Origin: a virus
DNA length: 64,000 bases
Reading direction: 5' to 3' (one strand)
Virus record (IMG/VR): IMGVR_UViG_3300025133_000028
In this document: in pieces, positions 1-64,000 of the stretch
How the letters are laid out: each line of letters opens with the position of its first letter
How positions within the stretch are numbered: the first letter of the stretch is position 1
Notes under the pieces: model-generated
Told to the model about the DNA's origin: nothing
Seen by the model: only the letters and a program-made list of their open reading frames with translations
Databases searched by the model: none
Translations under genes and position numbers: made by a program

Positions 1-1035
1 ATCAAGTCTACCGTACACGAAGACGGGCGGGTTATCTTGAACTACGGAATGATTGATAGTCCCAAGCGGCATAAAATTGTACGAGAATGCAGAGGCTTAG
101 TTCTTGACAGTAAAGATGATTGGAACTTAGTAGCTCGGTCGTTTTTTCGGTTTTTTAATTTGAATGAAATACCGGAAGAAACTGACGAATTCGTATGGGA
201 AAATTGTAATATCCAACATAAAGAAGATGGTTCTTTGTTGGTAGTCTATTACTATAAAGGCCAATGGCATGTTAACACTAGAGCAAGTTTTTCAACTGGT
301 CAAGTCGGAGACAATCCGATTACATTCCGCGAACTTGCCTTAAAAGCTATTCCAGAAAGCTTTTGGAACAACGCCAATAAATCTAGCACTTACGTATTTG
401 AATTGTGTTCATTGTATAACAAGATTGTACGTACATATCAAACACCTACTGTATTTCTTCTTACAGTATTTGATGGACTACATGAAATTGCTCCTAATTT
501 TGTAGATAGTGAAGCTAGAATTACGGGTGTACAAAGACCACAAAGTCTACGTTTTGAAAATATCGAACAGGTTCAAGAATATCTCAACATAGAATCTAAT
601 AAAGACAAAACATTTGAGGGAGTGGTATTAAGAGATATTAATAATCTGCGTATTAAATGTAAAAACCAAAATTATCTTTGTTTACACAGAATGAGTAATA
701 ATGGGTCTCCGTGTAGTCCTAAAAATGTATTACCCTTTGTGCTTGCTGGCGAATTAGATGAATTGTTTTTGTTTTTCCCCGAAGTTAAAGAATACGCATT
801 ACAAATTAAAGCCAAAGTTGATAAATGGCAACAAGAGATAGACGACTTATGGTATGTGTGGGGCGATATTGAAAATCAAAAAAAGTTTGCCCTTCGCGTT
901 AAAGACCATCCGTTTTCTGGCTGTTTGTTTAAGGCTAGAAAAATGAGTACCAATCCTGTTGACGAATTTAAAAACAATCCTAACGCTATTTTAAAGAGAT
1001 TACTTAAAAGATATGAAAACAAATTATTTATATAA
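1..1035 (+). CDS. T4 Rnl1-like RNA ligase (5' end runs off the window)
   Basis: Ligase motif I HKEDGSL, motif IV EGVVLRD, motif V RIKCK, and an N-terminal ECRGLVL as in Rnl1-like enzymes. The frame is open from base 1. Confidence 0.85.
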   Translation: MKSTVHEDGRVILNYGMIDSPKRHKIVRECRGLVLDSKDDWNLVARSFFRFFNLNEIPEETDEFVWENCNIQHKEDGSLLVVYYYKGQWHVNTRASFSTGQVGDNPITFRELALKAIPESFWNNANKSSTYVFELCSLYNKIVRTYQTPTVFLLTVFDGLHEIAPNFVDSEARITGVQRPQSLRFENIEQVQEYLNIESNKDKTFEGVVLRDINNLRIKCKNQNYLCLHRMSNNGSPCSPKNVLPFVLAGELDELFLFFPEVKEYALQIKAKVDKWQQEIDDLWYVWGDIENQKKFALRVKDHPFSGCLFKARKMSTNPVDEFKNNPNAILKRLLKRYENKLFI

Positions 1036-1075
1036 TGAGAATTGCCTTGATACAATGGCAAGAGTGGAAACATGA
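1013..1075 (+). pseudogene. N-terminal remnant of a DNA (N4/N6) methyltransferase-like gene
   Basis: Translates to MKTNYLYNENCLDTMARVET*, resembling the 'xNKIYNENCLxTM' start of beta-class MTases, then stops after 20 aa. Confidence 0.45.
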
Positions 1076-1812
1076 CAATTAAACAACACTTCTTTTCTAT
1101 ATATTTATTCATAATGTTAATTCAGCCGTGTTTTGGTAAGATTCCTCACAATTTGGTTACAGAAGACCACTTTTCATATGTAGAAATTAATCACCTATAC
1201 GACGCTAACACGGGAAGGTTTTTGCTTGACCAAATTATTTTTTACGACTGGGTAATTGACGGTTATACACTAAATAAAACAACAGAAAAACAGGTAGTTC
1301 AAGCATGGATACTAATCAAAAACGCTAGATTCTTAAGTGTTAAAAAAGATGACGGTGTTATGGAAATTGTATTTCATCCACAAAACAGCCAATACTCTGA
1401 CGAATATAAAAAGCTAAACAAAGAATTTAAAGATAAACAAGAAAAGAAACACTTGACTAAAGTCAAGAAAGAATTGATTGAAAGATATGGTAAAATATTA
1501 GCAGAAGTAAAGTTTAAACGTATTAAAGACAAAAAACTATATTCTATTAAAATAGTTGATTATGTACCACCTTTTATTGGTAGTTCAATGGTTCCTACTA
1601 AAATAGGTAATAAATATATGTGTGTATTTCATCATGGTAAAGTTCTTAGACGTATTACATGTGACTCTTTCGTAGAAACATGGACAACAATTGACCCAGA
1701 AACGTTGAATAGAGACTTTTGGGGAAAAGACAACAGAAAAGGCTTAACTAAACCAGACAGAGGACTTATGTGGCTTCTAGAAGAACAAAAGAAAGCACAA
1801 AAACCTAATTAG
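1072..1812 (+). CDS. hypothetical protein with N-terminal signal/hydrophobic segment
   Basis: 246 aa ORF, hydrophobic N-terminus, no recognised motif. Confidence 0.6.
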   Translation: MTIKQHFFSIYLFIMLIQPCFGKIPHNLVTEDHFSYVEINHLYDANTGRFLLDQIIFYDWVIDGYTLNKTTEKQVVQAWILIKNARFLSVKKDDGVMEIVFHPQNSQYSDEYKKLNKEFKDKQEKKHLTKVKKELIERYGKILAEVKFKRIKDKKLYSIKIVDYVPPFIGSSMVPTKIGNKYMCVFHHGKVLRRITCDSFVETWTTIDPETLNRDFWGKDNRKGLTKPDRGLMWLLEEQKKAQKPN

Positions 1813-1942
1813 AAAAGGAGATTAGCTAGTGTATAGCGTCCCATAAAAGTTTGACAAAACTTAAACGACATATTGTCAAACATAACCTACCAGCAATGGA
1901 AAGAAAATGGGATAGAATTGTTGTTTGATAAAGGAGGGTCTG

Positions 1943-2525
1943 ATGAATCAATGGATTACTTCAGACAGTCACTTTCGGTCATCGTAATATATGCGGGCCA
2001 GAAGTTTCAGATTGGGATAGAGGATATAGAAACTTTGACAATATTGAAGAGATGAACAATACTCTTGTTAATAACATTAACAGTGTAGTTAAGAATAAAG
2101 ATGTTCTATGGCATCTTGGAGATTGGGCATTTGGTCCAAAATCTTTATTTCATACCTACAGAGAACGTATTAATTGTGAAGACATTCGTCTAATTTACGG
2201 AAATCATGACAAATATATTCGTAAAACACCAGAATTACGAGATATGTTTACCGCTTGTTATGATTATAAAGAAATTAGAATGGGTAAAACTCTAGTATGT
2301 ATGATGCATTACCCTTTGGGTAGTTGGAACGAAATTGGCCGTGGTAGTATTAACCTTTTCGGACATACCCATAATAGTTATTCTAGAACGATTGGTCGCC
2401 AAATGGACGTTGGTGTTGACCGTCACAACTTTTTTCCTCTAAATTTGGAAGATTTGGTTGACAAAATGAAAAAACAGGATATTGTCACAGTGGACCATCA
2501 CGATGACGAAACTTCTTATCACTAA
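1943..2525 (+). CDS. calcineurin-like metallophosphoesterase, split by a +1 frameshift at ~1973-1976
   Basis: SD AAGGAGG at 1931 and ATG 1943 give MNQWITSDSHF. The +1 frame continues GHRNI...LGD...GNHD...HYP...GHTH, completing the DxH/GD/GNHD/GHxH motifs. Confidence 0.8.
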
Positions 2526-2536
2526 ACAGGAGAAAA

Positions 2537-2857
2537 ATGTATCCAAAATTTAACATTGCTTTGTTTCTAGGTAGTTTTGTACTAATTCTAGTTGGAATCT
2601 GTATGATTAACCTAAGTTCTGCACAAAGCGACGATTGTCCACCTAAAATCAGTGTTAAAGAGATTGACAAAATTGATTTTTGGGTTCCTCACGAATACGG
2701 CACTATTCACGTTGGACGACAAACAATTGGTAAACAGAATTACTTGATTTTCAGCTATAGATGCATTTGGAAAAAAGAAGATTCACAAAAAATTATTAAA
2801 ACAATGAAGGATATTGATATACCATGTCTAAAAAGAAAAATACATTACACAGATTAA
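2537..2857 (+). CDS. hypothetical membrane-anchored protein
   Basis: SD AGGAG; one N-terminal TM/signal helix. Confidence 0.55.
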   Translation: MYPKFNIALFLGSFVLILVGICMINLSSAQSDDCPPKISVKEIDKIDFWVPHEYGTIHVGRQTIGKQNYLIFSYRCIWKKEDSQKIIKTMKDIDIPCLKRKIHYTD

Positions 2858-3453
2858 AAGGCACTAAAATTTACCAAATAGGACCAATTGATAATGTAAA
2901 AGACGGAGGAGTAGAATGGCGAGAATATATGTCTGGTTTTTTGTGGTCTTTAGGTTGTGGTGTATTAAACCCATGTGATAAACCAACCACATACGCTGAT
3001 GAATCAGAAGAGACTCGCAAAACAATTCAACAACTAAAACAAGATGGAATTAATTATCAATCTTGGGAAGAAAACGAACACTACCCGTCTACAATAAAAG
3101 CTATAGACCAAAAAATAGTAGATATCATGAAGCCAATCGTAAACATCGATTTACGCATGGTAGATTCCGCAGACTTTATGGTTATGTACATCGATACCGA
3201 CACACATATGTGTGGCTCATATGGTGAACAAGCTATGGCGTGTCTACAACGCAAACCTGTTATCATCTATTGTAAACAAGGTAAGTATAGCGTACCTAAT
3301 TGGCTGTGGGGAATTTGCAAACCAGAAATGTTTTTCTCTTCGTGGGAAGAAGTAAAAGAATATCTAATACACATCAACCAAGATAACAATATTGACAGAT
3401 TAGGACGATGGCATTTCTTTGACCAGGAGAAAATATATGGCAACGCCAACTAA
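2824..3453 (+). CDS. nucleoside 2-deoxyribosyltransferase-like protein
   Basis: IYQIGPID...WR...VLNP, DLRMVDSADF, GSYGE...A...KPV pattern. Confidence 0.65.
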   Translation: MSKKKNTLHRLKGTKIYQIGPIDNVKDGGVEWREYMSGFLWSLGCGVLNPCDKPTTYADESEETRKTIQQLKQDGINYQSWEENEHYPSTIKAIDQKIVDIMKPIVNIDLRMVDSADFMVMYIDTDTHMCGSYGEQAMACLQRKPVIIYCKQGKYSVPNWLWGICKPEMFFSSWEEVKEYLIHINQDNNIDRLGRWHFFDQEKIYGNAN

Positions 3454-4327
3454 TTGGTATATTAGTAAATTTCCAGAATCTCTATATCAAATTAGTCCAT
3501 CAAATAAAGAATCTTACGTAAATCGAGTACTCAAAGGCAAAAAGATAATGTCTGAGAGTACTTGTTGTATTTGTGGACTAGCTAGAGATATTCAAAAGAC
3601 TTTACCTTTTACTATCGCTAGAATAGAACGTCTTGGTCAAATGTTTAAAGACTATGCTGTTATAGTATATGAAAATGATTCGGAAGACGGTACTGTTTTT
3701 TATCTCAACAGGTGGGCTAGTGAAAATCCGCGAGTATTTATTGAGTCAGAAGTCTTAAACAAACCAAAACACGGCAGTGTAGATACTCACGAACGCACTG
3801 TTGATATGGCCGAATGTAGAAACAAACTATTAAATATCGCATTAAAAACGGATTCTTTTATACAAAACAACGACCATAAATTTGACTACGTGTTTATGCT
3901 GGATATGGATTTAGAGGGTGGATATAGTTATGAGGGTATTTGTAATAGTATTGGCTGGAATGATTTTGATGGTATTGGCTCTAATGGCATTTTTTATAGA
4001 ATAGTAGAACACGAAGGCAAAGAAGTCAATCAAAGACTGTTTTATGATGCGTGGGCATTTAGGCGACTAGGACATGATAAACCACACGCACACGAAGAAA
4101 TTAACATACTCAGATACGAAAGAGGAGAAGAACCTTTTGAGGTTATATCTAATCATAACGGTATGACTATTTATAAGGCAGATTGTCTACGTATTCCTGG
4201 TCTTAAATACAAAGCTGGCGATTGTGACCACGTTACGCTTAATAAACAACTTAGAGAACACGGTAAGAAAATCTGTCTTAACCCATCACAAATAACTCTT
4301 TATAACAAACATGGATACGTAATATGA
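3437..4327 (+). CDS. glycosyltransferase (GT-A fold, CAP59/GT69-like)
   Basis: CGLARD, YENDSEDGT, MAECRN, DMD (DxD), FYDAWAFR, CDHV motifs. Confidence 0.75.
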   Translation: MATPTNWYISKFPESLYQISPSNKESYVNRVLKGKKIMSESTCCICGLARDIQKTLPFTIARIERLGQMFKDYAVIVYENDSEDGTVFYLNRWASENPRVFIESEVLNKPKHGSVDTHERTVDMAECRNKLLNIALKTDSFIQNNDHKFDYVFMLDMDLEGGYSYEGICNSIGWNDFDGIGSNGIFYRIVEHEGKEVNQRLFYDAWAFRRLGHDKPHAHEEINILRYERGEEPFEVISNHNGMTIYKADCLRIPGLKYKAGDCDHVTLNKQLREHGKKICLNPSQITLYNKHGYVI

Positions 4328-5316
4328 TATCAGTAGTAATACCAACACATAAACCAAACATAAAACTATTACGTATGGCTCTACAAGCTTTAGCTACTCA
4401 ATCTTTAGATAAAGATAAATACGAAGTAATATTGGTAGAGAATCCCGATTTTACTGAAGAAGTTCAAGATATTGTATATGATTTTACAAACAAAATGAGA
4501 ATAAGTCGTATTAGTTCTAGTCTTGGTTCTAACAACGCCAGAAACGAAGGCATCGAACATTCTCAATATGATTTAATCGCCCTAATGGATGACGATTGTG
4601 CTCCAAACGTATCTTGGTTGGCTAGACTTGTTTCTCTTAGGGGTGTGTATCCAGAAGCAGGCGTTATTGCAGGTCCACTACTTCTAGACTATGTTGATAT
4701 TCCTAGACCGTTTTGGCTGACTGGTGATTTAGAGTATTTGCTAAGCCGTGTCTACTGGGATAATCCACCTACCGTACCATACGGACCATTTGACTTAAAA
4801 GGACATTTAGACAACACATGGATAGTATCAGCTAATTTATGTTTTACTAAAGAAAGATGGAAAGCTGTTGGTGGATTTAACGGAGATATTGGCTACCATG
4901 GGCTAAGTCACAGAATTGGCAACGACGAACTAGAGTTTGTTATTAACTGTTCTAAACTGGGGAAAATAGAAATACTCTACGACAACGCTCTTATGGTACA
5001 ACACCTAATTCCAAAAGATAGATGTAATATAGACTACTTAATAAAAAGAGCATACGGACAAGGTTTTGCCGATGCTGTAATGTGGCAACAAAACAACCCC
5101 ACAAAATTAGTGGGAGATTTTTACCACGATTATCTACAAAACAAATTGTTTGAAGTCTCACGATTATCAGTACAAGAGGTTAGAGAAGACCTTAAACAAG
5201 AAGATAACACTAGGTTATACTTGACTAATGTTATTAAATGCAAAACATCATATCTTGTTGGAGCACAACATAGTATTTTAGGAGAAGACCCTTGGCAAAA
5301 ACTAAATCAATTATAG
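4324..5316 (+). CDS. glycosyltransferase family 2
   Basis: ISVVIPT, ARNEG, MDDD (DxD), VGGF motifs. Confidence 0.9.
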   Translation: MISVVIPTHKPNIKLLRMALQALATQSLDKDKYEVILVENPDFTEEVQDIVYDFTNKMRISRISSSLGSNNARNEGIEHSQYDLIALMDDDCAPNVSWLARLVSLRGVYPEAGVIAGPLLLDYVDIPRPFWLTGDLEYLLSRVYWDNPPTVPYGPFDLKGHLDNTWIVSANLCFTKERWKAVGGFNGDIGYHGLSHRIGNDELEFVINCSKLGKIEILYDNALMVQHLIPKDRCNIDYLIKRAYGQGFADAVMWQQNNPTKLVGDFYHDYLQNKLFEVSRLSVQEVREDLKQEDNTRLYLTNVIKCKTSYLVGAQHSILGEDPWQKLNQL

Positions 5317-5975
5317 TCTGCCCTGGTAGGTGTGGAAGCACACTCTTAATTAGGAGTCTAAAAAAATACTATCCAATAACAGAAGAAGTATGTTCTGATG
5401 TTAAAAGAGGAAATCCAGAAGACGACTTTATAATGGATAGCGAATGGGCTAAATATTTCAATAACGATGCATCAAAACTAGAATGTCCAGAATTCTTAGA
5501 CTTTACGTTTGAACACGTAGACGTTGTCAAATTACAATACTTTCAATTTATAAATAACCCCGTATTAATAGAATACATGAAGAAGAAAAATATTATACAT
5601 CTATACCGGAAAAATCGCTTAAATCGCTTGGTCTCTGAGAGGACTGCTAGAAGAAATAAACGATGGCATGACCATTCGGATTTAAAGCCTGTTATAATTT
5701 CCGCATTTGATATCAAAAACATTATTAGAGGAGACATTAGACTATGGGAGCAGGTTCAAGAGACGTTTGATATAACTACTACTATTACATATGAGGGACT
5801 GATTTCAGATTGGGAAAGAGTTATTGAGATTTTCCAGAAACAACACCAGTGGAAGAAACACGCGGTTGAAAAAGCGGTTTCACAATCTATAACCAAACCT
5901 ATTAACGAAATGATACTAAATTATGATTTATTACAAGGAAACTTAGATGAATGCGAACACTACCTACCAGTTTGA
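5292..5975 (+). CDS. sulfotransferase (Stf0-like)
   Basis: PAPS loop GRCGSTLL, IHLYRKNRLNRLVS, YEGL. Confidence 0.7.
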   Translation: MAKTKSIIVCPGRCGSTLLIRSLKKYYPITEEVCSDVKRGNPEDDFIMDSEWAKYFNNDASKLECPEFLDFTFEHVDVVKLQYFQFINNPVLIEYMKKKNIIHLYRKNRLNRLVSERTARRNKRWHDHSDLKPVIISAFDIKNIIRGDIRLWEQVQETFDITTTITYEGLISDWERVIEIFQKQHQWKKHAVEKAVSQSITKPINEMILNYDLLQGNLDECEHYLPV

Positions 5976-6513
5976 TAACGACTGGTTTTCTAGCAGGATA
6001 CCCAATTTTGAAAGCATTTTAGTAAGCAAATTTAACTTTTGCGAATTTCATGGTTTAGAAATCGGCGTTAATGAAGGTCGATGCTCATTTTGGTTTGCAG
6101 AAAACCTACTTAAATATCACCCAAAGTCTACACTTGACGTAGTAGATGTAGAATTTAGACCAAACTTCTGGAAAAATCACGAAATTTGTCCACATAGAGA
6201 GCAAATTATACCTCACGAAACCTATTCATATATTTTCCTTAAAGAATGTCGTAAGTTGTTTGATTTCATATACTTAGACGGTAATCATTGTTCTAGCAAC
6301 ACAGTTGAAGATGCCGTCATGGCATGGAGATTGCTAAAAAAAGGAGGAATCTTAGCATTTGACGATTATACTTGGGAAGTAGAAATGTGGGATGGGACTC
6401 GCCCAAAAGAAGGAATTGACGCTTTTTTACAAGCTTATGAGGGAAAATACGAGATTTTGATTAAAAAACACCAAGTTTGGATACAAAAAACGACTGAAGA
6501 AAAAATGATTTAG
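5947..6513 (+). CDS. class I SAM-dependent methyltransferase (Methyltransf_24-like)
   Basis: LEIGVNEGRCS, FDFIYLDGNH, LKKGGILAFDDY. Confidence 0.85.
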   Translation: MNANTTYQFDNDWFSSRIPNFESILVSKFNFCEFHGLEIGVNEGRCSFWFAENLLKYHPKSTLDVVDVEFRPNFWKNHEICPHREQIIPHETYSYIFLKECRKLFDFIYLDGNHCSSNTVEDAVMAWRLLKKGGILAFDDYTWEVEMWDGTRPKEGIDAFLQAYEGKYEILIKKHQVWIQKTTEEKMI

Positions 6514-6516
6514 TTG

Positions 6517-6544
6517 TTGCAAATCCACGCAACTGGTGTATACT
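6517..6544 (+). promoter_or_regulatory. sigma70-like promoter upstream of tmRNA
   Basis: TTGCAA-16nt-TATACT, 12 nt before the tmRNA 5' end. Confidence 0.6.
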
Positions 6545-6556
6545 TTATTAGAGTTT

Positions 6557-6850
6557 GGGCCAGAATTAGAATCGATTCGGCAAAAGACGACAGAACTGCA
6601 TGTGGTAGTTGGACGAATGGCTACTTTAAAAATCGTCTAAAATGTTAATTGGCAACAATTTGCAATTGGCTGCGTAAGCAGGTGAGGTTGTTTAGTACCT
6701 TATAACCCAAACTAAACTGGAGACCCCGATGGTTTATGGAAACCGTTCATAAACGGAACCAAACGCTGATTCTCGCCATGGCGGGTAAACATGTAGACGT
6801 TTTGTTTGATGTTGTTAGAAGACGCGAAGTGCAACTCTTCGCCTGGTCCA
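6557..6850 (+). ncRNA. ssrA: tmRNA (one-piece, 294 nt), tag peptide (A)GNNLQLAA*
   Basis: Acceptor GGGCCAG/CTGGTCC with G3.U70 and discriminator A. T-arm GCGAAG-TGCAACT-CTTCGC. pk1 formed by GTAGT/GCTAC plus GGACGA/TCGTCT. Tag ORF 6651-6677 ends LAA-stop. No encoded CCA. Confidence 0.9.
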
Positions 6851-7008
6851 TTTATATTTTCCCCCCAGAATTGATTGATTTTTGTAAAAACGTAGTAAAA
6901 CACAATAATCATTAATCTAGTTACACACGATTGGGAAGGTTGGAATGGAAAAATCGATTTAAACGAAGTAGAATGGGTAATTGACATTACCAGAAAGAAA
7001 ACAAAATA

Positions 7009-7911
7009 ATGCACATAATTGAAAGACTAACTAAAAACAAAGTAATACAACCTCCGCAGTGGTTACCCACTAATGTACACTATCTCGTAATTACTGGTAG
7101 TGAGAGTTATGGTGTATCTTCTGGTAATTCAGACATTGATGTTAAAGGTATATCCATTCCTCCTAAAAACATGTTATTCCCACATTTAGATGGTAAAATT
7201 CCAGGTTTTAATTGGCCAAGCGAAAAAGAATACAACAAAAAAACCAATTGGCAATCACACCACAATCATGATGTAAGCACAGGTAAAGAATACGACCTTG
7301 ATATTAAGTCTATTACTAGGTTTTTCTTTTTAGCATACGGTTGTAATCCTGATATTATTGACAGTCTATTTGTTCCTCCAAGGTGTATATTGTTTGAATC
7401 TAAAGCAGGACAACTAATGAGAGACGAGAGACATTTGTTTCTGTCTAAACTAGGTTGGAATAAGTATAAAGGATACGCTTATGGACAAGTCCGTAGATAT
7501 CTTTATGGTGATGATTACAAACCAGAAGGTAAAAGAATAAAAATCGTAGAACAATATGGCTATGATACCAAAGGTGCTTATCACGTAGTTCGTCTTCTTA
7601 ACGAGATTGAGCAAATTCTAACCACTGGCGATTTAAATTTAGAAATCAACAGAGAACAACTCAAAAGTATTCGTAACGGCGAATGGACCAAAGAACAGAT
7701 TCTGGAATATTTTCACAATAAAGAAAAACAACTTGAGAAAATTTACTTAGAATCAGACCTACAAGCAAAACCAGACAAAGAAAAAATCGAAGAATTGCTT
7801 CGCGAATGTCTGAAAATACAGTATAATGAACTTGAAATCGTGATTGACAAAAACAAAGACCGCAAGACATTAGAAATGGTCTATAGTCTACTACAGGAAA
7901 GGATGTATTAG
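7009..7911 (+). CDS. pol-beta superfamily nucleotidyltransferase (phage NrdC.11/Nuc-transf-like)
   Basis: GSESYG...SDIDVKG; CNPDIIDSLF; GYDTKGAYHVVRLL. Confidence 0.85.
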   Translation: MHIIERLTKNKVIQPPQWLPTNVHYLVITGSESYGVSSGNSDIDVKGISIPPKNMLFPHLDGKIPGFNWPSEKEYNKKTNWQSHHNHDVSTGKEYDLDIKSITRFFFLAYGCNPDIIDSLFVPPRCILFESKAGQLMRDERHLFLSKLGWNKYKGYAYGQVRRYLYGDDYKPEGKRIKIVEQYGYDTKGAYHVVRLLNEIEQILTTGDLNLEINREQLKSIRNGEWTKEQILEYFHNKEKQLEKIYLESDLQAKPDKEKIEELLRECLKIQYNELEIVIDKNKDRKTLEMVYSLLQERMY

Positions 7912-8471
7912 TGTTTGATGCAATAACAGAGACTAACTATCGTTTTGTTTTTACTATGACTGGTGGTGGAACAGAATTTATTGGAAACCTACTTTCTGGT
8001 GGTGGTTTGTCAAAACATGTACTATCATGTAATGTCCCTTATTCACAAAGAGCATTAAGAAATTACATTGCTAGATGGCACCCTACCCCAAGTCATGTAC
8101 ATTCTCATAAAATTGACAAATACGTTTCTGAAGAAACAGCAATCACTATGGCAACATCGTCTTTTTATGAAGGCCATACTTTAACAGACGATACTGAAGT
8201 AGTAGGACTAGGTTGTACTTCTGCTTTACAACGTAGAGGAGACGACAGAGAAGGCAGAGAGTATAAAGCGTTTTGTGCTTTGTGTTCAGATGAATTAGGA
8301 TTAAAAACATTCAAACTTGAACTTAATAAATCTAATAGAAAAGAACACGAAGAAATGAATGCTTGTTTTATTCAAGAGTGTTTGTTGAGATTTTTAATCA
8401 ATGATACAGAAAGAACATTACACACACCACAAAAATGGGAAGGATTTAAGGATTTTACAGAATGCGTCTAA
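7911..8471 (+). CDS. CinA/NMN-deamidase-like domain protein
   Basis: TGGG...LL..GG.S..V....VPYS, VSEETA..MA, GLGCT pattern. Confidence 0.55.
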   Translation: MFDAITETNYRFVFTMTGGGTEFIGNLLSGGGLSKHVLSCNVPYSQRALRNYIARWHPTPSHVHSHKIDKYVSEETAITMATSSFYEGHTLTDDTEVVGLGCTSALQRRGDDREGREYKAFCALCSDELGLKTFKLELNKSNRKEHEEMNACFIQECLLRFLINDTERTLHTPQKWEGFKDFTECV

Positions 8472-9526
8472 ATTTGTATGCACCTACTAACAAACTAAGC
8501 TACGGAATTTGCGGAACAAACATCTTAAAATGCCTATGTCAAGAAGGAGTTGAGGTAAGCTATTTTCCTATTGGCCCATCATTACCAGACAAAGAGATTA
8601 AAAAATGTCATGAAAGAGCTATGGTCGGTTATGATAGAAATGCTCCTTGTGTTAAGATATGGCATCAACATGGACTACAAGAAATGGTTGGAAGCGGGTT
8701 GCATGTCGGCTATCCTATTTTTGAGTTGGATACTTTTACTCCCGTGGAACTCCATAGTCTTAGTAATTGTGATGCTCTCTTTGTTTGTTCACATTGGGCC
8801 AAAAAAATTATAGAAAAATACATAGACGTGCCTACTCGTGTTGTTCCTTTAGGTGTTGACAGAAGTATTTTTAATCCTACGACCAGCTACAGAACACCAA
8901 GAGATACAGTGTTTTTAGCGTCTGGAAAGTGGGAAATACGAAAAGGTCACGATTTTTTAGCAGAAGCGTTCAACAAAGCGTTCAATAGTGACGATAATGT
9001 ACAACTGTGGATGGCGTGTAGTAACCCTTTCCTCACGGAGGAACAAACCAATAAATGGCATACTTACTATAAACAACAATGTGGTGACAAAGTTAGATTT
9101 ATTCCATATGTTGATACTCAATCTCAACTTGCAGATTTAATGAGTAAAGTAGACTGTGGCGTATTCTTATCAAGAGCAGAAGGATGGAATCTTGGTCTTT
9201 TAGAAATGATGGCTATGGGAAAACAAGTAATAACAACAGATTATTCTGGACATACAGAATTTTGTCATGGTAAAAATTCATTATTAATCGATACAGAACA
9301 GGTTGAACCAGCAAACGACGGTATTTGGTTTCATGGACAAGGCAATTGGGCGAAACTTGGTGATAAACAATTAGAACAAACTATACATACGCTTAGATTA
9401 ATACATCAAGAAAAAAATAAGAAAGGGTCTCTTGACGTAAACACATGCGGAATTGATACAGCAAAAAAATACACTTGGACTAACAGTGCTAAAACCATAA
9501 TTAAGCACCTAGGAGAATTGAATTGA
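8462..9526 (+). CDS. glycosyltransferase family 4 (GT-B)
   Basis: GKWEIRKGHD, SRAEGWNLGLLEMMAMG (EX7E), YTW near the C-terminus. Confidence 0.9.
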   Translation: MRLNLYAPTNKLSYGICGTNILKCLCQEGVEVSYFPIGPSLPDKEIKKCHERAMVGYDRNAPCVKIWHQHGLQEMVGSGLHVGYPIFELDTFTPVELHSLSNCDALFVCSHWAKKIIEKYIDVPTRVVPLGVDRSIFNPTTSYRTPRDTVFLASGKWEIRKGHDFLAEAFNKAFNSDDNVQLWMACSNPFLTEEQTNKWHTYYKQQCGDKVRFIPYVDTQSQLADLMSKVDCGVFLSRAEGWNLGLLEMMAMGKQVITTDYSGHTEFCHGKNSLLIDTEQVEPANDGIWFHGQGNWAKLGDKQLEQTIHTLRLIHQEKNKKGSLDVNTCGIDTAKKYTWTNSAKTIIKHLGELN

Positions 9527-10044
9527 GAACTTTAATTGAATGCGAAACATTGGCCGAAAAAATTCTTTGTAAACACTTTCCTATTATGTCAAAAGACCAC
9601 GAAGCAATTGGAAAAGTAGTTGAATACATCCTTAAAGCAGAACAAAAATATGACCCCACTCTGTCAAAACGTATGACAGAAAACACTTGGGTGGTTTACT
9701 ATGGTAAACTTGGTGCTAGAAAATATTACAACGATACTTTCTTAAAAAGACAAAAAGAACAGAAAAAAGTCCTTTCATTAGACTATGTTTACGATGATGG
9801 CATTAACCTTGAAAAAATGATTGGCAAGAATTCTCCGCCCGAACAATCTTTGATGTGCGAAGAAATCATGACTTTCATTAAAAACAACACAGATTTAACA
9901 ACAACGCAAAAACAATGTTTCATGCTTAAAAACACCGAATACAAAACCTATAGGGACATTGGGAAAAAGTTAGGAATTAGTTACGAAATGGCAAGATTAA
10001 ACAACAATAAAGTAATTAAAAAGGTCAGGGAGGCTTTCGAGTGA
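9523..10044 (+). CDS. phage sigma-70-like factor (region 4 HTH)
   Basis: A..KYDP, LSLD, LTTTQK...KTYRDIGKKLGISYEMAR. Confidence 0.7.
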   Translation: MRTLIECETLAEKILCKHFPIMSKDHEAIGKVVEYILKAEQKYDPTLSKRMTENTWVVYYGKLGARKYYNDTFLKRQKEQKKVLSLDYVYDDGINLEKMIGKNSPPEQSLMCEEIMTFIKNNTDLTTTQKQCFMLKNTEYKTYRDIGKKLGISYEMARLNNNKVIKKVREAFE

Positions 10045-10391
10045 AGATTTTTGTAGACTTAATAATTGCCGCGATTGACTTGACAAAAAACGAAAAAAAG
10101 GTTATTATACTTGAGGACGGGCTACCTTGTCGAGAAGTAAACGATGATTTGGATTGTGTTTACAAAAAATTATTCAGCGAATTAGCAAACGTGTCTCCAG
10201 ACTATCCTGATTACGTTTTAGTTTCGGCATACAAACAATCGGATGAAGTTCATATAGTTTATGCCTGTATGATTCCCGAAACTATTAAAATTAAAAAAGC
10301 AGAGTGGAGAAATATTTCTAATGTTCAAAACGATTCGGAATTTAGTTTGGATGGCAAAAAGGCCATTTATGAAGCCGCATATAGAATCTAA
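10041..10391 (+). CDS. hypothetical protein
   Basis: SD GGAGG, GTG start, overlaps the upstream stop. Confidence 0.55.
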   Translation: MKIFVDLIIAAIDLTKNEKKVIILEDGLPCREVNDDLDCVYKKLFSELANVSPDYPDYVLVSAYKQSDEVHIVYACMIPETIKIKKAEWRNISNVQNDSEFSLDGKKAIYEAAYRI

Positions 10392-10701
10392 AGCTATTAT
10401 CGTCATGTCTTATAACCCAGAAGCAAAAGGAGCACAATTTAATATTAGTTTTGATGGTGATGATGCTAAAACTATAGCTAAACTAGCATTCGTAGGTTTT
10501 AACGGCGGTTTTCCTAGCCAACTTGAACAATGGTTATTAAACAACAAAGACAATGCAGAACAAGCAATAGAACTATACCACGCTATGGTAGACGAACAAC
10601 ATAATCAAGAACAAACAATCCGCAATATGTTAACTCCTCCTAAAACTACTGACGAACCTATTATTTGTCCAACACAAATGTTTATTACAGAAAAAAGCTA
10701 A
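10351..10701 (+). CDS. hypothetical protein
   Basis: ORF in operon-like packing. Confidence 0.55.
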   Translation: MAKRPFMKPHIESKAIIVMSYNPEAKGAQFNISFDGDDAKTIAKLAFVGFNGGFPSQLEQWLLNNKDNAEQAIELYHAMVDEQHNQEQTIRNMLTPPKTTDEPIICPTQMFITEKS

Positions 10702-10703
10702 TT

Positions 10704-11198
10704 ATGGATACACATAACCCAATCTTTCTAACAGTTGACGACATATTGGTTACACAATCGGGTTTACGAAATCCAAAAAATCTAGCCAGTATGTATAAGT
10801 ATTTAACATCTGGAAAGCAGTTTCACAGACCTGTGATATATCATATGGATGATGGCAAATATTATATTCATAATGGACACCATAGATTAACAGCAATGTA
10901 TTTTGCTGGCTTTTTTCAGGTCGATAACACAATGGTTAATATTATCGATTTTCAAGTAAGTAAATTTCAGGAAATCAACCACGACGTTGGGTGGGTTACA
11001 CCATATAATATTCAAACTCATGTACGACTGCCAAACTTAAGTTCGTGGAAAAAAACAGTCGAATACATGAAAAAAGTATATACTCTTAAAGAAGTTAATC
11101 GTATTATTGAAGTTTCTGGTCATTTTTACAGTATTCCGCGAAAAATACATTCTATTGTAGATTTCGCAAGAAACTATAGAGGATTTATTGATGATTAG
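10704..11198 (+). CDS. ParB/Srx N-terminal-domain protein
   Basis: TQ..L...P.......YYIHNGHHRL.A motif. Confidence 0.7.
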   Translation: MDTHNPIFLTVDDILVTQSGLRNPKNLASMYKYLTSGKQFHRPVIYHMDDGKYYIHNGHHRLTAMYFAGFFQVDNTMVNIIDFQVSKFQEINHDVGWVTPYNIQTHVRLPNLSSWKKTVEYMKKVYTLKEVNRIIEVSGHFYSIPRKIHSIVDFARNYRGFIDD

Positions 11199-11460
11199 TA
11201 GTATGTTGTTTTTGTTGGGTATAATGAGTTTTAGTTACTTACTTGGTAGTTCTGTTGGTAAGTATTGGGTAAGTAATTACACAAGCGGAGAAAGTTTTGT
11301 ATTTATCTGTTTAACTTTTTGGTCTCTTTTTTCTACCTTGCTAATTGGACCAGTAATGTTAACTTATATGGTGATGTGGATGTTAACTCTAGGAATGGTT
11401 TATGTACTTGGCGAATTAATTTATCCTTTATGGATTATGATTCCAAGTAACAAACTGTAA
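11188..11460 (+). CDS. small multi-pass membrane protein
   Basis: Almost entirely hydrophobic 90 aa. Confidence 0.55.
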   Translation: MMISSMLFLLGIMSFSYLLGSSVGKYWVSNYTSGESFVFICLTFWSLFSTLLIGPVMLTYMVMWMLTLGMVYVLGELIYPLWIMIPSNKL

Positions 11461-11471
11461 AAGGACAAGTA

Positions 11472-12506
11472 ATGAAACAATATTTGGATATAGTTAGGAA
11501 TATTTTACAAACAGGAACTCCAAAAAACCCAGTTAGAGTAGGTTCTGATGGTAAAGTAGAAAAGGTTGAAAACGAAACGATAGGATTGCCTAACATATTT
11601 TTTAGTCATGATATGGCTGATGGTTTTCCTTTGTTAACTACTAAAAAAGTACACTTTCATAGTGTTGCTGTTGAATTAGAAGGTTTTCTAAAAGGTATTA
11701 CCGATAAGTCTTGGTATCAAGAACGCAAATGTAGTATATGGAACGAATGGGCTAATGACGATGCATGTCGAGACTTTTACGAAAAAAATTACAGACAACC
11801 ATATTTAAGAGATAAAGCAGCAGGTTTAGGTGACCATATTGATGATTTTGGCTTAGTTCCTTATCCAGAAGTTAAAACAATGATTGCAAAATCAGTCTCA
11901 GACCTTGGACCTGTCTATGGTTATCAATGGCGTAATTTTGGTCAACAATACGGTTCAAAAGAATTAGTAGCGGACGACCACGACTGGACATTCCAAAGTA
12001 ACGGATTAAAACATGGACACGACCAGCTTAAAGATGTATTAAACACACTTAGAGATAATCCAACAGATAGGCGTATGGTAATATCTGCTTGGAATCCAAA
12101 TCAAAAACATATCATGGCATTACCTCCTTGTCATTTAATGTGGATTGTGACGGTTTATAATGGTAAAGTCAATCTACATTGGACGCAACGTTCGGTATGT
12201 ACGGGATTAGGGTTATGCTTTAACATAGCAAGCTATGGTTTATTACTAACAATGTTGGCTAAACACGCAAACTTAGAAATTGGAAACCTGTCTGGCTCAT
12301 TAATTGACTGTCATATTTACGAAGACCACATAGCTCCATTGTCAGAACAAATTAAAAGACAACCAAAACAATTGCCGCAAATCCAAATAGACAACAATAA
12401 TGATGATGACAAATATCCTTTTGATTTACTAAGATGGACACATAAGAACTATAAATTAATAGACTATGATTATCATCCACGTATTAAAATGAATGTTACC
12501 GTTTAA
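11472..12506 (+). CDS. thyA: thymidylate synthase
   Basis: GFPLLTTKKV, IWNEW, LGPVYGYQWR, SAWNP, MALPPCH, QRS, FNIASY, HIY. Confidence 0.95.
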   Translation: MKQYLDIVRNILQTGTPKNPVRVGSDGKVEKVENETIGLPNIFFSHDMADGFPLLTTKKVHFHSVAVELEGFLKGITDKSWYQERKCSIWNEWANDDACRDFYEKNYRQPYLRDKAAGLGDHIDDFGLVPYPEVKTMIAKSVSDLGPVYGYQWRNFGQQYGSKELVADDHDWTFQSNGLKHGHDQLKDVLNTLRDNPTDRRMVISAWNPNQKHIMALPPCHLMWIVTVYNGKVNLHWTQRSVCTGLGLCFNIASYGLLLTMLAKHANLEIGNLSGSLIDCHIYEDHIAPLSEQIKRQPKQLPQIQIDNNNDDDKYPFDLLRWTHKNYKLIDYDYHPRIKMNVTV

Positions 12507-12620
12507 AATGTTTTATACATACCTTTTTTTAATTCTGTATGTAATCAATCCTCCTGATACACCAATTGCCTACGGAAAATTAAAAGGAAGTCCCAAAATA
12601 AAGTCTACAAAAGGAAAATA

Positions 12621-13307
12621 ATGATAAAAACAATTGAATGGGAAAGTTATGAATACAAGTACGACACTCTACAAAACCGTATTCATGCAGACACAGACAC
12701 AGAAGAAGATACTTCTTACGAAGACGCTCCAGACGATATGGATATGGATATGGATACGTTACTAACAAACGAAGCTAATTCAACGTTGGTACAAACACCA
12801 ATTGGTGTATTTAACGTCTCTGATAGTATGAATCCGTTCAAACACTACAAATTTTGGCTAGGACACACAAATTTTAATATCTCACCAGAAGTCATCAGGA
12901 TAATCAAAAACATTCCTGGTGTAGAAGTATTGCGACCTATTAGTAGATATAGGTTTTTTATTGGTATTGGTAAACTTTTTAACTTATCTGATATACAAGG
13001 AATTATAACAAAAGAATTAATAGAAAATCCTATTGAAAGTAAAATAGATTTAATTAATAACTCAGAAATAGAAGATAGAGTCATTTCATTGATTAATAAT
13101 TGTAGTCAAAGTTATGCCGAGTGGATGATTTATATTTTTCCAAACGGCGAAATTGATTATATCTATAAAGGACAAGAAGACTATCAAGCTTGGGTTGAAG
13201 CATACAAACAGTCTTTTAACATATCGGGTGGTATTCTTATAGGGTCAGATGATGTCAACAAAAATCAAAAGAAGAAACCTATCACAAACAAGCGAACTAA
13301 TATATGA
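12621..13307 (+). CDS. hypothetical protein
   Basis: 228 aa, acidic N-terminus, FWLGHTNFNI...GVEVL...SRYRFFIGIG. Confidence 0.65.
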   Translation: MIKTIEWESYEYKYDTLQNRIHADTDTEEDTSYEDAPDDMDMDMDTLLTNEANSTLVQTPIGVFNVSDSMNPFKHYKFWLGHTNFNISPEVIRIIKNIPGVEVLRPISRYRFFIGIGKLFNLSDIQGIITKELIENPIESKIDLINNSEIEDRVISLINNCSQSYAEWMIYIFPNGEIDYIYKGQEDYQAWVEAYKQSFNISGGILIGSDDVNKNQKKKPITNKRTNI

Positions 13308-13959
13308 TATACACGAGCATTGTATAAATACCGACAGTAGAGAAATATTCTTACATTCCAATCTATACCTTGAAGAAGAAAAAGGTGTAGATTTTGCTAT
13401 GGCTGTACAGTTTGAAAAGAATATGCGATTGCTAAACAAGTTAGGTGACTTGCCTATTTTAGTACATATGCATACGATTGGTGGTGAGTGGGAGGCTGGA
13501 ATGGCAATCTATGATACCATAAAATATAGCAAATCTCCTGTGGTTATAGTAGCATACGCCAATGCTCGTTCTATGAGTAGTATTATTTTACAAGCAGCAA
13601 CAGAACACGGCAGAATAATGATGCCGAGTTCTGTTTTTATGTACCACCACGGAACTATGGGTCATGAGGGTCATACTATTGAGTATTTGACAGTTGCTAA
13701 AGAACTAGAGAAAAGTATGGATACAATGTTAGATATTTACGTTAATAAGTGTCAATACGGTGAAATATTTACGGGATGGACAGATAAAAGAATCCGCAAC
13801 CAACTCAAAAAAGAGATGGAGCAAAAGATGGATGTTTATCTAAATGCTGACGAAACAGTAGAACACGGATTTGCTGATGCAGTCATAGGAACAGAAGGAT
13901 ATGAGACTATAGAAGACGCACTAACTACTGTTAAACACCTAATGGATGACGAATGTTAA
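13249..13959 (+). CDS. clpP: ClpP-like serine protease
   Basis: TIGG...GMAIYDTI, ARSMSS (Ser), MYHHG (His), DVYLNADETVEHGFADAV (Asp). Confidence 0.85.
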   Translation: MMSTKIKRRNLSQTSELIYDIHEHCINTDSREIFLHSNLYLEEEKGVDFAMAVQFEKNMRLLNKLGDLPILVHMHTIGGEWEAGMAIYDTIKYSKSPVVIVAYANARSMSSIILQAATEHGRIMMPSSVFMYHHGTMGHEGHTIEYLTVAKELEKSMDTMLDIYVNKCQYGEIFTGWTDKRIRNQLKKEMEQKMDVYLNADETVEHGFADAVIGTEGYETIEDALTTVKHLMDDEC

Positions 13960-14603
13960 GAGAACTAATAATATCCGATAAAAATACATCACAAGAAGAT
14001 TTACTTAAATATTTCGGAGCATCATCAAATTATCTGGTTGATAGGCTGTGTATGCCAGCGGGATTAATTCCGCAATTACACCCATATGTCGATGATTTTT
14101 CATATATTTCTTCCTTAATTGACTTTCCATATGGTTGGTCAAGTTCTAAAAATAGAGTTTCCGAAATCATATCGGCTTACCACATGGGTATTAAAACGAT
14201 GGATTTTGTACTAAGTCCTTACCACATAACGAACTTCAACGTATTAAAAATACAAAAAGAACTCGAAACTCTATCTAATCTCAAAAAAGAATATTCCATA
14301 GAATTACGGCCAATTCTTGAATATCGTCTATTCGATGTTGTAAACTGTATATCTGTTGGTGAAATACTGATGAATTTTGGTTTCAAAACCATCGTAGTAT
14401 CTACGGGAACTATGGTTGATGACAAAAACGATAACATGTTGGTATCATTAGAGTTATCTGACATTGGACTAGACGTTATAACATGTAGTCGTCTAATGTC
14501 AAAGACATTCATGTCAGATTTAGACTCTATTGAGGTTTACGGAGTACGTTTTTGCTCTATTTTCGCCGCAGAAACTGCTTTAGGTCAATTAACTACTCAA
14601 TAA
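13953..14603 (+). CDS. DeoC (deoxyribose-phosphate aldolase)-like TIM barrel, catalytic Lys apparently absent
   Basis: IDFPYG, E...A...G...DFV, ILE. It has IVVSTG where DeoC has VKTSTG. Confidence 0.55.
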   Translation: MLRELIISDKNTSQEDLLKYFGASSNYLVDRLCMPAGLIPQLHPYVDDFSYISSLIDFPYGWSSSKNRVSEIISAYHMGIKTMDFVLSPYHITNFNVLKIQKELETLSNLKKEYSIELRPILEYRLFDVVNCISVGEILMNFGFKTIVVSTGTMVDDKNDNMLVSLELSDIGLDVITCSRLMSKTFMSDLDSIEVYGVRFCSIFAAETALGQLTTQ

Positions 14604-14688
14604 TACGTAATGGTGTATAATATATTAGGACTAGGATTATATGTGGAATTAAAGGAACACATAGTAAATTTAATTTGGAGTTTTAAAT

Positions 14689-15249
14689 ATGTCAACTACA
14701 AAAGCAATTTCCGGCAACACTCAAAAAAATGATGGCGGAACAATTCTTAAAGCCGGTAATATTACACGTACCGACTTCAACGCTATCTCAGTACAAAACG
14801 TTTCTGAGCAGACTACAGAATACGGTTCTAAAGTATTTATTCCTACGGGTGTAGATTCTTCTGGTAATCTTGGTGTTCGTGCTGCAAACGGAACCAAGCA
14901 GGTTGGAAAACAAGATTCTGACAACTGGCTAATGATGTACGGTGTGGCTCACAACATCGCGGGTGTTAGTAGCAACATTTTGCGTTCTGCTTCTAGCCAA
15001 TATCCTGGTATCCAACAACGTCCAGTACCACGTACTCACCACATTCGTTTAGACGAATCTTCTTGGGATTATGTGACTGGTGCTGTTACTAAAGGTGGTA
15101 GCGAAGGTACTTCGGTCAATTTCCACAAACCAGAAGGTTCTGGTGTTCTCGATAAAGGCGCTTTCCCAACCAATGCTATTCCTGGCCAATTAGTGTATAT
15201 GGTTAAAGGTATCATCCCAACACAAGACCAATATAAGGCGATAACATAA
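14689..15249 (+). CDS. hypothetical, probable virion protein
   Basis: Gly/Ser/Thr-rich, own GTGTATAAT element upstream and a terminator downstream. Confidence 0.55.
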   Translation: MSTTKAISGNTQKNDGGTILKAGNITRTDFNAISVQNVSEQTTEYGSKVFIPTGVDSSGNLGVRAANGTKQVGKQDSDNWLMMYGVAHNIAGVSSNILRSASSQYPGIQQRPVPRTHHIRLDESSWDYVTGAVTKGGSEGTSVNFHKPEGSGVLDKGAFPTNAIPGQLVYMVKGIIPTQDQYKAIT

Positions 15250-15274
15250 TATAATCCTGTTATATAATTAAATT

Positions 15275-15313
15275 AAAGCCCACCTATAGTCTTTAAGCTT
15301 GGGTGGGCTTTTT
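15275..15313 (+). terminator. intrinsic terminator
   Basis: AAAGCCCACCT...GGGTGGGCTTT followed by T's. Confidence 0.7.
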
Positions 15314-15327
15314 ATTGGAGAATCATA

Positions 15328-15750
15328 ATGGCAGAATATGGTATTATAGCAGGTATAGTTGTTATAACAATGGCTCTGGTCAAAATTATTGAAAGTTTTG
15401 TTTCTAAGACATTTGACGATGCTAAAGATAAAAGAATGATAGACTGTATTAACGCAATCAACAAAAACGTCAATATGTCAGAACAAAGACTAGACAATAA
15501 AATATCAACAATACAAACAGAAATACAACACGTTGCCAGTGTTTCCAAGGAGTTGTTTGATATGCACAACAGATATGACACTGACGGAACACCAATTTGG
15601 TATGTTCCTCGCTCGTGGGCGGAAAACCAAAAAGAGATATTAGAGTGTTTGAACGAAGTCTCTCATTGTATTGACCAAGTGTCTAGAACACAAGAACGTA
15701 TGATAGTTGTATTAGATAAGTTATTTAACAATCTTCAAAATACACGATAA
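15328..15750 (+). CDS. membrane-anchored coiled-coil protein (holin-like?)
   Basis: N-terminal TM helix followed by coiled coil. Confidence 0.5.
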   Translation: MAEYGIIAGIVVITMALVKIIESFVSKTFDDAKDKRMIDCINAINKNVNMSEQRLDNKISTIQTEIQHVASVSKELFDMHNRYDTDGTPIWYVPRSWAENQKEILECLNEVSHCIDQVSRTQERMIVVLDKLFNNLQNTR

Positions 15751-15761
15751 AGGCAAACAAG

Positions 15762-16388
15762 ATGATAATTAAATATCAAGATTGCAAAGATTTAATAGAA
15801 GAAGCAGATGTCTTATTGTTTAGACATGGTAATTTTCCTTCTATTGGATGGTGGATTGGTAAGTATAGTCAAAGTCCATATTCTCATGTTGGATTAGCTC
15901 ATTGGGAGAATGGAGTATTAAATTGTGTAGAATTTAGAGAATTTATTGGCAGTAGAAACAAAAGCTTACTTAAACAAGTAGCTATAAACCCTGATAGAAT
16001 TGACGTATATAAGCCATCTAGACTGTTTTCAGAACCAATTATTGAAAAAGAAAACGACAAATTCGGAATTGTTTGGAAAGACAAAGTTTTGACAAAGGAA
16101 ATTCGGAATAACATTACACAAGAAGCCATTGGACTTGTTGGTAAGCCATATGGTTGGAGTGTAATTTGGCGTAACATTAAAAGCTTTATACCGTTTTTAC
16201 GTTTGTCTCAAGACCAAACCAAGGGTAATGATATAGTTAATAATTTTGTATGTTCTACCTTAATTACATATGCTTATAGACTACATTATGTAGACCCAAT
16301 TCCTTTTTTAGCTGACACTTATACGCAACCAGGAGATTTACCCAGGTCTAATTTGTTTCATTATGCCTTTACAATAGGCGGATTTTAA
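15762..16388 (+). CDS. YiiX/YebB-like permuted papain (NlpC/P60) amidase
   Basis: DVLLF, YSHVGL, GKPY, FVCSTL, PGDL. Confidence 0.8.
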   Translation: MIIKYQDCKDLIEEADVLLFRHGNFPSIGWWIGKYSQSPYSHVGLAHWENGVLNCVEFREFIGSRNKSLLKQVAINPDRIDVYKPSRLFSEPIIEKENDKFGIVWKDKVLTKEIRNNITQEAIGLVGKPYGWSVIWRNIKSFIPFLRLSQDQTKGNDIVNNFVCSTLITYAYRLHYVDPIPFLADTYTQPGDLPRSNLFHYAFTIGGF

Positions 16389-17098
16389 TGATAAAAGAAC
16401 AAACTATGTTTGGCGCAGCTGTGTTGATGTTGGGGATTTCTAATTTGTTTACGGGGTTTTTGACAGCCGAACAAATTTTAAAATCTTCGTGTAGAATTCA
16501 AGTAGACAACAGTTCTTTTGGTTCTGGTACAGTTTTTAAAGAAACAACAGATAAATACTACATCATTACAGCGGGACATGTGGTTACTAATATAATCCCA
16601 ATATTACATCAAACAATATTACAAGAGGGAAAAGACATAGAAGTTGTGTTTTTTGACGGAGTAGGTAAATCTACTACGGTCAAAGCAAAAATTGTTTCTA
16701 ATTTTTTTCTATCTGAGACCAATTTTATGGTTCCCTCTGCCAAAGATTTGTGTATAATCTCGATAGAAAAGAAAAATTTAAGACATTTTACACCAACGGT
16801 TATTCCTCTGGCTAATGAAATGTTAATATTTGAAGGAAAAAATATAAAAGGTGTTGGTTGGGCACACGGAGCTTGGCCTACATACTGGCAAGGAAGGATT
16901 ATAAAGCATAATAGGCATGTAACCTATATTAATATGAAAACACTTGGTGGTCAATCAGGCAGTGCGATATTAATGGATACGCCAAACGGAACCAGAATAG
17001 TAAGTATTATCAACTGGTCTTTTGGGCGTTTCGATGGGTATGGTGGCGGGATTTCATTAAAGACAATAAAATCGCTAATTAGGAATGAAATAACATGA
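16388..17098 (+). CDS. trypsin-like serine protease with signal peptide
   Basis: GSG, TAGHV (His), DL (Asp), GGQSGS (Ser). Confidence 0.85.
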   Translation: MIKEQTMFGAAVLMLGISNLFTGFLTAEQILKSSCRIQVDNSSFGSGTVFKETTDKYYIITAGHVVTNIIPILHQTILQEGKDIEVVFFDGVGKSTTVKAKIVSNFFLSETNFMVPSAKDLCIISIEKKNLRHFTPTVIPLANEMLIFEGKNIKGVGWAHGAWPTYWQGRIIKHNRHVTYINMKTLGGQSGSAILMDTPNGTRIVSIINWSFGRFDGYGGGISLKTIKSLIRNEIT

Positions 17099-17805
17099 AA
17101 AGAATTGTATTAGCCCTATTGATATGTTTGTGTACATCTATTACACAAGCTCAAATCAAGGGGCCAGACAAAGTAGACGCTCACACGCCTATAGTTCTGG
17201 AGGCTGGAAGGAAAGCAGAACACAAAGATGAACAAATAACATATATTTGGAAAATCTTTAACAAGAGCAGAGATGGAGCTACGGCCAAAAAAATCACACT
17301 ACAAGACGGTCAAGTAGTGCATGTTTGGGCTGAACCTGGAAAATATGATATTAATCTAATAATGATTATTGTTGATTTTGAAAACCGTAAAATGAATTAC
17401 GAAGAACATTATCAAGGGTTAGAGATAATTGGAGTATTACCAGTTCCAGTACCTACGCCGACACCAACTCCTACACCAACACCGACACCACAACCTACAG
17501 CATTCAAAGAATTGGTAAGTCAAGCATTGAGTAAAGTAAATCCAGATAGTACAAGTTACGCCAAGCAAATTGGTCAAAACTATCTTGTAACAGCAGAAGA
17601 CGCAGAACCAGATTGGTTACCGCGAGATTTACTAGGCTCAGTTAACACATTACATAGCTCAAGTCTTCCTACTAGTGCAATAGTTGGGTGGACGGATTTT
17701 TTCAAAGAGCTAAACAAAGCATTTGCAACTCTTAAATTAGAATCTGACGACCTAGAAGGACATATTAAGGCTTTCAAAGATGTTAGTGAGGTTCTTAAAA
17801 ATTAG
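17095..17805 (+). CDS. exported protein with PKD/Ig-like domain and Pro-Thr linker
   Basis: Signal peptide, W...PGKY, (PT)n linker at ~17440-17500. Confidence 0.65.
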   Translation: MKRIVLALLICLCTSITQAQIKGPDKVDAHTPIVLEAGRKAEHKDEQITYIWKIFNKSRDGATAKKITLQDGQVVHVWAEPGKYDINLIMIIVDFENRKMNYEEHYQGLEIIGVLPVPVPTPTPTPTPTPTPQPTAFKELVSQALSKVNPDSTSYAKQIGQNYLVTAEDAEPDWLPRDLLGSVNTLHSSSLPTSAIVGWTDFFKELNKAFATLKLESDDLEGHIKAFKDVSEVLKN

Positions 17806-17814
17806 GAAAATATT

Positions 17815-18147
17815 ATGAGTATGTTAGAAAAAGTAGCTGGTGAACTTAGTGATGAACTTGCTGAAGATGGTATGTATGGTTTTGATTGGGAACTTATTCT
17901 TGAATTTGTTATGGAAATTTTGGTTGATTGCTTTAATAATGAAGACGAACTTATGGAATCTGCCAGAAATCCAACAAGACTACAAAAGGCTGCTCTGTCG
18001 CTTAAAATTCGCAGAGAAGGATTGGCAAGAGGCTGGAAAGCTTCCAGAAAATTCCGTAATAAAATGTTAGCAAAATCAGCAGAAATGAGTGAAGAACAAT
18101 TGTGTGGATGTTATCAAGAAGCTTATCACACTATGTACGGAGATTAA
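17815..18147 (+). CDS. hypothetical protein (similar layout to 26993-27325)
   Basis: FDWELILEFVMEILVDC hydrophobic helix, then a basic region. Confidence 0.6.
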   Translation: MSMLEKVAGELSDELAEDGMYGFDWELILEFVMEILVDCFNNEDELMESARNPTRLQKAALSLKIRREGLARGWKASRKFRNKMLAKSAEMSEEQLCGCYQEAYHTMYGD

Positions 18148-18148
18148 T

Positions 18149-19150
18149 ATGCCTAGCGTAAACTCAAGTATAATGAGAGTGGAAGATTATGATTCTATTC
18201 CCTCTCCACAAGATTTGGTCAACGCATATTCCAACGGTTTTAAAGGCGTTAGAATAGACAGAGCATCTTACTACTCTATGGACAGGGTCATTAATCGCGT
18301 TGTTCATGATTTTAAAGACGTTTACAAAGACGCCAGAGGTAAAGCACATCTTCCATATAAAGTGGTGACAATAAAAGAACCACAATTCGGAAGATATGAA
18401 AGCCAAACCACTGGCGACTGTGTTAGTCATGCTACCAGAAACAGCGGTATGCTTGACTATTGTATAGATACCGTATTCGGACTAACTGAATACAGCGGTA
18501 GATTTGCTACAGAGAACATCTATGGTCATCGTGGTCATGGAGGCCAAGGAGCAAACTGCTCAAGACTAGCATCATATGTGGGTCCAAATGGTCCCGGTGG
18601 TTTTCTAGTAAGGAAAAAATATGGTAGTGGTAGAAATTCTGTAGACCTTAGCGTATACAACAGTCGCACAGGGCATAATTGGGGAAGAAGCGGAACTCCT
18701 AAGTGGCTGAGTGAAATAGCAGATGATAACAAAGCCTTGAAAGTCTATTCTATCAAAAGTATGGACGATGTTATTACATCTTTATCTTTAGGTTACGGAA
18801 TTTCTTTCTGTTCAAGTTACGGATTTTCATCTAAACGTAATGAAGATGGCGTATCAGAACAAAGAGGTTCATGGGCTCACGCGATGGCGTGGATTGGCGT
18901 AGACGATACAGATTGGGCACACCAAAATTATGGTGGGCCATTAGTTTTAATACAAAATTCGTGGGGTCCGAATTGGAATGGTGGTCCCAAGCGGCACGAA
19001 CAACCTGACGGTAGTTTTTGGATTCGTGCTAGTGTTGCTAATAAAATGATTCGCAACGGTGCCGGATACGCTATAGCGTCCGTCCGTGGTTTTAATCCCG
19101 TACTTGTCCTAGATACAATGGGGCGTTTACAACAAGAGAGTAAATCGTAA
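18149..19150 (+). CDS. papain-like (C1) cysteine peptidase
   Basis: QTTGDCVSH (Gln/Cys), HAM (His), QNSWG (Asn), GSFW. Confidence 0.85.
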   Translation: MPSVNSSIMRVEDYDSIPSPQDLVNAYSNGFKGVRIDRASYYSMDRVINRVVHDFKDVYKDARGKAHLPYKVVTIKEPQFGRYESQTTGDCVSHATRNSGMLDYCIDTVFGLTEYSGRFATENIYGHRGHGGQGANCSRLASYVGPNGPGGFLVRKKYGSGRNSVDLSVYNSRTGHNWGRSGTPKWLSEIADDNKALKVYSIKSMDDVITSLSLGYGISFCSSYGFSSKRNEDGVSEQRGSWAHAMAWIGVDDTDWAHQNYGGPLVLIQNSWGPNWNGGPKRHEQPDGSFWIRASVANKMIRNGAGYAIASVRGFNPVLVLDTMGRLQQESKS

Positions 19151-19389
19151 TGTTAAATAATTTTTTCCTTCAAGTATTTTTATATACACTGTTGCTCAGC
19201 ACAACAGCTATGGCTGCGCCTATGGACTATAACCAAATTCCACAGACTGAGGCTATTTATAGCTGGTTGCCTAGTAAATATATGAGTTATGATAATGTAC
19301 CTCAACTTAATGAAGAAAAATTTAACTTTAACACCGTAAGAAATAGAACTGCCCGTAGATTTCGGTTATTTCGGCTTTTTAGACGATAA
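19150..19389 (+). CDS. small exported protein with Arg-rich C-tail
   Basis: Signal peptide; ends RRFRLFRLFRR. Confidence 0.55.
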   Translation: MLNNFFLQVFLYTLLLSTTAMAAPMDYNQIPQTEAIYSWLPSKYMSYDNVPQLNEEKFNFNTVRNRTARRFRLFRLFRR

Positions 19390-19398
19390 CCTCCTTGC

Positions 19399-19433
19399 AA
19401 ATGGGCAGTCTTAATCGGCTGCCTATTTTTTTT
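19399..19433 (+). terminator. intrinsic terminator
   Basis: AAATGGGCAGTC-loop-GGCTGCCTATTT plus T-run. Confidence 0.75.
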
Positions 19434-19443
19434 GATTTTTTGC

Positions 19444-19471
19444 TTGACAGCGGTGAAAAATTCCGTATTAT
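19444..19471 (+). promoter_or_regulatory. sigma70-like promoter
   Basis: TTGACA-16nt-TATTAT. Confidence 0.6.
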
Positions 19472-19587
19472 CTAGATAAAGAGTTTAGAGATTGACAAGA
19501 ACAAAGCCGTAAGGCTTTCATTAAGCCTTGAGACTGGAATAAAGACAGAAAGACCCCGACTAGACGACTGGAATAGAGGAAAAATTA

Positions 19588-20403
19588 ATGCCAACAATGG
19601 AAATCACGACAGTGAGCAGTTGTAAAAACGCATGTGCTTACTGTCCGCAGGCTTTGCTGAAGAAGTCGTACAACGCAGATAAATATATGAGTTTGGAAAC
19701 TTTTCAAAAATGTGTTGACAAAATTCCAAAAGACGTTACGATTGATTTTGCTGGATACGTTGAACCGTTTTTGAATCCGCAATGTATGAACATGATTGAA
19801 TATGCTGTTGAGGCTGGATACGAAGTAAGAATTTTTACAACTTTGGTCGGAATAACCTTGACAGACGTAGAAAGGTTGAGTAAACTAAAAATAGCTGAAA
19901 TCGTCTTACATTTACCTGACAACGATAACGTGATGAAAGCTGGTATTGATGATAAATATGTTAAAGTTGCTAAAGAATTTGACCGAACAGTAAAGTATAA
20001 GAGTGCTCACGTATTTGGAACTTTACATCATAAATTAAGACCGATATTTCCGTTTTGTATAGACAAACCCAGTACCCACCTACATAGTAGGGCAAATAAC
20101 TTATCAGAGAAAGTAGAGTGTAAACGACATGATTACGTTCGCGGTATTATTATGTGTGGCGTTATTCAGAGGCATTCTGTTACGAAGTATGGAATTAGGT
20201 TTAATCATAATGTCTTACTACCCGATGGAAGTGTTGGTCTATGTTGCATGGATTACGGTCAACAACACCAGATTGGGAATCTGGTTTTAGAGGATTACGA
20301 AGACTTATTTAAAAGCAAAGCATACGAAAGAGTTATGCGTGGTCTCCATGACGAACAGGAAAGTATTCTTTGTAGAACATGTAAGGAAACGGTGAAAGTG
20401 TAA
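19588..20403 (+). CDS. radical SAM protein with SPASM/Twitch C-terminal domain
   Basis: CKNACAYC (CxxxCxxC), GYVEPFL, LPDGSVGLCCMDY...GN...CRTC. Confidence 0.9.
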   Translation: MPTMEITTVSSCKNACAYCPQALLKKSYNADKYMSLETFQKCVDKIPKDVTIDFAGYVEPFLNPQCMNMIEYAVEAGYEVRIFTTLVGITLTDVERLSKLKIAEIVLHLPDNDNVMKAGIDDKYVKVAKEFDRTVKYKSAHVFGTLHHKLRPIFPFCIDKPSTHLHSRANNLSEKVECKRHDYVRGIIMCGVIQRHSVTKYGIRFNHNVLLPDGSVGLCCMDYGQQHQIGNLVLEDYEDLFKSKAYERVMRGLHDEQESILCRTCKETVKV

Positions 20404-20496
20404 TGCAGATTAAGACAATTAACAGTTGGTGAATGTATAACTAAAATGGCTAAACACTTAAAAGAACGTAATCTTTGATTACGGAAAGGAAAAAGA

Positions 20497-20820
20497 ATGA
20501 GTATTGCAAAATCGTTTGTTCTAAAAAGAAGCATGGGTTCTTTTGTCTCTAAAAGCGGATTAGAAATTTGTTCAGGTGGATTGAATGCCGTATTTACTAT
20601 TCCAGAAGAAGTAGAAGAGATTAGTTTTGAATTCTTTGAAAGAAATGGTAAGTATCGTGTCCCTGTGTCTATAAAATACGACTATGGAGATTTAGAAATT
20701 CAAAACGAAAACACTGGACAACTTACAAATTTGTTTGATTGTAAAGCCGAAAAGCCTCTTTTGAGAATCTTAAAACAATATGTTGGAAAAGAAATCTTTG
20801 TTGAATGTTTGTATGATTAA
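20497..20820 (+). CDS. hypothetical protein
   Basis: SD AAGGA, 107 aa. Confidence 0.55.
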   Translation: MSIAKSFVLKRSMGSFVSKSGLEICSGGLNAVFTIPEEVEEISFEFFERNGKYRVPVSIKYDYGDLEIQNENTGQLTNLFDCKAEKPLLRILKQYVGKEIFVECLYD

Positions 20821-20901
20821 TCAAAAATCCTATGACTTGATTTGACATAGGAAAATCAAGGACCGGCTAATTATGACATACGACACACAACATGGAGTAA
20901 A

Positions 20902-21282
20902 ATGATGACAACCCTCAGATGTACAGTCGAAGAATTAACCGCGTTTGATAGCATCGACTGCGATTGTGAAATTGCAGTCACATACAGCGTGGAAGCTGGC
21001 GACGACGGCGACTATTGGACTCCACCAACGGGTCCAACCATCGACCTGGAAGATTGGAAATTCACGGCGGTGATGACATACAACGCCGCTGGCGAACGTG
21101 TGACGCCTGAGTCGTTCGGTTTCACGGTCGAAGAAATTAAGGAAAATCTGACCGAGCAAGTCGAAGCGTATATCGACGCTATCGACGACGAGGACGTGTT
21201 TGAGCAAGCTGGGCAAGATGAGGAAGGTGCGCGAGAGGCGTACTATGAGGATAAGCTTGAGCGACAACGCTTAGGCGAATAA
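20902..21282 (+). CDS. highly acidic hypothetical protein in a GC-rich patch
   Basis: SD GGAG; D/E-rich; codon usage visibly GC-richer than its neighbours. Confidence 0.65.
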   Translation: MMTTLRCTVEELTAFDSIDCDCEIAVTYSVEAGDDGDYWTPPTGPTIDLEDWKFTAVMTYNAAGERVTPESFGFTVEEIKENLTEQVEAYIDAIDDEDVFEQAGQDEEGAREAYYEDKLERQRLGE

Positions 21283-21328
21283 TAATCGACGTAACCCCAT
21301 ACGCCGTAAGGAGTTACGGCGAAATGGA

Positions 21329-21401
21329 GGGCGCATAATCCAACAGTAGAGATAACACTCTTAAACAGTGTCCAGTCTCGGTGCAAATCCGAGTGCGCCT
21401 A
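21329..21401 (+). tRNA. tRNA-Leu(UAA), short variable loop, atypical T-loop
   Basis: Acceptor GGGCGCA/TGCGCCT; anticodon arm ACACT-CTTAAAC-AGTGT; T-arm CTCGG-TGCAAAT-CCGAG. Confidence 0.8.
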
Positions 21402-21464
21402 CTTGTATAATACAATGTTCTGTCCGAGGCACGAACGAATAACAAAAACAGCGGTTCAACTTCG

Positions 21465-21641
21465 TTATCTATTTTTATTATCAATTACCATTTGACATAA
21501 TTCAATAAATTTATCAACAGTTAAACTGTTTTTTGCTATATTAGCCTCTTTAATACAAATACCTAAATTATCAAGAGTGTTTTTACCTCCTTTTGATACT
21601 GGAATTATATGGTCAAAGTTGATGTTATAGGTTATGACGAA
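21465..21641 (-). pseudogene. C-terminal remnant of an HNH endonuclease
   Basis: Minus strand reads NINFDHIIPVSKGGKNTLDNLGICIKEANIAKNSL...*; preceded by an in-frame stop, no start. Confidence 0.75.
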
Positions 21642-21700
21642 TTAACCCTTGAACAAAAGGCTAGTATTCCACTGAGATACCGAAAGAAAGATTGGTAGTG

Positions 21701-22015
21701 ATGAAAATAGAAAACGTATCAATTATCCCAGATTTAGGAATACAGGTAGTAATTTCTTTGCGTGTTTACATGGGTGCTCAGAATTATAAAAAAGAACAGC
21801 CAGACGTTGACTCACCAAGATGGCGAAATATGGCTAAACGTATTTTAAGCGAAGTATGCGAAAACACAGAGTTGGATACAAAAGATTTTACATTCTCTGA
21901 AATAAATGTTGGTATGGAAGATGTACGTTTTTACGAAACACGGCAAGAATTTCAATTCTCATTTAAAAAGCAGTCTGCGGCACGCAGTGGGGAAAACAAA
22001 TGTCAGGAAAAATAG
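21701..22015 (+). CDS. hypothetical protein
   Basis: ~104 aa ORF. Confidence 0.5.
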   Translation: MKIENVSIIPDLGIQVVISLRVYMGAQNYKKEQPDVDSPRWRNMAKRILSEVCENTELDTKDFTFSEINVGMEDVRFYETRQEFQFSFKKQSAARSGENKCQEK

Positions 22016-22296
22016 TAACGGTAAAACTAACTAGTGGTGAAGAATTTTTTGGTAAATTACTTAATAGCGATGACGAAGGACTATTGATTGAAAAACCAGT
22101 TACAATGACACCTACTCAACAGGGTATGTCGTTGGTTCCTCCTGCTTTAACAGCAGAACACGCCGACGTGTTGTTTAAACATGTTCATATTTTGCTTTCT
22201 GGTGATACCAGAGAAGAATTGGCTGGTGCTTGGGAAGAAAACTTTGGTAATGGATTAACTGTTGCTAAGAAGCCTGGACTGATTGTGCCAGGGTAA
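22000..22296 (+). CDS. Sm/Hfq(LSM)-fold protein
   Basis: KIVTVKLTSGEEFFGKL...LLIEKP (Sm1-like), VLFKHVHIL (Sm2-like). Confidence 0.6.
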   Translation: MSGKIVTVKLTSGEEFFGKLLNSDDEGLLIEKPVTMTPTQQGMSLVPPALTAEHADVLFKHVHILLSGDTREELAGAWEENFGNGLTVAKKPGLIVPG

Positions 22297-22307
22297 CAGA
22301 ATTATAA

Positions 22308-22410
22308 TGTCGAGGGTGGGAGGTCAGTTGGACTGTGCATAATGTTCAGTCCTTAATCTCGACAAGGTTTATATCCTTGTAGAAGTCGGAGCATCCCCGG
22401 CACTCCTCTA
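22308..22410 (+). tRNA. degenerate tRNA-like element, UAU anticodon, long hairpin in place of the D-arm
   Basis: ACAAGG-TTTATAT-CCTTGT; T-arm GTCGG-AGCATCC-CCGGC; acceptor pairing imperfect. Confidence 0.4.
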
Positions 22411-22417
22411 CTTTTAT

Positions 22418-22489
22418 GGACTTATGGTGTAACCAGAAGCACAAAATCCTTTTAAGATTTGAGTCACGGGGCGGTTCCGTGTGGGTCCA
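22418..22489 (+). tRNA. tRNA-Lys(UUU), atypical T-loop
   Basis: GGACTTA/TGGGTCC; AAATC-CTTTTAA-GATTT; CACGG-GGCGGTT-CCGTG. Confidence 0.8.
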
Positions 22490-22610
22490 CTTTAACTTAG
22501 TTGTAAAAATCCATTGTCAAATTCTCAATGGTGATTTCGACATAAAGCAACGTTAAAAACCTTATCAAAGAAACCATAGTTGAATTTAATGTGTTAGGAA
22601 AAAAATTATA

Positions 22611-23825
22611 ATGAAAGTTGAAGATGGGCTTAAACTAGATTTTTCCGATGTTCTAATCAAACCCCGTAGAACATTGGCATATAGTAGAAATTCAGTCAAT
22701 CTTAACAGAGATTTTTCCTTCATGTATTCACCTAAAAAATGGGAAGGTATCCCAATTTTTGCAGCAAACATGGATACAACTGGCACCTTTGCTATGGCTA
22801 AAGCGTTACAACAATATAAACTTGTAACATGTCTACATAAACAATATAGCTATGAACTAGTTTGTGAGTTTTTTCTAAATAATCAGCTAGATTATGACTA
22901 TACTTGGGTAAGCACAGGAATTACCGACAAAGACCTAGAAAGACTAAAAAAAATACTACAACATTGTCCAAATGTTAATATTTGTGTTGATGTTGCTAAT
23001 GGTTACAATCAAGACTTTGTAGAAAAAATAGCTTATATTCGTTCGCTTTCTCCAGAAAGCATTATTATGGCAGGGAATGTTTGTACTGCTGAAATGGCAC
23101 AAGAATTAGTTATTGGTGGTAAAGCAGATATTGTTAAAGTTGGTATTGGTCCTGGTTCTGTATGTACCACCAGACTCGTTTCTGGTATTGGATATCCACA
23201 GTTGTCAGCAATTATGAATTGTGCAAACACCGTTCATGGTTTAAACAGTGGGCCTAAACGTATGGCTCTTATTTGTGCTGATGGAGGATGCGTTTATTCA
23301 GGCGATATAGCGAAGGCTTTTGGAGGAGATGCTGATTTTTGTATGTTGGGTGGGATGTTTTCTGGTTGCGAAGAAAACGAAGGAGAATGGGAATATCATA
23401 TTGATAGAGAAGACAAATATGAGCGGTATAATCTATATGAGCATTCTGATAATTTTATAACAGCATTAGTAAAAAGTGGAGGTATAGTAAAATTTCCAAA
23501 TAAACAACATATGGATAGCCCGCATGTTTTGGTTCCAAAATATTCTAAACAAAAGAAAAGCTTAAAATTCCATGGTATGTCATCTTCTAAAGCACAAGGT
23601 GCTAATTTAGCTAAACATCGTTCGTCGGAAGGAAAAGAGGTACATATTCCTTACAAGGGTATGGTTAGCGAAGTGTTAGATGGAGACAATGGTATTCTTG
23701 GCGGTTTACGTTCTGCTTGTAGTTATGTTGGCGTCAAAGAACTTAAAAACTTTGCAGATGCTGTTACATTTATTAGAGTAAATAATCAACATAATACGGT
23801 GTATGGAACAGGATTGGAAAAATAA
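22611..23825 (+). CDS. guaC: GMP reductase
   Basis: LDFSDVLIKP, ANMDTTG, DVANGY, KVGIGPGSVCTTR, GYPQLSA, DGG, GMSS, GGLRSACSYVG. Confidence 0.93.
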   Translation: MKVEDGLKLDFSDVLIKPRRTLAYSRNSVNLNRDFSFMYSPKKWEGIPIFAANMDTTGTFAMAKALQQYKLVTCLHKQYSYELVCEFFLNNQLDYDYTWVSTGITDKDLERLKKILQHCPNVNICVDVANGYNQDFVEKIAYIRSLSPESIIMAGNVCTAEMAQELVIGGKADIVKVGIGPGSVCTTRLVSGIGYPQLSAIMNCANTVHGLNSGPKRMALICADGGCVYSGDIAKAFGGDADFCMLGGMFSGCEENEGEWEYHIDREDKYERYNLYEHSDNFITALVKSGGIVKFPNKQHMDSPHVLVPKYSKQKKSLKFHGMSSSKAQGANLAKHRSSEGKEVHIPYKGMVSEVLDGDNGILGGLRSACSYVGVKELKNFADAVTFIRVNNQHNTVYGTGLEK

Positions 23826-23851
23826 CACTACGTGATTATAAGGAAAAAATA

Positions 23852-24157
23852 ATGAAAATAAAAAACTGGCAACTACTAAACAGCCTTAGAAGTAAAGAAT
23901 GTTTTCCTCAATGTAACGAATGGTCTTTGGCAGATTGGGGAAATGCTATGGCGGTCGAAACGGGCGAAGCCTGTAATATTATCAAAAAGATGTCGCGAGA
24001 CAGTGTTGATTTAAAAGAAGAACTAGGAAAAGAACTTGCTGATATTGTTGCTTACGTTGCTTTACTGGCTAATGCTGCCAACATAGATTTAGAGAAAGCT
24101 ATGATTGATAAGTTTGACGAAGTGTCTATTAAGTTAGGCTCAAATTATAGAGCATAA
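23852..24157 (+). CDS. MazG-like NTP pyrophosphohydrolase
   Basis: ETGEACNIIKK...ELADIVAY...IDL. Confidence 0.8.
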   Translation: MKIKNWQLLNSLRSKECFPQCNEWSLADWGNAMAVETGEACNIIKKMSRDSVDLKEELGKELADIVAYVALLANAANIDLEKAMIDKFDEVSIKLGSNYRA

Positions 24158-24168
24158 AGGGCGGAAAA

Positions 24169-24462
24169 ATGAAAAAAGTATCTTTTCTAAAAACCCCTCA
24201 CAAAAATTGGATTACTTCAACAAAAATTCCGCTATCTTGTTATTGGGTTGTAATTCCTCACGATGGAGACCAATTAGATGGTACTCCATACGAAATAGCT
24301 TATGTGTATTTTGATGGAAAATGGTCTGTAAGAAGAATTGGAATGTCTCAATATTTTTCAATTTATGATTTTACATTTGTCAAACCAATAGAAATATCAG
24401 AAAACGAATACAATATTATAATTAAAGATTGTCAAGAAAAATTTGGGAACGAATCATGGTAG
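24169..24462 (+). CDS. hypothetical protein
   Basis: 97 aa ORF. Confidence 0.5.
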   Translation: MKKVSFLKTPHKNWITSTKIPLSCYWVVIPHDGDQLDGTPYEIAYVYFDGKWSVRRIGMSQYFSIYDFTFVKPIEISENEYNIIIKDCQEKFGNESW

Positions 24463-24535
24463 AAGAAACATTACTAGAACTAACTAAGATAGAATTTGTA
24501 AATAGGTGTTGGAAAATTATAAAAGGAGAATATTA

Positions 24536-25597
24536 ATGAACAATCCCGTTAGGGTATTTGGACTTGGGAAAATGGGTATAGCTGTAGTCCATGCTTTGAA
24601 AAAACTTGGCTATACCAATATCCATACATACGATATAACCACACTGATTGATAAAGAAACAGACGATATAACACAACACACCTGTGATGGCGGATTTAAT
24701 TACTCAGAAGCTGTATCGAAAGACACCATAGGTGTTCTTTCGTGTATGCCTTACCATCAGAATTTACCTTTAGCTAAAGCGTGTATTGATAAAGGTGTAC
24801 CATACACTGATTTAGGCGGGCGAGTTGACGTATCTCAAGCTATTAATGATTATGCTAAAGAAAAAAATGCCACGGCAGTAACAGACCTTGGATTAGCACC
24901 AGGATTGGTCAATCTGGAAGTTATGCACGAAGTACTTCAGGCAAAAACATTTGGAATGACTCCTACAGTTGCCAACATGTCGTGTGGCGGAATACCAGAC
25001 ACTAATGTAGACAATATTCTAAATTATCAATGTACATGGTCTATGGACGGTTTAGTAAACGAATACGTAGATAACTGTCAAGCATTGATTGATGGGAACA
25101 TTCAAGAAGTTATGAGTTTAACCAATGACTTTAGATTAGATTTTGATAAAATTCATTTTGAATCTTCTAGAACAAGTGGTGGAGCAGCACATACTCTTGA
25201 ATGGATGCAAAAACAAGGTGTGTTAAACAGCGAGTATCAAACAATTAGAAACCCAGGTCATTTTAATGTTGTTAGAACTATTTTGGGTGACAATAAAGAT
25301 GCAGACCTTTTGGAATCTATATTTCAGAAATGTGGTTACACAAGTAAAGACATGGTGGTTTGGTCATCAAACGTCTTCACTAAAGAAGGGTATAAAAAAC
25401 TAACACTAAGTGGTATTCGTCATAACAGCGTTTTTACCGCTATGCAACAATGTACTGCTTTTCCTTTTGTTGCTGCTGCTGATGTCGTATTTAAATCTGG
25501 TAATAATAGTCGTGGATATGATGTTATTCTTGATAATTATGATAAATTTCAATCCAATCTTAATGATATTGGTTTTAAACCACAGGCAGTCAAATGA
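24536..25597 (+). CDS. saccharopine dehydrogenase/lysine 6-dehydrogenase-like oxidoreductase
   Basis: GLGKMG Rossmann motif, YTDLGG, DLGLAPG, CGGIP, WSMDGLVNEY, TIRNPGH. Confidence 0.85.
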   Translation: MNNPVRVFGLGKMGIAVVHALKKLGYTNIHTYDITTLIDKETDDITQHTCDGGFNYSEAVSKDTIGVLSCMPYHQNLPLAKACIDKGVPYTDLGGRVDVSQAINDYAKEKNATAVTDLGLAPGLVNLEVMHEVLQAKTFGMTPTVANMSCGGIPDTNVDNILNYQCTWSMDGLVNEYVDNCQALIDGNIQEVMSLTNDFRLDFDKIHFESSRTSGGAAHTLEWMQKQGVLNSEYQTIRNPGHFNVVRTILGDNKDADLLESIFQKCGYTSKDMVVWSSNVFTKEGYKKLTLSGIRHNSVFTAMQQCTAFPFVAAADVVFKSGNNSRGYDVILDNYDKFQSNLNDIGFKPQAVK

Positions 25598-26571
25598 AAA
25601 ACATATCTTTAGATTTAGTCAGAGTTACGGAAGCTGGGGCAATTCACGCATCAAAATGGGTTGGTTCTGGAAATAAAGAACTAGCAGATAAAGATGCCTC
25701 ACAAGCTATGCGTGATAGATTTAATCAAATGGATTTTTGTGGTTTAATTAAAATTGGCGAAGGTAAGAAAGATAAGTCGTTTGGTCTCTATGAAGGAGAA
25801 ATAGTAGGGAAAGCAAGTTATACTGCGGATTTTATGACAGAAGCAACAAGAAAGCTTTACCGCCACTTACAAGGACATACGGTGTGTGATATTGCTATTG
25901 ACCCTATTGAGGGGACTACTCCTACTGTGTACGGTGGACCAGAAGCTATGTCTGTGGTTGCAATAGCTAATAAAGACTCTATGTATACTACGGAAAACTA
26001 TTATATGGACAAACTAGTTTGGGGTCCAACAACAAACAAGTTTAAAATTAAGCCATCTTTGCGGTATTCTATTAAGAAAAATATACAAATTCTCTCGGAA
26101 GCACTTGACAAGCCTTACGATAGGGTTATTATATGTGTGCTAGACCGTGTGCGTAACTTAGACAGGATTGAAAAACTGCGGAAATTAGGCGTTAGACTCA
26201 AGCTTATTAAAGACTGTGATGTTTCTGGTGGTATTGCTGCGTGTTTGAATAGGTCTGGTGTAGATTGTTATATGGGTATTGGTGGTTCTCCAGAGGGTGT
26301 AATTACGGCTGCTGCTGTTAAGGGTCTTGGTGGAGGCATGGAAATCCGCGACGTAACCAAAGATGGCGAACGTTGGTTTACAAAGACTGGTAGTATCGTA
26401 GCATTAAACAAGCTGATTGATGGAGGATGTGCTTTTTCTGCAACTGGAATTACTACAGGTAGTATTTTGGATGGAGTGAAGATTATTAACGGCAAATATG
26501 TTACCCATAGTATGTTTATGAGAAGTGAAAGTAAAACTGTACGTTGGTTAAGGACTGAACATGGAAACTAA
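25594..26571 (+). CDS. glpX: class II fructose-1,6-bisphosphatase
   Basis: RVTEAGA, IGEG, DIAIDPIEGT, YMDK, GIGGSPEGVITAAA, ATGIT. Confidence 0.92.
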   Translation: MKNISLDLVRVTEAGAIHASKWVGSGNKELADKDASQAMRDRFNQMDFCGLIKIGEGKKDKSFGLYEGEIVGKASYTADFMTEATRKLYRHLQGHTVCDIAIDPIEGTTPTVYGGPEAMSVVAIANKDSMYTTENYYMDKLVWGPTTNKFKIKPSLRYSIKKNIQILSEALDKPYDRVIICVLDRVRNLDRIEKLRKLGVRLKLIKDCDVSGGIAACLNRSGVDCYMGIGGSPEGVITAAAVKGLGGGMEIRDVTKDGERWFTKTGSIVALNKLIDGGCAFSATGITTGSILDGVKIINGKYVTHSMFMRSESKTVRWLRTEHGN

Positions 26572-26914
26572 AGATGAATTTATTATGCCTAAAAGGCAGG
26601 AAGTACAAATAACAGAAGATAACACGCACAAAAAAGGTACTCGTTCTAATATAAGAGTTTGGACAGAAGATGGTGGTGATGTTTATGAATTAGATGGTTC
26701 TTTGTGTACGGAATTACATGAAGACAAACAGATAATGATTTATGGTTTGTTGGGTGAAAAACGAATTATGACAGTCACACCAGAACATGACGCGGAAGAT
26801 AGTGGGATGTATGCGGTAATTCAACACTGGGAAAATTTGAATACTACAAGGAAAAATTACATTTGTACATATTTTATTGACAAAAGTATTTCTTTGAGGG
26901 CTGATTTTTCATAA
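26561..26914 (+). CDS. hypothetical protein
   Basis: 117 aa ORF. Confidence 0.5.
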   Translation: METKDEFIMPKRQEVQITEDNTHKKGTRSNIRVWTEDGGDVYELDGSLCTELHEDKQIMIYGLLGEKRIMTVTPEHDAEDSGMYAVIQHWENLNTTRKNYICTYFIDKSISLRADFS

Positions 26915-26992
26915 TTTTGTGTATAATAAAGAGGAACTATGAATACAAACAATAAATAATCAGCAGGGTATACCCCTGCTAGGGGGTGTGTC

Positions 26993-27325
26993 ATGAGTGA
27001 ATATTTAGGTGATGTAACTGCAAAAATAGTTGTTCAAGCAGAAGGCAAAAACTACAAAATAGACCCAGTGACGGTATTATTGGTCGCCAGAGTAGTAGTT
27101 AACTTAGTAAAAGCTTTAAAAGCTTGCAATAAACACACAGGCTCAGCGGTCAAAACGACCAAAAATATAACTCGCAGAGAACGTAACATTATAAAACGCG
27201 AGTTAAAAAAAGAGTTTGGTTTTTGGGGTTATTGGAAAAACGGCAGAAAATACGTAGATTCCATCGTAAAAACCTCTTCAGAATGTAATGAAGAAGACAT
27301 TGTAAAACTATATTCAGAGATTTAA
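26993..27325 (+). CDS. hypothetical protein (similar layout to 17815-18147)
   Basis: IDPVTVLLV...LKAC hydrophobic helix, then a basic region. Confidence 0.6.
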   Translation: MSEYLGDVTAKIVVQAEGKNYKIDPVTVLLVARVVVNLVKALKACNKHTGSAVKTTKNITRRERNIIKRELKKEFGFWGYWKNGRKYVDSIVKTSSECNEEDIVKLYSEI

Positions 27326-27337
27326 AAGGAGAATTGT

Positions 27338-28291
27338 ATGAGATTCAGGGTGGGATTTGTAGCAGTATTAGCACTAATGTTGACGACTTCTGTAGGTTTT
27401 GGTAATGATGTTATTAAACACTTACAAGATGTTAGCGTTACAATCAAGTCAGAAGGAGCGTTTGGTGGCGGGCAAGGGTCTGGAGTTATTGTAACTCGCG
27501 ATGTTGAAGTGAGCAAAGGAAAGACAGTAAAAGTCAACTTTGTGTGGACAGCAGCCCATGTTATTGATAATCTACGCACTGTTCGCAAAGTAGTAGACCC
27601 ACAAACCGGAGTAACAAAAAGCGTTATTGATTTCAAACCCGCACATATTGTCAAAGAATTAGTAGAAAATGGCAGACGAGTCGGTGAAGTCAAAATGGAA
27701 GCAGTTGTTATCAAGTATTCCCATTCGGAAGAAGGCGAAGACTTGGCTTTGCTTATGGTGAGAAAACGAGATTTTGTACAAGCAAATTCCAATTTTTTCC
27801 TTGATACAGAAGAAGACTCTGAAAATCTACAAGCTATTGATTTGGGTACGGAATTGTATCATGTTGGTTCGCTATTAGGGCAGTTTGGTAGTAATTCATT
27901 GACTACTGGTGTTATTTCACAGGTTGGACGAGTACTTGACCTATCGAGTGGTGAAGGTACTGTATTTGACCAAACAACGGTAACAGCTTTTCCTGGTAGT
28001 TCTGGTGGTGGTGTTTTCTTGAAAGACGGACGATATATTGGTATGTTGGTTCGTGGTGCTGGCGAGACGTTCAATCTTATTGTTCCAGTACGTAGAATGC
28101 ATACGTGGGCAAAAGAAAATAAAGTAGAATGGGCTATGAACAAATCAGTAAAAATACCTACGCTAAAAGAGTTGCGTAAAATTACTGTTGATGACAGTGT
28201 GTCTCAAGACACAGACAAAACAGAACGTTCAGAAGACTCAAAACAATATGACTTCTTGTTTAAATACACTCCGGTAGAAACGAAAGAATAG
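27338..28291 (+). CDS. trypsin-like serine protease with signal peptide
   Basis: GSG, TAAHV, DLALL, PGSSGGG. Confidence 0.9.
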   Translation: MRFRVGFVAVLALMLTTSVGFGNDVIKHLQDVSVTIKSEGAFGGGQGSGVIVTRDVEVSKGKTVKVNFVWTAAHVIDNLRTVRKVVDPQTGVTKSVIDFKPAHIVKELVENGRRVGEVKMEAVVIKYSHSEEGEDLALLMVRKRDFVQANSNFFLDTEEDSENLQAIDLGTELYHVGSLLGQFGSNSLTTGVISQVGRVLDLSSGEGTVFDQTTVTAFPGSSGGGVFLKDGRYIGMLVRGAGETFNLIVPVRRMHTWAKENKVEWAMNKSVKIPTLKELRKITVDDSVSQDTDKTERSEDSKQYDFLFKYTPVETKE

Positions 28292-28303
28292 GAGGTACTA
28301 ACA

Positions 28304-28741
28304 ATGGAGTCTGGCGACATCTTACTTAGTAGATGGATTGATGACTCTAATAATAGTACTCCTGGCTATTGGAATCATACGGCTCTATATGTTGGTAACG
28401 GCCAACTTATAGAGTCCGTTTTTGGTAAAGGAGTAATTATTAGCGAGTTTGAGGAATGGAAACACAACGTTGGTAGATATTGTGTACTTCGACCAGAAAA
28501 CTCACACAAAATCAACAAAAATAAAACAATTTCCTTTGCAAAATCAAAAATAGGAGTAAAATATAGTATGTTTTCTTCTATCAGTCGTATTTGGAGAATG
28601 TTTGGGGTTAATTGCGTAAGTCTAGTCAGACAATCATACAACAGAGGAGGCTTAAAAGTTAAGTGGAAATATCCTGATTGTATACATGATGATACTAGAC
28701 TTAAAATTGTAGAAATAACAACACTATCATTGGAAGAATAA
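28304..28741 (+). CDS. YiiX/YebB-like permuted papain amidase
   Basis: GDILL, GYWNHTALY, GVKY, NCVSLV. Confidence 0.75.
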   Translation: MESGDILLSRWIDDSNNSTPGYWNHTALYVGNGQLIESVFGKGVIISEFEEWKHNVGRYCVLRPENSHKINKNKTISFAKSKIGVKYSMFSSISRIWRMFGVNCVSLVRQSYNRGGLKVKWKYPDCIHDDTRLKIVEITTLSLEE

Positions 28742-28781
28742 GCCGAAAGACCCAGTGTAACGGCACCTGTCTTGAAAACAG
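28732..28781 (+). pseudogene. 5' half of a tRNA-Ser(UGA)
   Basis: GGAAGAA-TA-AGCCG...CGGC-A-CCTGT-CTTGAAA-ACAG; no T-arm or 3' acceptor strand follows. Confidence 0.5.
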
Positions 28782-28783
28782 AC

Positions 28784-28936
28784 TTAGCTCTTAAAAGACT
28801 AGAAATAGAAGTAGAAAGACTACAAAAATGGGACGGTTCGTATCCAACGACATTGTTTGGTGGCGACAATCTCATGGGTCAAAATCTACTGTTGAATGTT
28901 CCAGTGGAAAAAGGAAACGACAAACGAATTGGTTAA
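28784..28936 (+). pseudogene. C-terminal fragment resembling an SPFH/prohibitin (Band 7) protein
   Basis: LALKRLEIEVERLQKWDGSYPTTLFGG...*, the KWDG.P motif typical of phage SPFH C-termini. Confidence 0.5.
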
Positions 28937-28944
28937 ACTCTATT

Positions 28945-29172
28945 TTACAAGCGTTTAGACTTGAAAATAAAATACGTTCTGTTGAAAGAGACCGAAAAGC
29001 AGCAGAAAAGAAAGCAAAAAGAGACGATGCTATTCACAATACTCCTGTTATTAGAACGTATGACTATAAAAAAGGAACAGTAAAAGACCACCGTACAGGA
29101 AAAATAGCAAGTTTAAAACAAGTTGTGCAAAAAGGTAGAATAGACCTTTTAAAAGACAAGGAAATCAAATGA
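28945..29172 (+). pseudogene. C-terminal part of a class I peptide release factor-like protein (no GGQ)
   Basis: IRTYDYKKGTVKDHRTG...L..V..GRIDLL matches the RF1 tail RTYN...RVTDHR...L..V.EG.LD. The 28828 ORF N-terminus is unrelated. Confidence 0.55.
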
Positions 29173-36823: not shown

Positions 36824-37023
36824 ACGAACATGAATTAATGAAACTCAAATTTGACGGTGGTTGGTATTACATGCAAATGTATGACGGAACTTTCGTTGTT
36901 GGGTATTTGTTAGACATGAAAACTGGCGTGTTTGGAATAATTTATTCAGTCGTGTGTGCTGACGATAAAACAATTGTGGATGTTGACCCCGAAGAAATAG
37001 AAAGTGTGATGCAACTTATTTAG
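36820..37023 (+). CDS. hypothetical protein
   Basis: ATGA overlap with the upstream stop. Confidence 0.5.
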   Translation: MNEHELMKLKFDGGWYYMQMYDGTFVVGYLLDMKTGVFGIIYSVVCADDKTIVDVDPEEIESVMQLI

Positions 37024-37058
37024 CTGGTTAACGCCAGCGTTTTTTATAGGATACTATA

Positions 37059-37868
37059 ATGCGCAGTCAACTAATAGTATGGAGTAAGGACAGAGCCTGT
37101 CAATTACACCTATTGCTTGAAAGTATTAAAACATATGTTCCAGACCATTTTGAAATTGATATTATATACACATGGTCTAACGAAAAATACAAAGAAGCAT
37201 ATGATAAGTTGATAAAAATATCTGATTCTCATATTCAATGGGTTATAGAAACTCGTGATTTACAGACAGAAACTGAATTTCTTATCAATCAAGAGAAAAA
37301 TAACCATATTTGCTTTAGCACAGACGATATGGTGTTTTGGCGAGAACCAGAAGGTTTGGCAAAATTGCCGGAATTTGACCACGAAGTTTTTTCTTACCGT
37401 TTAGGTCAAAACACAGTAGTTCAGGATTGTCACAGACGTACTTTCCAGCCTCCTTTATGCCAACCTCACAGAGTAGATTGTTACGTGGGTTGGGATATTC
37501 GCGGATATCATCCCTTGCATAATTACGGGTATCCACTTGCACTTGACACCCACGTTTTTACTAAGCGTAAGTTTCTTGAATTATCAGAAAGATTTGTCTG
37601 GAACAACACGAACTCCCTAGAAAGTGGTTTGCATAAATATTCAAACGAGACTTATATAATATATTCTTACGAAACCAGCACAGCGGTCAATATTCCGGCC
37701 AATAACATGAGTAGGATTACGATTGCTGGACAAGAATTCGGATATACAACCAGTTTTTTAAATGATTTGTTCCTTGAAGGAAAAAAGATTAGTCTTGCAG
37801 AAGTAAGTAAACAAAAAATTATTGGGTGTCATCAGGAAATGCCTTACGTGTTTATAGGGAGAAAATAA
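37059..37868 (+). CDS. GT-A-like glycosyltransferase
   Basis: SKDRACQLHLLLES, FSTDD, FSYRLG, YGYPLALDTHVF. Confidence 0.6.
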   Translation: MRSQLIVWSKDRACQLHLLLESIKTYVPDHFEIDIIYTWSNEKYKEAYDKLIKISDSHIQWVIETRDLQTETEFLINQEKNNHICFSTDDMVFWREPEGLAKLPEFDHEVFSYRLGQNTVVQDCHRRTFQPPLCQPHRVDCYVGWDIRGYHPLHNYGYPLALDTHVFTKRKFLELSERFVWNNTNSLESGLHKYSNETYIIYSYETSTAVNIPANNMSRITIAGQEFGYTTSFLNDLFLEGKKISLAEVSKQKIIGCHQEMPYVFIGRK

Positions 37869-38167
37869 TGACAATGGATATCGAAGTAAAAGGTTCTCAT
37901 ACAGAAGAAAAACGAGTTAAAGCAAAGGATTGTTTTGGTGCTGATTACGGTGTTGTGTTTCAACAATATTTTCATGGTAAACCACAAAAAACGTACTTGA
38001 TTGGAACAGGACATGCAGACAGACCTATTAGTGTCTGGTGGGACGAAGAAGAAAAAGAATACAAAATCTCTTCAGAATCTAAAAAAGAACTAAAAGAATA
38101 TCTGCCCTGGGTCCAATTCAAAAAACTTCCTAATGCTCGTGTCAGACTGGAGTTAGACTGTGGATAG
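37868..38167 (+). CDS. hypothetical protein
   Basis: SD GGGAG, ATG 37868. Confidence 0.5.
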   Translation: MTMDIEVKGSHTEEKRVKAKDCFGADYGVVFQQYFHGKPQKTYLIGTGHADRPISVWWDEEEKEYKISSESKKELKEYLPWVQFKKLPNARVRLELDCG

Positions 38168-38567
38168 ATTAAAATTTCGTGTTTGGTCTAAAAGTCAGGA
38201 AAGATTTTTAAATCATACAGAACAAGACCCGATGATTGATTGTCAGGGAGATGTTTCTGTTTATGATAGAGAAACTAAAGAATGGCATTGTGTGGTACAT
38301 AATCCAGATTTTGTAGTACAACAATGTACTGGTGTTAAAGATATTAACGGAGAATTAATTTATGAGGGAGATATTTGCAAAGCCAAAAAACCAAACTCTT
38401 ATCTTAATAATGAAGATTGTGAAATTAGATGGGACGAGAGAGGAAGATGGGTTTACTTTTTACCTAGAATAAATAGATATGCTACAGCCGGAAACAAAAC
38501 ACCATATCAAATTGGATGTCAAGGAAATTCTAGATGTGAAATCATAGGAAATATTTTTATCAAATGA
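38160..38567 (+). CDS. YopX family protein
   Basis: LKFRVW...QCTGVKDINGELIYEGDI...EIIGNI. Confidence 0.9.
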   Translation: MDRLKFRVWSKSQERFLNHTEQDPMIDCQGDVSVYDRETKEWHCVVHNPDFVVQQCTGVKDINGELIYEGDICKAKKPNSYLNNEDCEIRWDERGRWVYFLPRINRYATAGNKTPYQIGCQGNSRCEIIGNIFIK

Positions 38568-39133
38568 CTTTAATTAATAAAATACAAAAAGAAAGACCAG
38601 ATTGGACATCACAGTTCATTCTTCATGCTTTTCACTGTTCTTTACGTAGTCATGATGCTCAAACTCAATGTGGTGCTGTACTGGTTGCTTCAGACAATAC
38701 TATTATTAGCGATGGTTATAACGGTTTTATTCGTGGGATTGACGACAACAAACTACCTAACCTACGACCAACCAAACCAAAAGATTACGGTAACCCAACT
38801 CAAGATAAATACATCTTTATGATTCATAGTGAACACAACGCTATACTTAACGCAGCCAGACAAGGTAAAAGTACTTTAGGAGCAACAGTTTACGTAACGG
38901 GTGAGCCTTGTTGTAATTGTTTGCAGTATATGATACAAGCTGGTATCACAAAAATCGTTTTTACTAATGTTAATAAAGCTAATATGACGGTTGTAAATCC
39001 AGACTACAAAAAGACTTTTGACTTAATAGTAGAACTTACTGGTATAGACATAGAAGAAATAGACATAGATAAAATTAACCCACAGTTCTTGTTAGAAAAA
39101 CTTTCCAAAATTTTTGTTGACAAACCAACGTAA
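38564..39133 (+). CDS. dCMP deaminase
   Basis: GAVLV, GYNG, HSEHNA, PCCNC, IQAGI. Confidence 0.92.
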   Translation: MTLINKIQKERPDWTSQFILHAFHCSLRSHDAQTQCGAVLVASDNTIISDGYNGFIRGIDDNKLPNLRPTKPKDYGNPTQDKYIFMIHSEHNAILNAARQGKSTLGATVYVTGEPCCNCLQYMIQAGITKIVFTNVNKANMTVVNPDYKKTFDLIVELTGIDIEEIDIDKINPQFLLEKLSKIFVDKPT

Positions 39134-39147
39134 GTGGCGTATATATT
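39117..39147 (+). promoter_or_regulatory. sigma70-like promoter upstream of the RNR leader
   Basis: TTGACA at 39117 followed by a TATATATT box at 39140-39147. Confidence 0.6.
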
Positions 39148-39149
39148 AG

Positions 39150-39345
39150 TAGCCGGGGACAAAAAACCTTTGGGTAAATCCCAAAGGATAAAGGCAACAC
39201 ACCCTCGGATTGCTTAATCGCTCTTAGCAAATTAAATTACTTACTGACTATCTTGTCAGAATACTTGGGTTCGACTCCCACAATTTATAAATAGGCAAAT
39301 AACTATGGTACTTGAAGCTAAGATTTAAACGTGTTGTCTCAAAAC
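39150..39345 (+). ncRNA. structured leader RNA upstream of the class II RNR
   Basis: Several helices, a T-loop hairpin and a 9-bp long-range pairing (see findings). Confidence 0.45.
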
Positions 39346-39349
39346 CAAC

Positions 39350-39381
39350 AAGACTCGTCTTTTAAAAGAGGCGAGTCTTTT
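39350..39381 (+). terminator. intrinsic terminator/attenuator just before the RNR start
   Basis: AAGACTCGTCT...AGGCGAGTCTT followed by TT. Confidence 0.7.
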
Positions 39382-39413
39382 CTTATTAATACCAACATTT
39401 TAGAGGATAATAA

Positions 39414-42400
39414 ATGCACACTTATGAAGAGGCGTATGAGACAAGTAAAGAATATTTTGGTGGTAATGAGTTAGCAGCTAAGGTTTTTGTAGATAAATAT
39501 TCGTTAAAAAATGAGATAGGTGAAATTCTTGAAAAAACACCTACAAGTATGCATAAAAGATTGGCTAAAGAATTTGCTCGAATAGAAAAAAAGAAATTCA
39601 AAACACCATTAACCAAAGAAGAAATATTTGACTTGTTTGATAATTTTAAATATATTGTTCCTCAAGGTAGTCCAATGAGTGGGATTGGCAATAACTATAA
39701 CTATCAATCATTAGGTAATTGTTTTACTTTAGGCAATCATCCTGTAGATTCATATGGCGGTATTTTATATGCTGACCAAATGTTAGTACAGTTAAGTAAA
39801 AGGCGATGCGGTGTTGGTGCTCATATAAACAATATTAGACCAAAAGGTTTGCCAACAAAAAATGCAGCTATTACTACAGATGGTATTTCTGTATTTATGG
39901 AGCGATTCTCTAACAGTATTCGCGAAGTCGCACAATCAGGCAGAAGAGGAGCACTTCTTTTAGGATTGTCTGCATACCATCCAGAGATAGAAACTTTTAT
40001 CAATATCAAAAAAGATAAGACAAAAGTTACAGGTGCTAATCTATCTGTGCTATTACCTAATAATTTTATACAAGCGGTGGAACAAGACGAAGAATACGAA
40101 CAAAAATGGCCAATTGATTCTGAGACTCCGTTAGTTTCTCAAATGGTTAACGCTAAAAAAATATGGAATCAAATCATTAATGCTGCTTGGGAATCTGCCG
40201 AACCAGGACTATTGTTTATTGACAACATACAAAAATATAGCACTTCACACTGTTATGGTAAGGTAGATGAAAGGTTTTTAGACCTAATCCCAAATCCGTG
40301 TTTTCCAGCAAGCGAATATTTACTAACAAATAAAGGATATGTATCTTTTGGACAATTGTTTAAACAAGGTAATAATAATAAGATATTAGCAGACGCTCGT
40401 ATATCTTATAATAATGTTGGAGAAGAACGTGTTGAAAATTGGAAAATAAACTCCCAAAAACACGGAACAATTCAAAGAAATGCTAGTCATGTATTTTTAA
40501 CACAAAAAAAAGCTGACACAATAGAAATAGAAACCAAAAAAGGATTTAAACTGTCGTGTACGCCAGACCATCATATTGCAACAACTACAGGTATGATTGA
40601 AGCAAGTCAATTAATTAAAAATGATGATATACTAATATCGATTCCTAATCAAAATACAAAATCAATTAAAAACAGATTACCAAAAACAGAAAAAGAAATA
40701 TTGTCATTTCTAATAGGTTTGATTTCTGGAGACGGATGTATTGATAATAGTAAAAAAAATATACATCTTGATTTTTGGGAAGATGATAGATATCGTATGA
40801 CAGACATAGTTGTAAAGCTTATTAAAAAACTTCACAATAAATTAGGAGACAGATATGGATTGTCTAACAGAAAATTAAAAATATCTAGAATTTATGATGT
40901 ACAAAAAGAAAGAAAAATAAGAATTTCATCTTCTTGGTTGTTTAATGTACTTTCAGAATATGGTTTTAATAAACAAACAAAACATATGGTTCCTGATTTT
41001 ATATTAAATAATTGTGTAGGTAATATAGGCAAATATTATTTGTCTGGTATGATGTATACAGATGGAACTATTGGAGGAAGTGTAAGTTCTGGATATTCGG
41101 TAAGATTAAATCAAAGTAATAAAAAAATGCTACATAAAATACAAATGATTTTTCATGCTAATGGTATTTTAATGGGTTTATACAAAAGAAGAGACGAACA
41201 AAACCGTATGATGCCGGACGGCAAAGGCGGATATAAATCATATAAAACAAAAACAAATTATGAATTAATTAGTATATGTGGTAGTATAGTTAAATATATG
41301 TCAGAAATAGGGTTTTTTGGAGACAAAAACAAAGAGTCTAAATTTAATAAAAATCATAATTATAGAATCAAATTAAATTACACAGATAAAATTAAAAAAA
41401 TAACATTTAAAAATCAAGAACCAGTATTTTGCATTAAAGAAGATATTGGAAGGAATATTATTGTTAATGGTATTTCTGCAAGAAGATGCGGCGAAGTACC
41501 AATGGGATTTGATGCATGTAGGCTAATGTTATTAAATCTGTTTTCTTATGTAGATAAACCTTTTACTAAATCCGCTAAGTTTGATTACAAAAAATTTGAT
41601 GAACATTGTATTACAGCACAAAGACTAATGGATGACATGGTAGATTTAGAATTAGAAAAAATGGATAAGATAATCAAAAAGATTAAATCTGACCCAGAAC
41701 CTGATAATATTAAACAATTAGAACTTGAAATGTGGGAGTCATATAAAGAAACTGCCGAACTAGGACGTAGAACTGGACTTGGTATTACTGGACTTGGCGA
41801 TTGTTTAGCTGCTTTAGGAATTCAATACGGTTCTAAAAAATCTATTAGAAAAACAGAAGAAATATACAAGAGAATGGCTATATCTTCTATGAAATCGTCA
41901 TGTCTACTAGCTAAAGAACTTGGTGCTTTTCCTTTGTTTAATCCCACCGTTGAACAAGATAACATTTTCATGAATCGTATTTTTGATGCGTCTGAAGAAG
42001 TTAAAATTTTACACCAACAGTATGGCAGACGTAATATTTCCTTGACAACCACCGCTCCTGCCGGTAGTGTTAGTATTATGACCCAAACGACTTCTGGTAT
42101 TGAACCTGCTTTTATGTTAGAATATACCCGAAGAAGAAAAATAAATAACGATTCTGAAAAATGTGATTTCGTGGATGCTTCTGGCGATAAGTGGGAACAT
42201 AACAAAGTAGTCCATCATCACTTGCAGACATGGCGGGATTTAAGTCAAAAAGACAATATTGAGGATTCTCCGTATCATAAGGCTACTTCAAACGACATTG
42301 ACTGGAAAGCTAGTGTAGAATTACAGTCTGTTGCTCAAAAGTGGATTACTCACTCTATTAGTAAAACATGTAATATTCCTAGCGATTCCACAAAAGAACT

Positions 42401-43010
42401 AGTTGCGGAAATTTACTTGGCTGCTGCTAAAAGTGGATGTAAAGGCTTTACTGTATATCGCGATGGTTGTAGAGACGGTGTTTTAGTTGCTGACACAGAA
42501 GTAAAGTTACCACCCAATAGGCCAAAAGAACTAGATTGTGATGTTTACCACACTACAGTTCGCGGACAAGAATATTTTGTGTTAGTTGGATTGTACAAAA
42601 ACAAACCATACGAAGTATTCGCTGGTAAGAATGGTATTATTCACAAAAAAGTTAAGACTGGCAAAATTACTAGGAAACGTAAAGATTTTTACAAAGCGGT
42701 GTTTGATGACGAAAATGAACTATCTCCAATTACGGCATGTATGGAAGAAATGGAAGAATGTATTTCCAGACTTACGTCTAGTCTTTTACGTAGTGGTTCA
42801 GATATGAACTTTATTGTAACACAACTAGAAAAGGTTGGTGAAAGACAAACAGAAATGCATACTTTTGCTAAGTGTCTTGCTCGCGTACTCAAAAAGTATA
42901 TTCCAGACGGGACAGAAACTGGAGATAAATGCCCAGAATGTGGTGATAAACTTATTAGGGAAAGTGGTTGCCAATCGTGTAAATCATGCCCTTATGCTAA
43001 ATGTGGTTAA
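39414..43010 (+). CDS. nrdJ: class II (adenosylcobalamin-dependent) ribonucleotide reductase with intein
   Basis: PQGS, GNC, GRRGA, GANLSV, AEPG, NP|CGE, RRTGLG, APAG, TSGIEP, ISKT, KGFTVYRDG; C-terminal TSCPD-like domain and Zn ribbon. Confidence 0.9.
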   Translation: MHTYEEAYETSKEYFGGNELAAKVFVDKYSLKNEIGEILEKTPTSMHKRLAKEFARIEKKKFKTPLTKEEIFDLFDNFKYIVPQGSPMSGIGNNYNYQSLGNCFTLGNHPVDSYGGILYADQMLVQLSKRRCGVGAHINNIRPKGLPTKNAAITTDGISVFMERFSNSIREVAQSGRRGALLLGLSAYHPEIETFINIKKDKTKVTGANLSVLLPNNFIQAVEQDEEYEQKWPIDSETPLVSQMVNAKKIWNQIINAAWESAEPGLLFIDNIQKYSTSHCYGKVDERFLDLIPNPCFPASEYLLTNKGYVSFGQLFKQGNNNKILADARISYNNVGEERVENWKINSQKHGTIQRNASHVFLTQKKADTIEIETKKGFKLSCTPDHHIATTTGMIEASQLIKNDDILISIPNQNTKSIKNRLPKTEKEILSFLIGLISGDGCIDNSKKNIHLDFWEDDRYRMTDIVVKLIKKLHNKLGDRYGLSNRKLKISRIYDVQKERKIRISSSWLFNVLSEYGFNKQTKHMVPDFILNNCVGNIGKYYLSGMMYTDGTIGGSVSSGYSVRLNQSNKKMLHKIQMIFHANGILMGLYKRRDEQNRMMPDGKGGYKSYKTKTNYELISICGSIVKYMSEIGFFGDKNKESKFNKNHNYRIKLNYTDKIKKITFKNQEPVFCIKEDIGRNIIVNGISARRCGEVPMGFDACRLMLLNLFSYVDKPFTKSAKFDYKKFDEHCITAQRLMDDMVDLELEKMDKIIKKIKSDPEPDNIKQLELEMWESYKETAELGRRTGLGITGLGDCLAALGIQYGSKKSIRKTEEIYKRMAISSMKSSCLLAKELGAFPLFNPTVEQDNIFMNRIFDASEEVKILHQQYGRRNISLTTTAPAGSVSIMTQTTSGIEPAFMLEYTRRRKINNDSEKCDFVDASGDKWEHNKVVHHHLQTWRDLSQKDNIEDSPYHKATSNDIDWKASVELQSVAQKWITHSISKTCNIPSDSTKELVAEIYLAAAKSGCKGFTVYRDGCRDGVLVADTEVKLPPNRPKELDCDVYHTTVRGQEYFVLVGLYKNKPYEVFAGKNGIIHKKVKTGKITRKRKDFYKAVFDDENELSPITACMEEMEECISRLTSSLLRSGSDMNFIVTQLEKVGERQTEMHTFAKCLARVLKKYIPDGTETGDKCPECGDKLIRESGCQSCKSCPYAKCG
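40299..41486 (+). mobile_element. intein (396 aa) with LAGLIDADG homing endonuclease in the RNR active-site NPC motif; ends in Arg
   Basis: Block A CFPASEYLLT, block B CTPDH, LAGLIDADG-like LIGLISGDG and YLSGMMYTDG, block F/G VFCI...IVNGISARR|C. Lower GC than the exteins. Confidence 0.9.
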
Positions 43011-43021
43011 AGGAAAATATT

Positions 43022-43579
43022 ATGGATATTGCTTGTAGCGAAACTTACAACTTCGATGATGTGTATTTAGCTCCACCAATAGATTTAACTAGACAACATC
43101 ATATACACAGCATAGAAGTTAGTAAGGATTTAGGAAGAGAAGAAATCAACGAACTAGGTAGAAGAGGACCATATTTTAAATATGTAAATTTTCCAATTGG
43201 AATTACAAAGGAGTTAGGACTTGTGGCAATAGTACCAGACGTATCGAAATTTGGCGGATTTGATTTATACCAACATTTAGCTTCTGAAACTGCAATTTAT
43301 CCAGAAGAACAACGCATTACTTACCCCGCTTTGGGATTGTGTGGTGAATCTGGAGAAGTTGCTGAGAAAGTTAAAAAACTATTTCGGGATGATAATGGCG
43401 AATTATCAGAAGAAAGACGAGAAGCACTTAAAAAAGAAATTGGTGATTGTTTCTGGTATTTAGCTGCTCTTGCTAAGGATTTAGACATTAGTTTGGCTGA
43501 TGCTGCTCATGCCAATCTGGTTAAACTATTTGACCGCAGAGACAGAGGAGTACTCAAAGGCGACGGCGATAATCGTTAA
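43022..43579 (+). CDS. MazG-like NTP pyrophosphohydrolase (probable own start at GTG 43223, in-frame upstream extension)
   Basis: ALGLCGESGEVAEKVKK...EIGDCFWY...N..KL..R..RG...GDGDNR; internal SD AAGGAG before the GTG. Confidence 0.85.
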   Translation: MDIACSETYNFDDVYLAPPIDLTRQHHIHSIEVSKDLGREEINELGRRGPYFKYVNFPIGITKELGLVAIVPDVSKFGGFDLYQHLASETAIYPEEQRITYPALGLCGESGEVAEKVKKLFRDDNGELSEERREALKKEIGDCFWYLAALAKDLDISLADAAHANLVKLFDRRDRGVLKGDGDNR

Positions 43580-43595
43580 AATTTGATTTTTTTGT

Positions 43596-43623
43596 TTGAC
43601 AAAAGCCAGTAAAGAGGTATATT
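43596..43623 (+). promoter_or_regulatory. sigma70-like promoter
   Basis: TTGACA-16nt-TATATT. Confidence 0.6.
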
Positions 43624-43682
43624 TTCCTAGAAGACGTTGTTTTCCCGCTTGGGAAATTGTATTAAAACAAGAAAGTATTATC

Positions 43683-44258
43683 ATGAAAAATCATTCAGTA
43701 CTAGTATTAAACTCGAATTGGCAACCTTTTGATATCTGGGGATGGCAAAGAGCTATGGTCAAATTACTTAAGGGGAATGTGTACATGGCGGAAAAATATG
43801 ATTGGACCATTAGGGATGGTAAAGGTCAAGAATACGATGTTCCTTGTGTGTTGGTTTTAAAGAAGTATATTAATGCTCATAATAAACCAGCACCTTACGG
43901 CAAAAGAAACATTGCTGCTCGTGATGGATATACGTGTCAATACTGCGGAGAAATGTTTCCTAGTAGAGAATTAACTATCGACCACGTTATTCCTAGGTCT
44001 AAGTGGAAAAAGCTTGGAAGTGGAGGAAGTCCAAATAAGATGACTAATGCTGTTGCTAGTTGTGAAACCTGCAATAGAAAAAAGGGAGATAGGACTCCGA
44101 AAGAAGCAAATATGATGCTTTTAAGTGAGCCTAAGAATATACTTCAGAGTAAAGCTTTTGTTTTAAAGTTCATTCATACTAAGATTCCACAAGAATGGCT
44201 AGACTACATTACAATTGAAGGTAAAAAACATATAGATGGCAAGAAAAAGAAAGCGTAA
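43683..44258 (+). CDS. HNH endonuclease (McrA-like)
   Basis: VLVLN, RDGYTCQYCG, TIDHVIPRS, N...CETCNRKKG. Confidence 0.9.
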   Translation: MKNHSVLVLNSNWQPFDIWGWQRAMVKLLKGNVYMAEKYDWTIRDGKGQEYDVPCVLVLKKYINAHNKPAPYGKRNIAARDGYTCQYCGEMFPSRELTIDHVIPRSKWKKLGSGGSPNKMTNAVASCETCNRKKGDRTPKEANMMLLSEPKNILQSKAFVLKFIHTKIPQEWLDYITIEGKKHIDGKKKKA

Positions 44259-44931
44259 GAATCAAGTTACACAACAAAGAAAAGACCAAGATTTTAAAGC
44301 AAAAACAAGTGGTCAAACAGAATACGTTAGAGCTATCGCAGAAAACAGATTGGTAATATGCACTGGTCCTCCAGGCACAGGTAAAACTAGCTGTGCTATT
44401 GGAGTCGCTTGCGAAAGATTAAAAGCCAATCAAATTAAGCGTATCGTTATTTCTAGACCAACTGTTGAAACTTCTAAAAGGGGTTTGGGTTTTATACCTG
44501 GAAAACTAGAAGAAAAATTCAGTGCTTATACTAGACCAGTAATAGCCGAACTTAAGAAGTATCTAGGTATAACCAAATACAATTCTCATTGTTATGCTGG
44601 TTCTATTATTTTTGAGCCACTAGAATATATGAGAGGAATGAACTATCATGACTCTTTTGTTATTCTGGACGAAGGTCAAAACGCGGAATATGAACAGCTT
44701 AAAATGTTCGTGACTCGTATGGGTCAAAACTCAACCTTTGTTATAAACGGAGACCTTAAACAAAACGACTTATGGGATAGAAACGACAAGCTATTCCACG
44801 ACGAAATTGGTCTTTATGATGTGATTACTAAATTGGAAAACATTAATGGCGTATCTCATGTTAAGTTACAAAACTCTGATATTGTCAGAGACCCATTTAT
44901 TGGGGTTTTAGCTCAAGCGTTAGATGAATAA
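44236..44931 (+). CDS. phoH: PhoH family ATPase
   Basis: GPPGTGKT, SRP, LGFIPG, YMRG, LDEGQN, TRMG, NGDLKQ, DIVR. Confidence 0.93.
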   Translation: MARKRKRKNQVTQQRKDQDFKAKTSGQTEYVRAIAENRLVICTGPPGTGKTSCAIGVACERLKANQIKRIVISRPTVETSKRGLGFIPGKLEEKFSAYTRPVIAELKKYLGITKYNSHCYAGSIIFEPLEYMRGMNYHDSFVILDEGQNAEYEQLKMFVTRMGQNSTFVINGDLKQNDLWDRNDKLFHDEIGLYDVITKLENINGVSHVKLQNSDIVRDPFIGVLAQALDE

Positions 44932-45020
44932 AAACTTTGCAAAAAGTTGGAATTTTTCTGAGAATAAAAAGAAAAATGGCGTATACAAGGGATAGACGAA
45001 GGAAATAACGTACTTATTTT

Positions 45021-45056
45021 AAAGATTCCTTCATGTGTTTGAGGGAGTCTTTTTTT
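45021..45056 (+). terminator. intrinsic terminator
   Basis: AAAGATTCCTTCA-loop-TGAGGGAGTCTTT plus T-run. Confidence 0.65.
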
Positions 45057-45075
45057 ATTAAATGGAGAAAATTAA

Positions 45076-45324
45076 ATGATTGAAGCAGGATTTGTATTAT
45101 TTATGGAAAATCATTTTGGTCGTAAACCCAATATGTCAGAGGGTAAAGACCGAGATTTATACTCAGCGTGGAAACACGGCAGAGACCACGAAGACGTAGT
45201 GTTCGAGAAAGTTACAGAAACTGATGACAAATGGGCAAAATCCAAAAGCCTTGGAGCATACGAAGTGGACATGGACAGCATGTTAAAAGACACCAAAAAT
45301 TTACGAAGTGATTTTCAAAAATAA
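45076..45324 (+). CDS. hypothetical protein
   Basis: SD GGAG. Confidence 0.5.
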   Translation: MIEAGFVLFMENHFGRKPNMSEGKDRDLYSAWKHGRDHEDVVFEKVTETDDKWAKSKSLGAYEVDMDSMLKDTKNLRSDFQK

Positions 45325-45341
45325 CTTAAAGGAAAAATAAC

Positions 45342-45770
45342 ATTAAGACAATAATAGCTGGCGACCGTAATTTAAAAGAATACCAACACATAGTGGATGC
45401 TGTTAATATTTCCAAGTTTGAGATTACGGAAATAGTATCTGGAAAAGCCAGAGGGGCAGACGAACTTGGTGAACAGTGGGCCACAGAGAATGGTGTGCCA
45501 ATTAAACCGTTTGCTGCTAACTGGAATAATCTTACTCAGCCAGGAGCAGTAATTAAAATCAACAAGTGGGATAAAAAATACAACGCAAATGCCGGATTTT
45601 ATCGAAACCAAAAAATGGCTGAGTATGCTGATGCTTTGATTGCAATTCAAGTTGATGGTGATACTCCTGGTACTGGTGATATGATTAAAAGAGCTAAAGC
45701 AGAAGGATTGTCGGTCTTTGTGTATGAAGGGCCAGAAGAAAAAGACAAAGTATTTGCTTTTAGTTTTTAA
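45342..45770 (+). CDS. DUF2493/YspA SLOG-family protein, ATT start
   Basis: (I)KTIIAGDR...IVSGKARGAD...W...AG..RN..MA.YAD...GT..MI..A; in-frame stop at 45327; SD AAAGGA. Confidence 0.8.
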   Translation: MKTIIAGDRNLKEYQHIVDAVNISKFEITEIVSGKARGADELGEQWATENGVPIKPFAANWNNLTQPGAVIKINKWDKKYNANAGFYRNQKMAEYADALIAIQVDGDTPGTGDMIKRAKAEGLSVFVYEGPEEKDKVFAFSF

Positions 45771-45781
45771 GGAGAATAACA

Positions 45782-46213
45782 ATTCCTACATACATTTTAG
45801 AATGCGGTGAATGCAATATATACTGGGAAAGAAAAATGCCCATGGCAGATACGGAAAAAATTGGCAAATACATTCCGTGTCCTAAATGTAAAAAGAAAAA
45901 GTCAGTTAGTCAAGACTTTTCTGAATCTGGCCAACATATCCAAGTCTCTAGGGACGCTTCTACAGTTGGTGAAATCGCGGAAAGAAATACCAAAAACATG
46001 GGCACATACGAACTAGAAGATAAACGTAAAGCTTATTTTGACAGTAAGAAGAAAGCCAAACGAACCATGTTAACGGAAAATGGTATAATTAAACCGGGAG
46101 ACCCTTTACCAGAAGACAGTAAACCATGGTATGGAAAAATGGACAAGGAAACTAAAAAACAAATTGAAACAAATCCAGCCAGAGCGGAAAAATATATTAT
46201 GGAGGGGAAATAA
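45782..46213 (+). CDS. FmdB-like zinc-ribbon protein, ATT start
   Basis: SD AAGGAG then ATT-CCT-ACA-TAC gives (M)PTY..ECGEC...CPKC. Confidence 0.75.
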   Translation: MPTYILECGECNIYWERKMPMADTEKIGKYIPCPKCKKKKSVSQDFSESGQHIQVSRDASTVGEIAERNTKNMGTYELEDKRKAYFDSKKKAKRTMLTENGIIKPGDPLPEDSKPWYGKMDKETKKQIETNPARAEKYIMEGK

Positions 46214-46425
46214 TGTCAGCGAAAAGTCCACATAAAGCGATACTAAATGTTAATGTCAAAGTTTACGAAGTTAGACCTGACGGTACATGTGGTCAAGAAA
46301 TATCTAGAGAAGACATGGACAATGTAAATGTCAAACCTGATTTTCTTCTTAATGTAGATGGATTTGATAGGTTTGATTGTTTAAAAAGGCTTAAAAAAGA
46401 AATTGAGGAGTTTGGCAATGGGTAA
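46213..46425 (+). CDS. hypothetical protein
   Basis: SD GGAGG, TAATG overlap. Confidence 0.55.
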   Translation: MSAKSPHKAILNVNVKVYEVRPDGTCGQEISREDMDNVNVKPDFLLNVDGFDRFDCLKRLKKEIEEFGNG

Positions 46426-46828
46426 ATTTCAACCAAGAGAAACGACAGACGAAGACATCAGACTTAAAGTTTCAGAATTTGCTGAGACAGACGACCCGAA
46501 AGACCACGAAGAAGATATTGTTGTGCGTGCTAAATACGGGTATGAAGACCTAGACGAACATACTATGATATGTGCTAATTGCGAAAAAAAACTAGCTGTT
46601 ATTAAAAAAGTCGCAAAAGAGTCTATGGTTAATATTTTTAAAGCAGAGTGTCCATTTTGTAATGATAGTTCTTTTAAATATAAAGTCACCGGCAAAACAT
46701 ACGTTGGTGGTACTGACATTACGTCTTTGAAAGATATTCAAATGACCAACAGTTATGTTGATAATGATGTTCTTATAATGGAAGCTACTATTACGCTCTG
46801 TATACATGAGGATAAATATAGTGAGTAG
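46418..46828 (+). CDS. CxxC zinc-binding hypothetical protein
   Basis: CANC...CPFC. Confidence 0.55.
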   Translation: MGKFQPRETTDEDIRLKVSEFAETDDPKDHEEDIVVRAKYGYEDLDEHTMICANCEKKLAVIKKVAKESMVNIFKAECPFCNDSSFKYKVTGKTYVGGTDITSLKDIQMTNSYVDNDVLIMEATITLCIHEDKYSE

Positions 46829-47186
46829 AGACGAAAAAGACATTAGTCATATAGATTTACCAGATGTTAATCAGTATCTGGCTGTGTTTACGTTAAAAGA
46901 CGGTACGGAATTGTCACAAACATATGACGAACAAACAAAACCCAAAGAACCAGTATATGCGTGTGCAAAAACTGTGACCAACTTGACAAAAAACACTGTT
47001 TCGTTTTTTGTTAGGTCAGACGGCGGTAGTTTATACAATCCAAGGTTGTCTTCTTTTAGTTACGAAAAAAGAAAAAACTGGCAATGGAAAAAACTACACA
47101 AACAAGAAGGCACTTTTAATTTTTATGTTAAATTTTTACAAACAAATAGAGAAACAGACCTAAGATATGCAGAAAGGTCTCTCTAA
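46806..47186 (+). CDS. hypothetical protein
   Basis: ORF in a packed operon; start uncertain. Confidence 0.55.
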   Translation: MRINIVSRDEKDISHIDLPDVNQYLAVFTLKDGTELSQTYDEQTKPKEPVYACAKTVTNLTKNTVSFFVRSDGGSLYNPRLSSFSYEKRKNWQWKKLHKQEGTFNFYVKFLQTNRETDLRYAERSL

Positions 47187-47196
47187 GGAGAATATT

Positions 47197-47574
47197 ATGG
47201 CTAAAAAAGGCAGACTATCAGACGTAGAAAAATTCTATATCGAAAACAATCTTCAGCTTAGTGATGAAAAGCTTGGAGAAATATTAGACAGAACACCAAA
47301 CACTGTTAAGAAGGTTAGAGATATGACTCCAGAAGTAGAGCCAAAACCAGAAGTAGAAAAAGCAGAATTGGCTGAATCTGAAAAAACGGTTATTACTAAA
47401 CAAGAAGCATTGAGTAAAGGATATAATGTTAGTGACCTTATGGGACGTAAACGCGAAGCAACCGTTATGACCCCAGCAGCAAGCGAAATGGCTGATGATG
47501 CAAATGCTCTTAATCGCTCACAAAGTAAAAACCATCGTTTCGCATCAAATATTCACAATCCCAAAGGAGGCTAA
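47197..47574 (+). CDS. hypothetical protein with N-terminal HTH-like region
   Basis: LSDVEKFYI...EKLGEILDRT..TVKK. Confidence 0.55.
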   Translation: MAKKGRLSDVEKFYIENNLQLSDEKLGEILDRTPNTVKKVRDMTPEVEPKPEVEKAELAESEKTVITKQEALSKGYNVSDLMGRKREATVMTPAASEMADDANALNRSQSKNHRFASNIHNPKGG

Positions 47575-47575
47575 T

Positions 47576-48010
47576 ATGGACAGTAGAATCTGTACTGAAC
47601 CAGACCAATATGTTAACGACAGATTTGAAGGACATACTCATTGGATTATTGAATTAAGTAATGGTCAAACTGTTTATCAAGACGAAGACAGGCCAGACCA
47701 CGACCCTAGTGCTTGGGTTAGGTTAAAAAACCATTGTCAAGAAAACAATATTCATATTGTTAAAATGTACTTACGCTTTCGTTCTCATAAAGAATTCTTA
47801 CCAGATAATGCACAGGGATATTTTTTCGTCAAAGTAGCTCGCGGTAACTGGGGAAGTACAAAAACTTTACACAAGTACATTGTTGGTCATATTGATGATG
47901 ATGGAATATTACATACTACTAAGTATAGAATTCCAGAACTACTACCAGAAAACCATGAAAGACGTAAATGGAAACCAGAAGACTTATCAGTGATTGTTAA
48001 GAAAGGATAA
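47576..48010 (+). CDS. hypothetical protein
   Basis: SD AAGGAGG. Confidence 0.6.
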   Translation: MDSRICTEPDQYVNDRFEGHTHWIIELSNGQTVYQDEDRPDHDPSAWVRLKNHCQENNIHIVKMYLRFRSHKEFLPDNAQGYFFVKVARGNWGSTKTLHKYIVGHIDDDGILHTTKYRIPELLPENHERRKWKPEDLSVIVKKG

Positions 48011-48013
48011 TAT

Positions 48014-48427
48014 ATGACCAATTATCATTCAAGAAATACCAAAGAACCATGTAGTGCTGCGCATCTATTAACAGAAATAATGTGCGAAAGAAAGTCTAAG
48101 AAAGACAATATGGTTTTAGGACATAAATTTTGGAACAAAGAAGAATGGAAACTCTTTTACCGAAGAACCATAATTGCAGCAAACAAAACGTTTAAATTGT
48201 ATAGCTCAGAAGTTGTTTTCAGAGTTCTTAAGCATAAAAAACATCAGTGGCAATATTCATTGCATGAAAAAACACTAAACGAAGCTTTAAGAATTGAACA
48301 ACGTAATTTTGACAAAGAACAGCAAAGTTTAAAAAAGGCCAAAACAATTGATATTCAACCAACTGTAATCGATGTTAAAAAGAATACAGATGGTAGTAAG
48401 AACAAATTTAATAAACTCAGGGATTAA
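48014..48427 (+). CDS. hypothetical protein
   Basis: SD AAGGA. Confidence 0.6.
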   Translation: MTNYHSRNTKEPCSAAHLLTEIMCERKSKKDNMVLGHKFWNKEEWKLFYRRTIIAANKTFKLYSSEVVFRVLKHKKHQWQYSLHEKTLNEALRIEQRNFDKEQQSLKKAKTIDIQPTVIDVKKNTDGSKNKFNKLRD

Positions 48428-48428
48428 A

Positions 48429-49463
48429 ATGGCTAAAAAGAAAGTGACAGCAAAAGAAACAAAAACATCACCAGCAATAACAGCAACAGATAAACTAGCA
48501 AACGAAATTAACAAAGAATACGGGATTGGTATTTGCGTAGACGCTAATGAAATTTTAGATAAAGAACAAATAATCATACCAGTCAGTCCTAGAATTGATG
48601 CAGGAATTCACGGAGGCATTCCAGAGGGTTCGTGGGTAATTATGTCCGGTCCTCCTAAGTGTGGTAAAAGCACTACGTGTTTAGAATTTGCAGCTACATG
48701 TCAACAGTCTGAATACGGTGATAGAGAAATTTATTACTTTGATGTTGAAGGTCGTCTTAAAAAGATGAACTTAGAACAAATCCCAAACTTAAATCTTAAA
48801 AAATTTCATATAATAAAATCAACTAAGGAAAAAATATTAGCAGCCGAAGACCACCTTACTATTGCTGTTAACGTATTGAAAAATGTACCCAGAGCCATTG
48901 TAATTATAGACTCAACTTCCGCAATGGCTGGCGTATCAACATTAGAGGATAGAGTTAGAGGAGACGGTAGAGAACCAGCACCACGGATTTTATCTAACTT
49001 CTGCAAACAAATGGGTGGAGTCGTACCTATTCAGGACTCTATTGTAATTCTAGTTCAACACCTGATTACAAATACAAGTGGTAAGGGTGCCATGTATATG
49101 GAAGACGGGGGAAGAAAAATTCAGTATCAAGTTGACGTGAAGCTCAGATGCACGTACTTTGAAAGGTGGGAGGACACTAGTAAAACCCAAATAGGGCAAA
49201 AAGCACACTGGAACGTCCTGTCTTCTGCTCTTGGTCCTCCTGGGGCAAAAATTGAAAGCTATCTTAGATATGGTGAAGGTATTGATATGATATACGAAAC
49301 CATGAAAATTGCAGAAGAAATCGGAATTATTGCTAAAGCTGGCTCTTGGTATACTTATGAGGAATACAAAGTACAAGGTGCGGAAAAATTACGACAGTAT
49401 TTTGTAGACAATCCTGATAAGTATAAAGAACTAACCAAAGAAGTACAGGAAATGTTATCATGA
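48429..49463 (+). CDS. RecA/UvsX-like recombinase
   Basis: GGIPEG, GPPKCGKST (Walker A), DVE, IIDS (Walker B), GG, YGEGID, KAGSWY. Confidence 0.9.
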   Translation: MAKKKVTAKETKTSPAITATDKLANEINKEYGIGICVDANEILDKEQIIIPVSPRIDAGIHGGIPEGSWVIMSGPPKCGKSTTCLEFAATCQQSEYGDREIYYFDVEGRLKKMNLEQIPNLNLKKFHIIKSTKEKILAAEDHLTIAVNVLKNVPRAIVIIDSTSAMAGVSTLEDRVRGDGREPAPRILSNFCKQMGGVVPIQDSIVILVQHLITNTSGKGAMYMEDGGRKIQYQVDVKLRCTYFERWEDTSKTQIGQKAHWNVLSSALGPPGAKIESYLRYGEGIDMIYETMKIAEEIGIIAKAGSWYTYEEYKVQGAEKLRQYFVDNPDKYKELTKEVQEMLS

Positions 49464-49849
49464 GAGTAATTGGATTGCACGGTCAGGAAATGACTCTGAA
49501 TTTCAATAAATCCGGCACTAGAAAAAACGCATCGTCATATCATACTAAAGCAAGAGAACTACTTAATGATTATTTTTCTCTTGAGGTAATTTATGAAGAA
49601 CTAGGAATTCCAGGTACTTTATTGACTTTGGATTTTTTTATACCTAGGTACAAGGTAGCTGTTGAGGTACAAGGCGAACAACATTATAAATTTATTGGAC
49701 ATTTTCACAAAAACAAATTAGAATTTTACAGAGCAAAAAAACGAGACCAAGACAAACGCAATTGGTGCGAAGTTAATAATTTTGATTTGATTGAATTTCC
49801 ATATAATGAGGATAAAAACGAATGGCTGACGAGAATACAGGAAAGATAG
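49460..49849 (+). CDS. DUF559/Vsr-like PD-(D/E)XK endonuclease
   Basis: LDFFIP...AVEVQGEQHY...RD..K..WC..N...LIEFPY. Confidence 0.75.
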   Translation: MRVIGLHGQEMTLNFNKSGTRKNASSYHTKARELLNDYFSLEVIYEELGIPGTLLTLDFFIPRYKVAVEVQGEQHYKFIGHFHKNKLEFYRAKKRDQDKRNWCEVNNFDLIEFPYNEDKNEWLTRIQER

Positions 49850-50310
49850 AATCACAGTGGAACGAAATTGACCAATTACTAAACGACTATGACGAAAGGT
49901 TGTGTTTAAAACATATAACTCATAGTCCAGAAGTTGAAAAGATTCTGACCATTTCTTATGTCGAATTAAAAGCGTTGTCTGCCGAAAGATGCGGAGAGTG
50001 TGCTGTTTTATTAGCTCAGTATGGTATATTTGTACAAAAAGAAATAAATCGTCAGACAGCTAAAATGAAATGGGCGGAAAAAGGCATTCACATAATGGCT
50101 GCTAAATATGGCAAAAACTACAGTCAGTATATGAAATTTGAAGAAAAACAAGCAACAATCATATCAGACAACAGTGCTGCGTTTAAACTTCATAAACTCA
50201 AACAAATATCTCAAGCTATAGTTGACGAATTGTCTTACATTACCAGTCGAATAAATACTATGGGACAGTCTTTTATAGAGCTTCAAAACACCAAAAGGAG
50301 AACGCAATGA
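49822..50310 (+). CDS. helical protein, possibly UvsY-like recombination mediator
   Basis: Coiled-coil character and position two genes after the recombinase (inference). Confidence 0.4.
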   Translation: MADENTGKIESQWNEIDQLLNDYDERLCLKHITHSPEVEKILTISYVELKALSAERCGECAVLLAQYGIFVQKEINRQTAKMKWAEKGIHIMAAKYGKNYSQYMKFEEKQATIISDNSAAFKLHKLKQISQAIVDELSYITSRINTMGQSFIELQNTKRRTQ

Positions 50311-50939
50311 GTATTATAACAGATACCAAACAAATGATAGAAACCGCTATGAACAGCGGAGATAAAGACCTAATGAAGATGGCTATGTTGATGCAGTCTA
50401 AAATAGTAGACAATCTGCCAGAGCCAACACAAGAACCAACACAAGAACCGTATTACACTTGTGATGCTTGTGGTGAAAGATTTCCGTTTGATAAAAAAAG
50501 AAAACGTTGCCCTTCTTGTAAGAAACATAAACTAGTTTTGGTTGATGTTGCAAAAGAGCCAGAGCCAGTAATTGACACAAGAAGTAAAAGACTACGAGCA
50601 ACAGATGTTGAAAATTTTACTATGACCCGTGACCCTAATTTTGACAGAGAAGTTAGAGACGAAGAAGGTAATGTGATTGGCACTAAAACTTTATCTCAGA
50701 GTATTCAAGTTACTGGTAATCAATTTCAAGACAACAACGATGATTGTTCTGCTGACAGAGACTTTACCAAACAGGTTAAGTTTAATGTTAGCCAACGTAG
50801 AGGTAAGGTCAATATGGTAAATTGGCAATGTGAATCATGTAATAAACAGGAACAAAAACACCCCGCGTTTTCTAAAGAATTGTATTGTGATAAATGTTTA
50901 ATCAAAGGGAAAGGAAGAGGGCGAAATAAACGTGTCTGA
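50307..50939 (+). CDS. multi-zinc-ribbon hypothetical protein
   Basis: CDAC...CPSC and CESC...CDKC. Confidence 0.6.
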   Translation: MSIITDTKQMIETAMNSGDKDLMKMAMLMQSKIVDNLPEPTQEPTQEPYYTCDACGERFPFDKKRKRCPSCKKHKLVLVDVAKEPEPVIDTRSKRLRATDVENFTMTRDPNFDREVRDEEGNVIGTKTLSQSIQVTGNQFQDNNDDCSADRDFTKQVKFNVSQRRGKVNMVNWQCESCNKQEQKHPAFSKELYCDKCLIKGKGRGRNKRV

Positions 50940-52404
50940 TAAACAAGGTAATACGGGTGTAGAAAGAGCGGTAGTGTCTGGGTTATGTCAATATGGTAAA
51001 GACGCATGGATTGATGTATCTGACATAATAGATTCATCGTCGTTTGTAGAACAACATAATCAAATGATTTTTAGAGTCATAGACAATATAATAAACATTC
51101 AAGGGATTGAAACTATTGATTTGTCTTCTATTGTCGCAACAGCCGAAACTCTTGGTTTTTCATCAACTATATCTGATAGGAAATACAACGATTATATTAG
51201 GTCTATATTCAACTTTCCTGTTGAATTAGCAAATGTTAGAGTCCATGCTAAAAAACTCGCCAAACTTGAAATCGCAAGAAAATGGAAAAACAAACTTAAA
51301 GACATATACAACAAGATGGCAGAAGTTACTGGTGATGAAACTATTGACGAAATAGTTAACATTCCAGAATCTGCATTGTTTGATATGGTTCATAATTTAT
51401 ATCACAATACCGATAACAATCCCGTTCAAATAGCAGAAGGAAACTCAGAACTTTTAAACGACTTGATAAACAACCCAATTGAAATGATTGGTGTTCCTAC
51501 TCCTTGGCCAATTTATAACGAAATTATTGGTGGTGGTTTGCGTCCTGGTGTTTCATTAATTGCTGCTAGACCAAAAATTGGTAAGTCATCACTTGCTAAA
51601 GATGCGTTACTTCATATTTCTGGTAAAATGAATATTCCAACTCTGTACATTGATACAGAAATGGATAAGACAGAACAGGTTTTTAGAATGTTGGCAACAC
51701 TATCAGACGTTCCAACTAAAAGAATTGAGACAGGATATTTCGGTCAAGACGATGATGAAAAAGAACGAGTTTTTCTAGCTAATAAAGAATTAGAAGCAAT
51801 GCCGCTATCTCATAAAAGGGTTGGTGGAATGGATTTTAAAGAAATATTAAGTATTGTTAGACGATGGATTTTTAAAGATGTTGGATTTGACGATTCGGGT
51901 GAAGCCAATCCTTGTGTGATAGTTTATGATTACTTTAAGCTTATGAATGTTGAAACACTACAAAAAATGCAAGAATTTCAAGCTTTGGGTTTTCAAATAT
52001 CAGAATTGAGTGACTTTACTAAACAATATAGTATTCCTTGTCTAGCTTTTGTACAAACAAACAGAGAAGGTATTAAAGAAACTGGTGGTAGTGTATTATC
52101 AGGTTCTGACCGTTTGTTGTGGTTGTGCATTTCTGCGTGTGACTTCAAGAGAAAAACATCAGAAGAAATTGAAGAAGATGGGCCAGAATTTGGCAATAGA
52201 AAACTTGTACCTATCGAATGTCGTTATGGTAGTAGTTTATCAGACAACGATTATATACATATGAACTTACAAGGTAATATTTCAAAGGTTACGGAATTAG
52301 GTACGAAATCTGCTAGTATTAAAGATGAAGATGATTCTGGATTTACTGGAGGAAAACCAATACCTGTTGAAGACGACGAGGAGGAAGACGATTGTCCTTT
52401 CTAG
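50932..52404 (+). CDS. dnaB: replicative DNA helicase (DnaB-like)
   Basis: ERAVV, ARPKIGKS, TEM, YDYFKL, QTNR, R.G. Confidence 0.9.
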   Translation: MSDKQGNTGVERAVVSGLCQYGKDAWIDVSDIIDSSSFVEQHNQMIFRVIDNIINIQGIETIDLSSIVATAETLGFSSTISDRKYNDYIRSIFNFPVELANVRVHAKKLAKLEIARKWKNKLKDIYNKMAEVTGDETIDEIVNIPESALFDMVHNLYHNTDNNPVQIAEGNSELLNDLINNPIEMIGVPTPWPIYNEIIGGGLRPGVSLIAARPKIGKSSLAKDALLHISGKMNIPTLYIDTEMDKTEQVFRMLATLSDVPTKRIETGYFGQDDDEKERVFLANKELEAMPLSHKRVGGMDFKEILSIVRRWIFKDVGFDDSGEANPCVIVYDYFKLMNVETLQKMQEFQALGFQISELSDFTKQYSIPCLAFVQTNREGIKETGGSVLSGSDRLLWLCISACDFKRKTSEEIEEDGPEFGNRKLVPIECRYGSSLSDNDYIHMNLQGNISKVTELGTKSASIKDEDDSGFTGGKPIPVEDDEEEDDCPF

Positions 52405-53528
52405 TATCAGACGAAAGCATTGAAAATATCTTATACGGATTGTCTGAGCGTATGGAAGATGTATTAGATGAATTTGGATTGGAATACGAAATTTATGATA
52501 ACAGAATATGTACAAATTGTGAAATTCATGGTGGGGATAAAAAAGAAGCGTTAGTAGTTTATACTAATAATGATTTAGGAATATGGAAATGTTATACAGC
52601 AGAATGTCATGAAACCTACGGTAAAGATGGCATTGGCTTAATTCGCGGTCTACTTAGCGTCGAAAAAAGTAAAGAAATTTCGAGATTCGATGCAATAAAG
52701 TGGGCTGCGAATTTTTTAGGAGAATCCATTAATTATGAAGAAAATAAGAATTTCAAAGACCAGCGTAATTATACCAAAATGGCTAAGGCTTTACTAAAAA
52801 CTAATAAAACTACAACAGTACAAATAAAACGAGAGCAAGCAATCAAGAGTTTACGGATTCCAGCGACTTTTTATGTGCGACAGGGATTCAGCAAAAAGAT
52901 TCTAACGAAGTACGATGTTGGATATTGTGCGACTGCGGGCAAAGAAATGTTTGACAGAGTTGTATTTCCTGTGTATGATGATATGCATGAACACATTGTC
53001 GGTGTTGTGGGACGAACGATTCAGCCGTATTGTAAAAAGTGTAAAAAATATCATTATACTAATCGTCATTGTCCAACAAACAGAGTCGAAGAACTATGGG
53101 CATCTAAATGGAGAAACAGTAAAGGGTTTCGTGCTGAATCGTTTTTCTTTAACTACTGGTTTGCTGCAAAGCATATTAAACAATGTGGTTGTGCAATACT
53201 TGTTGAAGGACAAGGAGATGTATTAAGATTAGAAGAGGCGGGTATTAAAATAGCTTTAGGAATGTTTGGTACTTCAATAACTGATGACCAGCTTATGTTA
53301 TTAGAAAAAAGTGGTGCTACGACACTGGTAATTTTTACCGATAACGACAACGCTGGTAAAAAAGCTAGAGAAGACATTAAAGAGAAATGTGGACTGTGTT
53401 TTAATATTATTACGGAAGATTTACCAAAAAAAGATTTTGGTATAATGAAAGTAGCAGAAACACGAACTTTTGTTAATCCAATACTTAAAAGAATAGGAGT
53501 TAGTAATGCTTTGGGAATTCACTGTTGA
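52392..53528 (+). CDS. DNA primase (Zn finger + TOPRIM)
   Basis: CEIHGGD...WKCY...C; RVVFP...GR; LVEGQGD; DNDNAG. Confidence 0.88.
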   Translation: MSFLVSDESIENILYGLSERMEDVLDEFGLEYEIYDNRICTNCEIHGGDKKEALVVYTNNDLGIWKCYTAECHETYGKDGIGLIRGLLSVEKSKEISRFDAIKWAANFLGESINYEENKNFKDQRNYTKMAKALLKTNKTTTVQIKREQAIKSLRIPATFYVRQGFSKKILTKYDVGYCATAGKEMFDRVVFPVYDDMHEHIVGVVGRTIQPYCKKCKKYHYTNRHCPTNRVEELWASKWRNSKGFRAESFFFNYWFAAKHIKQCGCAILVEGQGDVLRLEEAGIKIALGMFGTSITDDQLMLLEKSGATTLVIFTDNDNAGKKAREDIKEKCGLCFNIITEDLPKKDFGIMKVAETRTFVNPILKRIGVSNALGIHC

Positions 53529-53841
53529 ACTAGAGGAAATTAAAGACAAAGACAAAAATGTTACACAAAAGTCTGGCACAGAAGTAGTAGTAGTTGAGGC
53601 AAATATTTTAAATACTGCTGCGTATAGAGTGTTTAGACAACTGACTAATTCTGGACGTATGCTTCGTAAACCAAAATGGGTTACCCCCAAAAACCAAAAC
53701 AGAAAACATCCACAAGAAGTAGAATTTGCGTGGAAAGGTGTTACTGTCAAAACGCTTCAACCCGTAAAGACAGTAAACATTACTGAGTTGGGCTATGAAG
53801 CTAAAAAAGACAAAAGGAGTATGAAGCAAGACAATGGGTGA
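53506..53841 (+). CDS. hypothetical protein
   Basis: SD AGGAG. Confidence 0.55.
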   Translation: MLWEFTVELEEIKDKDKNVTQKSGTEVVVVEANILNTAAYRVFRQLTNSGRMLRKPKWVTPKNQNRKHPQEVEFAWKGVTVKTLQPVKTVNITELGYEAKKDKRSMKQDNG

Positions 53842-54655
53842 CCAAAACATATTAGTATTCTTTGGTGAAAAACAATCGGGTAAAGACAGTGGTGCAAACT
53901 TTATTTCTGGTTGGGTAATGCGAGAATACGCAGGATTAATGGAAAGGTTTGAGATTGACCCAGAAACAGGAAAACTAGTTACGTCAGTTAATACCCAAAA
54001 TGAAAAAGGTGAAACTATTAAAGGCGAAGCTATTTTAGACTTTGAACAGCATTGGGTAGACCCAGACTTAAGACGATGGCTTGCCGCAAATGTATGGCCA
54101 TATGTTAAAAAATACAGCTTTGCTGACAATCTAAAAATGGCATGTATGAAAATCTTTGGGCTGACATTTGAGCAATGTTATGGTAGTGACGACGATAAAA
54201 ACACAGAGACAAAAATACTCTGGTCTGATATGTTTAAGTTCTTACCAGACGAAACAGTTGCTGAACTTGGTGATAAAAAACATCAAAAAATGACAGCAAG
54301 AGAAGTTATGCAATATTTTGGCACTGATGTTTGTCGTGGACTAATGGACGAGTGTTGGGTAAAGTCTACTTTTGATAAAATCAAAGAAGAAGGTGTGCCG
54401 TTTGCGTTAATTTCAGATGGTAGATTTTTAAACGAATTAGAATATTCTAATCGAGTTGATGCAAAAACTCTCTTTTTAGAAAAGAAATTAGAAACTAATA
54501 CTACCCACGCAAGCGAACAGGCTGGACAATTACCAAAAAACCAGTTTAGTAAAATCATCGCTAACGCAAACATGGACATTGTAGCTAAAAATCTTCAGTT
54601 GTTAGAAACATTAGGAGAATGGGGATGGATAAATTGGACAGTAACTTCTCAGTAA
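53834..54655 (+). CDS. deoxynucleoside monophosphate kinase
   Basis: GEKQSGKD, SFADNLK, TAREVMQYFGTD, DGRFLNE, HASE. Confidence 0.88.
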   Translation: MGDQNILVFFGEKQSGKDSGANFISGWVMREYAGLMERFEIDPETGKLVTSVNTQNEKGETIKGEAILDFEQHWVDPDLRRWLAANVWPYVKKYSFADNLKMACMKIFGLTFEQCYGSDDDKNTETKILWSDMFKFLPDETVAELGDKKHQKMTAREVMQYFGTDVCRGLMDECWVKSTFDKIKEEGVPFALISDGRFLNELEYSNRVDAKTLFLEKKLETNTTHASEQAGQLPKNQFSKIIANANMDIVAKNLQLLETLGEWGWINWTVTSQ

Positions 54656-55065
54656 GACCACTTGCTTTTAGGGATTTAAATGAAGATTACTTTAAACTTA
54701 TGAGTCAATTAACAGATTCTCCTTATTGGAACGTATCTTTACGCGAATGGAATGTCTATAAACATTCAAATAAATGTATAGTTGTAACAGTAGACAAAAA
54801 AGACAAGATAGTAGGAACTGCCTCTATATTTTTTGAAAAGAAATTTACCAGAGGAGGTTCTACCGTTGGGCATATTGAAGACGTAGTGGTTGATGTCGCC
54901 TATAGAAAAAAAAGTATAGCTTTAACAATGCTAAACTTTCTTCGACTAATGGCAAAAGGAATTGGAGCATATAAATTGATTTTAAACTGTAGTGACGATA
55001 ATATTGATTTTTACACAAAGTGCGGTTTCTACAAACATGAAAACGAAATGAGGTTAGATATTTGA
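54619..55065 (+). CDS. glucosamine-6-phosphate N-acetyltransferase (GNA1-type GNAT)
   Basis: L.QLT, GTASIFFEKKF...GHIEDVVV...R, YKLILNCS...FY.KCGF...EM. Confidence 0.8.
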   Translation: MGMDKLDSNFSVRPLAFRDLNEDYFKLMSQLTDSPYWNVSLREWNVYKHSNKCIVVTVDKKDKIVGTASIFFEKKFTRGGSTVGHIEDVVVDVAYRKKSIALTMLNFLRLMAKGIGAYKLILNCSDDNIDFYTKCGFYKHENEMRLDI

Positions 55066-56186
55066 TAGTAACATATTACAGAAGTAGTAGCTATTCCAAT
55101 CTGTCGTTTTGTGAAATGCAATATTTTCAAACATACGTTTTGGGTATGCCTCGCGTAGCTGGACTAAAAGCAGACAAAGGCACTACCACACATAAAGCAT
55201 TAGAATGTTTAGCTTGTATTAAAAAACTAATTCAAGATGGGCAAACAAAAGGAATCTATCAAGATAGTCAACTTGGACCAATCGAATACGACGAACAGAC
55301 ATGGATGAAACCGCATCATTTATCTGATGATGAAGTTGACGCTATTAATAAGACAAGACGAAATAAGCAAACCTACAAAAGTTTGTGTAAAATTCCGTAT
55401 GGAACAGTACACTATGGTGTAGATTTGGTTAATGAACTTGCCCAAAAATCTTCTGATTATTATGCCGAAAGAGGAGCACATAAGTGGAAACCAGTTGATT
55501 TCAAAGATGTCAAAAACTTTACATATATTCCACTAGAATATAAAGACGGTATGTTTGACCCAAGACGTAGAACAATTGTTGAAGCAGAACCTCACTTTGA
55601 CATCACTATTGACAAGCCTTGGGCTAATTATCAGTACGAACATCAAGGAAAAATATTAGATGGACAACTGGCAATTAAGGGTACGGTTGACCTAATTACT
55701 GATATTGGTGGCGGAATTTACGAGATTGTTGACTGGAAAACTGGCCAACGTATTGACTGGGGAGCAAAGGGCACACCAGAAAAGACGTATGATAAGTTGT
55801 GTGAAGACCCGCAGTTGATGTTGTATTACTATGCTTGTCGTAATATGTATCCAGACGTTAAGGGAATTATCTTAAGTATTTTCTTTGTTCGTGACGGTGG
55901 GCCGTTTAGTATATGTTTTGATGAACACCACTTAGCACATATGGAAAAACTATTAGAAAAGAAATTTAAGTATACACAAAATTGTACACTACCCGAAATG
56001 TGTGACCCAAATCAGAAAGATTTTAAATGTACTAGAATCTGTGATTTTTACAAACAAAAAAAGAACGACAAAAACATGTGTAGATTTATTCATGACGAAA
56101 TCAAAGATAAAGGTATGCAACACGTAATAGACAATCATACGGAAGATGGTCACAACGTAGGATTCTATCAAAACCCAGGAGAATAG
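55062..56186 (+). CDS. PD-(D/E)XK nuclease (Cas4/RecB-like)
   Basis: SSS...C, GT..H, KGTVDL, IVDWKTG, QLMLY, C-terminal C...C....C. Confidence 0.8.
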   Translation: MIVTYYRSSSYSNLSFCEMQYFQTYVLGMPRVAGLKADKGTTTHKALECLACIKKLIQDGQTKGIYQDSQLGPIEYDEQTWMKPHHLSDDEVDAINKTRRNKQTYKSLCKIPYGTVHYGVDLVNELAQKSSDYYAERGAHKWKPVDFKDVKNFTYIPLEYKDGMFDPRRRTIVEAEPHFDITIDKPWANYQYEHQGKILDGQLAIKGTVDLITDIGGGIYEIVDWKTGQRIDWGAKGTPEKTYDKLCEDPQLMLYYYACRNMYPDVKGIILSIFFVRDGGPFSICFDEHHLAHMEKLLEKKFKYTQNCTLPEMCDPNQKDFKCTRICDFYKQKKNDKNMCRFIHDEIKDKGMQHVIDNHTEDGHNVGFYQNPGE

Positions 56187-56195
56187 GAAAACAAC

Positions 56196-64000: not shown

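Follow-up and report, generated by a model that had tools for sequence, protein, structure and literature searches.

An intein that interrupts the ribonucleotide reductase (RNR) gene of a phage ends in Arg-Arg and belongs to a lineage of Arg-ending inteins that, judged by sequence comparison, is distinct, large, conserved and mobile. Protein splicing is held to need a terminal Asn or, rarely, a terminal Gln, Asp or Glu; to our knowledge, terminal Arg is used by no described intein, and a full-text literature search found no intein ending in Arg. The selection and mobility reported below suggest that this intein splices, probably through an undescribed Arg-dependent step 3.

The gene lies in a stretch of 64,000 nucleotides (the window) of IMG/VR record IMGVR_UViG_3300025133_000028, a phage genome of 163.6 kb (CheckV, 100% complete) with a single RNR. 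Its parts are:

39414..43010, + strand: precursor ORF of 1198 aa, the only RNR large subunit of the phage (class II, NrdJ-like, with C-terminal TSCPD domain); from the ORF, Pfam and 1xjk alignment
39414..40298, + strand: N-extein, aa 1-295, ending in ...DLIPNP; aligned with 1xjk up to NPC
40299..41486, + strand: intein of 396 aa, HINT splicing domain plus LAGLIDADG homing endonuclease; from Pfam, structure model and Foldseek
41487..41489, + strand: +1 Cys (TGC), the thiyl-radical Cys of NPCGE; from the sequence and 1xjk alignment
41487..43010, + strand: C-extein, CGEVPMGFDAC... to the stop, with the second redox Cys and the TSCPD domain; from Pfam and 1xjk alignment

Pfam matches in this ORF are the RNR barrel, LAGLIDADG_3 (PF14528), Intein_splicing (PF14890) and TSCPD. 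The best solved match of the RNR is T. maritima NrdJ (1xjk/1xje; E = 1e-43), and the alignment with 1xjk is continuous through ...NPC and picks up again past the insert, which places the split exactly at NP|CGE, as an earlier note on this DNA had read it. The intein start given in that note (40299) also stands, but its end (41489) took in the +1 Cys codon, and the intein ends at 41486. C103, NP|CGE and DAC are all in place, as expected from the sequence of a class II (adenosylcobalamin) NrdJ, and the catalytic residues of the extein are intact by comparison with 1xjk. The insertion point is the buried finger-loop tip of RNR, and the unspliced enzyme should therefore be inactive. A megablast search of GenBank phages with the RNR gene gave no match.

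Within the intein, the following residues and motifs were located:

40299..40301, + strand: Cys1 (TGT), block A nucleophile, present in 180/180 relatives; sequence and relatives alignment
40440..40442, + strand: Trp48, which marks Arg-ending inteins (99% vs 4%); comparison of the two types
40560..40571, + strand: block B T88-P-D90-H91, of which Asp90 (B:9) marks the Arg-ending type (92% vs 17%); sequence and relatives alignment
40707..40736, + strand: LAGLIDADG motif 1, FLIGLISGDG, with catalytic Asp145; sequence, Pfam and relatives
41031..41069, + strand: LAGLIDADG motif 2, KYYLSGMMYTDGT, with catalytic Asp255; sequence, Pfam and relatives
41430..41432, + strand: block F:4 Cys378 (TGC), where Asp is usual; sequence and relatives alignment
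41451..41453, + strand: block F:13 Arg385 (AGG), where His is usual; sequence and register with canonical relatives
41481..41486, + strand: G:6 Arg395 and G:7 Arg396 (AGA AGA), the final two intein residues; sequence and relatives

Thus Cys1, the block B TxxH and both LAGLIDADG motifs are intact, block F reads V-F-C378 and the last codons are AGA AGA before TGC, all of which the earlier note had described correctly; Arg385 at F:13 was absent from it. T88 and H91 are kept in at least 95% of both the Arg-ending and the Asn/Gln-ending types, and D145/G146 and D255/G256 at a level of at least 91% in both. The structure predicted by AF2 (pLDDT 90.4, pTM 0.91) is a complete intein fold, with TliVMA, PI-PfuI and PI-SceI inteins as top Foldseek matches and I-DmoI matching the endonuclease part as well. 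PF14890, the in-frame insert at NP|CGE and the modelled HINT fold identify an intein, while the two motifs with their acidic residues and the predicted fold point to a LAGLIDADG homing endonuclease.

The front end is that of a class 1 intein, with Cys1, Cys+1 (180/180 relatives), Thr at B:7 and His at B:10. The step-3 residues are not: G:7 is Arg396 instead of Asn, Gln, Asp or Glu, and the assisting His (common in class 1, not obligatory) is absent, G:6 being R395 and F:13 R385. Class 2 (Ala1) was ruled out since position 1 is Cys. Class 3 inteins, such as that in mycobacteriophage Bethlehem DnaB, are marked by the WCT triplet (Trp at B:12, Cys at F:4 and Thr at G:5); they resemble the phage intein in Cys F:4, and many members of its family in Thr G:5, yet they are without Cys1 and end in Asn; a class 3 reading was dropped because Cys1 is present (and invariant in the family) and Trp is missing at B:12, which is Ile93, with Ala at G:5. 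A shifted register, NPC|F...RRC|GE, was ruled out by Asn/Gln-ending homologues at the same site, which fix the register as ...[N/Q/R]|C.

That a sequencing or assembly error produced the Arg-Arg ending, or that AGA is read as another amino acid, has a negligible probability, with nothing but the oddity of the ending in its favour. The exact protein is recorded on 7 contigs from four sources (counted), and the terminal Arg is found in 98 diverged relatives; a read error, already judged unlikely in the earlier note, is by these records excluded in practice. Recoding of AGA was ruled out as well: across the family the terminal G:7 Arg is encoded by AGA, AGG or CGA, conserved RNR arginines in this ORF likewise have AGA codons, and neither a tRNA-Arg nor an odd tRNA was found in the window. 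No match to the exact junction pattern, with the Arg-Arg codons left free, was obtained in metagenome contigs, a search that possibly did not cover near-identical records.

Among 180 full-length inteins at the NP|C site, the terminal residue is Arg in 98, Asn in 44 and Gln in 38. The terminal Arg recurs among relatives down to ~29% identity, so that the recurrence check proposed earlier for homologous RNR inteins shows the allele to be no singleton. The Arg-enders come from a very wide range of hosts and environments: marine, gut and digester samples, as well as MAG contigs of Saccharibacteria and Muiribacterium. A search of viral contigs with patterns from the single intein gave no match, these patterns being too specific. 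In this lineage G:7 is Arg and never Lys, while G:6 accepts R, K, A, V, S and Q; such strictness at G:7 next to a variable G:6 fits a direct chemical role of G:7. G:5 is Ala, Thr, Val or Met in relatives. F:13 is Arg or Lys in all 98 Arg-enders, and Arg in 1 of the 82 Asn/Gln-enders.

In a tree built without the last 20 (C-terminal) residues, the Arg-enders form approximately one group (FastTree; many branches are weak). Nested among them are P0089 (F:13 His, ending Arg-Asn), P0092 (F:13 Asn, ending Arg-Gln) and P0122 (F:13 His, ending Arg-Gln), which retain the full background of the Arg-ending type (L9, F17, W48, D90, A94, M99, C378 and R395). F:13 and G:7 change together in 4/4 independent contrasts between Arg-enders and Asn/Gln-enders (sign test p = 0.125; FastTree topology), and Cys F:4 is unchanged in all four. 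Gln-enders, frequent at this site, adjoin the Arg-enders on the tree; one transition turns CAA into CGA, a codon that occurs at both Arg positions.

These contrasts bear on the block F Cys, which the earlier note had taken as special to this allele. Cys F:4 is found in 98/98 Arg-enders and also in 42/82 Asn/Gln-enders; as a trait discriminating the terminal Arg it was thus ruled out, and F:13 is the position that switches with G:7. Being invariant in Arg-enders, Cys378 could nevertheless be the real step-3 nucleophile, its thiolate attacking the Arg396 carbonyl in the manner of a cis-acting cysteine protease or capturing the Arg396 thioester that an N-S shift at Cys+1 would have produced. In both cases the alpha-amine of Cys+1 would be released and a C-terminal thiolactone left, to be hydrolysed later; the three surrounding arginines would lower the Cys378 pKa, the cluster stabilising the thiolate. 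F:4 Cys is a proven nucleophile in class 3 inteins, and in the Pho RadA intein the F:4 side chain touches G:7 (PMC4031507). However, the Asn/Gln-enders with this Cys keep a cyclising residue, the Cys stays constant where F:13 and G:7 switch, and the requirement for Arg, never Lys, at G:7 is left unexplained, so that we consider a Cys378 nucleophile unlikely.

Considerably less probable still is cleavage after Arg by a protease of the host or phage, which would resolve the branched intermediate or make Cys+1 available for a ligation-like reaction, the intein itself providing N-terminal chemistry only. Although the dibasic Arg-Arg ahead of the cut resembles a protease site, G:6 may be A, V, S or Q and G:7 is never Lys, and the great diversity of hosts and environments makes a shared protease partner unlikely. 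Outside protease help, also suggested in the earlier note, does not explain the joint switch of G:7 with F:13, an internal position.

Purifying selection acts on both exteins and inteins, as the substitution ratios indicate. In L053/L056, a pair without saturation, the intein has an omega of 0.24 and the C-extein one of 0.20, and dN/dS is 0.07-0.25 in other extein pairs; most pairs are saturated (dS > 1), those informative being L053/L056 and L075/L002 only. Since selection maintains the host RNR genes, the intein would be excised and the exteins joined. Moreover, comparisons of inteins with exteins indicate that the intein moves between diverged RNR genes: the closest extein relatives (63% identity) are without it, 67 of the 118 nearest extein relatives carry an uninterrupted NPC[GA]E, and in L075/L002 the inteins are 89% identical (dS 0.2) and the exteins 76-77% identical (dS ~1.5). 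That these inteins are far more alike than their host genes indicates recent transfer.

Such selection is difficult to reconcile with an intein that is splicing-dead or cleaves without ligation, leaving an RNR that is dead, dispensable or made of two non-covalent pieces. No chemistry is known for a terminal Arg, a phage RNR is accessory, and the fragmented phage RNR Aeh1 NrdA reportedly assembles from pieces; yet the 98 diverged alleles have intact ORFs and catalytic residues, dN/dS is low in intein and exteins alike, F:13 and the terminal Arg are themselves strictly constrained, the unspliced enzyme should be inactive, and a two-piece RNR would need cleavage after Arg anyway. This explanation is accordingly given a low probability. 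As to the two alternatives of the earlier note, the recurrence in 98/180 inteins, the use of AGA, AGG and CGA, extein dN/dS and mobility indirectly favour non-canonical branch resolution and make a splicing-dead intein in a dispensable gene improbable. Phage RNR being an accessory gene, short-lived dead alleles are possible.

A large, conserved and mobile Arg-ending lineage makes an undescribed splicing chemistry probable. Steps 1 and 2 are probably canonical, an N-S acyl shift at Cys1 being followed by transfer to Cys+1. In the phage intein arginine stands in for every normal driver of step 3 (His at F:13 and G:6, Asn at G:7), with Cys at F:4, and the Arg396-Cys+1 bond would be cut by the terminal Arg acting with a cationic F:13. 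The likeliest mechanism of step 3, though a tentative one, is a cyclisation in which Arg396 would use its guanidino N-epsilon to attack the backbone carbonyl of the same residue and give a six-membered delta-lactam, a ring of the size of the glutarimide from Gln-ending inteins. At physiological pH a guanidinium has very little nucleophilicity; the nearby cations Arg385 and Arg395 might lower its pKa, Asp90 (B:9) is a candidate proton acceptor, and a prior N-S shift at Cys+1 could convert the scissile amide to an activated Arg thioester. We know of no natural peptide-bond cleavage via Arg cyclisation. As chemical precedent, a six-membered delta-lactam forms when an activated Arg carboxyl is attacked by the inner nitrogen of the Arg guanidine (PMC3597280, PMC7352207), and cyclisation of Gln, Asp or Glu is an accepted alternative to that of Asn in inteins (PMC4031507). 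The delta-lactam precedents are activated esters, not amides.

Conceivably, then, the Arg-enders represent a fourth mechanistic kind of intein, in which the branch is resolved by conversion of Arg to a delta-lactam with activation by a cationic F:13, although we put this at somewhat below even chances. If true, it would be the first natural peptide-bond cleavage by an arginine side-chain nucleophile, and one scaffold would carry interchangeable catalytic cassettes, namely the natural F:13/G:7 pairs Arg/Arg, His/Asn and Asn/Gln. More broadly, an Arg-ending lineage that is selected and mobile implies either that self-cleavage can follow a new chemistry or that the block F Cys is put to a new use. 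The near-isogenic natural controls, the same scaffold with His/Asn or Asn/Gln at F:13/G:7, make the mechanism directly testable. A new C-terminal cleavage chemistry would widen the intein toolbox, with other pH or redox control and a C-terminal lactam or thioester handle, and annotation rules that require Asn will miss or mislabel Arg-ending inteins in phage RNR genes.

The nearest functional parallels are Gln-ending class 1 inteins, native to the Chilo iridescent virus RNR and the Pol II of Pyrococcus abyssi and Methanoculleus marisnigri (PMC4031507). They share with the phage intein Cys1, the block B Thr/His, a +1 nucleophile, the HINT fold and a terminal residue that is not Asn and could form a six-membered ring through its side-chain nitrogen, whereas the phage intein, for which splicing is predicted from sequence, ends in Arg with further Arg at F:13 and G:6. 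In cultured phages the closest inteins (26-28% identity) are those of SPbeta bnrdE (Bacillus phage) and Staphylococcus SPbeta-like nrdE2, LAGLIDADG inteins of phage RNR at the homologous site SNL|C[ST]E (the class Ib NrdE thiyl Cys); unlike the phage intein, they are canonical, with VYD in block F, His at F:13 and a Gly-Asn|Cys end. The only solved structure found by sequence, through a weak block B similarity (E = 0.004), is the NrdJ-1 split intein (PDB 8ubs), likewise from an RNR (NrdJ) but a split mini-intein, whose blocks F and G are canonical.

The intein lies in the only RNR large-subunit gene detected (Pfam RNR-barrel search) in the whole source virus record, which spans 163,651 bp at a CheckV completeness of 100%. 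Its precursor comprises, by Pfam, the RNR barrel, the RNR all-alpha N-domain, LAGLIDADG_3, Intein_splicing and a C-terminal TSCPD domain, and the genes adjoining it form a nucleotide-metabolism module:

21329-36568, five tRNA genes (Leu-TAA, Met-CAT, Gly-TCC, Thr-TGT, Thr-GGT), upstream of the module
38160-38567, YopX
38564-39133, dCMP deaminase
39414-43010 (+), RNR precursor ORF, 1198 aa
40299-41486 (+), intein, 396 aa
41487-41489 (+), +1 Cys
43001-43579, MazG
43596-44258 (+), free-standing HNH endonuclease gene between MazG and PhoH, two genes downstream of RNR
44236-44931, PhoH

The HNH gene is the module's second mobile-element-type gene besides the intein-bearing RNR. A putative 127-aa antisense ORF (41822-42205, -), known from the ORF-tool listing alone, lies within the C-extein region.

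Among solved structures, the exteins best match the B12-dependent NrdJ of Thermotoga maritima (1xjk/1xje; E = 1e-43), and the redox cysteines (C103 and the Cys of ...FDAC...) are present. As the alignment reaches ...NPC and restarts past the insert, the insertion splits NP|CGE exactly at the thiyl-radical Cys, as the earlier note had read it. The junctions are IPNP|CFPASEYLLT and PVFCIKEDIGRNIIVNGISARR|CGEVPMG; the start at 40299 proposed in that note holds, yet its end at 41489 took in the +1 Cys codon and the intein proper stops at 41486. With the block F/G register set by canonical same-site relatives (for example, ...VYDLTEPxTHSFIANGLVVHN|CGE), the substituted positions are:

F:4, usually Asp, Cys378
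F:13, usually His, Arg385
G:6, usually His, Arg395
G:7 (last intein residue), usually Asn, Arg396

Arginine therefore stands in place of the terminal Asn and of both cyclisation-assisting histidines. The block F Cys and the Arg-Arg end before the +1 Cys were both recognized earlier, as were the intact blocks A and B and LAGLIDADG motifs, which correspond to Cys1, T88-P-D90-H91, D145/G146 and D255/G256. The intein's AlphaFold2 model, from an alignment of seven sequences, has high confidence (mean pLDDT 90.4, pTM 0.91), and its Foldseek matches are the endonuclease-bearing inteins TliVMA, PI-PfuI (also an RNR intein) and PI-SceI, with the middle domain resembling I-DmoI.

The terminal Arg-Arg is neither an error nor a singleton. 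A sequence error, already considered improbable in the earlier note, would have to recur: the exact RNR protein is on record from seven contigs (JGI, Logan, ENA and MetaClust), Arg-ending relatives are many, and among distinct contexts of DNA pattern matches the Arg codons are AGA (10), CGA (2) and AGG (1) at G:7, and CGA (7), CGT (2), AGG (2) and AGA (1) at G:6. AGA is the main Arg codon of the RNR ORF (28 of 53) and also encodes its universally conserved arginines (for example, in SGRRGAL and GRRTGLG); the window's five tRNAs are for Leu, Met, Gly, Thr and Thr.

A word-seeded search, with the intein region as query, returned 81 RNR proteins. About 76 of these, with identities of 29-57%, show the end [R/K]R|C and [Y/F]C in block F, while HN|C or SN|C ends with block F Asp occur only in the remotest. 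With the last five intein codons unspecified, the DNA pattern IIVNGxxxxxCGE matched mostly RR|C inteins in viral and metagenome contigs, plus the endings QQ, HQ, VQ, AQ, HN, GN and AR. It also matched an unrelated recurrent and conserved motif of marine contigs, GPWLxGR[SA]A[SDE]-IIVNG..VGECGE-[ILV]DP, which is not an intein (metagenome contigs L019, L027, L031, L032, L035, L038, L042 and L067). A seven-intein profile (alignment A1) yielded, against 1.84 billion representatives, 5471 matches at E < 1e-3, of which 448 reach E < 1e-30.

Re-scoring of all proteins collected gave 180 full-length NP|C-site inteins, every one with Cys1 and Cys+1. Their terminal residue is Arg in 98 (RR 92, AR 2, KR 1, VR 1, SR 1, QR 1), Asn in 44 (GN 25, HN 11, SN 3, RN 1, KN 1, TN 1, FN 1, AN 1) and Gln in 38 (GQ 27, RQ 4, SQ 3, LQ 2, AQ 2), so that terminal RR|C, the recurrence of which the earlier note left to a homologue search, is found in other genomes. 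F:13 is Arg/Lys in all 98 Arg-enders and Arg in one of the 82 Asn/Gln-enders; F:4 is Cys in 98 of 98 versus 42 of 82. Conservation of at least 90% among Arg-enders, with no more than 25% of the other NP|C-site inteins sharing the residue, marks L9, F17, W48, D90 (B:9), A94, M99, R385, R395 and R396.

The FastTree tree left out the 20 C-terminal residues and with them any influence of the trait's columns. The window's intein falls in the starred clade of 55 Arg-enders, and the Arg label changes five times on the whole tree, against a mean of 59 with shuffled labels. Nested among Arg-enders are the exceptions P0089/P0096 (RN, KN), P0095 (TN) and P0122 (RQ), with P0092 (RQ) at the base; the tree, unrooted and weak in many branches, is compatible with gain as well as with reversion. 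P0089, P0092 and P0122 keep the full R-type (Arg-ending) background, yet carry F:13 His/Asn together with G:7 Asn/Gln. F:13 changes with G:7 in four of four phylogenetically independent contrasts (p = 0.125; n = 4 cannot reach significance), while F:4 stays Cys. By this distribution, Cys F:4 is shared background and not a trait that discriminates Arg-enders. New in the present analysis are this background role, the strictness with which F:13 and G:7 pair, the natural double switches nested among Arg-enders, and the signature positions of the R-type.

A 45-kDa insert at the buried finger-loop tip should inactivate the RNR. Nei-Gojobori estimates were mostly saturated, with two informative comparisons, L053 versus L056/L014 (related loci) and L075 versus L002. 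Extein omega ranged from 0.07 to 0.25 across pairs; for L053 versus L056/L014, omega was 0.24 in the intein and 0.20 in the C-extein. Selection on the exteins thus implies that the insert is removed, and a splicing-dead intein, one of the earlier proposals, is less likely, as is cleavage without ligation.

Cys1, Thr B:7, His B:10 and Cys+1 are all there, and the front half of the splicing chemistry looks canonical. At the other end, G:7 and F:13 seem to work as a pair: Lys never takes the place of the strict G:7 Arg, G:6 admits other residues, and F:13 switches with G:7 in an otherwise unchanged scaffold. A review of splicing mechanisms (PMC4031507) has His F:13 activate Asn G:7 and stabilise the tetrahedral intermediate, counts cyclisation of Gln, Asp and Glu as variants, and records better splicing of the CIV RNR intein when its native Gln is present. 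For step 3, here cleavage of Arg396-Cys+1, we tentatively favour cyclisation of the terminal Arg, given this pairing, a ring size equal to that of Gln, and Gln (CAA) and Arg (CGA) codons one transition apart. Arg N-epsilon would close the ring, its guanidinium pKa depressed by Arg/Lys F:13 and Arg G:6, and Asp B:9 may serve as the base; before that, the bond could be activated as a thioester through an N-S shift at Cys+1. The main rival, attack by the Cys F:4 invariant among Arg-enders, is rather unlikely and loses weight because Asn/Gln-enders have that Cys too. Less likely still is that an outside protease cuts after Arg396.

The intein is predicted to work like class 1 inteins with a non-Asn terminus, although Arg396 departs from the class-defining residue at G:7. 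Class 3 was ruled out (Cys1 is present and B:12 is not Trp), and class 2 was rejected. The closest relatives in GenBank phages, the SPbeta bnrdE and Staphylococcus SPbeta-like nrdE2 inteins (26-28% identity), occupy the homologous site SNL|C[ST]E but have the canonical VYD...H...GN|C. A full-text literature search, whose coverage leaves out most subscription journals, found no Arg-ending intein.

The nearest extein relatives (<=63% identity) are intein-free and about 800 aa long; NPC[GA]E is uninterrupted, with no intein-profile match, in 67 of the 118 nearest, canonical inteins ending HN|C or SN|C occupy this site in a few, and only P0285, P0047 and P0059 carry R-type ones. In L075 versus L002, two RNR genes with R-type inteins, the inteins are 89% identical (dS 0.205) within exteins of 76-77% identity (dS ~1.5), which points to a recent move of the intein from one RNR gene to a diverged other. 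Among GTDB species genomes, R-type inteins were found in only three MAG contigs (uncultured bacterium, Ca. Muiribacterium and a Saccharibacteria MAG).

L003:4622-5773 (-), from IMGVR_UViG_3300031873_000356 (the same as L022), is an intein at this NP|CGE site that ends in Gln-Gln (CAA CAG). Its block F reads VYC, F:13 is Asn, and it shares 25% identity with the window's intein. Several host RNRs of 1600-1660 aa (P0004, P0007, P0022, P0028, P0071 and others) carry the R-type intein plus at least one intein of other families (Pfam Hom_end, Hint, PF13403). The R-type intein of P0074 is 365 aa long, about 30 residues shorter, and gives no LAGLIDADG_3 Pfam match but keeps Cys F:4, Arg F:13 and Arg-Arg; its endonuclease could be decaying with the splicing residues left intact.
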